Source of the DNA: Myxococcota bacterium
Lineage (GTDB): Bacteria > Myxococcota_A > UBA9160 > UBA6930
Length of the DNA stretch: 64,000 bases
NCBI GenBank assembly: GCA_965223415.1
Contig: OZ245002.1
Coordinates: 1,984,001 to 2,048,000, forward strand
Reading direction: 5' to 3'
A program made the translations under genes and the position numbers. A model generated the notes under the pieces. It did no database searches, was not told where the DNA came from, and was given only the letters and a program-made list of their open reading frames with translations. Positions within the stretch are counted from its first letter, which is position 1; each line of letters begins with the position of its first letter. Positions 1 through 64,000 of this stretch are shown piece by piece.

Positions 1-148
1 AGCCCATGCCGTCCTCGAAGACGGCCTCGTCGACCTCGGCGATCGGGAAGGAGCAATGCTGCCAGGTGCCGGGCCAGTCGGTGAATCGGAGGTCTACCAT
101 GACCGCGTTGTTCTCTTTGCCCAGTTCGAGGGCCTGCTTGGCGTCCAT
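1..148 (-). CDS. glnA: Glutamine synthetase type I, N-terminal part (runs off the window)
   Basis: Manual translation MDAKQALELGKENNAVMVDLRFTDWPGTWQHCSFP...VFEDGMG matches the GSI N-terminus; lies directly downstream of glnB. Not in the ORF track. Confidence 0.93.
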   Translation of the reverse strand, partial: MDAKQALELGKENNAVMVDLRFTDWPGTWQHCSFPIAEVDEAVFEDGMG

Positions 149-238
149 GAGTGCGTTCGTTCCTCTGGTTGGTGGAGGTGGGGGTGAAGGTCTGCGGGTC
201 CGCCTCCGTCGGTTGGACCGCAGCGCGGCGGGGCGGCT

Positions 239-1191
<953 letters not shown>

Positions 1192-1224
1192 CCCGCGCAG
1201 GAGGCGCCGTGCGCCTCGACGCGA

Positions 1225-1256
1225 AACGCCCGAGGCGGCAGGCCGCCCCGGGCGTT
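1225..1256 (-). terminator. Hairpin terminator between the convergent porin and HTH genes
   Basis: AACGCCCG-A-GGCGGC / GCCGCC-C-CGGGCGTT stem; ends in a short T run on the minus strand. Confidence 0.55.
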
Positions 1257-1358
1257 CGTGTTACAGGACGCTTGGACTAAGAGCCGATCTCACCAATGTG
1301 AAACGCGTACCGGCCTTCCTCGGTGACACGGGCACGCTGGACGTTTCTGAGACGGGCT

Positions 1359-2684
1359 CTAGAAGGTGTAGATCACCTCGACGCCCGCGGTCACCTGGTC
1401 TTCCTCGGAGAACTCGGCCAGGCCGACGCCGAAGCTGTCGTCGTCGACGAACAGGTCCCCACCGTCGCTGATGTCGTCGTAGCGGACCTCGCCGCGCACC
1501 ATCAGGCTCTCGGTGAGCTTGTAGTCCACGGTTCCGGTGAGGCCCCAGACGCTGAGGTCGCTGCCGCCGCCAAAGAAGTCGTCGATGTCGACGTACTCAG
1601 CGCGGACCGCGATGCCGGTCCGCTCGCTGATCGCGTAACGGCTGGCCCAGGCGATCCCGAAGCCGTCGATGTCGGCTCCGCGGGAGTTCTCGGTGTCGAT
1701 GTAGTCGGCGTTGATGTAGGTCGTGAAGTTCTCGGACGGGCTGAAGGAGAGGATCACGTCGAGGATCGTCTCCTTGTCGCCGGCCGGGGCGTCGAAGCCG
1801 AGGCCGCTGTCCGAGCTGCCGTGGGCGCCGTTGAAGGACCAGGAGAACTGGTCCGCGCCACCACCGATCGACCACAGGACGGCCTTGTCGGTATTGCGGT
1901 CGATGTCGTTGGCCGGGAAGGAGCGCGTCTCGTTGACGAAGCCCAGAGAGACGTCGAGGCCGCCCACGCCGGCGGAGGCCAGCACGCCGGTGTGCGTGAT
2001 CGGCTGGAACAGGTTGTAGACGTGGCCGCGCGTGATGTTGAAGTTGTCCGGCGATTGCACCACCTCGGCGCCGATCACCGTGGCGAACTTGCCGAACTTC
2101 ATCTCCACCCCCTCGCCGATCGGCGCGAGGTACTGGATGTAGGCCTGGTACAGCTCGAAATCGTTGCCGCTGAAGCCGTCGCCTGCGCCGAAATCGCCGG
2201 AGAGGAGCCCCGCGTCCTTGCCGTAGGCCAGGTCGACGCGGAAGCCGGCGCGGTTCTCCTCGCTGACGCCGCGCTCCATCCAGATCCAGAACTGGTCCAG
2301 GGAGAAGCTGTTGGCGTCGGGATGGAACGGGTAGGCGAAGCCGCCGGTGTTCGAGCCCGCCAGGGCACGCCCGTCCGGATCGTTGAAGTTGTAGAAGTAG
2401 CTCCCCGAGAGCCAGCCGCCGATCTCGAGAGTGTCGAGGAACTGGGACAGGCCGTTCGAGGCCTGCTGGTCCATCTCCACCTGCTCGATCACGTGCTGCT
2501 GCGCCGAGAGGCGCTCGTTCGCGACAGCCAGCTGATCGGTGGTCGCTTGGAGGCGATCCTCCATCTGGCTCATCCGCTCCTGCATGGCGCGCATCTGCTG
2601 CGCCACGTCCTCGTCCGCTGCGGTCGCGCTCCACGGAACGCACATCGACAGGACGATCAAGCCCGCCAGCCATCGACGCTTCAT
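1359..2684 (-). CDS. Outer-membrane beta-barrel porin with N-terminal coiled coil
   Basis: Signal peptide MKRRWLAGLIV..., coiled-coil segment, beta-strand motifs (ELYQAYIQY, FGKFATVIGAE, RGEVRYD), C-terminal Phe; AGGAGG RBS. Confidence 0.85.
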   Translation of the reverse strand: MKRRWLAGLIVLSMCVPWSATAADEDVAQQMRAMQERMSQMEDRLQATTDQLAVANERLSAQQHVIEQVEMDQQASNGLSQFLDTLEIGGWLSGSYFYNFNDPDGRALAGSNTGGFAYPFHPDANSFSLDQFWIWMERGVSEENRAGFRVDLAYGKDAGLLSGDFGAGDGFSGNDFELYQAYIQYLAPIGEGVEMKFGKFATVIGAEVVQSPDNFNITRGHVYNLFQPITHTGVLASAGVGGLDVSLGFVNETRSFPANDIDRNTDKAVLWSIGGGADQFSWSFNGAHGSSDSGLGFDAPAGDKETILDVILSFSPSENFTTYINADYIDTENSRGADIDGFGIAWASRYAISERTGIAVRAEYVDIDDFFGGGSDLSVWGLTGTVDYKLTESLMVRGEVRYDDISDGGDLFVDDDSFGVGLAEFSEEDQVTAGVEVIYTF

Positions 2685-2735
2685 CTTCCCAATCCCTCCT
2701 GGTGGTGATGCCCCATGCACTGCCCGACGCGAGAA

Positions 2736-2751
2736 TGCAACCCGCGTACCG
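2736..2751 (-). promoter_or_regulatory. Sigma54 promoter for the porin
   Basis: Minus strand CGGTAC-GCGGG-TTGCA. Confidence 0.7.
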
Positions 2752-2855
2752 TCGCCGACCGGCCTTCGCGGCCCACGCTCCGTGCGCGTGCAGGCACAGC
2801 TGAGCGGGAAACGGAACCTCTCTCCTCGGATCGATCGGGCGGGGCTAGGGGGGTG

Positions 2856-2893
2856 TGCCCCGATGGGAGGCGTGCGTGCTTGGGAATAGGGCA
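2856..2893. promoter_or_regulatory. Possible tandem NtrC-like enhancer for the porin promoter
   Basis: TGCCCCGATGGGAGGCG (2856-2872) and TGCTTGGGAATAGGGCA (2877-2893), 17-bp sites 21 bp apart. Confidence 0.45.
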
Positions 2894-2946
2894 CGGGCAC
2901 ACCGGTGGCAACCGGGAAAGACCCTCACCGGAACGAGGCCGCCCGC

Positions 2947-3642
2947 TCAGTCGGAGGGCCAGAGATCGTGCGCGTCGAGCCAAGCCCAGGTACGCGAACA
3001 CGTTCCCATGGCGTCCGGTGTGGCACGCAGCACGCGGAGATCGTCCGCCGTGTCGATGTCGAAGCCCTCGGGGAGCAGCTCGGCGCGCAGCCCGAGACTC
3101 GCCGCCTGCGCCAGGGTGTCGCGAAGGACGGAGCCCGTGCTCATGGGGTGGTCGAACAGGCCGGGGGCCGGCCGGCGCAGGCCCACCAGGTTGTAGCCTC
3201 CGTCGCGGTCCGGGCAGAGCACGAGTTCGGCGCGGGCGAGGGCCGCAAGGGCGCCGGCCAGGGTGGCGCCGTCCAGGGCTGGACTGTCGCTGCCCCGCAC
3301 GAGGATTGGGCCGAAGCCCTCTGCCGCCGCCGCGGCGATGGCGTGCTCCATGCGTTCGGAGAGGTCGGCGCCCTGCTGGCCGACCACCGAGCAGCCCGGC
3401 GGCACCGGCACGCCTGGTGCGCCGACGGCACCTTCCGGGTGGATCGCGAGGCGCAGCGCCAGCCCCAGGGGCGGTGCCGCCCGCGCCATCGCCTCGAGCA
3501 CGTCCTCGAGCAGACACGCGTAGAACCCGGCGGCCTGCTCGGCCGTGAAGGGCGGACACAGCCTCGTCTTCACGGCGCCGGGCGCGGGACGCTTGGCGAA
3601 GACGATCAGCAGCGGGCCCCGGCCGGGCTCGCCGCGGCTCAC
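2947..3642 (-). CDS. DUF2064/CofC-like GT-A fold transferase
   Basis: LIVFAKRPAPGAVKTRL, QQGADLSERM, GSDSP, PDRDGGYNLVG, FDIDTADDL; GTGA overlap with the upstream gene. Confidence 0.85.
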   Translation of the reverse strand: MSRGEPGRGPLLIVFAKRPAPGAVKTRLCPPFTAEQAAGFYACLLEDVLEAMARAAPPLGLALRLAIHPEGAVGAPGVPVPPGCSVVGQQGADLSERMEHAIAAAAAEGFGPILVRGSDSPALDGATLAGALAALARAELVLCPDRDGGYNLVGLRRPAPGLFDHPMSTGSVLRDTLAQAASLGLRAELLPEGFDIDTADDLRVLRATPDAMGTCSRTWAWLDAHDLWPSD

Positions 3643-4598
3643 GGCGCGAAGGGCAGGGGGGCGACCTCGGCCTCGGCTTCGCCGCCATCCACCCGCAGCC
3701 GCGCGCCGGGCGTGGCCAGCTCCGCCTTCACGTAGCCGATGCCGATCGGCCCGAGGGCGGGCGAGTCGAGCGCGCTCGTCACCTCGCCCGCCCGGCGGCC
3801 CTCGTGGGCCAGCTCGGTGCCCGGTGCCGGCGGCGTGCCGGGGAAGCGCAGGCCGACGAGCAGATGGTTCGCGCGGCCGCGGCTGCGCATCCGCGCCACG
3901 ACCTCCTGGCCGGTGTAGCAGCCCTTCGTCTCGGAGACGGCGGCGTCCAGGCGCGCCTCGGCGGGCAGCACGGACTCGTCGAGCTCCCGGCCCATGAGCG
4001 GCTCTCCCATCTCGACCCGTAGGCACTCGGCGGCGTCGGGCTCGCCGTCCACCAGGCCGTGGCCCGCACCTGCCTCGCGCAGCGCCCGGGCGACCGCCTC
4101 GCCGTGGCCGGCCGGGACGAAGAGCTGGAGGCCGGGCAGCCCGGTCAGGCTGAAGGCCGCGACGCGGACCTCCTGGCCCGCGAGCTCGGCGTGGCAGCTC
4201 CCGCCGGCCTCCGGCACCGGGAGGATCGGCGGCAGCCGGCCGCCTTCGACGGACCAGCGCTCGAAGTCGTCGCTGCGATCCGCGAGGGTGACGTCGTCAG
4301 CGATGACGAAGCCCTCGAGGCGCTCGATCACGGGCCCGGCGGCGGCGCGCGGAAGCTCGAGCCAGAAGGCGTCGTCCGTGCACAGGACGTTCAGGTCCGC
4401 GGTGATGCGGCCCTGGCGGGTGAGCAGCAGCGCGCGGCAGCCGTCGCCCTGCGCGAGCGTCGTGACGTCGTTGGTCAGCATGCCGTCGAGCCAACGCACG
4501 CGCTCGCTCCCGCCCACCTCGATGACGCCGCGGTCGGGGCGCGGGAACAGGCCCGCACCGCTGCGGATCGCCGCCACCCGCTCGGCGAGGCCCGTCAC
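3639..4598 (-). CDS. ygfZ: YgfZ/GcvT-family folate-binding protein
   Basis: KGCYTGQE motif, RWLDGMLTNDV; GTGA overlap. Confidence 0.88.
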   Translation of the reverse strand: MTGLAERVAAIRSGAGLFPRPDRGVIEVGGSERVRWLDGMLTNDVTTLAQGDGCRALLLTRQGRITADLNVLCTDDAFWLELPRAAAGPVIERLEGFVIADDVTLADRSDDFERWSVEGGRLPPILPVPEAGGSCHAELAGQEVRVAAFSLTGLPGLQLFVPAGHGEAVARALREAGAGHGLVDGEPDAAECLRVEMGEPLMGRELDESVLPAEARLDAAVSETKGCYTGQEVVARMRSRGRANHLLVGLRFPGTPPAPGTELAHEGRRAGEVTSALDSPALGPIGIGYVKAELATPGARLRVDGGEAEAEVAPLPFAP

Positions 4599-5617
4599 GA
4601 AGCGTGCTCCGGCAGCCGCGCCACCGTCAGGTCCGCACGCGGCTCCGGCAGCGCGGGAGGTCCGTAGCGAGCGCGCACCGCCTCCTCCTGGCGCGCGTGC
4701 CAGTCGTCCCAGCGCTCTTGCATGACATCGAAATCGCGCTCGTTGTCCACGTCGACAGCGCAACCGCCACCCTCGGTGATGACGAAGCGGAAGCGGGTCG
4801 CCAGTAGCGCGCCCACCGCCCGCTCGACCCGCTCCAGGGCGATCCAGCTGCGCAGCCGATCCGCGAGCCAGCGCCAGCGGTGACGGTCGAACACGCCGGC
4901 CAGGTGCATCAGGCCGTAGTAGCCGAGTACGCGCAGGCCGCCGCCTTCGTCCCAGAAGATCCGCCACGCCAGCGCCAGCGCGTTGCCGAGTTGCTTCTGG
5001 TAGCGGTGCTCGTACATCTCCTCGATGTAGTTGCGTTTGCCGAGCTTCGGCGGCCGCACCAGGTGCAGGTTGCTCTGGCGCACGCGCCCCTCCCGCAGGT
5101 TGAAGTACGCCATCTCGATGCCCGGCGCGTCGGCGGTCGGGTAGAAGGGCGCCATGCTCTCCTCGGTCACGAGCCCGAGGGAGTAGTCGACGTCCTGGGC
5201 GATGGACTGCTGGATGAACGCGGAGATCTCCTGGGAGCTCGCCATCGGGATGTCCGAGGAGAGGAAGAGGACGAGCTGCTCCGCCTCCTCCGGCGTCGGA
5301 TCCCGGCCGGCGGGCCCGGCCCCGGGCAGGAGCCGCCGGTACGTCTCCCAGACGTTCTCGAGCAGGTTGCGGAACTGCGGCACCACCGCGAGCGGCTTCA
5401 CGAGCTGCCCCTCGAGCTCGCGCCGGAAGATCTCCTCCAGCCGCTCCGCATTCCCGACGACCCAGACCTCGCTCACCTCGGGCACCCGCTGCAGCACCGC
5501 CACCGCATGGGAAACGAGGCTCATCCCCCCCAGCTCGAGGTACGCCTTGTTGCCCCCGTAGACCGCCTTGGCGGCCCGGCCGTCCCCAGCCGCAACGATG
5601 GCAGGCACTTGTTCCAT
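4595..5617 (-). CDS. MobA-like nucleotidyltransferase family protein
   Basis: AIVAAG...NKAYLELGG N-terminus, LSSDIP, AVDVDNERD. Confidence 0.75.
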   Translation of the reverse strand: MEQVPAIVAAGDGRAAKAVYGGNKAYLELGGMSLVSHAVAVLQRVPEVSEVWVVGNAERLEEIFRRELEGQLVKPLAVVPQFRNLLENVWETYRRLLPGAGPAGRDPTPEEAEQLVLFLSSDIPMASSQEISAFIQQSIAQDVDYSLGLVTEESMAPFYPTADAPGIEMAYFNLREGRVRQSNLHLVRPPKLGKRNYIEEMYEHRYQKQLGNALALAWRIFWDEGGGLRVLGYYGLMHLAGVFDRHRWRWLADRLRSWIALERVERAVGALLATRFRFVITEGGGCAVDVDNERDFDVMQERWDDWHARQEEAVRARYGPPALPEPRADLTVARLPEHAS

Positions 5618-5630
5618 AGAACGAACCAGC

Positions 5631-5675
5631 GTACCCCGCCCCGAAGTACCCGGCCTCGAAGTACCCCGCCCCGAG
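5631..5675. repeat. 3 x 15-bp tandem repeat
   Basis: gtaccccgccccgaa / gtacccggcctcgaa / gtaccccgccccgag. Confidence 0.8.
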
Positions 5676-5679
5676 GGAA

Positions 5680-5790
5680 GGCTGCGAGCGGCCGAAGGCC
5701 GCAAGCGAAGCCCGAGGCAAGCGCCCTAGGCGCGCGCAGCGAGGCCCCGTGAGCCTTCGGCCCAGGGGAGCCGAGCGAAGCTCGCACGAA
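5680..5790. repeat. REP-like GC-rich palindromic element downstream of the tRNA
   Basis: Several small hairpins; shares CTCGCTGCGCGCGCC-N4-GCGCTTGC (reverse strand) with 47912-47938. Confidence 0.55.
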
Positions 5791-5791
5791 A

Positions 5792-5867
5792 TGGTGGAGC
5801 CGAGCGGGATCGAACCGCCAACCTCCGCGTTGCGAACGCGGCGCTCTCCCAATTGAGCTACGGCCCC
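5792..5867 (-). tRNA. tRNA-Ala(CGC)
   Basis: GGGGCCGTAGCTCAATTGGGAGAGCGCCGCGTT-CGC-AACGCGGAGGTTGGCGGTTCGATCCCGCTCGGCTCCACCA, 76 nt, CCA encoded, G3:U70 pair. Confidence 0.97.
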
Positions 5868-5941
5868 GTCAGGAAAGGAGAAACGGTAGGCGTCGCGTTG
5901 GAGGCTTGCAACGGCGGCCCGGGCTCCCCACGCTAAGGGGC

Positions 5942-6388
5942 ATGGCCGTGGAGATCCGGCGAATCCTCGTCCCGATCGACTTCTCCGAGCATGCCGAGCC
6001 CGTCCTGGAGTGGGCCGCGCACCTGGCGGAGGAGCACGGCAGCGAGGTGATCCTCCTCCACGCCTACCACCTGCCGGTCGAGTTCCAGCAGCTCGAGGGC
6101 GCCTACCTCCCCCAGGACTTCTGGGACACGGTCAAGGACGAGGGACGCCAGGGCCTGGCCGACCACGAAGAGGCCCTGCGCACCCGCGGCCTGCAGGTGC
6201 GCTCGGTCGTCCGAGAGGGCTATCCCGCCACCGTGATCGAGGAGGAGGCCGCCGCCGAGCAGGTGGACCTGATCGTGCTGGGCACCCACGGCCTCTCCGG
6301 CCTCAAGCACCTGCTCCTCGGCAGTATCGCCGAGCGCGTCGTCCAGAAAGCCCCCTGCCCCGTCCTCACCGTCAAGCTCCCCGACTGA
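5942..6388 (+). CDS. Universal stress protein
   Basis: RRILVPIDFSE...DLIVLGTHGLSGLKHLLLGSIAERVVQKAPCPVLTV. Confidence 0.95.
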   Translation: MAVEIRRILVPIDFSEHAEPVLEWAAHLAEEHGSEVILLHAYHLPVEFQQLEGAYLPQDFWDTVKDEGRQGLADHEEALRTRGLQVRSVVREGYPATVIEEEAAAEQVDLIVLGTHGLSGLKHLLLGSIAERVVQKAPCPVLTVKLPD

Positions 6389-6389
6389 C

Positions 6390-6458
6390 GTGAGACAAAG
6401 GGACGTTCCTGACTGTCTCACGCTTCGTGAGACAGTCAGGAACGTCCCTTTGTCTCAC
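6390..6458. repeat. Perfect 33-bp inverted repeat with nested hairpins
   Basis: GTGAGACAAAGGGACGTTCCTGACTGTCTCACG-ctt-exact reverse complement. Confidence 0.95.
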
Positions 6459-8061
6459 TCTTCTCGCCGAGCTTGCCGGCGGGGTGGCGGGCGTGGTAGG
6501 CGGCGCGGGTGAAGCCGCGCTCCTCTTCGAGGGCGGCGGAGAGGGCGGCAAGGACGAGGAGCTCGGCGGCGACGCTGGCGCGGGGGGCCAGGCCGAGGCC
6601 GCCGCCTTCGCGCGCGACGCCGGCCTCGAGCACCACCTCGGCCTCCGCAGCGAGGGGGGACGACGCATCGCCGGTGACGGCGATGATCCTCGCCCCGAGG
6701 CCCCGCGCCGCCCGGGCCGTCGCCGTGAGTTCGGTGGCGCCGCTGTTGCTGATGGCGATCACTACGTCGCCCGCCACGATCTGGCCGGCGCTGCCGTGCA
6801 CCGCCTCGGTGCCGTGCAGGAACGTCGCAGGGGTTCCCGTCGAGCTGAGCAGGGAGGCCGCGTAGTGGGCCACGTGCTCGGGCTTGCCGATGCCGGTGAC
6901 GTGCACGCGGCCACCGGCCGCTTCGCAGGCGCGGATGCAGGCCACCGCTGCGTCAAAGGCGCTCCGGTCGATGCGCTCGCGAAGCGCAGCGAGCTCCTCG
7001 ACGGCCACGTCGAAAGCGCGTAGGGCGCGCTCGGCGGACGGGGTGGCCGCGCGGGTCACGGCCTCGGGCAGCGCCAGCTCCACCGGCGCGCCGTCGTAGA
7101 GCTCGCGCACCCGCGCGAGGGCGGCGGCCGGATCGTCGGGAAAGGCGCCGAGCTTCTCGACGCAGGCTGCGCCGCAGGCGCAGCCGAGCCGCGCCGCATC
7201 CTCCCAGCCCAGCCCCTGGGCCAGCGCCACCAGCAGCCCGCCCAGGAAGGCGTCGCCGGCTCCGGTGGTGTCGACCACCTCCTTCGCCGGGCGTGCCGGC
7301 ACACGCAGCGCGGTGCCCTCGGCCGCGAGTGCGCAGCCCGCCGCGCCGTCGGTCACCACCACGGCGCCGCTCCCGTAGCGCTCGCGCAGGGCCTGGGCCA
7401 CGGCCAGGGCATCGCCGGCGGCCTCGGGCACGAGCTCCGCCGCGGCGGCCTTGGCCGGCTTCAGCACGTCGGCCGCCTGTAGCAGCGCCTCGAGAGTCTC
7501 GGCGTCGCCGAGGCCCGGCACGGCGTCGGAGGGTGGCACGTCCAGGTCCAGCAGCGTCGGCACGCCGGCCTCCCGCGCGATCGTCAGCACGGCGAGGGCG
7601 GTCTCGAGGGGCAGCTGCGACACCTCGGTGGTCACCCGCGCGGCGCCGCCGATGAACGCCGCGTGGTGCTCGCGCACGAAGGCCGGCGTCGTCTCGGAGG
7701 TGGCGCCCGGGGCCATGTAGATGGCGCGCTCGCCTTCGTCGTCGACGAAGATGTCGGCTAAGGTGCTGGCCGAGCCGTCGAGCACGATGCGCCGCTCGAT
7801 GCCGAGGCGGTCCATCGCTGCGCGGAGGTAGCGCCCGCCGGCGTCGTCCGCCTGCCGTCCGAAGATGCCGGTCGGCAGTCCGAGAGCCGCGGCCCAGCCG
7901 AGATGGTTCAGCACCACGCCGCCGACCCTCTGCTCCTCCGTCACGCCCTCCCGGGCGTGGATCATGCCCTTCTCCTCGCCTCCGAGGATGCGCCGCACGC
8001 GGCGGATGCGATCCACCGCCATCGAACCGATGCCGATGGTGCGGCCGTGGCGGTCGCTCAC
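6436..8061 (-). CDS. PfkB-family sugar kinase fused to a KdsD/GutQ-like SIS sugar-phosphate isomerase
   Basis: N-terminal GGVVLN...DTTGAGDAFLGG (PfkB); C-terminal RVHVTGIGK...SSTGTPATFLHGTEAVHG...AISNSG...HPAGKLG (SIS); GTGA overlap with the aldolase. Confidence 0.88.
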   Translation of the reverse strand: MSDRHGRTIGIGSMAVDRIRRVRRILGGEEKGMIHAREGVTEEQRVGGVVLNHLGWAAALGLPTGIFGRQADDAGGRYLRAAMDRLGIERRIVLDGSASTLADIFVDDEGERAIYMAPGATSETTPAFVREHHAAFIGGAARVTTEVSQLPLETALAVLTIAREAGVPTLLDLDVPPSDAVPGLGDAETLEALLQAADVLKPAKAAAAELVPEAAGDALAVAQALRERYGSGAVVVTDGAAGCALAAEGTALRVPARPAKEVVDTTGAGDAFLGGLLVALAQGLGWEDAARLGCACGAACVEKLGAFPDDPAAALARVRELYDGAPVELALPEAVTRAATPSAERALRAFDVAVEELAALRERIDRSAFDAAVACIRACEAAGGRVHVTGIGKPEHVAHYAASLLSSTGTPATFLHGTEAVHGSAGQIVAGDVVIAISNSGATELTATARAARGLGARIIAVTGDASSPLAAEAEVVLEAGVAREGGGLGLAPRASVAAELLVLAALSAALEEERGFTRAAYHARHPAGKLGEKSETKGRS

Positions 8062-9146
8062 TCGTGGGCTCCCAGGTCCGGCGTCACCCAGGTGGGCACG
8101 AGCAGCTCGGCAGCGAGGCCGCGCACCTCCTCGAACATGGCGTCGAAGCGCTCGGCATCCGGGCGGGCGAGGGCCGGTGTGCCCTCGGCCACGGCGTCGC
8201 TCGAGATCACGCCCCGCGCGAGCAGCGCGCGCTTCAGGCACGCGATCGTCCGCTTGCCGCCGGCCGCGCGGGTGCCGACCCGGAACGCCTCGACCACCCG
8301 CTGCACCCGGTCCATCCGTTCCGCGTCGCCGGCGCGGCACAGCTGCCAGGCCCGCGCCCACTCCCGCGGCATCGCGTTCGCCGGGCCCGCCACCACGCCG
8401 ATCGGAAGACCGCCGCGCATCCGGTAGCGCTGCCAGTGCTCGGAGAGCGACCCGAGCCAGCCGCTCCGCGGCCGGAAGATCTCGAAGATCAGCATGGCGT
8501 TGCCCACGTAGATGCCGAACTCGCCGCGCTCGCGGAAGCCGGCGGCCGCCTTGGTGTAGTTGCCGAGCACCTTCTTCGACGCGCTCACCTTGATGCCGCG
8601 CACGAAGTCGAGGCGTGAGAGCGCCTTCACCTGGCGCGTGCGGATGTGCGGGATCGCCGGGTCCGCGGCGATGTCGGCGTTGTCGTACAGGTACACCGGA
8701 ATGCGTCGGGTGCGCGAATCGAGCAGGTCCGCGACGTCCCGCGCGACGAAGCGCACTGGATCGCCCAGGCCGCGGATCGAGAGCGGCGCCAGCACCGCCG
8801 CATCCACTCCCGCGGCGATCGCGGCGTCCAGGTTCTCGAGGGTCTCCTCGGGCGTGCGCGCGGTGACGCCGGCCCAGGCCTCTACCGGGCGCCCGAGGCC
8901 CGCGTTGGCCTTGGCCACCTCCTCGGCGCAGACCTGGATCACCCGTCGCTGGGTGGCTGCGCCGATGCGATCCCACTCGCCCGTGGTGCCCGCCGAGAAC
9001 ACCACGTCCGCCCCGTAGCCGTCCTGCACCACGAAGCGCACGACCGAGCGAAGGTCGTCCTCGATCAGCCGTCCGTCGTCACAGAGCGGCGTCACCACGG
9101 GCACCGAAAGCCCGGGTCTCGGCCGCGCGTCTTCGACCGTCCGCAT
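8058..9146 (-). CDS. DapA/NanA-family class I aldolase
   Basis: SVPVVTP, AGTTGEW, VYLYDN and RGIKVS (Schiff-base Lys) motifs. Confidence 0.85.
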   Translation of the reverse strand: MRTVEDARPRPGLSVPVVTPLCDDGRLIEDDLRSVVRFVVQDGYGADVVFSAGTTGEWDRIGAATQRRVIQVCAEEVAKANAGLGRPVEAWAGVTARTPEETLENLDAAIAAGVDAAVLAPLSIRGLGDPVRFVARDVADLLDSRTRRIPVYLYDNADIAADPAIPHIRTRQVKALSRLDFVRGIKVSASKKVLGNYTKAAAGFRERGEFGIYVGNAMLIFEIFRPRSGWLGSLSEHWQRYRMRGGLPIGVVAGPANAMPREWARAWQLCRAGDAERMDRVQRVVEAFRVGTRAAGGKRTIACLKRALLARGVISSDAVAEGTPALARPDAERFDAMFEEVRGLAAELLVPTWVTPDLGAHE

Positions 9147-9276
9147 GCCGGAACAGTAGCGAGAACGGAAATCGGAAAGAACTTCCCCGTCTCTTCCGAT
9201 TCTCCGTCCCGATCCCGGGCACCCCCCGGAAGACGGCTCGCCAGGGGCGCGCAGCGAGCCGCAGGCGAGCGAAGGG

Positions 9277-9882
9277 TCAGACGGACTCGAAGAAGGTTCC
9301 TACGGGCACACCCAGGGCGGTGGCGACCTTGTAGAGGGTCATCACCGAGGCGGCGCTCTTGCCGAGCTCGATCTGGGAGATGAGGCTCACCGAGAGGCCG
9401 GTGCGGTTCGCCACCTGCTTCAGGGTGAGGGTCAGCTCGTGCCGGCGGCTGCGGATGCGCTCGCCGATGGCGGCATTCAGGCGCTCCTCCGGGTCGACCG
9501 CCAGCCCGTGCTCCTTCACCGCAGCGGAGAGGACGGGGCGCAGCTCGTGCACGGCGGAGGGGCGCTTCAGGTAGTCGAAGGCCCGGTGCTTCATGGTCGC
9601 CACCGCCGCCTCGACGCTCGGCTCGTCGGTCATGCAGATGACGCAGAGGTCGTCGTCCACCGAGCGGATCTGTTGGAGCAGCCCGATGCCCTCCTCACCG
9701 GGGCGGCCCAGGTCGAGGAGCACCATCTGGTAGCGCCCGTCCTTCACCTCGCGGGGCGCCCGGGCCGGCTCCTCGAGGGCGGTGGCCTCGTAGCCCTCCG
9801 CCGCCAGGAAATGGGCGAGCTGGCCGCGCAGGTGCACGTCCGGCTCCACGACGAGCACATTCAAGGGCTGGCTTCCTGCCAT
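9277..9882 (-). CDS. Response regulator with C-terminal XRE HTH domain
   Basis: Receiver motifs (VLVVE, VLLDL, AFDYLKRP) plus LTLKQVANRTGLSVSLISQIELGK. Confidence 0.9.
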   Translation of the reverse strand: MAGSQPLNVLVVEPDVHLRGQLAHFLAAEGYEATALEEPARAPREVKDGRYQMVLLDLGRPGEEGIGLLQQIRSVDDDLCVICMTDEPSVEAAVATMKHRAFDYLKRPSAVHELRPVLSAAVKEHGLAVDPEERLNAAIGERIRSRRHELTLTLKQVANRTGLSVSLISQIELGKSAASVMTLYKVATALGVPVGTFFESV

Positions 9883-9984
9883 GGTTCTTCCGACCTCCCG
9901 TCCATCGAATCCCCTACTGATTCGGCTGGAGGCGGAACGACTTGAGGGAAAACCCCGAGTCGAAGACCCTGTTTTCCCGGGTGC

Positions 9985-12011
<2,027 letters not shown>

Positions 12012-12794
12012 TCACTCGACGGCGTGCCTCGGGACGACCACCGGACCCTCGGGTCCGGAGAGCACCTCCGCCTCGACGCCGAAGGCGCGGCGCAGGGCGT
12101 CGGGAAGCAGCACCGCTTCCGGCGTGCCCGCGGCGAGCACGCAGCCCTGGGCGAGTAGCGCGATGCGGTCGGCGGCGCGCACCGAGAGCGCCAGGTCGTG
12201 GGAGACGACCAGCGCGCTGCGCCCCTCCGCCGCCCACTCGCGCAGCAGCGCCAGCAGCTGGAGACGGCGGGCCAGATCGAGGTGGGCCGTCGCCTCGTCG
12301 AGCAGCAGGATGACCGGATCCTGGGCCAACGCCCGCGCCACCATCACGAGCTGCCGTTCGCCGCCGGAGAGCTCGAGGATGGAGCGCTCGGCCAGGGCGA
12401 GGAGACCCAGCCGTTCGAGGGCCGCGTGGGCGATGCGGCGGTCCTTCGCCGACTCGAAGCCCAGCAGGCCCTGGTGGGGCGTGCGGCCCATCAGCACCAC
12501 CTCGTCCACCCGGAACGGGAAGGGCACCGTCGTCTCCTGCGGAACCAGCGCCATCTGCCGGGCGAGCCCTCGGCGCCCGTGGGCCGCGAGGGGCCGCCCG
12601 TCCAGGCGGATGTCGCCCCGATCCGGCGCGAGCAGCCCGCAGGCGATCCGCAGCAGCGTGGTCTTGCCGGCGCCGTTGCGCCCGGCCAGCAGCAGCACCT
12701 CGCCGTGCCCGAGCTGGAGGTCGACGCCGGCCAGCACCGAACGGCCGGCGAGATCCACGCCGACGCCGGAGAGCGTGAGCAGGGCGGCGCTCAC
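12012..12794 (-). CDS. Cobalamin/iron-siderophore ABC transporter ATP-binding protein
   Basis: GRNGAGKTT, LSGGERQ, LLDEAT. Confidence 0.9.
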   Translation of the reverse strand: MSAALLTLSGVGVDLAGRSVLAGVDLQLGHGEVLLLAGRNGAGKTTLLRIACGLLAPDRGDIRLDGRPLAAHGRRGLARQMALVPQETTVPFPFRVDEVVLMGRTPHQGLLGFESAKDRRIAHAALERLGLLALAERSILELSGGERQLVMVARALAQDPVILLLDEATAHLDLARRLQLLALLREWAAEGRSALVVSHDLALSVRAADRIALLAQGCVLAAGTPEAVLLPDALRRAFGVEAEVLSGPEGPVVVPRHAVE

Positions 12795-13810
12795 GAAACG
12801 AACACCGCGCGGTGTCGGCGGCGCAGCAGGTAGAGGAAGAAGGGACCCCCGGCCAGGGCGGTGATCGCTCCGACGGGAAGCTCGCGCCCGCCGAGCACGC
12901 TGCGGGCCAGGGTGTCGCAGAGGATCAGGAACGCGGCTCCGCTGAGGGCGGCGGAGGGCAGGAGCAGCCGGTGGTCGGAGCCGAGCCGGAGCCGCAGGGC
13001 GTGGGGCACGATCAGCCCTACGAAGCCCACCAGCCCGGAGACGGATACGGCGGCCCCGACCATCAGCGAGGTGGCGACCAGCAGCAGCCGCTGCACCCAC
13101 ACCACGTCGACGCCGAGCTGCGCCGCCGATTCCTCACCCAGGGCCAACGCGTTCAGGGACCGGGCGAGCGGCAGCGCGCAGGCCAGTCCCGCCACCAGGA
13201 AGAGGGCGACCCAGCCGGTGGCCTCGCCGCGCACGTCGGAGAGGCTGCCGATCAGCCACAGGAAGATGCGCGCACCGTCCGTGAGGCCGGCCAGGGACGC
13301 CAGGAACACGATCGCCGCGGAGGCGAACGCGTTGAACACCACGCCGGTGAGAAGTAGCGACGTGCCGGCGAAACGCCCGACGGGGCCGACCACCGCGAGC
13401 AGCAGCAGGACCGTCGCCACCGCCCCGGCGAAGGCCGCAGGCGGTACCGCTGCGTAGCCCAACCCGAGAGCCCCGCCTAACGACAGGGCAAGGATTCCGC
13501 CCAGGGCCGCGCCACCGGACACACCGAGGATGAAGGGATCCGCGAGGGGGTTGCGCAGGAGCGCCTGATAGATGGCCCCGGCCACGGCGAGGGAGGCCCC
13601 CACCAGGCCCGCGAGCAGGACGCGCGGAACGCGCACCCGCAGCACGATGTCCGCCGCGGCCCCGTCGCTGCGTCCGGCCAGCGCTTCCCATGTCTCCGCG
13701 AGCCCCAGCGCACTCGGGCCCACCACCAGCCCGAAGCCCGTCGCCGCGAAGAGGATCGCGAGCAGCACCCCCGTCACGACCAGCCAGCGCCCCGGCGTGA
13801 GCGGACTCAT
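12791..13810 (-). CDS. BtuC/FecCD-family ABC permease
   Basis: RVPRVLLA, LRNPLADPFILGVSGGA, GFVGLIVPH. Confidence 0.93.
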   Translation of the reverse strand: MSPLTPGRWLVVTGVLLAILFAATGFGLVVGPSALGLAETWEALAGRSDGAAADIVLRVRVPRVLLAGLVGASLAVAGAIYQALLRNPLADPFILGVSGGAALGGILALSLGGALGLGYAAVPPAAFAGAVATVLLLLAVVGPVGRFAGTSLLLTGVVFNAFASAAIVFLASLAGLTDGARIFLWLIGSLSDVRGEATGWVALFLVAGLACALPLARSLNALALGEESAAQLGVDVVWVQRLLLVATSLMVGAAVSVSGLVGFVGLIVPHALRLRLGSDHRLLLPSAALSGAAFLILCDTLARSVLGGRELPVGAITALAGGPFFLYLLRRRHRAVFVS

Positions 13811-14682
13811 GGAGCGGACGCTTCCAGAGCGCCGGGGTGCACCGCCCCTACCAGCGCGCGGAGCGCCTCGTCGAGCTGGGGCCCCGGAAGGGTCACGAGT
13901 CCTTCCGGGAAGGAGACGATGCGTTCGTTCGCGACGGCGGGGAGCGAGGGCCAACGCCGCCAGAAGTCCGTGGCGGGCTCCGGGGCCCGGGCCGAGTCGA
14001 TCAGCAGGTCCGGCGCCGCCGAGAGCAGCCACTCCCGCGCCACCCGCGGATAGGAGCCCTCGAGCTCCGCGCCCAGGTTTCGCGCGCCGGCGCTCGCGAG
14101 CATCTCGTCGATGAAGCTCCCGCGGCCCACCAGAAAGAGCGGGTCCCGTTGCAGCACGAGCACCGTGCGCACCCGCGGCAGGCCGGCGACGGCGTCCTCG
14201 ACCTGGCGGCGCGTCGCCCGAATGGCCTCCGCCCGCTCGCGGGCGGCCGCGCTATGGCCGACGCGCTCTCCCAGGAGCTCGATGGTCTCCACCACCGCGT
14301 CGAAGCCCTGGGGATCCACGGCGAGGCGGGGCACGCCCAGGCTCGCGAGCCGGTCGCGGAAGCCGCGCTGCTCGGCGCTCGGCACGAGCACGACCAGATC
14401 GGGCCGCAGGGCCACCACCGCCTCGAGGCTCGGGTTGTAGAGCCCGCCGACCCGCGGCAGCTCCGCGAGCTCCGGGCGCTGGCGGGCCGAGTAGTCGTCG
14501 ACGCCGACCAGCTGCTCCCGGGCGCCGATCGCCAGCAGGATCGCGGTGAGCGAGGGGTTCAGCGAGACGATGCGCTTCGCGGGCGCGGCCGCGCGCTCGG
14601 CGGCCACCGGCTCGGCAGCCGAGGCCGGACCCGGGGAGAGGGCGAGGAAGACCCCGGCCCATGCGGCGACGAGGGCGCGCAT
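13807..14682 (-). CDS. BtuF-like periplasmic binding protein
   Basis: Signal peptide, RIVSLNPSLTAIL, EAVVALRPDLV. Confidence 0.9.
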   Translation of the reverse strand: MRALVAAWAGVFLALSPGPASAAEPVAAERAAAPAKRIVSLNPSLTAILLAIGAREQLVGVDDYSARQRPELAELPRVGGLYNPSLEAVVALRPDLVVLVPSAEQRGFRDRLASLGVPRLAVDPQGFDAVVETIELLGERVGHSAAARERAEAIRATRRQVEDAVAGLPRVRTVLVLQRDPLFLVGRGSFIDEMLASAGARNLGAELEGSYPRVAREWLLSAAPDLLIDSARAPEPATDFWRRWPSLPAVANERIVSFPEGLVTLPGPQLDEALRALVGAVHPGALEASAP

Positions 14683-14702
14683 GGGCCGGGGATAGCAAGG
14701 GT

Positions 14703-15041
14703 CTACTCGACCCGCAGGGTGGTCGTACCGCCGAGCTTCACGAACGGGCGCAGCTTGGCGAGGGCGGCCTCGCCGATGCCCTTCACGTCCACCAGCTCGT
14801 CCACCTTCTTGAAGCCGCCGCGCTCCTTGCGCAGGGCCACGATGGCCCGGGCCCGGCTCTCGCCGACACCGGGCAGGAGCACGAGCTGCTCCACGTTGGC
14901 GGTGTTCAGGTTGAGCGCGCCGTGGAGGGTGGGCTTGGCCGCGTGGGCGGGCTGCGGCCACAGCACGGCACCGGCGGCGGGCGCCGCCAGCGCGAGGGCC
15001 AGGGCGAGGCCCAGACGGAGAGGAACGGTTCGCAGGTTCAT
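14703..15041 (-). CDS. comEA: ComEA-family helix-hairpin-helix DNA-binding protein
   Basis: Signal peptide plus LNLNTANVEQLVLLPGVGESRARAIV...VKGIGEA. Confidence 0.88.
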   Translation of the reverse strand: MNLRTVPLRLGLALALALAAPAAGAVLWPQPAHAAKPTLHGALNLNTANVEQLVLLPGVGESRARAIVALRKERGGFKKVDELVDVKGIGEAALAKLRPFVKLGGTTTLRVE

Positions 15042-15082
15042 ATGGGGAGGTATCCCCGGGACCGGCGGGGTGAGAAAGGGGG

Positions 15083-16132
15083 CTAGCTCGCCCGGTGCAC
15101 CGAGTAGTCGGCGGCCGCGACGAGGGCTCGCTTGGTGGCGCCGTCGGGGAAGGGCGCGATGGCGTCCGCCGCGCGCTTCACGTGCTCCTCGGCGCGGCGG
15201 TCGGTGTCTTCGATGCCGCGGTGGCGGCGTACGAGCTCGACGATGGGCGCCAGCTCGGTGGGGCTCAGCACCTGGTCCACCTCGACGGGCCCCTCGACCT
15301 CGAGCTCGCTGGTGCGCTGGGAAGCGGTCTTGAGCAGGCCCGCCACGAGCTCCCGCTCGGCGGACGTGCAGCGCTTCAGGGTGAGCAGCAGCGGCAGGGT
15401 GACCTTGCCCTCGCGGACGTCGGTGAGGGGCTGCTTGCCGAGCTCCTCCTCGCCACCGTCGAAGTCGAGGGCGTCGTCGCGAAGCTGGAAGGCCAGGCCG
15501 AGCTCGCGCCCGAACTCCGCGACCCGCCGCCGCTCGGCCCGGGTGACACCGCCCAGGATCGCACCGGCCTCGGCGGCGGCGGAGAGCAGCGTCGCGCTCT
15601 TGCGCTCGATCACCTCGTAGTAGTGGGTCTCGGTCACCTGCGGGTCGAAGCTCGCTTCGAGCTGCAGCAGCTCGCCCTCGGCCATGAGGCGGATCGTGTT
15701 CGAGAAGATCCACAGCACGTCGAGGTCGCCGTCCTCGACGATCAACGAGGAGGCGCGGGCGTAGAAGAAATCGCCGACCAGCACCGCGCGCCGGTTGCCC
15801 CAGATGGCGCGGGCGGCGGGACGGCCGCGCCGCAGATTCCCGAGATCGACGACGTCGTCGTGGAGCAGGGTGGCGGTGTGCAGCATCTCCACCGCCGAGG
15901 CGATCTGGATGCAGCGGGGACCGGTGTAGCCGCAGAGCCGGGCCGCGAGCATCAACAGCACGGGCCGCAGGCGCTTGCCGCCGGAGGAGAGCACGTGCTC
16001 GCCGATCGCACCGACCAGCGCCTGCTCGCTGGCGAGCTGATCGCGCATCGTGCGTTCGACTTGCTCCAGGTGGGGAGCGAGCTCGGTCAAGGCGCTGGCG
16101 AGGGCCGGAGGAGGGGAGGGGCTCTGGGCCAT
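15083..16132 (-). CDS. ispB: Polyprenyl (octaprenyl-type) diphosphate synthase
   Basis: GGKRLRP, LHDDVVD...RRG, FQLRDDALD. Confidence 0.88.
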   Translation of the reverse strand: MAQSPSPPPALASALTELAPHLEQVERTMRDQLASEQALVGAIGEHVLSSGGKRLRPVLLMLAARLCGYTGPRCIQIASAVEMLHTATLLHDDVVDLGNLRRGRPAARAIWGNRRAVLVGDFFYARASSLIVEDGDLDVLWIFSNTIRLMAEGELLQLEASFDPQVTETHYYEVIERKSATLLSAAAEAGAILGGVTRAERRRVAEFGRELGLAFQLRDDALDFDGGEEELGKQPLTDVREGKVTLPLLLTLKRCTSAERELVAGLLKTASQRTSELEVEGPVEVDQVLSPTELAPIVELVRRHRGIEDTDRRAEEHVKRAADAIAPFPDGATKRALVAAADYSVHRAS

Positions 16133-16140
16133 CGCTTCCC

Positions 16141-16169
16141 ACGCTAGCGCCGACCCCTGGCGGTGTCAA
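16141..16169 (-). promoter_or_regulatory. Sigma70 promoter for the ispB-comEA-btu-eno run
   Basis: Minus strand TTGACA-N17-TAGCGT, 8 nt upstream of the ATG. Confidence 0.7.
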
Positions 16170-16205
16170 AGCGAGAATGTCGAAAAGCCTTGAAAAGACG
16201 GGCGT

Positions 16206-17597
16206 TTACCGTGGTTCACCCGAGCGTGGACCGGCGTTCTCGACCAGCCAATGCACCGCCTGCCCCACGTGCTCCACACCGACGGCGCCGCCGGAGTTTC
16301 CCGCGACGCCGGAGGGGACGAGCACCTGGCCGAAGCCTAGGCGAGCGGCCTCGCGCAGGCGCTGGTCGAGGCGTCCGACCCGGCGCACCTCGCCGCCGAG
16401 CCCGACCTCGCCGCAGGCGGCCACGTCCGGAGGGAGCGGCTTGTCGAGGCGGCTCGATGCGATGGCGAGGGCCACCGCGAGATCCGCGGCGGGCTCGGAG
16501 ACGCGCACGCCGCCGACCACGTTCACGTACACGTCGCAGGAGAGCAGATCGATCTCGCTGTGGCGGTCGAGCACCGCGAGGAGCAGCGCCACCCGCGCGT
16601 CGTCGATGCCGACGCAGGTGCGTCGCGCGGTGCCGTAGCCCGCCGGTGCGACGAGGGCCTGCACCTCGAGCAGCACCGGCCGCGTGCCCTCCATCACCGG
16701 CACGATGCACGAGCCCGGCGCGCCCGGGTGCCGCTCGGCCAGGAAGAGCTCGCTCGGGTTCTCGACGGCGACCAGGCCCTTCTCGCCCATCGTGAAGATG
16801 CCCACCTCTTGAGTGGAGCCGAAGCGGTTCTTCGTGGCGCGCAGCAGGCGGAAAGGCGTGCCGCGATCGCCTTCGAAGGTGAGCACCACGTCGACCAGGT
16901 GCTCGAGGACGCGCGGGCCGGCGAGGGTGCCCTCCTTGGTGACGTGGCCCACCAGCACGAGGGCCGTGCCGTGGCTCTTGGCAGTGGCGGAGAGCAGGCC
17001 AGCGCACTCGCGCACCTGGGCCACGGAGCCGGCGGCGGATTCGATGCGCTCGGTGCGGGCGGTCTGGATCGAGTCGATCACCACCACCACCGGGCGGTGC
17101 TCGCGCCAGGGCGCGGCCAGGGCCTCCACCCGCGTCTCCGAGAGCGCCATCAGCGAGCGCGGGATCTCGCCGAGCCGGGCGGCGCGCAGGCGCACCTGCT
17201 CGAGGCTCTCCTCGCCGGTGACGTAGAGGACGCGCCCGGCCCGCTGCTCGAGCTGGGCGGCGAGCTGCAGGGAGAGGGTCGACTTGCCGATCCCCGGCTC
17301 GCCGCCGATCAGCACGACCGAGCCGGGCACGAGGCCGCCGCCGAGCACGCGATCGAGCTCGGCGATGCCCGTGGCCAGGCGGGGCGCACCGCCGGCGTCG
17401 ACGTCGGCCAGGGCGACGGCCTGGCCGCTGGTGCCGCCGGTGGCGGGCTCCGGGGCCACCAGCGCCGCCGGCGCCTCCCCGCCCAGCGGCTCCTCCACCA
17501 GGGTGTCCCAGGCGCCGCAGCCCGGGCAGCGCCCGAGCCAGCGAGGCTGCTGGGTGCCGCACTCGGTGCAGCAGTAGACGGAGCGCGGCTTGGCCAT
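16206..17597 (-). CDS. radA: DNA repair protein RadA/Sms
   Basis: C4 zinc finger, GEPGIGKST, KNRFG. Confidence 0.97.
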   Translation of the reverse strand: MAKPRSVYCCTECGTQQPRWLGRCPGCGAWDTLVEEPLGGEAPAALVAPEPATGGTSGQAVALADVDAGGAPRLATGIAELDRVLGGGLVPGSVVLIGGEPGIGKSTLSLQLAAQLEQRAGRVLYVTGEESLEQVRLRAARLGEIPRSLMALSETRVEALAAPWREHRPVVVVIDSIQTARTERIESAAGSVAQVRECAGLLSATAKSHGTALVLVGHVTKEGTLAGPRVLEHLVDVVLTFEGDRGTPFRLLRATKNRFGSTQEVGIFTMGEKGLVAVENPSELFLAERHPGAPGSCIVPVMEGTRPVLLEVQALVAPAGYGTARRTCVGIDDARVALLLAVLDRHSEIDLLSCDVYVNVVGGVRVSEPAADLAVALAIASSRLDKPLPPDVAACGEVGLGGEVRRVGRLDQRLREAARLGFGQVLVPSGVAGNSGGAVGVEHVGQAVHWLVENAGPRSGEPR

Positions 17598-17614
17598 GGG
17601 GCGCGAATGTAGCG

Positions 17615-18253
17615 ATGGCGACGTACCGTATGGGGATGGGCCTCTACGACATCTACGAGCAACGCGTCTTCCCCCGCTTCCTCGACCGGGCGATGAAGCA
17701 GTTCGGCCCCCAGCGCGAGCCCACCCTCGCCGAGGCGCGGGGCGACGTGCTGGAGATCGGCTTCGGCACCGGCCTCAACCTCCCGCACTACCCCGAGGGC
17801 GTGGAGAAGCTCTCGACGGTGGATCCGATGGACGCCCTCCAGGAGAAGGTGCAGGAGCGCATCGACCGGGTGCCCTTCCCGGTCGAACGCCACCACCTGC
17901 CCGCCGACGGCGGCCTGCCCTTCGATCGCGGCCGCTTCGACACCGTGACCGTCACCTGGACCCTGTGCACCATCCCGGACGCCGGCGCCGCTCTGACGGA
18001 GATGCACCGGGTCCTCAAGCCCGAGGGCAGGCTGCTGTTCATCGAGCACGGCCGCAGCGACGACGCGAGGATCGCCCGCTGGCAGGACCGCCTGAACCCG
18101 ATCTGGAACGTGATCGGCTGCGGCTGCAACCTGAACCGCTCCACCGCCGACCTGGTCGAGCGCGCCGGCTTCCAGCTCGAGCGCCTCGAGCAGCTCATCG
18201 AGGGCCCGCGCATCTTCGCCACCCTCTACCGCGGAGCCGCCCTACCGAAATGA
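17615..18253 (+). CDS. Class I SAM-dependent methyltransferase (start may be 17630 or 17636)
   Basis: VLEIGFGTG, FDTV, RVLKPEG. Confidence 0.9.
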   Translation: MATYRMGMGLYDIYEQRVFPRFLDRAMKQFGPQREPTLAEARGDVLEIGFGTGLNLPHYPEGVEKLSTVDPMDALQEKVQERIDRVPFPVERHHLPADGGLPFDRGRFDTVTVTWTLCTIPDAGAALTEMHRVLKPEGRLLFIEHGRSDDARIARWQDRLNPIWNVIGCGCNLNRSTADLVERAGFQLERLEQLIEGPRIFATLYRGAALPK

Positions 18254-18322
18254 AGAAACGGGGCCAGAGTTAAGAATTCAGTTCTGGAAGAACTGAATTC
18301 TTAACTCTGGCCCCGTTTCTTC
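18252..18322. repeat. Perfect 34-bp inverted repeat, family B copy 1
   Basis: GAAGAAACGGGGCCAGAGTTAAGAATTCAGTTCT-gga-exact reverse complement. Confidence 0.95.
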
Positions 18323-18394
18323 GCTGTCACCCTGGCTGCGAGGGTAGGGTGACGGTGCTAAGTTGCCGTGCTCATGAGGGTTTCGGGAGGCGGT

Positions 18395-19480
18395 ATGTTC
18401 GAGCACTACGAGCGGCTGGCGGCGCGGGCGTTGGCGGGGGAGGCGCCGTCGGAGGACGACGCCCTGTGGATCCTGGACGGGGACGACGTCCAGCTGCTGC
18501 CGCTGCTGCAGGCGGCCTACGCCCCGCGGGAGAAGCACTTCGGCCGCAAGGTGATGGTGCACGTCCTGAACAACGTGCAGAACGGCCTGTGCCCGGAAGA
18601 CTGCGGCTACTGCTCCCAGTCGAAGGGCTCCGAGGCGCCGATCCTCAAGTACCCGATGAAGGCCGAGGACGAGATCCTCGCCGAGGCCGAGGCGGCGGTC
18701 CGTGCCGGCGCGTCCCGCTACTGCATGGTCCTCTCGGGCCGCGGGCCGGGCCTCGAGCGCACCCGCCAGCTCGCGGAAGTGATCCGCACCGTCAAGGCCA
18801 CCTACCCGATCGAGGTCTGCCTCTCGGTGGGTCTGGTCGACGACGAGCAGGCCCGGATGTTGGCGGACGCGGGGCTCGACCGGCTCAACCACAACCTCAA
18901 CACCAGCGAGACCCACTACGCGGACATCTGCACCACCCACACCTACGAGGACCGGGTGCAGACGCTCCACGCCGCCAAGAGCGCGGGCATCGGCACCTGC
19001 AGCGGGCTCATCGTGGGCATGGGCGAGACGAGCCGGGACGTGGTGGACGTCGCCTTCCACCTCCGCAAGCTCGAGGTGCCGTCGATCCCGGTGAACTTCC
19101 TGATCCCCATCGAGGGCAACCCTGTCACCGACGACGGCAGTCTCACCCCGGAACGCTGCCTCCGCGCCCTGGCCCTGATGCGGCTGGTCAACCCGGCGGC
19201 CGAGGTGCGCGTGGCCGGCGGCCGCGAAGGCAACATCCGCAGCCTCGGCCCCCTGGCGCTCTGGCCCGCCAACTCGCTCTTCATGGAGGGCTACCTCACC
19301 ACGAAGGGCGATGACGAGCGCGAGACCTACCGCATGATCCGGGACGCGGGCTTCGAGGTGGAAGGCAACCCCACCTTCGACGCCCTGCAGGCCGAGCCCG
19401 CCGCTGCCGGGTTCCGCCTGCGCGGCGGCGACGGCGAGATCCTGAAGCCCGAGATCGCGCGGCCGACGCGGGGCTTCTGA
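18395..19480 (+). CDS. bioB: Biotin synthase
   Basis: CPEDCGYCSQS radical SAM motif, NHNLNT, SIPVNFL, AGGRE. Confidence 0.96.
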   Translation: MFEHYERLAARALAGEAPSEDDALWILDGDDVQLLPLLQAAYAPREKHFGRKVMVHVLNNVQNGLCPEDCGYCSQSKGSEAPILKYPMKAEDEILAEAEAAVRAGASRYCMVLSGRGPGLERTRQLAEVIRTVKATYPIEVCLSVGLVDDEQARMLADAGLDRLNHNLNTSETHYADICTTHTYEDRVQTLHAAKSAGIGTCSGLIVGMGETSRDVVDVAFHLRKLEVPSIPVNFLIPIEGNPVTDDGSLTPERCLRALALMRLVNPAAEVRVAGGREGNIRSLGPLALWPANSLFMEGYLTTKGDDERETYRMIRDAGFEVEGNPTFDALQAEPAAAGFRLRGGDGEILKPEIARPTRGF

Positions 19481-19487
19481 GGCCGCC

Positions 19488-20666
19488 GTGGCGACCCTCG
19501 ACGAGGTGGCCGCGGAGACGTTAGGCGCCCTTCGCGCTCGGGGCACCCACCGCCGCATGCGCGTGCTCGAGGGCGCCCAGGCGCCGCGTATGTGCGTCGA
19601 CGGCCGGGACGTGCTGCTCTTCGCCGGCAGCAACTACCTCGACCTCGCCCAGCATCCGGAGGTCGTGGACGCCGCGGCGGGCGCCGCCCGGGATCACGGC
19701 GCCGCCGCCGGCGGCTCGCGACTCATCACGGGCAACCTGGCCATCCACGAGGCCCTGGAGGAAGAGCTCGCCGCCTTCTTCGGCAGCGAGGCGGCCCTCG
19801 CCTTCAACACCGGCTACATGGCGAACGTCGGCGTCATCCCCGCCCTGGTCGGCAAAGGCGACGTGGTCGTCTCCGACGCCCTCAACCACGCGTCGATCAT
19901 CGACGGCTGCCGGCTCTCGCAGGCGGCGACGCGCGTCTTCCCCCACGGCGATACGGACGCCCTGGCCAACGTGCTCGCTGAAGCCGAGGGCCGCTTCCGG
20001 CGCGTGCTCGTCGCGGTCGACGGCGTGTACAGCATGGACGGCGACGTGGCTCCCCTCGCCGAGATCCTGGCCCTCGCGAAGCGCCACGGCGCCCTCACCC
20101 TCCTCGACGACGCCCACGGCACGGGCACCCTCGGTGCGACCGGCCGCGGCAGCGCCGAGCATCGCGGCGTGCCAGCGGACGACGTCGACGTGCACATGGG
20201 CACCCTCGGCAAGTCCCTCGGCTCCTTCGGCGCCTTCGTCGTCGGGAGCGCCGCGCTGCGAGAGCTGCTCGTGAACGCCGCGCGCAGCTTCATCTTCTCC
20301 TGCGCGCTGGCACCGCCGGCGGTGGAGGCGGCGCGGGCGGCGCTGCGTGTCGTCCAGCGCGAGCCCTGGCGCCGCGAGCGTCTGCAGGCGAACGCCGTCC
20401 GGCTGCGGGACGGCCTGGCGCGGCACGGCATCTCGACGGCACCCAGCACCACGCACATCGTGCCGGTCGTGCTGGGCGACAACGCGCGCACCATGCGGGT
20501 GTGCGAGCGGCTGCTGGAGCGCGGCTTCTACGCCCAGGGCATCCGCCACCCGTCCGTTCCCGAGGGCACCGCGCGGCTACGCATCACGCCGATGGCCACG
20601 CACAAGGAGACGGAGATCGACGCCCTCGTCGCGGCCGTGGCTGGCGAGACGACGCCTGGCCCATGA
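19488..20666 (+). CDS. bioF: 8-amino-7-oxononanoate synthase
   Basis: SNYLDLA, DALNHASIIDG, DDAHG, GTLGKSLG. Confidence 0.95.
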   Translation: MATLDEVAAETLGALRARGTHRRMRVLEGAQAPRMCVDGRDVLLFAGSNYLDLAQHPEVVDAAAGAARDHGAAAGGSRLITGNLAIHEALEEELAAFFGSEAALAFNTGYMANVGVIPALVGKGDVVVSDALNHASIIDGCRLSQAATRVFPHGDTDALANVLAEAEGRFRRVLVAVDGVYSMDGDVAPLAEILALAKRHGALTLLDDAHGTGTLGATGRGSAEHRGVPADDVDVHMGTLGKSLGSFGAFVVGSAALRELLVNAARSFIFSCALAPPAVEAARAALRVVQREPWRRERLQANAVRLRDGLARHGISTAPSTTHIVPVVLGDNARTMRVCERLLERGFYAQGIRHPSVPEGTARLRITPMATHKETEIDALVAAVAGETTPGP

Positions 20667-21331
20667 GCTGGTTCGTCACCGGTACCGATACCGGCGTCGG
20701 CAAGACCGTCGTGGCCTGCGCCCTGGCCCGGGGCGTCCGCGCCCAGGGGGTCGACGTGGGCGTCATGAAGCCCGCGGAGACCGGTGTCGAGGCCGCAGGG
20801 CCGCTGGACGCGCTGGCCCTGCGCGAAGCCGCCGCCAGCGACGATCCCCTCGAGCTCGTCTGCCCCGAGGCCTTCGCGCTGCCGGCGGCGCCCACCGTCG
20901 CCGCCGCGGCCGAGGGCCGCGAGGTCGACGCCGACGCCATCCGCCGCGCCTGGCACGAGCTCCGCGGCCGCCACGAGCACATGATCGTCGAAGGCGCCGG
21001 CGGCCTGCTCGTGCCGATCTGGAAGGGGGCGACCATGGCCGATCTCGCTTCCGAGCTCGGCCTCCCCCTGGTAGTCGTCGCCCGCGGCGCCCTGGGCACG
21101 ATCAACCACACCCTCCTCACGATCGAGGCGGCCCGGCGCCGGGACCTCGAGATCGCCGGCGTGGTGATCTCCCACGTGACGGGGCGACTGTCCGACGCAG
21201 ACGCCCGCAATCTCGGCGCGCTGCGCGACGAGCTCGGGACACTCCTCCTCGGGGAGGTGCCGCCGCTCGGCGCGGACGTCGACTCCGCGCTGGATCACCT
21301 CGACGTGGCCGGGCTGCTCGGCGAAGGGTGA
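20663..21331 (+). CDS. bioD: Dethiobiotin synthase
   Basis: FVTGTDTGVGKT, VEGAGG, LGTINHTLL. Confidence 0.96.
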   Translation: MSWFVTGTDTGVGKTVVACALARGVRAQGVDVGVMKPAETGVEAAGPLDALALREAAASDDPLELVCPEAFALPAAPTVAAAAEGREVDADAIRRAWHELRGRHEHMIVEGAGGLLVPIWKGATMADLASELGLPLVVVARGALGTINHTLLTIEAARRRDLEIAGVVISHVTGRLSDADARNLGALRDELGTLLLGEVPPLGADVDSALDHLDVAGLLGEG

Positions 21332-21352
21332 GCGATCGCCCGGTCTTGCCGC

Positions 21353-22426
21353 CTACGGACAGGGGACGAAAGTCGTCACCAGCTCCGGCTCCGGCAGGGT
21401 CCAGCACTTCCCTGCCGGCTCCCAGGGCGGGCCCGGCCTTCCCGCGCACTCACCCAGGACGGGCAGGATGCGGGTCAGCAGCTCATCCATGTCGGTGAGG
21501 CGGACGACGAGAGGCTCCTCGTCGGGGCCCCGGAAGAAGTCCTCCCAGTGGCCGATCATCACGTGCCGGGGCTCGAGGTCGCGGAGCAGGCCCTCGGGAT
21601 AGTCCCTGGCTTGGGAGAAGCCACCGGCGGTGAGGATGGCGAGGTCCACGCGGCGCTCGGCGAGCAGGGAGCGGGGAACGAAGCCGAGCGGCGGCTGGCT
21701 CGCGGCGTCCTGGACGTGGATGCGGAAGACCGGGCGGTCACCTTCCATGAAGTCGATCAGGAAGGCGAAGGTCTGCCCTTCGACCCAGCCGTAGGCGAAG
21801 TGCGGGAGATGATCCAGCGGCCGCGGCTGGTGGCCGCCGTAGAGCTTGATCGGCCCGACGTGGTTGCCGTGCTCGGAGTGCAGCGCCATCACGCGAACCT
21901 TGCCGCCGGCGTACCGGTGCCACTGCCCCTCGCGCCGCCAGTTGCCGGCATCGGCGTCGAGCGGCCGCACCGCAAGGCGCTCCTCGTGGATCAGGTTCGC
22001 CGCGGTCTGGCTCGCGAGGACCGGGATCCGGTCGTTGGGGTCTCTTCCCTGCTCGAGCGTCTTCACGATGGTCGGCAGGTCCATCAGGTGGTCGTAGTGG
22101 GCGTGGCCGACCAGGATCGCCTCCGGATCGCCCCAGCTCCTGCGGCGACGCTCCGGATCGATGCGGCTCTGGTTGGGCCAGATCGGGAGCAGCGCGAGAC
22201 GCGCGACGCCCGGGTTCGAGTAGAAGGGCGCCGTCAGGATCTCGACGCCGTCGCGCGCGAAGCGGAAGCCCCCGGCGCGGAGGTACTGGACCGTCACCGG
22301 CCGCCCACTCGCACCACACGCGTTCACGGTTCCAGCCTCGTGGGTCACCGCACCTTCCGGCGGCTGGGTGGCACAGGCGGACAGCAGAAGGGCGAGGACC
22401 AGGGAGAGAGCGGGGCGGCGGGGCAC
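21353..22426 (-). CDS. Metallo-beta-lactamase-fold lipoprotein
   Basis: Lipobox LLSAC; GHAHYDH; GHWEDFF. Confidence 0.8.
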   Translation of the reverse strand: MPRRPALSLVLALLLSACATQPPEGAVTHEAGTVNACGASGRPVTVQYLRAGGFRFARDGVEILTAPFYSNPGVARLALLPIWPNQSRIDPERRRRSWGDPEAILVGHAHYDHLMDLPTIVKTLEQGRDPNDRIPVLASQTAANLIHEERLAVRPLDADAGNWRREGQWHRYAGGKVRVMALHSEHGNHVGPIKLYGGHQPRPLDHLPHFAYGWVEGQTFAFLIDFMEGDRPVFRIHVQDAASQPPLGFVPRSLLAERRVDLAILTAGGFSQARDYPEGLLRDLEPRHVMIGHWEDFFRGPDEEPLVVRLTDMDELLTRILPVLGECAGRPGPPWEPAGKCWTLPEPELVTTFVPCP

Positions 22427-22480
22427 CGCGTCACGATAAACGGGGCAGCGGGTCGTCGCGTCACGATAAACGGGGCGGCG
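22427..22480. repeat. 24-bp direct repeat, 30-bp period, in a divergent promoter region
   Basis: cgcgtcacgataaacggggc(a/g)gcg at 22427 and 22457. Confidence 0.85.
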
Positions 22481-22543
22481 CCCCGCGTCTCGCCCGAAAC
22501 GGGTCGCTCAAGGCCGGTTTCCGGAGCGCCGATGCGGAGTTGC

Positions 22544-23320
22544 ATGATCTCCCCCAGATCCCTCCGACTGTTTGCGATCGCGTTCGCTTTCTTACTGGCA
22601 ACGCCTCTCGCCGTGCTGGCGCAGAGCTGGGTGCCGGTCGCGGTCGGCAACGCCTGGAGCTACCGCATCTCCCAGACGGCGGAGTACGCGCTGGGCGGCG
22701 AGGCCGTCTCCCGCGAATCGAAGAGCGGCCGCTACAGCCGGGAGATCGTGAAGAGCGGCCGACACTCCCAGGTGCCGGTGCCCGTCTACGTCTTCGAGGA
22801 CGTCCGCAAGTGGAAGGGCGCCGGCGAGGACGACCGCATGAGCAGCCTAGGCGCCGAGCGCGGTGGCGCGTTCCTCGAGTACGCGATGGACCTGGGCGAA
22901 GGCCTGGCGATGCACGACAGCCCGCTCGTCTACGTCCCCGCCTCGGTGAAGGGCGGCCTCGAATGGAAGGTGGGAACGGTCCAGCTCAGCGGCCTGACGG
23001 TGGAGATGCGCGGCGAGATCCTCGGGCTCCAGACCGCCAAAACCCCGGCCGGGCCCTTCGAGCGCTGCCTCAAGGTCCGCTACACCGGCGGCGTCTCGGG
23101 CCTGGTCGAGCTCGAGGACGGCCGGCTGCCGGTCCGCGGAGGCCAGCTCGACGTCCTCCACTGGTTCGCCCCGGGTGTGGGCCTGGTCATGGCCGAGGAG
23201 ACCCTGCGTCTGGACCTCCTCACCGCCCAGGGCACCATGACCAGCACCATGACCGACCGCTACGCCCTGGAGCGCTACGAGGTCGACGGCGCCCCCGCAC
23301 CGGCCCGTCGCGCCCGCTGA
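22544..23320 (+). CDS. Secreted beta-rich hypothetical protein
   Basis: Signal peptide, PVAVGNAWSY, KTPAGPFERCLKV, WFAPGVGLV. Confidence 0.75.
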   Translation: MISPRSLRLFAIAFAFLLATPLAVLAQSWVPVAVGNAWSYRISQTAEYALGGEAVSRESKSGRYSREIVKSGRHSQVPVPVYVFEDVRKWKGAGEDDRMSSLGAERGGAFLEYAMDLGEGLAMHDSPLVYVPASVKGGLEWKVGTVQLSGLTVEMRGEILGLQTAKTPAGPFERCLKVRYTGGVSGLVELEDGRLPVRGGQLDVLHWFAPGVGLVMAEETLRLDLLTAQGTMTSTMTDRYALERYEVDGAPAPARRAR

Positions 23321-23391
23321 GGCCCACTCCGGGCCGGTCCCTGGGGGGATTGCCCCTCAAGCGTATCCCGTGACCGGCCGAAACAGGCCGA

Positions 23392-23967
23392 ATGCCCCAG
23401 TTCGGGACCGACGTCGCGGAAGACCTCGTGCTCATCGAAGTGAAGATGAAGCAGCTCAAGAACGAGTACGAGCAGTACTTCCTGGGCACCCGCAAGCGCG
23501 AGCCCCACATGCTCCGCGGCGAGGTGAACAAGATGATCGTCACCTACACGAACATCCCGCTCAACAACACGGGCCACCGCTTCAAGTTCAACAACCTCCG
23601 CGCCCGCTACTTCGCCTTCAAGCGCCTGTGGGACGACACCCTCCGCAAGATCGAAGAAGGCCGCTACGAGCGACACCTCTTCAAGGCCAATCTCCATGAG
23701 CGCGAGCGCACGGATTCGGTGGAGCGCCGCCGCGACGTCACCGCGCGGGACACCGGCCCGGGCCGCGACGAGCTCTTCGACGCCTACGTCACCGCCCGCG
23801 ACTCCACCGGCCAGGGCTCGAAGGGCATCACCCGCGACAAGCTCGAGAAGGTGCTGGCCAAGCAGGAGGCGGCGATCCGCCAGAAGTTCCGGTGTGAGAA
23901 GGTGAAGTTCCGGGTGGTCGTCGAGGCCGGGAAGGCAAAGGTCAAGGCCACGCCGGTTCGGGCTTGA
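23392..23967 (+). CDS. Hypothetical protein resembling the MXAN_5187 C-terminal domain
   Basis: YEQYFLGTRKREP...FKFNNLRARY...LFDAYV...VKFRVVVEAGKAKVKA; family assignment from memory only. Confidence 0.65.
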   Translation: MPQFGTDVAEDLVLIEVKMKQLKNEYEQYFLGTRKREPHMLRGEVNKMIVTYTNIPLNNTGHRFKFNNLRARYFAFKRLWDDTLRKIEEGRYERHLFKANLHERERTDSVERRRDVTARDTGPGRDELFDAYVTARDSTGQGSKGITRDKLEKVLAKQEAAIRQKFRCEKVKFRVVVEAGKAKVKATPVRA

Positions 23968-23987
23968 GGGCGGTTCTCGTTCGGTAG

Positions 23988-24098
23988 GCCGCTTCGCTTC
24001 TCGGGGCGGATCACGGGGCGGGGGGACGGCCAGCGCTCCATGGCTCGGCCTGCCCCCGCTCCCGGCGACTCCCAAGCCCGCAAGAGAAGCGAAGCGGC
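23988..24098. repeat. 111-bp element bounded by 15-bp perfect inverted repeats
   Basis: GCCGCTTCGCTTCTC ... GAGAAGCGAAGCGGC, flanked by TAG on both sides. Confidence 0.6.
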
Positions 24099-24514
24099 TA
24101 GCTCTTGAACTTCTCCGACACCGCCACCCGCGCGATCGCCCGGGAGTACGCCTCCTGGTACTCCTCGTAGAGCTCCTCCCCCTCGTCGCTCTGGCGCATC
24201 TCCTCGAGCTGCTTCCTGGCCCGGTCCGCCGCCACCTGCGCCCGCTCGAAGTCGATCTCGTGGGAGAACTCGCAGGTTCCGACCATCACCGTGACGGCGT
24301 TCTCGTGGACCTCCGCGATGCCCTTGGAAACGGCGGCGAGCAGGGTCTCGGAGTTCTGCTGCACCTCCATCTCGCCCGGGCGCAGGCTGGTCATGAAGAC
24401 CTCGTGGCCCTCGAGGATGCCGAAGTCGCCCTCGATGCCGGGCAGCACGACGCTCTCCACCTCGCCCTGGAAGGCCTGGCCCTCGGGCGTCACCACCGTG
24501 AGATCGATCGCCAT
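24098..24514 (-). CDS. atpC: ATP synthase epsilon subunit
   Basis: LTVVTPE...LPGIEGDFGILEGH; position after atpD. Confidence 0.95.
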   Translation of the reverse strand: MAIDLTVVTPEGQAFQGEVESVVLPGIEGDFGILEGHEVFMTSLRPGEMEVQQNSETLLAAVSKGIAEVHENAVTVMVGTCEFSHEIDFERAQVAADRARKQLEEMRQSDEGEELYEEYQEAYSRAIARVAVSEKFKS

Positions 24515-24516
24515 CG

Positions 24517-26860
<2,344 letters not shown>

Positions 26861-26865
26861 GTCGG

Positions 26866-28410
<1,545 letters not shown>

Positions 28411-28480
28411 GGCTTCTGGGGCTCCGCGTTCGCGGCGCGCTCGGGGCGCCGCGGGGTGGATGGTGGGAAGGGACGGCCGA

Positions 28481-29023
28481 CTAGCCCCTGGCGAGGCTCG
28501 CGCGCAGCTGCTGGAGCTGGCTCTTCAGACTGCCGTCGTAGACGGTGTCGCCGATCTGGGCGACGACGCCGCCCAGCAGGCTCGGATCGATCTCGATCTC
28601 CAGCTCCACGTCGCCGCCGGCGCGGGCGCCGAGGGCACGCTGGAGACGCGAGCGCTGCTCGTCGGTGAGCGGCGCGGCACAGCGCACCTGGGCCTTGGTG
28701 CGCCCGGCGTCGCGATCCGCCAGCTCGCCGAAGGCGGCCTCGATCGCCGCGTAGTCCACGAGCCGCCGCTGGTCGATCAGGAACGAATAGAAGCTGCGCA
28801 GGAGTGCGCTCGCCCCGAGCTTCTCCGCCACCGTGGCCAGCACCGCTCGCCGCTGGCCGGTCGGGTGGAGGGGCTGGAGGAGCACCTCGCGCAGCTCGTC
28901 GTTCTCCTGGAGCAGGCCGCCGAGGGCAGCCAGCTCCCCGCGCACGGCGTCGACGTTGCCGTGCTCCTTGGCGAGCTGGAAGAGCGCCTTCGCATAGCGT
29001 TCGGCGGCGGCGGCCCGTGCCAC
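28481..29023 (-). CDS. atpH: ATP synthase delta subunit
   Basis: AERYAKALF...[25 protein letters not shown]. Confidence 0.95.
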
Positions 29024-29574
29024 TAGTGCGTCCCTCCCTGCTCGACCTTCTGGATGAATTCGTCGACGAGGCGCAGGCGGTCCTCGTCGTCCACCTGCTC
29101 GGTGAGGATCTTGCCGGCGAGCTCGGTGGCCAGGTCCGCCACCTCGTCGCGCAGGGACACCTTCGCGGCGCGCAGCTCTCGGTCGACCACGGCGCCAGCG
29201 CTGGCGCGAATGCGCTCGGCGGTGGCCTCCGCGTCGGCGACGATGGCTTCGCGCTCCTGCTGGGCGGCCTTGTGGGCGGCGGCGCGGATCGATTCCACCT
29301 CGGTATCGAGCTGGGCGGCGCGCTGGGTCCACTCCTGGAGCTTGCTCTCGGCCTGCTGGAGCAGCTTCTCGGAGCCCTCCAGATTGCCCTGGATCTCGTC
29401 GCGGCGATCGCTCAGGTAGGCGAGCACGGGCTTGCGCGCGAAGTAGACCAGCACGCCCACGAGCAGGACCAGGTTCGCGACCTCCCAGAAGAGGCCCATG
29501 CCTCCTTCGGCCGCGGCGTGGGCCGCGCTGGGAACGAGGGCGAGCCCCGCGAGCGAGAGGGCGACACGCTTCAC
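29023..29574 (-). CDS. atpF: ATP synthase F0 subunit b
   Basis: TM segment (WEVANLVLLVGVLVYFARKP) plus charged coiled coil; operon position. Confidence 0.9.
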   Translation of the reverse strand: MKRVALSLAGLALVPSAAHAAAEGGMGLFWEVANLVLLVGVLVYFARKPVLAYLSDRRDEIQGNLEGSEKLLQQAESKLQEWTQRAAQLDTEVESIRAAAHKAAQQEREAIVADAEATAERIRASAGAVVDRELRAAKVSLRDEVADLATELAGKILTEQVDDEDRLRLVDEFIQKVEQGGTH

Positions 29575-30140
29575 GACAGGCTCCTTCCGAGCACCCGGCT
29601 GGCGGCCTCGCGGGCGAGCTGCTCCGCCTGGGTGCGCAGCTCCTGGCGCGCGCCGGCCAGCGCCTCGGCCACGCCGCTGCGAGCGCGCTGCACCTCGCTC
29701 TCGGCGTCTCCGCGGGCCGAGGCGGTGACGCGCGATTGCTCGCGGCGCGCCTCCTCGAGCTGACCGCGGCGGTCCTCCTCGGCGAGCTTGCGCGCCTCGG
29801 TGACGGCGACCTGGTACTCGCCGAGCACACGCTCCGCCTCGGCGTCGATCTCCTTCGCCCGGCCGCGCGCTCCCTCGATGCGCCGGTCGCGCTCTTCGAG
29901 GACGCCGAGCAGCGGCTGGAAGAGGAGCTTGTTCGCGGGCCAGATCAGAAGCGTGAAGAAGACGAGGAGCTGGACTTCGAGTGCCTTCCAGGGAGTCTTC
30001 CAGAGCTGCCCGTCGCCGTAGAGAAGATCCTGGACGATTTCGGGGAAGATCACGAGCCCGCCCTCGGCGGCGCCGGCGGCCATCGGAGCCCCCGCCAGGG
30101 CCGCGGCCGTTGCGATCGTCACGATGCGTCTTCGCGTCAT
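29571..30140 (-). CDS. ATP synthase F0 subunit b'
   Basis: QLLVFFTLLIWPANKLLFQPLLGVLEERDRRI plus coiled coil. Confidence 0.88.
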   Translation of the reverse strand: MTRRRIVTIATAAALAGAPMAAGAAEGGLVIFPEIVQDLLYGDGQLWKTPWKALEVQLLVFFTLLIWPANKLLFQPLLGVLEERDRRIEGARGRAKEIDAEAERVLGEYQVAVTEARKLAEEDRRGQLEEARREQSRVTASARGDAESEVQRARSGVAEALAGARQELRTQAEQLAREAASRVLGRSLS

Positions 30141-30337
30141 CGCCTCTCTCGAGCTCCTTCCGTCCCGTCCGACCCGTCTGTCCCCGCGGCAGTCCCGGCG
30201 CCGGCGGGGGGCGCCGGCGGCCGTCGTGCTCCCCGGTTCGCGGCCTCCGGGGCGAGGCCAGGGCGGAGACGGGCCCTCTCGGGCCGGTCTCGGGCGGCGC
30301 CAATGCTTGCAAATCCGCCCCGAGTTTCAAGCCGGGA

Positions 30338-30715
30338 TCAGGGCGATTCCGTCGCGGAATCGGGGGCCTGGACGCCCTCCGGGCCGCTGCCGACGGCGTG
30401 CGCGGGGGGCGGCTCCGGCGAGGTGCGGCAGCTCCCCTGGAGAATGCCGCCTTCGGCGACCTTCACTCGGGGCGTGACCAGGTTGCCGACCACCTGCCCG
30501 CTGGGCAGGAGCTCCGCCCGCTCGTGGGCCCAGACCTCTCCCTCCAGCAGGCCCTCGACCACCAGCACGTCCACCTCCACCTGGGCCTGGACGTGGGCGC
30601 CGGGGCCGATCTCGAGCCGTCCGGTGGCGTGGATCGTGCCGGTGATGGTGCCGTCCACCCGGGCGGCGCCCCGAAAGGTGAGCAGCCCGTCGAAGTGGCT
30701 TCCGCTCCCGATCAC
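30338..30715 (-). CDS. Bactofilin (polymer-forming cytoskeletal protein); true start may be about 30748
   Basis: IGSGSHFDGLLTFRGAARVDGTITG...VVEGLLEGEV...GQVVGNL beta-helix repeats; follows parB. Confidence 0.88.
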   Translation of the reverse strand: MIGSGSHFDGLLTFRGAARVDGTITGTIHATGRLEIGPGAHVQAQVEVDVLVVEGLLEGEVWAHERAELLPSGQVVGNLVTPRVKVAEGGILQGSCRTSPEPPPAHAVGSGPEGVQAPDSATESP

Positions 30716-30744
30716 GGTGGGAGCCGGCTCGTCGCTGGCGATCT

Positions 30745-31671
30745 TCAGAAGCGTGACCCTTCCAGGATGGCCTGGCTCAGGCGGTGCAGGTCCTCGGCGT
30801 CGTAGAAGTCGATCTCGATGCGGCCCTGCGAGCCGCTCGCGGTGATGCGCACCTGGGTCTGGAGGCGCTCCCGCAGCGCGTCGATCAGGCCCTGCAGGTT
30901 CGGGTCGGTGCCGGCCGCGGCGCGGGGCCGGGGCTTTCGCCGGCGGGCGGGGCCGGCCGCCTGGCGCGCCAGCTCCTCGGCGCCCCGCACGGAGATCTGC
31001 TCGGCGACGATCCGGTCGCGCAGGTGGTGTCGGCGCTCCGGGTTGCCGACGGCGAGCAGCGCCTTGGCGTGGCCCATGCGCAGGGCGCCGTTCTCCACGT
31101 CGGCCTGGAGCTCGCGGGGCAGCTCGAGGAGCCGCAGATGGTTGGCGACGCTCGAGCGATCGAGGCCCACGCGGCGTCCCACCTCCTCCTGGGTCGCGCC
31201 CTGCTCCTGGAGCGCGCGGAAGGCCAGCGCCAGCTCGATCGGGTTCAGGTCGGCGCGCTGGACGTTCTCGACGAGGGCCACCTCGAGGAGATCCCGCGGC
31301 GCCACGTCCTGCACCGTCGCGGGAAGGGTCTCGAGGCCCGCCAGCCGGCTGGCCCGCCAGCGCCGCTCACCGACGACGAGCTCGTAGGGCGCCGCGCTTC
31401 CCTCCGGCGCACGTCGCACGACGACGGGCTGGAGCACACCGTGGCGACGGACCGAATCGGCCAGACGCTGGAGCTCCTCGTCGTCGAAGACGCGGCGGGG
31501 CTGCTCCGGGTTCGGCGCGATCGCCTCCACTGGAAGCTCCGCCCAGCCGTTGCCGCCGGGTATGACACTGTCCTGTGTCGGAGGCGTCTCCGTCCGCGTC
31601 TCCGCGGGCGGCGGTGCGGCGGGGATGAGCGCGTCGAGTCCGCGTCCGAGTGCGTTCCTGCGTGAAGCCAT
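30745..31671 (-). CDS. parB: Chromosome partitioning protein ParB
   Basis: ALGRGLDAL, PNPEQPR, VGERRWRA, ENVQRADLNPIE. Confidence 0.97.
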   Translation of the reverse strand: MASRRNALGRGLDALIPAAPPPAETRTETPPTQDSVIPGGNGWAELPVEAIAPNPEQPRRVFDDEELQRLADSVRRHGVLQPVVVRRAPEGSAAPYELVVGERRWRASRLAGLETLPATVQDVAPRDLLEVALVENVQRADLNPIELALAFRALQEQGATQEEVGRRVGLDRSSVANHLRLLELPRELQADVENGALRMGHAKALLAVGNPERRHHLRDRIVAEQISVRGAEELARQAAGPARRRKPRPRAAAGTDPNLQGLIDALRERLQTQVRITASGSQGRIEIDFYDAEDLHRLSQAILEGSRF

Positions 31672-31682
31672 GGGGTCCTCGC

Positions 31683-32540
31683 TCAGCCCGCCGATTGCAC
31701 GGCGGCCAGGGGAAGGGTCGGTGGCTTGCGCGGCGGACCCGGGTAGCGCCGCATCAGCTCGCCGGCCAGGTCCAGGTAGGCGCGCGCACCCTTGGACGCG
31801 ATGTCGTAGAGCAGGATGGGCTTGCCATGGCTGGGGGCCTCGCTGAGCCGCACGTTGCGCGGAATCACGGTGGCGAAGACCTGATCGCCGAAGTGGGAGC
31901 GCACCTCCTGCTCGACCTGCCGGCTCAGGTTGGCGCGGCGGTCCATCATCGTGAGGACGATGCCTTCGATGCCGAGGGACGGGTGCAGCGCGGTGCGAAC
32001 CCGCTCGACCGTGTCACGGAGCCTCGCGAGGCCCTCGAGGGCGTAGTACTCGCACTGAAGTGGAATCAACACGCTATCCGCGGCGCAGAGGGCGTTCAAC
32101 GTCAGGAGGCTCAGGGACGGCGGGCAGTCGACCAGGACGAAGTCATAGTGGGGCAAAATGTCCACCAAGGCGAGCCGCAGGCGGCTCTCGCGAGCCTCGG
32201 CGGCCACCAGCTCGATCTCGGCGCCAGCGAGATCAGGCCCCGCGGGGACGATGTGGAGGTGGCCGAGCTCGGTTCCCACGGCGGCCTGGGGCAGGGTGCT
32301 CTCGCCGGAGAGGACGTCGTAGAGCTGATGCTCGGGGGAGGCGATGCCGTAGGCGCTCGAGGCGTTGGCCTGGGGGTCGAGGTCGACCAGGAGGACCGGG
32401 CGCTCGGCGGCGGCGATGGAGGCGGCCAGGTTGACGGCGGTCGTGGTCTTGCCGACGCCGCCCTTCTGGTTGACGACGGCGAGGACGCGGGCGCCGGTGG
32501 GGGCGCTGTGGTGGGCGTCTTGGATGGTTGGCTCTCTCAC
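31683..32540 (-). CDS. parA: Chromosome partitioning ATPase ParA/Soj (start approximate)
   Basis: NQKGGVGKTTT, DLDPQAN, DCPPSL, PRNVRLSEAPSHG. Confidence 0.96.
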   Translation of the reverse strand: MREPTIQDAHHSAPTGARVLAVVNQKGGVGKTTTAVNLAASIAAAERPVLLVDLDPQANASSAYGIASPEHQLYDVLSGESTLPQAAVGTELGHLHIVPAGPDLAGAEIELVAAEARESRLRLALVDILPHYDFVLVDCPPSLSLLTLNALCAADSVLIPLQCEYYALEGLARLRDTVERVRTALHPSLGIEGIVLTMMDRRANLSRQVEQEVRSHFGDQVFATVIPRNVRLSEAPSHGKPILLYDIASKGARAYLDLAGELMRRYPGPPRKPPTLPLAAVQSAG

Positions 32541-32600
32541 CCCGGGGCAGGTTGTGCCCCTAACCGGTCGTTGTATCACTGGGTCCTGGGGGCGTCCAGG

Positions 32601-32616
32601 TGTTCCACGGGGAACG
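32601..32616. promoter_or_regulatory. parS site (variant)
   Basis: TGTTCCACGGGGAACG, upstream of parA. Confidence 0.8.
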
Positions 32617-32631
32617 TCCTCTGGGCGGGGG

Positions 32632-32849
32632 TCTCTTGCGGGACTTCGGGGCGGGGGCCGGGCGGGGGTGCTTGCGCTGGTCTCCTTGCCACCGAGGTGT
32701 GCGGGGCAGGGCCCTTTCTTGCCGGAGAGTCGGCACCGGGGATGGATGGAGCTCCAGGGCGTCTGGAGGGCCCTGGCGGGGCGGGTGGGCACTTGCGGCC
32801 TCATGGCGGGATCCGTCGCTCGCTCCAGCACCCCCGTCCGGCCCTCGGG
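32632..32849. repeat. About 220-bp non-coding direct repeat, copy 1
   Basis: Highly similar to 33650-33869. Confidence 0.93.
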
Positions 32850-32951
32850 AAGGCTGGGCGACATCGGTCCCGGGGGAGACGGTCGGGGGGGGGGGGCTCG
32901 TGCGAGAGGGGGTGGCGACCGGTTTCGTGGGGTCAAAAAGGGGGAGGTGGG

Positions 32952-32967
32952 CGTTCCATGGGGAACG
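32952..32967. promoter_or_regulatory. parS site (variant)
   Basis: CGTTCCATGGGGAACG. Confidence 0.7.
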
Positions 32968-32996
32968 GTGGTGGGCCGCTGGGTTCGCGGGGCGGG

Positions 32997-33608
32997 TTAG
33001 GCGGCGGCGGTCGTGAGGGTGACGACGTGGCGGGTGGTGCCGGCGAGGGGGTAGGGGTGGAGATGGGCGGCCGGGGGGAGGTCGTTGGGGGGGTGGGGGC
33101 CGGTTTGGGCGAGGATGCGGCCGCCGGGGCGGACGGTGGGGTGGGCTCGTTCCAGCCAGGCGGTGAGGGGCCAGGTGGCCCGGGAGACGGCAACGTCCCA
33201 GGCGGCGTCCGGGGGGAGGTCTTCGAGGCGGGCCCGGAGGGCTTCGGTGTTGGGGAGGGGGAGCTCGCGGATCATGGCGCGGAGGAAGGCGTGCTTCTTG
33301 CCGTTGGGCTCCAGGAGAGTCACCCGGGCGTCGGGGCGCAGGATGGCGATCGGGATGCCGGGCAGGCCGGCGCCGCTGCCGACGTCGAGAACTCGGAAGG
33401 GCCGCTCGGGCAGGTGGGGGAGCAGAGGAAGGGCGTCGGCCACGTGCTCGGCGAGGATGGCCTCGACGCTCGTCGCTCCGGTGAGGCGGATGCGTTGGTT
33501 CCAGGCGTGGAGGCTCTCGGCGTAGCGGCGGAGCTGGTCTTCCTGGGGCGGCGAGAGCTCCAGGCCTCGGGCCAGGGGGCCGAGGGCGGCGCGGACGTCG
33601 GGGCTCAC
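32997..33608 (-). CDS. rsmG: 16S rRNA m7G527 methyltransferase
   Basis: WNQRIRLT, HVADAL, LDVGSGAGLPGIP, KKHAFL, VSRA. Confidence 0.93.
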   Translation of the reverse strand: MSPDVRAALGPLARGLELSPPQEDQLRRYAESLHAWNQRIRLTGATSVEAILAEHVADALPLLPHLPERPFRVLDVGSGAGLPGIPIAILRPDARVTLLEPNGKKHAFLRAMIRELPLPNTEALRARLEDLPPDAAWDVAVSRATWPLTAWLERAHPTVRPGGRILAQTGPHPPNDLPPAAHLHPYPLAGTTRHVVTLTTAAA

Positions 33609-33649
33609 CGGCAGTGGGTTCCACGGGGGGTGGTGGTTTGGCGGGGGGC

Positions 33650-33869
33650 TCTCTTGCGGGGCTGCGGGGCGGGGGCCGGGCGGGGGTGCTTGCGCTGGTC
33701 TCCTCGACACCGAGGTGTGCGGGGCAGGGCGCTTTCTTGCCGGAGAGTCGGCGCTTTGGAGACGGATGGAGCTCCAGGGCCTTGGGAGGGCCCTGGCGGG
33801 GCGGGTGGACACTTGGGGCCGCATGGCGGGATCCGTCGCTCGCTCCAGCACCCCCGCCCGGCCCTCGGG
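33650..33869. repeat. About 220-bp non-coding direct repeat, copy 2
   Basis: Highly similar to 32632-32849. Confidence 0.93.
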
Positions 33870-33978
33870 GCGGCCCGGCCGGTGACGGCCCGGTGGGAGA
33901 TGTTCGGGGCGGCTCGCGCGGTCGGGGGGGGGGGGGGGGGGGGTGACTGGTCCGGTTAGATGGGAAGGGGGAGAGGGG

Positions 33979-34037
33979 CGTTCCACGGGGAACACGTGCA
34001 GCGTCTCGGAGGCCGCTCGCGTGTTCCCCGTGGAACA
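33979..34037. promoter_or_regulatory. Two parS sites (variant), inverted relative to each other
   Basis: CGTTCCACGGGGAACA (33979-33994) and TGTTCCCCGTGGAACA (34022-34037). Confidence 0.8.
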
Positions 34038-34043
34038 TCCTTG

Positions 34044-34973
34044 CTAGTCGTCGTTGGAGGCCGCCGCCTCGGCGGCCTTCTCGGCCTCGTCGTACTCGGG
34101 CGCGCCTTCCGGGACGACCAGGACCTGGCGATAGCGGCCCTCGCCACGGCTCATGGTCGCCACGCTGTCGGTGTCGCGCAGGGTGACGTGGATGATGCGC
34201 CGGTCGCGCGGGCTCATCGGCTCGAGGGCGACGGTGCGGCCCGTGTCCTGGGCGCGCCGGGCGGCCCGCTCGGCCACGCGCTCGACGAAGTCGTCGCGGC
34301 GCCCGCGGTTGCCCTCGACGTCCACGATGATGCGCTTGGGATCCTCCTCGCCGCGGCTGGCTGCCTGGTTCGCGAGGAGCTGGATCGCGTCGGGGGTCCG
34401 GCCGTCGCCTGCGGTGAGCCCGTTCGCCGCGGCGCCGCTCACCTGGTAGACGATGAACTTCTCCTCCTCGGCCTCCTTGACGATCTCGAAGGGGCCCAGG
34501 TCCATCCGCTCGATCACGCCGAGGACGAACTCGCCGATCGGGCCGATCTCGCCCTTGGCTTCGCCCTTCGACGGCCCGAGGTCCTCGGCCGGGGCGATCT
34601 CCTCGTCCGCAGCCGCGCTCGCGCGATCCCGGTCCCGGTCCCTGTCGCGGTCCCGATCCCGGTCCCTGCCGCCGCGGGCACGGCCACCGCGATCCCGGTC
34701 GCGTCCGCGCCCACGGTCCCGATCCCGGTCGCGATCGTTGCGGTCGCGACGCGGGCCCCGGTCATCGGAGCGACCACCCTGGATGGTCCCGACGGCTGCG
34801 GTCGGCTGGGCGACGACGACCACTCGGCCGCCGAGGCCGGACACGCCGGTCTCGCCGAACTCCGTGATCGTCAGCTCGGCCCGCTCCATCCCGAAGTAGG
34901 TAATGGCCTTGGCGATGGCTTCTTCGGCGTCGCCGCCCAGGAACTCGTGGGCTTCGGCCTTGGGATCGTACAT
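34044..34973 (-). CDS. jag: Jag/EloR/KhpB RNA-binding protein with an Arg-Asp low-complexity linker
   Basis: Jag N-terminus, KH-like segment, R3H (PMSPRDRRIIH); follows yidC. Confidence 0.9.
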   Translation of the reverse strand: MYDPKAEAHEFLGGDAEEAIAKAITYFGMERAELTITEFGETGVSGLGGRVVVVAQPTAAVGTIQGGRSDDRGPRRDRNDRDRDRDRGRGRDRDRGGRARGGRDRDRDRDRDRDRDRASAAADEEIAPAEDLGPSKGEAKGEIGPIGEFVLGVIERMDLGPFEIVKEAEEEKFIVYQVSGAAANGLTAGDGRTPDAIQLLANQAASRGEEDPKRIIVDVEGNRGRRDDFVERVAERAARRAQDTGRTVALEPMSPRDRRIIHVTLRDTDSVATMSRGEGRYRQVLVVPEGAPEYDEAEKAAEAAASNDD

Positions 34974-35011
34974 GGGGAATGTCTCCTTCGAATCCTGTTG
35001 CGATGCGCCGG

Positions 35012-36718
35012 CTACTTCGCGGTCGCCGGCCCGGTGGTGCGGTTCGTGAGGACCTGCTGACCGATGCCGATCAGCGTGCTGACGAACCAGTAGAGCACCA
35101 GGCCCGATGCGAACTGGTAGAAGAGCACCGTGAACATCACGGGCATCACGGTCATCATCATGCGCTGCTGCGCCGGGTCCATGGAGCCCGACGGTGTGAG
35201 CTTCTGCTGCAGGAACATGCTCGCGCCCATCAGGATCGGGATCACGCGCACCGGCAGCTCGAGGCCAGGGATCACGAACAACGCCTCGGGGCGCGAGAGG
35301 TCGTCGATCCAGCCGACGAAGGGCTGCTGGCGAAGCTGGATCGCGCTCTGCAGGGCGAAGTAGAAGCCGATGAAGACCGGGAACTGCAGGAGCATCGGGA
35401 AGCAGCCCGACAGCATCGAGAAGGGGCTCACCCCCTCGCGCTTGTAGAGCGCCATCATCTCCTGGCTCTGCCGGTCCCGGTCGTCTTTGTACTTCTCCTG
35501 GATCTCCTTCATCTTCGGGGCGATGTCGCTCATGCGCTTCATCGACTTCATCTGCCGCGCCATCAGCGGTGCCATCAGCAGCCGCACCAGGATCGTGATG
35601 AGGATGATCGCGACGCCGTAGTTCGGCACGACGCCGTAGGCCGCCTCGAGGAGCCACGCGAAGAAGCGCGTCAGCGACGGGAACCAGCCCTTCTGGATGG
35701 CCTCGTCGAGATGGGCACCGAAGCCGTCGAGGCGCTCCTGCTCCTTCGGGCCGATGTAGATGCGGTACTCGTGGTCGATGCGCTGGCCCGGCGGGAGGTT
35801 CACCTCCTCGATGGCGACCTCGAGGAGCGCGGCGTCCTCACCGATCGGCGTCACCGTCGCGCCGGCGCGCTCCGGAACCTCGGGTGCGATGGCGGCCAGG
35901 AAGTAGGTGGTGTCCGCGGCCAACCAGTCGACACCGTTGTACTCCTTGATCTCCTCGATGCCTCCTGCGCCGAATCCGAGGAAGCTCTGGGCGGTGCGAA
36001 TGGGAAGCATCTCGACGTCGGCATCGGTGTAGAGCGCGACGGCGAAGTTCTCGAAGTCCGCACTGTCCCTGGCACGGGCGGGCCAGTGGAGGGTGAACTC
36101 CGGCTGCAGGTGACGATCGGAGCCGTTCTCGACCTCGATGCGCAGGCGCGCGCTGTAGCCGTCCTCGGCGAGGAGATAGGTCTTGCGCACGACGACGCCG
36201 GCGCGCTCGAACGTGAACACCCGGGTGTGATCGTCGGGCTCCTCGAGTCGGTAGGGGGCACGGCTCAGGTCGCCGAGGCCCAGACCCTCGAGGGGCGTGG
36301 AGAGCGCGCGCTCCTCGGGCCGCAGCGTCGTCACCTCGACGAGTGGGCGGCCCTCCTGGGAGGGATCGTCGTACTTGCGCAAGTCCCAGCGGACGAGCGT
36401 CCCGCCGTGGCTCGAGAACTCGGCCTCGAAGAGCTCGGTGGCCAGCGTCGACCGCTGCTCCGCGACCTCGGGGAGAGAGGGCTCCGCGGCGGGCGGGGGC
36501 GTAGGAGCCGGTCGAGGTGCAGGCTCGCTCGCGGTGGTCGACGCCGCCGGCGCGGACGTCGGCTCACCGGCAGCGAGCGGCTCCTCGGAGGGAGCCGGCT
36601 CTTCGGCCGCGGCCGGGTTCTCCTCGAGATACCGTTGCCTTTTCCCCTCGGTATACATCGTCCAGCTGACGATCACCGCGAAGGACAAGGTCATGGCGAG
36701 GAGGAAGTTACGATCCAT
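35012..36718 (-). CDS. yidC: Membrane protein insertase YidC
   Basis: [37 protein letters not shown]. Confidence 0.97.
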
Positions 36719-36956
36719 GACGCCTGTCCCCCGCGTGCGGCACCGGATCGAAGCCACCGGCGTGGAAGGGATGGCAGCGGGTGATCCTCCGCAACGCGAG
36801 CCAGCACCCGCGAGCGGGACCGTGCTCTTCGAGGGCCGCGATGGCGTACTCGGAGCAGCTCGGTGCGAATCGGCAGCTACCTCCGAGGTGCGGCGAGAGG
36901 ACGACCTGGTAGACGCGCACGGTGAGCTGCAGGGCGTGCGTCACGAGGCGCGTCAT
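36708..36956 (-). CDS. yidD: Membrane protein insertion efficiency factor
   Basis: [11 protein letters not shown]...[17 protein letters not shown]. Confidence 0.96.
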
Positions 36957-37315
36957 CCGGTGAGCTCCGTCAGCTCGTCCGCGATCTCGGCGGCGCTCCG
37001 ATCGGCAGCGCCGCGCCGCGCGATCACGACCAGGTCTTCCCCTTCGGGGAATCCATCGTGGCCCCGCCGGAACCACTCGCGCACCCGACGCTTCACGTGG
37101 TTGCGAGCGACGGCGTTGCCCACCTTGCGACTCACCGCGAGGCCCATGCGCGTCCGCGGCGCCTCGTAGCCCGACGCCCGGACCACCACGAAGTGGCGTC
37201 CCGCATGTCGCCGGCCCACGCGCTGCACGCGACGGAAATCCTTCGCGCTGCGCAGCCGGGAATCCCGGCGGAGGCGCTGGGAGCCCTCTCTGTGCCTGGA
37301 GAGGTCATCGGGCAT
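36953..37315 (-). CDS. rnpA: Ribonuclease P protein component
   Basis: [25 protein letters not shown]. Confidence 0.95.
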
Positions 37316-37356
37316 CGCTGTCCACGGGGAGGAGGGACCGTGGCCGCGGGTCCTGC

Positions 37357-37506
37357 CTACTTCGACGGGACGCTGACGGCGAGCCGCTTCCGGCCCTTGG
37401 CCCGGCGTCGCTTGATCACCGCCCGGCCGCTCTTGGTCTTCATCCGAGCACGAAAGCCATGGGAACGGAGGCGGCGAATGCGGCTCGGCTGATAGGTTCG
37501 CTTCAT
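37357..37506 (-). CDS. rpmH: 50S ribosomal protein L34
   Basis: Manual translation [49 protein letters not shown]; not in the ORF track. Confidence 0.97.
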
Positions 37507-37566
37507 GATCCAGGCTCTTGCTCGAGCTGATCCTGGGTAGGGCCCACAAGGGGCGGAGAGCGCGGG

Positions 37567-37595
37567 ATCCTACCCCTCGCCTCCGAGGAGCGCAA
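37567..37595 (-). promoter_or_regulatory. Sigma70 promoter for rpmH
   Basis: Minus strand TTGCGC-N17-TAGGAT. Confidence 0.6.
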
Positions 37596-37652
37596 TGGAA
37601 TCCGAAGGAGTCCCGAGGTGCCTGTTTCCGTCGGTCGGACCGCCGGACGGAG

Positions 37653-37661
37653 TGGTATGAT
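37653..37661 (+). promoter_or_regulatory. Extended -10 promoter pointing toward dnaN
   Basis: TGGTATGAT (TGn-TATGAT). Confidence 0.55.
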
Positions 37662-37844
37662 TCCCCCGCCGGTCACCGGAGGGGGTGAGACGACATTCGC
37701 GCGGTTCGACCCGCGCGGGCCGACACAGCGAGAAGTGCGGAGTTTCGGAGTACTTCGGTCCGCTTTGTCGGTTTGTCGCACCCTCTCTCCTTCATCATCC
37801 TTCTTTCTAGAACGAAAGAAGAATCAGAGAAGAGGCGAGATGCA

Positions 37845-38969
37845 ATGAAGCTCGTGATCGAGAAGGGCGATCTGCAGCGGGGTCTGGGTCGTCTGCAGGC
37901 GATCGTGGAGAAGCGCAACTCGATGCCCATCCTGGCGAACGTGCTCCTCACGGCGTCGGGCAAGGGAGCCGACGCGAGTCTCGAGCTCGCCGCGACCGAT
38001 CTCGAGGTGGGCATCCGTGGTGCGCAGAAGGCCGACGTCTCGAAAGAAGGTGCACTCACCGTCTCTGCCCGCAAGCTTTACGACATCGTCCGCGAGCTCC
38101 CGGACGAGCCCGTCCAGCTCCAGTCGACGGACAACAGCTACCTCGAGATCCGTTGCGGTCGCTCGCGATTCTCCCTCGCGGGCGCGGATGCGGACGAGTA
38201 TCCGAGCCTTCCCGAATTCTCGCCGGGACAGCTCGTACGTCTCCAGGCGGCGGTTCTGAGCCAAATGATCGAGCGGACGATGTATGCCGCTTCCGTCGAC
38301 GAGACCCGGTACAACCTGAACGGCGTCTACTTCGAGGTGCTGCCCGAAGACGAGAAGATTCGCATGGTCGCGACCGACGGCCACCGTCTCGCGATGGTCG
38401 ATCGTGTGATCGGGAGCGACGCGAGCGGCCTTGCGAGTGGCCTCATCATTCCGCGAAAGGGGCTCGCGGAGCTCAAACGGCTCGTGGACGAGGAAGATGC
38501 GGACGAGATCGAGATCGGCTTCGAAGGCAACAGCGGACTCGCCCGCAAGGGAGACGTGACCCTCGTGATGCGACTGATCGAGGGGGAGTTCCCGAACTAC
38601 CGACAGGTCGTGCCCGAAGACATCCAGCGCCCGTTCACCCTCGCCGCGGAGCCGCTCACCCGCGCGTTGCGGCGTGTCGCACTGCTCTCGGCCGAGCGCA
38701 GCCGGGCGATCAAGCTCGATCTCGGCGAGGGGGCGCTGGTCATCTCATCGAGCAATCCGGATCTCGGCGAGGCTTCGGAAGAGCTCGACTTCGACTACTC
38801 GGGCGAACCGGTCTCGGTCGGCTTCAACGCCCGCTATCTGCTCGACGCCCTCGGAGCGCTGGGCGCGAAGGAGATCACGCTGGGCCTCCGCGACGGGAAT
38901 ACGGCCGCGGAGCTGCGCCCCACCGACGACACCGACAGCGTCGCGGTGGTGATGCCCATGAGGCTCTAG
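37845..38969 (+). CDS. dnaN: DNA polymerase III beta clamp
   Basis: MPILANVLL, ATDLE, ATDGHRL, RLIEGEFPNY, VVMPMRL. Confidence 0.98.
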   Translation: MKLVIEKGDLQRGLGRLQAIVEKRNSMPILANVLLTASGKGADASLELAATDLEVGIRGAQKADVSKEGALTVSARKLYDIVRELPDEPVQLQSTDNSYLEIRCGRSRFSLAGADADEYPSLPEFSPGQLVRLQAAVLSQMIERTMYAASVDETRYNLNGVYFEVLPEDEKIRMVATDGHRLAMVDRVIGSDASGLASGLIIPRKGLAELKRLVDEEDADEIEIGFEGNSGLARKGDVTLVMRLIEGEFPNYRQVVPEDIQRPFTLAAEPLTRALRRVALLSAERSRAIKLDLGEGALVISSSNPDLGEASEELDFDYSGEPVSVGFNARYLLDALGALGAKEITLGLRDGNTAAELRPTDDTDSVAVVMPMRL

Positions 38970-38990
38970 GAATCGGTCTCAACCCCCTGA

Positions 38991-41661
<2,671 letters not shown>

Positions 41662-41662
41662 G

Positions 41663-44218
<2,556 letters not shown>

Positions 44219-44222
44219 GTCG

Positions 44223-44537
44223 GTGGGCGCGGAGCCGACGCTCCGCTTCCTCGGCGCCGCAGGAAGGGCGACCGGGTCGAAGTCCGGGGCCGAGCGGGTG
44301 AAGGTGCACGGGCGCTACATCCCGGTCCGGGCGCGGGTGGAGCAGCTCGACGTGTTCTCCGCCCACGCGGACCAGGCCGAGCTCCTCGCCTGGCTGGGCG
44401 GCTGCGAGCGGGCGCCGAGGCAGGTCTTCGTGACCCACGGCGAGCGGCCGGCGGCGGACAGCCTGCGCCGGCGGATCGTGGAGGATCTCGGCATGCGGGC
44501 CCGGGCGCCGGAGCACGACGGGGTCCACGGGCTCTAG
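44223..44537 (+). pseudogene. Internally deleted MBL/beta-CASP ribonuclease (N-terminal strand joined to the C-terminal RMMBL part)
   Basis: [14 protein letters not shown] joined directly to GAERVKVHG...FSAHADQ...VFVTHGE; no HxHxDH motif. Confidence 0.75.
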
Positions 44538-44543
44538 CCGGGT

Positions 44544-44591
44544 CCCAAGAACGCAAGTCGCAAGGAACGTCCCCACTCTTGCGTTCTCGGG
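44544..44591. repeat. Stem-loop with AGGAACGTCCC loop core
   Basis: CCCAAGAACGCAAG ... CTTGCGTTCTCGGG; loop shares 11 nt with the 6.4-kb palindrome. Confidence 0.65.
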
Positions 44592-44653
44592 CGAATGCCC
44601 CGCGGGGGGTGGGGTGGTTGCCGGAGGGTGGGGGCGGGCTACAAACCCGGGCC

Positions 44654-45964
44654 ATGCCTCCCAGCGATCTGGATCTGTCCCGGTCGAAGGCGCTCTTCCG
44701 GCGGGCGCGACGGCTCATTCCCGGCGGTGTGAACAGTCCGGTGCGGGCCTTCGGGTCGGTGGGCGGGACGCCGCCGTTCATCGCCTCGGGGAAGGGCGCG
44801 TACGTCACCGACGTCGACGGCAACCGCTACGTCGACTACGTCGGGTCGTGGGGGCCGCTCATCCTGGGGCACGCGGATCCGGGCGTGGTCCGCGCGGTGA
44901 AGAAGGCCGCCTCTGCGGGGACGAGCTTCGGCGCGCCGACCGAGGGCGAGGTCGAGATCGCGGAGCTCGTGTGCAAGGCGGTGCCGAGCATGCAGCAGGT
45001 GCGCTTCGTGTCGTCGGGGACCGAGGCGACGATGAGCGCGATCCGGCTGGCCCGGGGCGCCACCGGCCGCAAGAAGATCCTGAAGTTCGCGGGCTGCTAC
45101 CACGGCCACTCGGATTCGCTGCTCGTCGGTGCCGGCTCCGGCGTCGCCACCCTCGGCATCCCGGGCTCTCCGGGCGTTCCCGAGGAGTTCGTGAAGCTCA
45201 CGATCCAGGTGCCCTTCAACGATCTCTCGTCGGTGGCGTCGGCCTTCAAGCACCACGGCGAGGACCTGGCGTGCGTGCTGGTCGAGCCGGTGGCCGGGAA
45301 CATGGGCTGCGTGCCGCCGCTACCGGGCTTCCTCCAGGGCCTGCGGGACCTGTGCGATCGCCACGGGGTGCTGCTGGTCTTCGACGAGGTGATGACCGGC
45401 TTCCGGGTGGCCTGGGGCGGCGCCCAGTGCCTCCACAAGGTGAAGCCCGATCTCACGACCTTCGGCAAGGTGATCGGCGGTGGGCTGCCGGCGGCGGCCT
45501 ACGGCGGTCGCAAGGAGCTGATGCAGGAGATCGCGCCGAGCGGCCCCGTGTATCAGGCGGGGACCCTCTCGGGGAATCCGCTGGCGGTAGCCGCCGGGCT
45601 CGAGACCCTGCGCCGGCTGGCCGAGCCCGGCGTCTACGACGCCCTGGGCGAGAAGACGCGGCTCCTCAGCGAGGGCCTGGCGGCCCGGGCCGAGGCGGCC
45701 GGGCTCGAGCTCACCACGGCGGCGGTCGGCGGCATGTTCGGCTTCTTCTTCCATCCGGGCCCGGTGCGGAACTTCGAGGACGCCAAGAAGGCCCACGAAG
45801 GCCGCTTCCAGGTCTTCTTCCAGAGCCTGCTCGAGCAGGGAATCTACCTGGCGCCCTCCCCCTTCGAGGCCGGCTTCGTCTCGCTCCGGCACGGCCGGAA
45901 GGAGCTGCGCGGGACCCTCCAAGCGGCCGAAATCGCGCTCGAAAGGGCCGCCAAGGTCCGTTGA
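44654..45964 (+). CDS. hemL: Glutamate-1-semialdehyde 2,1-aminomutase
   Basis: [39 protein letters not shown]. Confidence 0.97.
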
Positions 45965-46036
45965 GGCCCCCGGGGCCATCGGCTAGGATCCGCGCCGCTT
46001 CGCACCGGCCCGGCCCGGCTGGACTTCCGGGGCGAG

Positions 46037-46321
46037 GTGCAGATCGTGAACCAGGATCGGGACGACGGGTCGGACGAGGGCGGCCTTCCGGAGGGAGGCA
46101 CCCGCGCCTACTCGGCGGCCATGGAGGCCGTGGTCGCCATCCCCATCGCCATGGGGCTTGGGTGGTGGGCGGACACGAAGCTCGGAACGAGCCCCTGGCT
46201 CCTGTTTCTCGGTCTCGGCTTCGGCTTCGCCGCCTTCGTCCGCCGCCTGGTGCGAATGAGGAAGCTGGTCGAGCAGCAAGCGCGCGCCGCGAGCGACGAC
46301 GATGACCACCGCGACGACTGA
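46037..46321 (+). CDS. AtpZ/AtpI-family (gene 1) membrane protein
   Basis: GLGWWADTKLGTSPWLLFLGLGFG; upstream of atpB. Confidence 0.85.
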   Translation: MQIVNQDRDDGSDEGGLPEGGTRAYSAAMEAVVAIPIAMGLGWWADTKLGTSPWLLFLGLGFGFAAFVRRLVRMRKLVEQQARAASDDDDHRDD

Positions 46322-46799
46322 CTGGAACGAGACGATGCAGCAGGGCTCTGTGCTCGGCTGGAACCTCGCCATCTCGGCGGGGGCCACCGCTGCGTCCTGG
46401 GCGCTCGTCTCGCCGCGCTTCGCTCTCGCCCTCGCCCTGGGGGCCGCTCTCGAGGTCGTGAACTTCCGCTCCCTCTACGCCTCGTGCCGGGGGATCTTCC
46501 TCATGGGCGCCGAGGGCGTGGCCGGCGCCGGCCCCGCCGTGGGCGCTTTCGGCGTGCGCTTCATCCTGCTGGCCGCCGTGCTCTTCTTCGCCCTGCGCGC
46601 CGGCCTGCACCCGGTCGGGCTCGTGGTGGGCCTCTCCTTGATCATGCCCGCAGCGGTCGTCGCCGCCTGGCGGGCGCGCCCGCCGATCGATCCGGACGCG
46701 CCGGTGCTCTCCGACGACGATCCCTCCTGGGATGCCTGGAACCCCTGGCTGGCTCGCGAGGACGAGCCGGCCGATGATGACGAGGACCTCCTGTCGTGA
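46302..46799 (+). CDS. atpI: ATP synthase protein I-like membrane protein
   Basis: Four hydrophobic segments; located between atpZ and atpB. Confidence 0.7.
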   Translation: MTTATTDWNETMQQGSVLGWNLAISAGATAASWALVSPRFALALALGAALEVVNFRSLYASCRGIFLMGAEGVAGAGPAVGAFGVRFILLAAVLFFALRAGLHPVGLVVGLSLIMPAAVVAAWRARPPIDPDAPVLSDDDPSWDAWNPWLAREDEPADDDEDLLS

Positions 46800-47515
46800 A
46801 CGTCTTCCACGGCCTCGAGCACGCGACCCACGTTCCGTGGGTGATCTGGTCCGCGCTCTTCGCGGGCGCGCTGCTCCTCGTGACCGGCACGGTCATCCGC
46901 TCCCGACTGGTCGCCGCCAACGGTGGCGTCGTGCCCGACGAGGGCTTCACGATCCGCAACGCCCTGGAGCTGCTGGTCGAGATGCTCTCGGGCCTCGCCG
47001 AAGACAACATGGGGCCGAACTGGAGGAAGTACTTCCCCTTCATCGGCACCCTCTTCCTGTTCATCCTGTTCTCGAACATGCTCGGGCTCATCCCCACCAT
47101 CGACGGGGCCACGAGCAGCGCCGCCACCACCTGGGCGTGGGCGATCATCTCCTTCCTGATCCACCAGTACGTCGGGATCAAGGAGCACGGCTGGTCCTAC
47201 GTGAACCACTTCCTCGGACCCAGCCTCTACGATCTCGAGGTCGGCGAGAAGACTTATCACCTGCGGCTGATGGCGCCGCTCTACGCGCCCATCGAGCTGC
47301 TCTCCCATCTCTCGCGAGTGTTCACCCTGGCGGTGCGTCTGCTCGCGAACATGTTCGCGGACCACACCGTCGTGGCGGTGTGGCTGGGCCTCGTGCCGGT
47401 CGCGGTGCCCGCCATCTTCATGGGCCTGGGCGTGCTGGTCGCGTTCCTGCAGGCCTACGTGTTCGCGATGCTCTCGATGATCTACATCGGCCTGGCCCTC
47501 GAAGAGGCCCACTAG
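46796..47515 (+). CDS. atpB: ATP synthase F0 subunit a
   Basis: FSNMLGLIP, TLAVRLLANMFADH, LQAYVFAML. Confidence 0.96.
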   Translation: MNVFHGLEHATHVPWVIWSALFAGALLLVTGTVIRSRLVAANGGVVPDEGFTIRNALELLVEMLSGLAEDNMGPNWRKYFPFIGTLFLFILFSNMLGLIPTIDGATSSAATTWAWAIISFLIHQYVGIKEHGWSYVNHFLGPSLYDLEVGEKTYHLRLMAPLYAPIELLSHLSRVFTLAVRLLANMFADHTVVAVWLGLVPVAVPAIFMGLGVLVAFLQAYVFAMLSMIYIGLALEEAH

Positions 47516-47538
47516 CCTTCACCAAGGAGACCACCCAT

Positions 47539-47856
47539 ATGCGCAAGTTCGGCAACCTTCTCTTCTGGACGCTCGTCGTCTTCCTCGTGCCCGCCGCGGC
47601 GTTCGCCCAGGACGGCGGCGCCAGCGACGCCAGCTGGGGTTACGCCCTCGGCGCCGGCATCGCCATCGGCTTCGCCGGGCTGGGCTGTGGCATCGGCCAG
47701 GGCCTCACCGCCGGCAACACGACGGCCGGCATCGCCCGCAACCCGGGCGCGGCGGGCGCGATGTTCACCAACTTCATCCTCGGCATGGTGCTGATCGAGT
47801 CGATCGCGATCTACGGCCTCGTGATCGGCTTCCTGCTCCAGGGCAAGATCGGCTAG
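47539..47856 (+). CDS. atpE: ATP synthase F0 subunit c, with N-terminal signal-like extension
   Basis: GLGCGIGQG, ARNP, LIESIAIY; AAGGAG RBS. Confidence 0.96.
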   Translation: MRKFGNLLFWTLVVFLVPAAAFAQDGGASDASWGYALGAGIAIGFAGLGCGIGQGLTAGNTTAGIARNPGAAGAMFTNFILGMVLIESIAIYGLVIGFLLQGKIG

Positions 47857-47869
47857 CTCTATCCTTTCT

Positions 47870-47980
47870 TGACTCTTCGCTCGCCTCCCCCGAGGCGAAG
47901 CCTCGCGGGGGCTCGCTGCGCGCGCCGGCAGCGCTTGCGGCGGGACGGGCTCGCGGCTTCGCCGCATCGCTCGCTTGCCG
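47870..47980. repeat. REP-like GC-rich palindromic element
   Basis: ccccgaggc-gaa-gcctcgcgggg hairpin plus a motif shared with 5680-5790. Confidence 0.55.
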
Positions 47981-48061
47981 TGGACGGGGTTGAGTCGACC
48001 AGGGACGAAGACACGGCCCGGCGGCCATGGTGCCGCCGGGCCGTCTTGCGTGCGGGCCCGT

Positions 48062-48247
48062 TCAAGGCCTGGGGATCTCGAGGTCTCGGCAGATCCGTAG
48101 AACGAGCAGCTCCCGGACCTCGCGGTGGCGAGGCAGTGTCGAAACGCGGCCGGTCCGGCCATGCACGTAGACAGAATGCCTACTGCCCTCGCGAAGAAGG
48201 CGACAGCCGTGACGTCGGAGATGACGCTCCAGATCGCGCCGCTTCAC
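48062..48247 (-). CDS. hicA: HicA-family toxin (mRNA interferase)
   Basis: MKRRDLERHLRRHGCRLLREGSRH...LPRHREV...ICRDLEI. Confidence 0.9.
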   Translation of the reverse strand: MKRRDLERHLRRHGCRLLREGSRHSVYVHGRTGRVSTLPRHREVRELLVLRICRDLEIPRP

Positions 48248-48474
48248 CCGCCGGCGATCTTGAGCAGCTCCCGGATCACCTCCCCCTCGCCTGCTTCGCG
48301 CCGGGCGAGCTCGCGATTCGCCTGGAGGACCAACGCGACGGCTTCTTTGAGGTTGTCCCGCGCCTCATCCAGCGTCGCGCCCTGGGTGTTCGCGCCCGGC
48401 AGCTCCTCGACGAAGGCGACGTAGCCGTCGTCGACCCTCCGGAACACTGCGGTGAACGTCAGCTCCATGTCCAT
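48244..48474 (-). CDS. hicB: HicB-family antitoxin, short form with no DNA-binding domain
   Basis: GYVAFVEELPGANTQGATLDEARDNLKEAV. Confidence 0.92.
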   Translation of the reverse strand: MDMELTFTAVFRRVDDGYVAFVEELPGANTQGATLDEARDNLKEAVALVLQANRELARREAGEGEVIRELLKIAGG

Positions 48475-48519
48475 CTCCGCTTCTCCTCCAATCTAGCCCG
48501 CTGACCCCCACCACCGCCT

Positions 48520-48716
48520 ACCCGGCAAGCAAGCCGAAGGGAGCGGAGAGTCACGAAGAGGCTGAATGAAGCCTCCGGGCGGGAGCAAGCGACGCGGGTC
48601 TCACCCCGTGTTGAATCCCCACGCCGCAGCCGAGCTCACGCCCGGAGGCTTCGGCCCGCGTGATCCCCGGTCCCGTCGAGGGATGCTTGCGGGCGGGCGC
48701 CTCTCGGCGCCGTGGC
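48520..48716 (-). ncRNA. Candidate sigma54-dependent structured RNA
   Basis: Begins with a GGCGCC-GAGA-GGCGCC GNRA hairpin; 14-bp perfect stem 48568-48581/48639-48652; no credible ORF; ends approximate. Confidence 0.45.
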
Positions 48717-48726
48717 GTTTCGCAAT

Positions 48727-48742
48727 CGCAACCCGCGTGCCA
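48727..48742 (-). promoter_or_regulatory. Sigma54 promoter
   Basis: Minus strand TGGCAC-GCGGG-TTGCG. Confidence 0.8.
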
Positions 48743-48850
48743 CTCTCTGCCGATGCCCGGAAGGAACGAAAGCTCAAGGGCTGCGGGCGCTTGCGCCGCG
48801 CCGGCTCCGCCCGGGCCGGCTACGGGTGAACGACGGCGGGCGGTGGGCCC

Positions 48851-49468
48851 GTGAACGACGGTGCACGCGGCGTGTTCATCGTGTTCGAGGGGGTCGACGG
48901 GAGCGGCAAGTCGACCCAGGTCGTGCGGCTGGCAGCGCGGCTGGAGCAGGCGGGACACGCCGTGGTGTCGACCCGCGAGCCCCACGATTGCCCGGCCGGG
49001 CGACGCATCCGGGCGATGGCGCGGAGCGGCGAGCGGGTGAGCGCCGAGCAGGAGCTGGCGTGGTTCCAGGAGCAGCGCCGCGAGCACGTGCGCGACGTCA
49101 TCGCCCCGGCACTGGCCGAACGCCGCACGGTGGTGTGCGATCGCTACTACCTCTCCTCCGTCGCCTATCAAGGCGCTCGCGGTCTCGATCCGGCGCGTAT
49201 CCTCCGCGAGAGCGAGGCGGAGTTCCCCCACCCGGATCTGGTGCTGCTTCTGAACCTGGGGCCCGAGGAGGGCCTCGGACGGGTAGAGGGGCGGGGCGGC
49301 CCCGCCGAGCCGGTCTTCGAGGATCGCGAGCGCCTGCGGGCGGTGGACGCAATCTATCGCACCCTCGATCTCGCCTACCTGACGCCGGTGGACGCGAGTG
49401 GGTCCGAGGACGCGGTAGCGGACGAGGTGTGCACTCTCGTTCGCGAGCGCCTCGACCTGATGGTGTAA
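48851..49468 (+). CDS. tmk: Thymidylate kinase
   Basis: FEGVDGSGKST, TREP, CDRYYLSSVAYQG. Confidence 0.95.
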   Translation: MNDGARGVFIVFEGVDGSGKSTQVVRLAARLEQAGHAVVSTREPHDCPAGRRIRAMARSGERVSAEQELAWFQEQRREHVRDVIAPALAERRTVVCDRYYLSSVAYQGARGLDPARILRESEAEFPHPDLVLLLNLGPEEGLGRVEGRGGPAEPVFEDRERLRAVDAIYRTLDLAYLTPVDASGSEDAVADEVCTLVRERLDLMV

Positions 49469-49479
49469 ACTCCCTCGCC

Positions 49480-50751
49480 ATGCCCGAGCACTCGCTGGCC
49501 GAGGCCGACCCGGCGCATCGCTACCTGGCGGTCCGCAACGCGTCGTCGGGCCTCGTGGCGCCCCTCTCCCCGGAAGACTGCACGCCCCAATCGATGCCCG
49601 ACGCGAGCCCCGCGAAGTGGCACCTGGCCCACACGAGCTGGTTCTTCGAGACCTTCGTGCTCGAGCCCCACGGCGGCGACTACGTGGCCTTCGATCCCGC
49701 CTTCCGCGTGCTCTTCAACTCCTACTACCACTCGGTGGGCGATCAGTACTTCCGCCCCCAGCGCGGGCTCGTGACGCGGCCCGGCCTGGACGAGATCCGG
49801 GCGTATCGCGCGCACGTCGACGCGGCGATGCTACGGGTGTTGGAGGCGGGCTCTCTCGGCGACGAGGAGCTCGGTGTCGTGGAGGTGGGTCTCCACCACG
49901 AGCAGCAGCACCAGGAGCTGATCGTCACCGACCTGAAGCACCTCCTGGCGCACAACCCGGCCCATCCACCCTACCGGCGCGATCTCGAGGAATCGACGCC
50001 GACCGCGGTGGAATCGCTCGGCTGGCACCGGGTGCCCGAGGGCACCCACGAGGTCGGTCACGGCGGCCGGGACTTCGCCTTCGACAACGAGGGGCCGCGG
50101 CACCCGGTGATGCTGCAGGAGGCCCGCATCGCCTCGCGGCTGGTGACCAACGGCGAGTACCTGGAGTTCATGGAGGACGGCGGCTACCAGCGCCCCGAGC
50201 TCTGGCTCTCGGACGGCTGGGCGACGGTCCAGGAGCGGGCGTGGCAGGCGCCGCTCTACTGGCTCGAAGGCGAAGGCGAGGCTCGGGTGCAGACCCTCGG
50301 CGGCGCACGCGCCCTCCGCCGGGACGAGCCCGTCACCCACGTGAGTGCGTACGAGGCCGACGCCTACGCGCGCTGGGCCGGCGCGCGTCTTCCCACCGAG
50401 TTCGAATGGGAGGTGTTGGCGGAGGCCCAGCCGCTGAAGGGGAACTTCGTCGAGAACGATCGCTTCCATCCCGCGCCGGCCCCGTCCGGCGAGCCTGCCG
50501 ACGGGCCGAGGCAGCTGTTCGGCGACACCTGGGAGTGGACCCAGAGTGCCTACGCGCCCTACCCGGGCTACCGCCCTCCCGAAGGCGCCCTCGGCGAGTA
50601 CAACGGCAAGTTCATGGTGAACCAGCTCGTGCTGCGTGGTGGCTCCTGCGCGTCGCCCAACAGCCACCTGCGGCCGAGCTACCGGAACTTCTTCTACCCC
50701 GACGCTCGTTGGCAGTTCTCCGGCATTCGCCTCGCCCGCGACGTCGACTGA
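49480..50751 (+). CDS. egtB: Ergothioneine biosynthesis sulfoxide synthase
   Basis: [33 protein letters not shown]-sulfatase domain, EYNGKFM, YRNFF. Confidence 0.92.
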
Positions 50752-50764
50752 GAGGAGGCCCTCC

Positions 50765-51523
50765 GTGTCGTGGTTCCATCGCTTCGCGCTGCTCGTGCTC
50801 GCTCTCTTCGCCAGCGGCTGCGCCAGCACCTACTACCACACGTACCAGGAAGCCAACCCGGGCTGGTTCCCCACCGTGCCGTCTCCTGGCGCGTCGCTCC
50901 ACGAGGTGCTGGCGTTCCTCTACGCACCGCCCCAGGCCGACTACAGCCGGTTGATCTCGAAGCTGGACGTGATCCGGCTCGGCGAAGGTGGCGAGCAGAA
51001 GCTCGACGAGCCCCAGATCCAGGCGGCGCTCGCCGGGAGCACGGGCGATCTGGTGGTGATCGCCAACCAGGCCTGCCGCTCGGAGGTGGACCTGAAGCGC
51101 TACGCCGGAGAGAAGGTCGGTTGGTTCCTGCTCCGCGACGGCAAGCTCCTGTCCTACGACACCTTCGAGTTCGGGCATCGCTGTGTGGTGGCGAACGACT
51201 TCCGGCCGGCGGACGCCTCCGCTGCCGCCACCGAGGCGAGGATCGCGGCCTACGCGGAGCGACACTTCCCGACGTCGATGGCCCACGTCGGAGAGTTCTA
51301 CCGCAAGGGCCTCGCCTATCTCCGAGTGGAGCGCATCGCGGATGCCGAGCGGATGCTGGCCGCCGGCGACGGCGCACACGACGTCGGGTCGCGGGGCGAG
51401 AGGCGGATCCACTTCGAGGGCCCGTCCCGCTCGAGCCAGGTGACCGACGCGGCCGGCGTGGAGCGCTTCCGCATGCAGCTCGTGAAGGCGCTCGAGCGCC
51501 GGCGGAACGAAGCCGGGCACTAG
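50765..51523 (+). CDS. Hypothetical lipoprotein
   Basis: Lipobox ASGC after a hydrophobic stretch; GAGG RBS before GTG. Confidence 0.7.
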
Positions 51524-51529
51524 CGAGAG

Positions 51530-52401
51530 CTACTCGAAGGGCTCCGGCGGCTCGGGCTCGGGGGCCGGGGGGAGCGGCTCCGCCGCGGCATGGAGGCGGC
51601 GCATCACGAGCACGCCGAAGCCCACCAGCAGGCCGCTCGCCGCGACCAGCAGCGGATGGGTGTGGCCGTCGTGGGTGTTGAAGCCCTGGATGGGGAAGTC
51701 TTCGGCGAAGGTCAGGGCGAGCAGGCCCGTACCGTTCAGGAGGCCCTGGAGCAGGATGCCCGGCAGGAGGGAGCCGGTGGCCAGGCGCAGGCCGCCGAGG
51801 ACGCCGCCCTCGAAGAGGGCCTGGAGGACGACGACGACGAAGGCGTACTCGTTCGCCGCGCTGGTGAGCGCACGTACCAAGGTGAAGAGCAGGGTGGTCA
51901 GGAGCAAGCCGCGCGCCACACCGAGCTGGGCCACGGTGCCCTGCAGCAAGACGCCGCGGAAGAAGAACTCCTCGATCACCGGGCGCAGCAGAACGGCGAA
52001 GAGCGCGATCTCCAGGGTGAGGAGGCCGCGGGGCGAGAGCGCGCCAGCGGCCTCGGACGTCTCGCCCGGCTGCGGCGGCTCGGGCCGCTCCAGGACGAGG
52101 GCGACCAGGTTCTCGAGCTCCGAGAGCCAGAGCACGAGCGGCACCAGGGCAAGCACCAGCAGCACCTGCTGCGGGGGGAAGCCGCACAGCCCGATGCGGC
52201 GCTCGGCGGGGGCGGGCACGCGGCGCGCCGCGAAGGTGCCGATGCCTCCGAAGCCCAGGACCATGCCGGCCGCGAGCCCGGCGACCACGTTCCCGGCGAC
52301 CGCCAGGGGCGCAACGACGAACAGCATCACGAGCAGCGCCGCCAGGGTCAGCATCGAGGCCGTGCCGGCGCTGGGGAAGGCGTGGGGATCCGCGGGCTCG
52401 C

Positions 52402-52405
<4 letters not shown>
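51530..52405 (-). CDS. CPBP (CAAX/Abi) family intramembrane protease-like protein
   Basis: [21 protein letters not shown]; the usual His motifs appear replaced. Confidence 0.75.
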
Positions 52406-55208
<2,803 letters not shown>

Positions 55209-55212
<4 letters not shown>

Positions 55213-56213
55213 AACGTGTCGTCGTCCGTGTCGAGCCTCAGCTCCGCCGCGTTCTCCGCGAACATGCCCTTGCGCTCGATGTAGGTCTGGTCGCGCATCT
55301 TGTCGACGAACTTCCGGTACTCCTCGGCCATCCGCTGCTCGAAGAGCTGGGCGTGGAGCGGCTCGCGCGCCTGCTCCCAGGTGATCTGCTGGTAGGGGCG
55401 CCGCTCCACCACCTCGATCAGGTTGCAGCCGAAGGGGGCCTCGACCACCTGGCTCACGTCTCCGGGCTCGAGATCGGCGACGGCGCGGAGCATCCACCCG
55501 GCCACCTCGTTCTCGTGCAGCCAGCCGATCGTGCCGCCGACCTCCGGGTTCACCTCGGACAGCTGGCTGGCGACGTCGCGGAAGGTCTCACCGCTGGCGA
55601 TGCGGGCGCGGGCGGCGCCCACGCGCATGCAGGCGGTGGTGCGTCCGCTCTTCTCGTCTTCCGGGAAGGTGACGAGGATCTGGCGCAGGTAGAACTCCTC
55701 GCCGCCGCTCGGCTGGTTCGAGAACTCCCGGTCGAAGATCTCGCGGACTTCCTTGTCTCCGAGCCTCACCTTCGAGGCGACCATGCCGCTCATCACCTTC
55801 TGGTGCTCGATCTCACCGCGGATCTTCTCGCGGTAGGTCTCGAAGGGCATGCCCTGGGCGTCGACGGTGGCGCGCAGCTCCTCCAGGGTGAGCTGATTCT
55901 CGTGGGCGATGTCGGCGACCGCCTGGTCCACCTCGGCGTCGCTGGCGTCGAGCTCGGCGCGCTTCACCATCTGACGGATCAGGGCGCGCTCGATCATGCG
56001 CTCGAGGATCTCCAGGTGGAGCACCGCGACGTCCTTCTCGCCGCCGCCTTCCTCGCGGATGCGCGCCTCGGCGGGCGCGGCCGCCTGGAGCACCTCGGAG
56101 ACGAGCACGATCTCGCTGCCCACCTGGGCGGCGATGCCGTCGATCACCTCGGCGGCCCGGAGCGGCTGGGTCGGGACGAGGGTGGCGAGCAGAAGGGCGG
56201 CAAGCAGTCGCAT
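55209..56213 (-). CDS. surA: SurA-like periplasmic chaperone / parvulin PPIase
   Basis: Signal peptide, [10 protein letters not shown], single parvulin domain ([19 protein letters not shown]). Confidence 0.85.
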
Positions 56214-56280
56214 GACGGGGCCTCGTGGCGGGAGGCGGCCGAAGGTAACGCCTGGGGCGGCGCGGAACGAGGCTCCGGGG

Positions 56281-56334
56281 CCGATTGGTCCCCTGGAGGG
56301 AGGATGGATTGGATCTGTCGGGACCGATTGGACC
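56281..56334. promoter_or_regulatory. Three GATTGG(A/T)(C/T)C direct repeats, likely MocR-family operator
   Basis: ccgattggtcc (56281), gattggatc (56307), ccgattggacc (56324), just upstream of a TATCCT -10 element and the MocR gene. Confidence 0.6.
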
Positions 56335-56350
56335 CTTCTATCCTCGGGTC

Positions 56351-57838
56351 GTGCAGGAGCTGCCCTTCGCCGCGGATCGGGAGGCCGTCGCGCCGGTCTA
56401 CCTCCAGCTGGCCGACCACCTGGGCCAGCTGATCGAGACCGGCCGCCTGCGCTCGGGGGAGCGGCTGCCCGCCAGCCGGGAGCTGGCGGTCTCGCTCGGG
56501 CTCTCGCGGAACACGGTGAACCAGGCGTACCAGACGCTGATCGACCGGGATCTCCTGTGGGCGCGGGTCGGCCAGGGGACCTTCGTGCGCGAGGCCCCCG
56601 CCGCGTCCGCCGTCGCGGTGCCGGCGGCGGGGCGGCGCTTCGTCTGGGAGAGCCTGCTCTCGGGTCCGGCGCGTGCGCTGCCGTCGCGGCTGCCCCGCGA
56701 GCCCGGTGCGACGCCCTACGACTTTCGTGCCGGCCGGGTCGCACCGGAGCTGCTTCCGCTGGCGGAGCTGCGCCGGCTGTTCGGCAGCGTGATCGAGCGG
56801 GACGGGACGGCGCTGGCGAACCACCTGGAGCCGCGCGGCTGGCCGCCGCTGCGCGAGGCGATCGCCGCCTCGCTGGTGGCCCGGGGCGTGCGCTGCACCG
56901 CGGACGAGGTGGTGGTGGTGGCCGGCGCCCAGCAGGCCCTCGACGCGGTGGCGCGGCTGCTGGTGGACCCGGGGGACGCGGTGGCGCTCGAGAACCCCGG
57001 ATACTTCGGCGCGGATTTCGCCTTCCGCGCGGCCCGCGCCCACCGGATCCCGATCGGCGTGGACGGGGATGGGCTCGACACCGACGCTCTGGCGCGGGTG
57101 CTCGGGCGGGTGCGGCTGAAGCTGATCTACGCGACGCCCGCCGTGCAGCAGCCCACCGGTGTGGCGCTGTCGGAGCCGCGCCGGGCCGCGCTGCTGGCGC
57201 TCTCCGAGTCGGCGCAGGTCCCCATCGTCGAGGACGACTACGACGGCGAGCTGCGTCTCGACGATCCGGTGCGCCCGGCACTCAAGACCGCGGACGCCGC
57301 GGGTCAGGTGATCTACGTGGGCACCTTCTCGAAGGCGCTCTTCCCGGCGCTGCGGCTGGGCTACGTGGTGGCGCCGGTGCCGCTGCTGGACCGGCTCGCG
57401 GCCACCAAGCTCGCCAGCGCCATGGCGACGCCGGCCCTCGAGCAGGCGGTGCTCGCCGAGTGGATCACGAGCGAGGGCTTTGCCCGGCACGTGCGCCGGG
57501 TGCGGCGGGAGATCCGGATGCGGGTGGAGGCGGGGATGGAGGCCATCGCCGCCTGCCTTCCCGAGGGCACCGAGGTGCAGCGTCCGGCCGGCGGCGGCGG
57601 GCTGTGGGTGACGCTGCCGTCGGGGCTCGACGCCCGCGCCCTGGCCCACGCCGCGCGGGAAGCGGGGGTGTGGGTGTACTTCGGCTCGGGCTTCGCGACC
57701 GGCGACGACGCGGGCCACGGCCTGCAGCGCAACCTGCTCGTCGCCGTGGGTGCCGTGGCCGAAGGTGACGTCCGCGAGGGGATCGCGCGTCTCGGGGCCT
57801 GCGCAACGGCCCTGCAGCCAGGACGGAGGACGACGTGA
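56351..57838 (+). CDS. MocR/GabR-family PLP-dependent transcriptional regulator
   Basis: GntR HTH (LPASRELA...SRNTV) plus aminotransferase domain (EDDYD, GTFSKALFPALRLGY). Confidence 0.93.
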   Translation: MQELPFAADREAVAPVYLQLADHLGQLIETGRLRSGERLPASRELAVSLGLSRNTVNQAYQTLIDRDLLWARVGQGTFVREAPAASAVAVPAAGRRFVWESLLSGPARALPSRLPREPGATPYDFRAGRVAPELLPLAELRRLFGSVIERDGTALANHLEPRGWPPLREAIAASLVARGVRCTADEVVVVAGAQQALDAVARLLVDPGDAVALENPGYFGADFAFRAARAHRIPIGVDGDGLDTDALARVLGRVRLKLIYATPAVQQPTGVALSEPRRAALLALSESAQVPIVEDDYDGELRLDDPVRPALKTADAAGQVIYVGTFSKALFPALRLGYVVAPVPLLDRLAATKLASAMATPALEQAVLAEWITSEGFARHVRRVRREIRMRVEAGMEAIAACLPEGTEVQRPAGGGGLWVTLPSGLDARALAHAAREAGVWVYFGSGFATGDDAGHGLQRNLLVAVGAVAEGDVREGIARLGACATALQPGRRTT

Positions 57839-58236
57839 GCACACGACTCGACGGGTGGGGCTGGCTGCTGCTGGTTTTCGGCGTCGCGAGCCTGGCCAAC
57901 GGGCTGTGGGGGATGTTCGCCGCGCCCCACTGGTACGCGAACGTCGCCGCGGACACCGGGCCCTTCAACCAGCACTTCGTGCGCGACATCGGCGAGGCTT
58001 ACGGGACCGTGGGCGGCGCGCTGATCTGGGCCGCCTTCGCGCCGGCGTGGCGCGGGCCGCTCTGCGGCGTAGCGGCGATGTTCCTGGGGCTCCACGCCGT
58101 GGGCCACGTCTACGAGATCGCCATGGGCGAGCTCGACGCCCACCACTGGATCGAGGACCTGCCCGGCGTCTTCCTGCCCGGCGCCCTGTTCGTCTGGCTG
58201 ACCTTCCGTTTCCTGCGCGCGCCCGAGGAGAGCTGA
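57835..58236 (+). CDS. Small integral membrane protein
   Basis: Four hydrophobic segments, FNQHFVRDIG; GTGA overlap with MocR. Confidence 0.75.
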   Translation: MSTRLDGWGWLLLVFGVASLANGLWGMFAAPHWYANVAADTGPFNQHFVRDIGEAYGTVGGALIWAAFAPAWRGPLCGVAAMFLGLHAVGHVYEIAMGELDAHHWIEDLPGVFLPGALFVWLTFRFLRAPEES

Positions 58237-58788
58237 ATGAGGCTCGAGCCCATCGACCGACCTTCCTCCCTGCTGGGCGGCGTGATGTCCTTCGGCATGC
58301 GCCGGATGTTCGGGCGCGTGATCACGCCGGCGCGGGTGCTCTACAACCGGGTGCCGCGGCTGTGGAACGTCGCCTGGGCCTTCCTGCGCCTCGAGACGGG
58401 CGGGATGGCGATGCCGAAGGAGGTGGCCCTGCTGCTCCAGACGCGCATCGCGATGCTGAACGGCTGCGGCTTCTGCGCCGACATCGCCCGCGCCTACGCG
58501 ATCCGCCAGTCCCTGGGCATCGAGCGCTTCGACGCCCTGGCGAGCTGGCGCGACAGCCCGGTCTTCGACGACCGCGAGCGCGCCGCCCTCGCCTACGCCG
58601 AGGCCCTCTCCGAGCGCCGCGTCGACGACGCCCTCTTCGAGGAGCTGCGCAAGCACTGGAACGACCGGGAGATCGTCGAGATCACCACCGCCTGCGCCCT
58701 CGAGAACTACTACAACCTCATCAACCTCGCCCTCGACATCGAAGACGACGGCCTCGAACGCCTCGTGAAGAAACGGGGCCGGAGTTAA
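58237..58788 (+). CDS. Carboxymuconolactone decarboxylase/AhpD-family protein
   Basis: NGCGFCAD CxxC, FDDRERAALAYAE, EIVEIT. Confidence 0.88.
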   Translation: MRLEPIDRPSSLLGGVMSFGMRRMFGRVITPARVLYNRVPRLWNVAWAFLRLETGGMAMPKEVALLLQTRIAMLNGCGFCADIARAYAIRQSLGIERFDALASWRDSPVFDDRERAALAYAEALSERRVDDALFEELRKHWNDREIVEITTACALENYYNLINLALDIEDDGLERLVKKRGRS

Positions 58789-58847
58789 GAATTCAGTTAC
58801 TCCCCCAAGGGGGAGTAACTGAATTCTTAACTCCGGCCCCGTTTCTT
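58768..58847. repeat. Perfect 39-bp inverted repeat, family B copy 2
   Basis: AAGAAACGGGGCCGGAGTTAAGAATTCAGTTACTCCCCC-aa-exact reverse complement. Confidence 0.95.
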
Positions 58848-58869
58848 AACTGCTAGCTTGGCGGGGACG

Positions 58870-59463
58870 ATGGTGGAGATCGTGCTGTATGGGCCGGTGA
58901 CGGCGCCGTTTACGCGGAAGGTGCAAGCGGCGCTGGCGGTGAAGAAGCTGCCCTACGAGTTCGTGGAGCCGCAGAGCCCGGAGGACTACCGGCGCTGGAA
59001 CCCGGAGACGGGGCTGCTGCCGCTGATCGACGTGAATGGCGAGCGGGTGCACGACTCGTCACGAATCCTCGACTTCCTGGACGCGCGGTTCCCCGAGCCC
59101 GCGCTCGTGGCGGCGGATCCGAAGGTGGCCCAGAGCCAGCGACGCCTGGAGCAGTGGGCCGAGGCCGCCTTCACGTTCTACTGGATCCACTACCTGCGTC
59201 GCCTGGTGGACGCGGACGAGGAAGGCGGCCCGGCGCGCACCGGCATGCGCGACGAGTTCGCCCAGCGCCTCGACGACCTGGTGAACTTCCTCGGCGGCCG
59301 CCCCTATTTCTACGCCGACGAGCCGAGCCGCGCCGACCTGGCCGTGTGGTCCTTCCTGGCGGGGGTGCGCGAGGCGGTCGGGCCGGAGGTCGCGGCGGTG
59401 CTCGAGGCGCGCCCGGCGCTGCTCGAGTACATGGCTCGCGTCGACGCCCTGCTTGACCGATGA
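58870..59463 (+). CDS. Glutathione S-transferase family protein
   Basis: APFTRKV, NPETGLLP, DSSRILDFLD, PSRADLAV. Confidence 0.88.
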   Translation: MVEIVLYGPVTAPFTRKVQAALAVKKLPYEFVEPQSPEDYRRWNPETGLLPLIDVNGERVHDSSRILDFLDARFPEPALVAADPKVAQSQRRLEQWAEAAFTFYWIHYLRRLVDADEEGGPARTGMRDEFAQRLDDLVNFLGGRPYFYADEPSRADLAVWSFLAGVREAVGPEVAAVLEARPALLEYMARVDALLDR

Positions 59464-59482
59464 TCTCTCCCGGGAGGACGTC

Positions 59483-59710
59483 ATGAAGGTCGAGATCAGC
59501 TACTGCGGGGTTTGAAACTACCTGCCCCGGGCCACCAGTCTGGTGGCCGCACTGAAGGACGAGCTGGGCCTGGAGGCGGAGCTCCACGAGGGCGGCGGCG
59601 GCGTGTACGACGTGGTCGCGGACGGCGCTCGGATCTTCTCCAAGCACGAGGAGGGGCGCTTCCCGGAGGATCGCGAGATCGTGGACGCCCTGAAGGAGCG
59701 CCTCGGATAG
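59483..59710 (+). CDS. SelW/SelT/SelH (Rdx family) selenoprotein; TGA at 59513 read as Sec
   Basis: MKVEISYCGV-U-NYLPRATSLVAALKDELG...GGGGVYDVVADGARIFSKHEEGRFP; GGAGG RBS; not in the ORF track. Confidence 0.9.
59530..59548 (+). promoter_or_regulatory. Bacterial SECIS hairpin
   Basis: GGCCACCA-GTC-TGGTGGCC, starting 14 nt after the in-frame TGA. Confidence 0.8.
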
Positions 59711-60021
59711 CCCGCTCCTACGAGAGGATCTACCGGGTCGTGCGGCGCATTCCGAAGGGGCGCGTCGCCACCTATGGGCAGGTGGCCGAGCTGGCGGGCC
59801 TGCCCCGGCAGGCGCGCCAGGTGGGCTACGCCCTCCACGCCCTGCCCGACGGCTCCCGCGTCCCGTGGCAGCGGGTCGTCAACGCGCGGGGCGAGGTGAG
59901 CGAGCGCGCCGTCCCGGGCATCGAGCCCGTCCAGCGCGCCATCCTCGAGGCTGAAGGCGTGGTCTTCGACGGGCGGGGGCGCGTCGACCTCTCCCGCTAC
60001 CGCTGGCGTCAGAGGACGTAG
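59707..60021 (+). CDS. Alkyltransferase-like (ATL/YbaZ) protein, probable ATA start
   Basis: IPKGRVATYGQVA, ARQVG, PWQRVVN (Trp in place of the catalytic Cys). Confidence 0.85.
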   Translation: MARSYERIYRVVRRIPKGRVATYGQVAELAGLPRQARQVGYALHALPDGSRVPWQRVVNARGEVSERAVPGIEPVQRAILEAEGVVFDGRGRVDLSRYRWRQRT

Positions 60022-60731
60022 ATGCCCGCACGCTCCGCGATGTACTTCGCGAGGGCCTCTTCCTCTTTGGGGTCCACCTCGGTGAAGCGGACGCCCATCC
60101 CGACGGGCCGGTTGGACTTGCGCAGATTGCCCGGCACGTTCGTCGACATGACCTCGGCCTGCACGGCCACGGACCCGTCCGGCATCAGGAACTCGACCTC
60201 GAGGGAGGCGCCGTTGCCGCTCGGACGCGGTGTCTCGAGAAAGGCGCCGCGCAGGGACAGGTTGTGGACGCCCGCCGGCTTGCGCCCGGCCCCGGAGTGG
60301 ACGAGGGCCGCCAGCTGGGTGGGCACGCGAAGCATGTCGCGCACGTCGCCGCGGGTCTCGTCGAAGGCGGCCTGGTTCAGGACGAAGCGCAGCTCGCTGT
60401 CGTGATAGGGATCGAAGAGGCCGAAGCTGGCGCCGGCCGCGCGGGCGTCCGCGATCGTGTCGGCGTCCGGCCGCATCCCGAGCAGGACGATCTTCAGGGT
60501 CGCCGGCGAGCGGACCTCCCGCAGGCTCGCGACGAGGCCCGGGGCATCGCGGGCGTCGCTGCTGACCAGCGCCACCCGGATGAGCTCCTCGCGCGTCAGC
60601 AGCTGTCCCGCATGCACGCTGTCCCGGGCCGGTGAGGCGCGGAAGCCGACCGCCCACAGCCGATCGCACAGCGCCACCTTCGCTTCCTCGTGGCCGCAGC
60701 CGATCACCAGTGCGTGCGCGCGCTTCGCCAT
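60009..60731 (-). CDS. PilZ-domain protein with degenerate receiver-like N-terminus
   Basis: RDMLR (RxxxR) and NLSLRG (D/NxSxxG), GMGVRF. Confidence 0.85.
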   Translation of the reverse strand: MAKRAHALVIGCGHEEAKVALCDRLWAVGFRASPARDSVHAGQLLTREELIRVALVSSDARDAPGLVASLREVRSPATLKIVLLGMRPDADTIADARAAGASFGLFDPYHDSELRFVLNQAAFDETRGDVRDMLRVPTQLAALVHSGAGRKPAGVHNLSLRGAFLETPRPSGNGASLEVEFLMPDGSVAVQAEVMSTNVPGNLRKSNRPVGMGVRFTEVDPKEEEALAKYIAERAGIYVL

Positions 60732-60773
60732 GTGGAGCGCTCATCGGCGCCCCCGCCGCCTGGGTTGAACCCT

Positions 60774-63311
60774 TCAGGCCTCCAGGAGCGCTCGCAATCG
60801 GACCAGGGGCCCGTCACCGGGCTCCCCCTGGGTGAGGTCGATTTCCCCCGTCAGGGCCCAGTCGCCCTCCCCGTCCGGGTCCAGGAGGGTCTGGTGGAAG
60901 GTCCAGCGGCGCGGCCCGGTGTCCCGCAGCACGGTGTGGTGGGCGCGGCGGGCCTCGGCGTCGAAGCGCACGGCCCGGTGGGCCGCGAGGAACGGGGCCA
61001 GGAGCTCGGCCAGACGCTCCGGGCTCCAGGGCTCGTCCGGCTCCGGGGCCACGCAGCGGGCCGCCTCCTCCAGGTCCCCGCCGGCCAGCGCACGCAGCAG
61101 GGCGTGCAGCTCCGCCCGCACCCGGGCCCGGAACGCCTTGGGAGTGAGGGTCGGGGCGCGGGGTGCCTCGGGGGCCGGGGCCTCCGGGCGCGCCGGCTCC
61201 CCCGGCCGCACCATTTGCTCCCACTCCCGGAGCAGGCTCGAGTCCACCTGCCGGATCAGGGTGCGCAGGTAGGCGAGGGCGTCGTGGAGCTCCTCGGTCT
61301 TGGCCGCGTCGGGGACCGTCTGGTTCAGGGTCGAGAGCACCTGGCCCAGGTGCCGGAGCAGCAGCCCTTCGACCCGCTGCAGCCCGTAACGCTTCACGGT
61401 GTCGTCGAAGGCGGCGTAGTGCAGGATCATCTCGCGGGCGACGGACTTCGGCTTGATCGCCTCGTGACTCGCCCACGGATGGTGGTCGGCGAAGACCCGG
61501 AACGTCTCCTCCAGGAAGTCCGCCAGCGGGCGCGGGTGGGTGACGCGCTCGAGCTTGGCCTGGCGCTCCTCGTAGGGAACGCGCTGGGCCTTGAGCTTCG
61601 CGTACAGCTCGTCCCGCGCCTTGCGGGCCTGGGCGCGCAGGATCGGCACCGGGTCCTCGAGCACCGCCTCCACCACCGACACCACGTCGAGGGCGTAGTC
61701 CGGCTGCTCCCGGTCGAGGGCGTCGAGGGCCTCGACCAGGTAGAGGGAGAGGGTCTGGTGGAGCGAGAAGTCGCGCTGCAGCTCCTCGTCGACGATCACC
61801 CGGTGGTCCTGCACGCGCAGGATCTCTGCGCGGCGCAGCGAGCGGAAGAGGGCGGCGGCCTCGCGGAGCAGGCGGTGCCTGCGCCGCGGCGTCTCGTGGC
61901 AGCGGGCCACGAGCTCGGCGAGGGCGCCGTAGCCGCCGCGGCGGCCCGTCTGCCCCGGCGCGCGTTGCAGCAGGCTGACGAGCATGCCGTGGGTGACGCG
62001 GAAGCGGCTCTGGAGGGTCTCCGGCGGGCGCTCCACGAGCTGACGGAAGGTCTCCGCGTTCCAGGGCACGAAGCCGCGGGGCGCGGGCTTCTTGCGGGCG
62101 GGCTTGCGCGATCGCCCCTTGCCCTTGGCGGCGGCCTGCTTGTTCTCGATGACGTGCTCGGGGGCCTGGCACTCCACCCAGCCCTCGTCGTCGAAGCCCT
62201 TGCGTCCCGCGCGCCCGGCGATCTGCTTGAAATCGCGCACCGAGAGGATGCGCACCTTCTCGCCGTCGAACTTGGCGAGCTTGGTGAACAGCACCGTGCG
62301 GATCGGGATGTTCACGCCCACGCCGAGGGTGTCGGTTCCGGAAATCACCTTCAGGAGGCCCTGCTGGGCAAGCTGCTCCATGAGCAGGCGATACTTCGGC
62401 AGCAGTCCGGCGTGGTGCACGCCGATGCCGTGGCCGACGATGCGCTTCACGTCGCGGCCGTAGGGTGTGTCGAAGCGGAAGTCCTGCACCGCCTCGGCGA
62501 TGGCGCGGCGCTCCTCCCGCCCGCTCACCTTCGCGCTCGTCAGCGCGCCGGCGACCTCTGCCGCTTCGCGTTGGGTGAAGCTCACGACGTAGATCGGCGC
62601 CCGGTCCGCCTCGAGCAGCTTCTCCACCGTCTCCTGGAGCGGCGTCTCCCGGTACTCGAAGGAGAGGGGGACGGGGCGCTCTTCCGAGTAGACCTCCGCC
62701 ACCTCGCGCCGGGTGTAGGCCGTGAGGCGCTCCGCGATCGACGCCACGTTGCCGAGGGTGGCGGACATCAGCAGGAAGGTCGTGCGCGGCAGCGTCAGCA
62801 GCGGGATCTGCCAGGCCTGGCCGCGATCGCGATCGGCGTAGTAGTGGAACTCGTCCATCACCACGTAGGGCGCGTCGGTGGCCTCGCCCTGGCGCAGCGC
62901 CATGTTGGCCAGCACCTCCTGGGTGCAACAGAGGATCGGCGCGGCCCAGTTGATGCTGGCGTCGCCGGTGAGCATGCCGACGTTCTCGGCGCCGAACACC
63001 GCACACAGGTCGAAGAACTTCTCGGAGACGAGCGCCTTGATCGGCGCCGTGTAGAAGGAGCGCTTGCCCTCGCACATGGCCTTGAAGTGCAGACCCTGGG
63101 CCACGAGGGACTTGCCCGAGCCGGTCGGCGTGGAGAGCACCACGTGGCGGCCCGCGGCGATCTCGAGCAGCGCCTCTTCCTGGTGGGTGTAGGGCTCGAT
63201 GCCCGACTCGCGCACCCAGCCGAGGAAGGCGTCGAGCACCGCGCCGGAATCGAGCAGCGAGGCATCGCCGAGCGGAACCCGGTCGATCAGCCGCGGTGCG
63301 TCCGCGCTCAC
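60774..63311 (-). CDS. Ski2/HelY-like DEAD/DEAH helicase with DUF3516-type C-terminus
   Basis: TPTGSGKS, DEFH, MSAT, HHAGL, QIAGRAGR. Confidence 0.9.
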   Translation of the reverse strand: MSADAPRLIDRVPLGDASLLDSGAVLDAFLGWVRESGIEPYTHQEEALLEIAAGRHVVLSTPTGSGKSLVAQGLHFKAMCEGKRSFYTAPIKALVSEKFFDLCAVFGAENVGMLTGDASINWAAPILCCTQEVLANMALRQGEATDAPYVVMDEFHYYADRDRGQAWQIPLLTLPRTTFLLMSATLGNVASIAERLTAYTRREVAEVYSEERPVPLSFEYRETPLQETVEKLLEADRAPIYVVSFTQREAAEVAGALTSAKVSGREERRAIAEAVQDFRFDTPYGRDVKRIVGHGIGVHHAGLLPKYRLLMEQLAQQGLLKVISGTDTLGVGVNIPIRTVLFTKLAKFDGEKVRILSVRDFKQIAGRAGRKGFDDEGWVECQAPEHVIENKQAAAKGKGRSRKPARKKPAPRGFVPWNAETFRQLVERPPETLQSRFRVTHGMLVSLLQRAPGQTGRRGGYGALAELVARCHETPRRRHRLLREAAALFRSLRRAEILRVQDHRVIVDEELQRDFSLHQTLSLYLVEALDALDREQPDYALDVVSVVEAVLEDPVPILRAQARKARDELYAKLKAQRVPYEERQAKLERVTHPRPLADFLEETFRVFADHHPWASHEAIKPKSVAREMILHYAAFDDTVKRYGLQRVEGLLLRHLGQVLSTLNQTVPDAAKTEELHDALAYLRTLIRQVDSSLLREWEQMVRPGEPARPEAPAPEAPRAPTLTPKAFRARVRAELHALLRALAGGDLEEAARCVAPEPDEPWSPERLAELLAPFLAAHRAVRFDAEARRAHHTVLRDTGPRRWTFHQTLLDPDGEGDWALTGEIDLTQGEPGDGPLVRLRALLEA

Positions 63312-64000
63312 CCTCGCTTGGCGGCGAAATCCCGCAGGAAGCTCGCCAGCACCTCGCAGCCCTCCTTGGGGAAGGCGTTGTAGATGCTGGCGCGCATGCC
63401 GCCCACCGAGCGGTGGCCCTTCAAGCCCGAGAGCCCGGCGGCTTCCGCCTCCTTCACGAAGGCGGCGTCCTGCTCCGGGCTGGGCGTGCGGAAGGTGACG
63501 TTCATCAGCGAGCGGCTGCCCTCGCCGGCGGTGCAGGCGTAGAAGGGCTCGGCCCCGAGGGCGTCGTAGAGGATCTGCGCCTTCTCGCGGTTGTGCCGGG
63601 CCATCCCTTCGAGGCCGCCCTTGCCCTCGATCCAGCGCAGCACGCGGCCCATTACGTAGATGCCGAAGGTGGGCGGCGTGTTGTAGAGGGAGCCCTGCTC
63701 GGCGTGGGTCGCATAGCGAAGCATGGTCGGGAGCTCGCGGACCGGCGCGTCCAGGAGATCGCGGCGCACGACGACGAGGGTGACGCCCGAGGGCCCCAGA
63801 TTTTTCTGGGCGCCGGCGTAGAGCACGCCGTAGCGGGTGACGTCGACCGGCCGCGAGAAGACGTCGCTCGACGCGTCGCAGGCGAGCCACGCCTCGCCCG
63901 GCGCGGCGGGCTCTTCCTGCCACTGGGTGCCGAAGATCGTGTTGTTCGACGTGAAGTGGACGTAGGACGGTGAGTCGGACCAGCGGATCTCGGCCGGGCG
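63308..64000 (-). CDS. serC: Phosphoserine aminotransferase, C-terminal part (start lies outside the window)
   Basis: SNNTIFGTQW, YAGAQKNLGPSG, YNTPP, GHRSVGGMRASIYNA. Confidence 0.96.
   Translation of the reverse strand, partial: RPAEIRWSDSPSYVHFTSNNTIFGTQWQEEPAAPGEAWLACDASSDVFSRPVDVTRYGVLYAGAQKNLGPSGVTLVVVRRDLLDAPVRELPTMLRYATHAEQGSLYNTPPTFGIYVMGRVLRWIEGKGGLEGMARHNREKAQILYDALGAEPFYACTAGEGSRSLMNVTFRTPSPEQDAAFVKEAEAAGLSGLKGHRSVGGMRASIYNAFPKEGCEVLASFLRDFAAKRG

Follow-up and report, generated by a model that had tools for sequence, protein, structure and literature searches.

A PfkB kinase-SIS fusion gene overlapping an aldolase-like gene in a myxobacterial lineage: candidate enzymes around D-arabinose 5-phosphate

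Which sugar is handled jointly by an aldolase-like protein and a kinase fused to a SIS isomerase domain, and in which direction does their chemistry run? The question was raised by two overlapping genes in the window, the whole 64,000-nucleotide stretch of Myxococcota DNA analysed here. The initial annotation read them as a linear catabolic route for scavenging or recycling KDO, in which the aldolase would split free KDO into pyruvate and D-arabinose, the PfkB kinase would convert the latter to D-arabinose 5-phosphate (A5P) and the SIS domain would isomerise A5P to ribulose 5-phosphate (Ru5P). The outer membrane of nearly every Gram-negative bacterium cannot do without KDO, the synthesis of which is a drug target. 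To our knowledge, KDO aldolase (EC 4.1.2.23) has never had a gene or a sequence assigned to it, and for D-arabinokinase (EC 2.7.1.54) we likewise know of no assigned gene and of no sequence family.

Two overlapping genes and their three domains

Both genes lie on the minus strand. The aldolase-like gene (8058..9146) begins with ATG and encodes a divergent class I aldolase-like protein of 362 aa with a DHDPS/NanA-type fold; the kinase-SIS fusion gene (6436..8061) begins with GTG, ends with the stop codon at 6436-6438 and encodes 541 aa. As first annotated, they overlap through GTGA, four common bases at 8058..8061 of the minus strand that hold the start of the fusion gene and the stop of the aldolase gene, an arrangement suggestive of translational coupling. 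The single PfkB+SIS reading frame of 541 aa was confirmed by a Pfam HMM scan, which matched PfkB (PF00294) at residues 11-307 (7141..8031, minus strand) and SIS at residues 385-507 (E 1.8e-15), the latter inside a SIS domain of the KpsF/GutQ/KdsD (A5P isomerase) type that occupies residues ~349-536 (6454..7017, minus strand). The reported lack of a CBS pair also held: the scan gave no CBS match, and the protein ends ~5 residues past the HPAGKLG helix with no tandem CBS after the SIS domain. The AF2 model of the fusion protein had a pLDDT of 93.8. An 846-aa ORF at 6436..8976 is the fusion frame extended upstream only and exists because of the G+C content of ~71%.

A likeness of the SIS domain to A5P isomerases had been proposed from the motifs TGIGK, STGTP, EAVHG, SNSG and HPAGKLG, every one of which is present in the translation, and it was borne out by models, structures and active-site positions alike. 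The NCBIfam models KpsF (115.4 bits against a cut-off of 203.7), GutQ (112.9 against 481) and KdsD (110.4 against 505) matched best, all below their cut-offs because these models comprise SIS plus a CBS pair and their SIS half alone is matched (positions 1-152 of 268). The best PDB matches were 5uqi (2.7e-30), a single-domain isomerase that we take to be c3406 of E. coli CFT073, 2xhz (6.7e-23), the SIS domain of KdsD, and 3etn (7.4e-22). Compared with these A5P isomerase (API) structures, the Listeria SIS protein 3fxa, presumably a glucose-6-phosphate isomerase, was a more distant match (7.5e-13 against 2.7e-30). Identity to E. coli KdsD was 43-46% (43.6% over 140 aa), and the positions that we take to be the KdsD active site, K59, H88, E111, E152 and H193, with the numbering checked on the 2xhz alignment, correspond to K393, H422, E444, E485 and H526 here, each invariant or at least 90% conserved. 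The SIS fold and the five active-site positions are shared with KdsD, GutQ and KpsF of E. coli, but the domain differs from these in being without a CBS pair and fused behind a PfkB kinase. It has the same domain limits, SIS only, as the single-domain isomerases 5uqi/5vhu ('phosphosugar isomerase') and B. fragilis 3etn, which are free-standing proteins of ~200 aa, whereas here the SIS domain forms the C-terminus of a kinase.

For the aldolase-like protein, the first label, 'DapA/NanA-family', stood at the level of the superfamily but not below it. Pfam DHDPS (PF00701) matched residues 12-118 only (33.4 bits against a cut-off of 22.1), and the AF2 model (pLDDT 90.8) is a TIM barrel that superposes on structures of N-acetylneuraminate lyase (NAL) and DHDPS with TM 0.81-0.88 by target length, at 14-21% identity. 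The best Foldseek match was 5c54, the NAL of C. glutamicum (TM 0.87, E 1e-16), followed by DHDPS, NAL and YagE. A true DHDPS, which had been named as the contrary case, was rejected by the DapA model TIGR00674 (30.1 bits against a cut-off of 206.15), and no NanA model (TIGR00683 / NF003164) occurred among the 5 NCBIfam matches at E<=0.01. Relatives matching over the full length numbered at least 120 (340-406 aa, 72-100% identity).

In the model, GTTGE (residues 53-57) follows the strand 48-51, Tyr154 lies in the strand 151-155 and Lys186 (codon 8589-8591) in the strand 182-187; all are invariant in the clade, and the catalytic residues were placed by motif and strand rather than by residue-level superposition. 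Lys186 is presumed to be the Schiff-base lysine on strand 6, with Tyr154 on strand 5, and judged by its model the protein is a class I aldolase of the DHDPS/NAL superfamily in fold and motifs. The class I pyruvate aldolases NAL, DHDPS and YagE have the TIM barrel, GTTGE, the β5 Tyr and the β6 Lys in common with it; it differs from them in being ~60 residues longer, in its low identity and in a central third that is unalignable by sequence. Only the N- and C-terminal thirds could be aligned in phmmer and profile searches against the PDB, and residues ~125-250 aligned by sequence to no solved relative. YDNADIA presumably stands in place of the loop YNxP(S/A)(R/L), and G-N-A, on the same assumption about the motifs, in place of the NAL sugar motif G-x-D-E. 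We know of no pyruvate-dependent aldolase for KDO 8-phosphate (KDO8P). According to the available text of PMC4016182, NAL-family enzymes condense pyruvate and D-arabinose to KDO with ~1% relative activity, and EC 4.1.2.23, the KDO aldolase on record, has free KDO as its substrate, as cited in PMC12199768.

The kinase domain matched PfkB with 140.7 bits against a cut-off of 25.8 (E 8e-41, model positions 7-296 of 302) and the ribokinase model TIGR02152 over its full length, with 105.5 bits against a cut-off of 299.65. Its nearest structures were ribokinases and the sulfofructose kinase YihV (TM 0.77-0.90), the ribokinases alone giving TM 0.80-0.90 at 24-29% identity. Like RbsK it has the full-length PfkB fold and keeps the GG dipeptide, Asp17, Asn52 and DTTGAGDAF; unlike RbsK, by alignment, it carries A for N14, V for K43 and Q for E143, and 3 of 5 sugar-contact positions differ. 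The residue roles in RbsK, with N14 and K43 contacting ribose hydroxyls, are our assumption. On the ribokinase score and the altered sugar pocket a ribokinase orthologue was rejected, as was a KDG-kinase-like enzyme, for which the matches were weaker and partial (33-59 bits). Within the anion-hole and catalytic-Asp motif VVDTTGAGDAF, residues D264, T266, G267, G269 and D270 are at least 90% conserved in 30 relatives. Absent is the NXXE motif, the Mg/phosphate site of PfkB kinases: the ribokinase sequence P-N-E-T-E aligns to P-A-K-A-A, and 25 of the 26 kinase-bearing relatives in the alignment are without it, P0287 alone having PNETE. Judged from these residues, the kinase may be slow or inactive.

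A pathway without KDO has to be weighed against these assignments. The SIS domain could isomerise another ketose or aldose phosphate, the aldolase could act on the matching 2-keto-3-deoxy (phospho)sugar acid and the kinase could feed another sugar. Such a reading is consistent with the KpsF, ribokinase and DapA scores, all far under their cut-offs, with the aldolase segment that aligns by sequence to no solved relative and with a kinase sugar pocket unlike that of ribokinase; moreover, glucose-6-phosphate isomerases may occur among SIS homologues with a single domain. We regard it as unlikely, given on the other side the identity of the SIS domain to E. coli KdsD, the retention of all five KdsD positions and the three API-type structures at the top of the PDB matches.

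Gene coupling and natural fusions in related genomes

The pairing seen in the window recurs among its relatives. The best 80 of 131 relatives were surveyed as species-level genome loci, all of them close kin, and in 78 of the 80 the aldolase was present with downstream sequence. The kinase lay immediately downstream in 74 of these 78; the SIS domain was also visible in 69 of the 74, the remaining 5 ending at a contig end, and kinase and SIS share one open frame in 63 of the 69 loci showing both. In the other 4 of the 78 (L009, L011, L017 and L074), the aldolase is followed directly by a stand-alone SIS gene, and the locus gave no kinase match at E<1e-10. These 4 make up two nested clades, and the kinase has therefore been lost at least twice. 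The 197-aa SIS gene of L017, a complete chromosome of 4.54 Mb, overlaps the aldolase stop, and a 4-nt overlap of a start codon with the aldolase stop is available in 59 of the 78 loci. The pairing of the aldolase with the fusion gene is far beyond chance, and the two genes are functionally linked. Across the loci the aldolase reached a median identity of 71%, near the 75% of the neighbouring enolase. Complex prediction for the aldolase with the SIS domain returned a score of 0.01 and gave no answer.

Both domains were present in all 120 fusion relatives among the matches listed. The fusion had been thought undescribed, which holds for the literature searched, where neither a kinase-SIS fusion nor the aldolase operon was found described, but not for the databases, which contain many examples of the fusion under automatic names. 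Stand-alone SIS proteins of ~196-220 aa are common among the relatives of the L017 SIS protein, and the contigs of six of them are equal in length to contigs with an aldolase match. P0269 (895 aa) is a natural triple fusion of aldolase, PfkB and SIS, whose aldolase is 35% identical to that of the window and keeps GTSGE and the Tyr and Lys, and three proteins, P0320, P0378 and P0353, are aldolase-SIS fusions without a kinase. In P0320 a different DHDPS subfamily (Lys in FLKDT) is joined directly to the same SIS type. These architectures offer a clean case of domain accretion round an A5P isomerase, with kinase and aldolase in place of the CBS pair.

How well does the linear route from KDO through arabinose and A5P to Ru5P account for this coupling? 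A kinase and a SIS domain in one frame are expected of consecutive steps, all three activities are genetically coupled, and the kinase resembles ribokinase rather than KDG kinase. Cleavage is presumably the thermodynamically easy direction, and the changes at N14 and K43, if these contact ribose hydroxyls as we assume, would suit D-arabinose, the C2 epimer. That NAL-family enzymes handle D-arabinose and KDO (available text of PMC4016182) also fits. The order is strained, however, by the operons of two clades that retain intact aldolase and SIS genes without a kinase, by the many stand-alone SIS partners, by P0320 with its aldolase-SIS fusion and by the absence of NXXE from the kinase; nor do the housekeeping synteny and the lack of a KDO transporter or KDO-releasing hydrolase nearby agree with it. 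The linear order, compatible as it is with the tight coupling, seems to us rather improbable.

The reading that we tentatively favour is that the aldolase, SIS and kinase activities meet at A5P as a hub. For the substrates of all three activities and the pathway direction we infer the following. The SIS domain would interconvert Ru5P and A5P, as KdsD does. Lys186 of the aldolase would form a Schiff base with pyruvate, and the enzyme would join or split pyruvate and the open-chain aldehyde of the sugar phosphate handled by the SIS domain, i.e. KDO8P to and from pyruvate and A5P. The kinase would be an accessory feeder that phosphorylates a free sugar to supply this pool, in the simplest case turning D-arabinose into A5P. 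Since aldolase and isomerase would catalyse adjacent steps, they would form the invariant core, from which the kinase can be lost; this core would be self-sufficient, taking in Ru5P and pyruvate and giving out KDO8P. The hub is supported by the coupling in 74 of 78 loci, the losses of the kinase, the fusions P0269 and P0320, the evidence on the SIS, aldolase and kinase domains and the housekeeping context, and by the NAL-family precedent of joining pyruvate and D-arabinose to KDO (PMC4016182, available text). Against it, the in-frame kinase-SIS fusion of 63 of 69 loci fits a kinase-then-isomerase order equally well, proteins homologous to this type of SIS domain can differ in specificity, the described KDO aldolase acts on free KDO, the kinase is without NXXE, and some fused aldolase domains are dead. 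The operon, which occurs across a whole uncultured myxobacterial lineage and has a counterpart elsewhere in a single polypeptide, presents concrete candidates for EC 4.1.2.23 and EC 2.7.1.54.

The dead domains are those of P0263, P0378 and P0353, in which the aldolase-like part is without the Lys, the Tyr and GTTGE and is still fused to an intact SIS domain. Because these residues are lost, the three proteins do not attest two consecutive catalytic steps; in these sister lineages a pseudo-enzyme stage is visible. They would fit an account in which the SIS domain is the housekeeping KdsD of the lineage, serving KDO synthesis, and the kinase and aldolase-like parts replace the CBS pair in an accessory, regulatory or scaffolding capacity with little or no catalysis. 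The kinase without NXXE and the universally conserved housekeeping locus agree with this account, as does, weakly, the absence of CBS-bearing SIS proteins from the 120 top-ranking relatives of the SIS protein of L017. It appears quite unlikely, however, as the aldolase catalytic residues are kept in the clade of the window and in P0269 at 35% identity, and the GAGD/Asp motif of the kinase and several sugar-site residues are nearly invariant in 30 diverse relatives, a pattern that selection on active enzymes would produce.

Locus setting and direction

The neighbouring genes encode enolase, a tRNA and usp and YgfZ-like products (Pfam, NCBIfam), with rsmG, yidC, gyrBA and ATP synthase in the wider window, and Pfam and NCBIfam found no transporter, glycosidase or hydrolase among the neighbouring genes of the unit. 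A locus of this kind is unlike a typical scavenging operon, which strains the scavenging role first suggested for it. Under the A5P hub, the direction leans towards supply and synthesis rather than scavenging, because the core would be self-sufficient, transporter and hydrolase are lacking, the setting is a housekeeping one and conservation is close to that of enolase. Aldol equilibria of the DHDPS/NAL family favour cleavage, which argues against a synthetic role.

If the hub reading is right, the aldolase would have its product KDO8P and its substrate A5P in common with KdsA, the PEP-dependent KDO8P synthase, from which it differs in an unrelated fold and chemistry (KdsA uses PEP and no Schiff base), and the operon could allow KDO8P to be made or broken down without PEP. 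E. coli protein queries for kdsA, kdsC, lptA, lptC and a CBS-type kdsD found none of them in the window and the 80 loci, which amount to 1.27 Mb only. A bolder version, in our view decidedly unlikely, is that the lineage makes KDO8P without KdsA or a classical KdsD: the SIS domain would turn Ru5P into A5P, the aldolase would join A5P to pyruvate instead of PEP, the kinase would salvage free pentose, and the dead aldolase-SIS fusions would be relics.

At 0.7-3.5 kb from the operon, genes for a MobA-like nucleotidyltransferase and a TIGR04282 glycosyltransferase-like protein bring to mind a route to NDP-D-arabinose resembling that to ADP-heptose. There the SIS domain would yield A5P, the PfkB kinase would phosphorylate its anomeric carbon, and the resulting arabinose 1,5-bisphosphate would pass to a phosphatase and then a nucleotidyltransferase. 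The heptose-7-P kinases HldE/HldA are PfkB members, and rfaE_dom_I matched the kinase domain at 1.2e-16, over residues 195-306 only as against the full-length ribokinase match. GmhA + HldE likewise pair a SIS isomerase with a kinase for its product, as does, in the available text of PMC13326640, a phage route that leads from an API through an A5P 1-kinase and a phosphatase to UDP-arabinofuranose, the phage A5P 1-kinase being of another fold. Those pathways contain no aldolase and depend on a phosphatase and a nucleotidyltransferase, whereas here the aldolase, the tightest-coupled partner, would be left without a role and the kinase is dispensable while aldolase and SIS persist. The nearby transferase genes are, moreover, set off from the operon by the convergent usp gene, a terminator hairpin and the tRNA, and we hold this route to be highly improbable.

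The hairpin (6401..6447, no strand) is a perfect palindrome with a 20-bp stem that spans the stop codon of the fusion gene and is probably a two-way terminator that separates the operon from the convergent usp gene. It accounts for 6 of the 8 terminator-like sites found, against 0.9 expected. The promoter scan gave 0 sites, and Rfam matched the tRNA only, apart from a sub-threshold chance match on the hairpin. At 130 nt upstream of the aldolase gene lies a gene for a response-regulator receiver with an XRE-type HTH (9277..9882, minus strand; Pfam, NCBIfam), which possibly regulates the aldolase operon, its membership of the unit being uncertain. A homologue was found in 44 of the 80 loci, many of which are cut by contig ends, and in L017 the gene occupies the same position.

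Domains of the two-gene unit

The unit consists of two minus-strand genes, an aldolase-like gene (9146 to 8058, ATG start, 362 aa) and a PfkB-SIS fusion gene (8061 to 6436, GTG start, 541 aa, stop codon at 6436-6438), which overlap by stop and start in the tetranucleotide GTGA at 8058-8061. In the 541-aa protein, a full PfkB domain (residues 11-307, 140.7 bits) preceded a SIS domain at residues 385-507 according to Pfam, or about 349-536 according to NCBIfam and PDB alignments, and no CBS pair was found in Pfam, NCBIfam and PDB comparisons. These domain searches bore out the PfkB-SIS architecture without a CBS pair claimed in the initial annotation, and each of the SIS motifs listed there (TGIGK, STGTP, EAVHG, SNSG and HPAGKLG) was found in the translation.

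The SIS domain scored best against the curated KpsF/GutQ/KdsD families (110-115 bits), under their cut-offs because these SIS+CBS models were matched over the SIS half only. The closest solved structures were the single-domain isomerase 5uqi (2.7e-30), the KdsD SIS domain 2xhz and B. fragilis 3etn, whereas the Listeria SIS protein 3fxa was much more distant (7.5e-13). Identity to E. coli KdsD was 43.6% over 140 aa. Residues K59, H88, E111, E152 and H193, which we take to be functional residues of KdsD, corresponded to K393, H422, E444, E485 and H526, all invariant or at least 90% conserved among 30 diverse relatives. KdsD numbering was counted along the 2xhz alignment, in which the K59A mutation shows up as Ala at residue 59.

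The kinase model was confident (AlphaFold structure prediction, pLDDT 93.8), and its nearest structures were those of ribokinases and of YihV, a sulfofructose kinase (TM 0.77-0.90). A ribokinase orthologue was ruled out, as the score of 105.5 bits fell short of the 299.65 cut-off. DTTGAGDAF, which includes the catalytic Asp, was conserved, but P-A-K-A-A stood in place of the NXXE motif throughout the family. In HMMER alignments, D16 and N46 of the ribokinase RbsK were retained as D17 and N52, whereas N14, K43 and E143 were changed to A, V and Q; all five are presumably sugar-contact positions in ribokinase. A route to NDP-arabinose via an arabinose 5-phosphate (A5P) 1-kinase has a precedent in phage, as described in PMC13326640; such a route here is highly improbable and would leave the aldolase without a role.

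The aldolase matched the DHDPS profile weakly (33.4 bits, residues 12-118 only), and its middle third gave no alignment in sequence and profile searches against the PDB. The AlphaFold model (pLDDT 90.8) was a DHDPS/NAL barrel, with the N-acetylneuraminate lyase (NAL) 5c54 of C. glutamicum as top structural match (TM 0.87, 21% identity); numerous DHDPS, NAL and YagE entries ranked next. GTTGE (53-57) followed strand 2, Y154 lay in strand 151-155 and K186 in strand 182-187, the places where the catalytic residues of the DHDPS/NAL family lie. H167, R169 and R171 are candidates for a phosphate site. A DapA identity was ruled out (30 bits against 206), as was NanA in the NCBIfam comparison.

Conservation of the operon across genomes

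A scan of species-representative genomes with the aldolase-family alignment gave 131 relatives, of which the best 80 were examined; all were from uncultured Myxococcota-type MAGs at 66-91% identity. Several loci (L007, L028, L041, L043, L048, L049, L062-L065, L074, L076, L077 and others) were titled 'uncultured Spirochaetales/Spirochaetaceae', 'Chloroflexota' or 'Proteobacteria'. On the aldolase tree these fell among Myxococcota MAGs, with which they also had synteny in common, and their taxon labels look unreliable. In locus L012, the aldolase match (5062-6153) contained an in-frame stop, and this copy is a pseudogene unless the stop is a sequencing error.

Two of the 80 loci ended at the aldolase, and downstream counts rest on the other 78. 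The kinase was directly downstream of the aldolase in 74 of these, and a SIS domain was also seen in 69 of the 74, the other five reaching the contig end first. Kinase and SIS formed one open frame in 63 of the 69 loci and were parted by a stop or frame change in six, either as a natural split of the fusion or by assembly error. One stop was present in L004, L014 and L037 and a frame change in L005, L067 and L071, where L067 and L071 group as sisters in the aldolase tree. A start codon with a 4-nt overlap of the aldolase stop was available in 59 of the 78 loci. Across the loci, median identity to the window was highest for enolase (75%), followed by the aldolase (71%), SIS (68%) and the kinase (64%).

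The synteny around the operon is that of a housekeeping neighbourhood kept across the lineage. An enolase gene in the same orientation was located upstream in 76 of the 80 loci, and in the window a receiver and XRE-HTH regulator gene was located 130 nt upstream of the aldolase gene. Neither the unit nor the 64-kb window contained a sugar transporter, glycosidase or kds/lpx gene, and the ABC transporter beyond enolase was of the FecCD/siderophore type.

In four of the 78 loci (L009, L011, L017 and L074) the SIS gene directly followed the aldolase, with no kinase match anywhere in the locus at E<1e-10. L017 lies on a complete 4.54-Mb chromosome, and there the start of a 197-aa SIS gene precedes the aldolase stop by 4 nt. 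On the aldolase tree, from a quick IQ-TREE search, the four loci formed two nested pairs within kinase-bearing clades, implying at least two losses of the kinase; judging from these sequences, the kinase is dispensable. Stand-alone SIS proteins, about 196-220 aa in length and located on long contigs, were numerous among the matches to the L017 SIS protein. Six were on contigs equal in size to those of aldolase matches, and no CBS was present in the 120 matches listed.

Fusion relatives and candidate pathways

The PfkB-SIS architecture was abundant in databases (1853 proteins at E<=0.001, with both domains in all 120 matches listed), and some relatives had been named automatically, for example 'ribokinase family / D-arabinose 5-phosphate isomerase GutQ'. 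The suggestion that the fusion had not been described holds for the full-text literature searched, in which no paper on the fusion or operon was found and which largely leaves subscription journals outside its coverage, but not for databases. Novelty lies not in the three folds, which are already known, but in how they are combined, in the divergent clade of aldolases and in the pathway implied. Look-alike clusters in Acidobacteriota, Binatota and Verrucomicrobiota are leads.

When 1.84 billion representatives were searched exhaustively, 176 fusion relatives scored below 1e-30, and an aldolase-like domain of the window's family was present in five of the best 150. P0269 (895 aa) was a complete aldolase-kinase-SIS fusion with 35% identity to the window aldolase and GTSGE, Tyr and Lys retained. 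P0263 had the same architecture, P0378 and P0353 joined the aldolase-like domain to SIS with the kinase absent, and in P0318 the aldolase-like region was partial. In P0263, P0378 and P0353, substitutions affected Lys, Tyr and the GTTGE loop alike. These three form a sister clade in which the altered domain is still fused to an intact A5P-isomerase-type SIS, and that domain has the look of a pseudo-enzyme retained as scaffold or sensor. Such dead-aldolase fusions imply that SIS activity alone matters in some lineages, supporting a reading of the SIS domain as a housekeeping KdsD with kinase and aldolase-like accessory modules, which is nevertheless distinctly unlikely.

The initial annotation had proposed the chain KDO to D-arabinose to A5P to ribulose 5-phosphate. 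This chain uses all three activities and accounts for the kinase-SIS fusion, but it sets the kinase between aldolase and isomerase and therefore leaves operons and fusions with aldolase and SIS but without kinase unexplained; we consider it unlikely. Our favoured, still tentative, explanation is A5P as a hub common to aldolase, SIS and kinase. A5P would be the aldehyde partner of the aldolase (KDO 8-phosphate <-> pyruvate + A5P), and the kinase would be an optional feeder. With A5P shared by all three, any two activities would adjoin in the pathway, and the hub does explain the kinase-less operons and fusions. A unit that handles a different sugar, not KDO or A5P, is also unlikely.

With A5P as hub, the aldolase-SIS core would be self-sufficient in the synthetic direction only. 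From this, the housekeeping setting and the lack of uptake or release genes in the window, we lean towards supply as the direction of the operon. The thermodynamics of the aldolase reaction leans against supply, as does the fact that we know of no precedent for such aldolase-based synthesis.

Other fusions differed in make-up. In P0320 the SIS type was the same, but its partner was a different DHDPS subfamily, whose Lys is in FLKDT; this fusion probably arose independently of the P0269-type fusions. P0346 and P0367 (528 aa), of another family, had the reverse order of SIS then PfkB (PfkB 204-227 bits, and a partial match to Phos_pyr_kin), apparently from a separate fusion of kinase and isomerase. 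The PfkB-SIS fusions P0276, P0281 and P0282 (576-594 aa, 34-38% identity) had N-terminal extensions and a low-GC-type amino-acid make-up, and may represent eukaryotic (algal?) forms that carry targeting peptides.

Other features of the window

A perfect palindrome with a 20-bp stem (6401-6447) was located at the operon end, between the fusion-gene stop and the convergent usp gene (ending at 6388), and reads as a putative terminator on both strands. In Rfam it matched a family of plant microRNAs below threshold (48 of the required 95 bits), surely by chance. Beyond the operon and usp is a minus-strand tRNA-Ala(CGC) gene (5792-5867). A stretch directly after the SIS gene of L017 (about 11715-11800) also translates like a tRNA gene, and the operon-tRNA junction seems to be conserved between the two.

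Three consecutive minus-strand genes at 2947-5704 formed an unexplained combination: a TIGR04282/DUF2064 'arsenosugar biosynthesis glycosyltransferase' family protein (152 bits, cut-off 134), a YgfZ/GcvT-like folate-binding protein and a 369-aa MobA/IspD-like nucleotidyltransferase. The window (G+C about 71%) also contained rsmG, yidC, gyrB, gyrA, ATP synthase, uvrA, bioB and bioF, and may lie near the replication origin, given yidC, gyrB and gyrA. Composition outliers were the rsmG (gidB) region at 32001-34000 (GC skew +0.276) and the FecCD transporter genes at 12001-14000 (AT skew +0.328).
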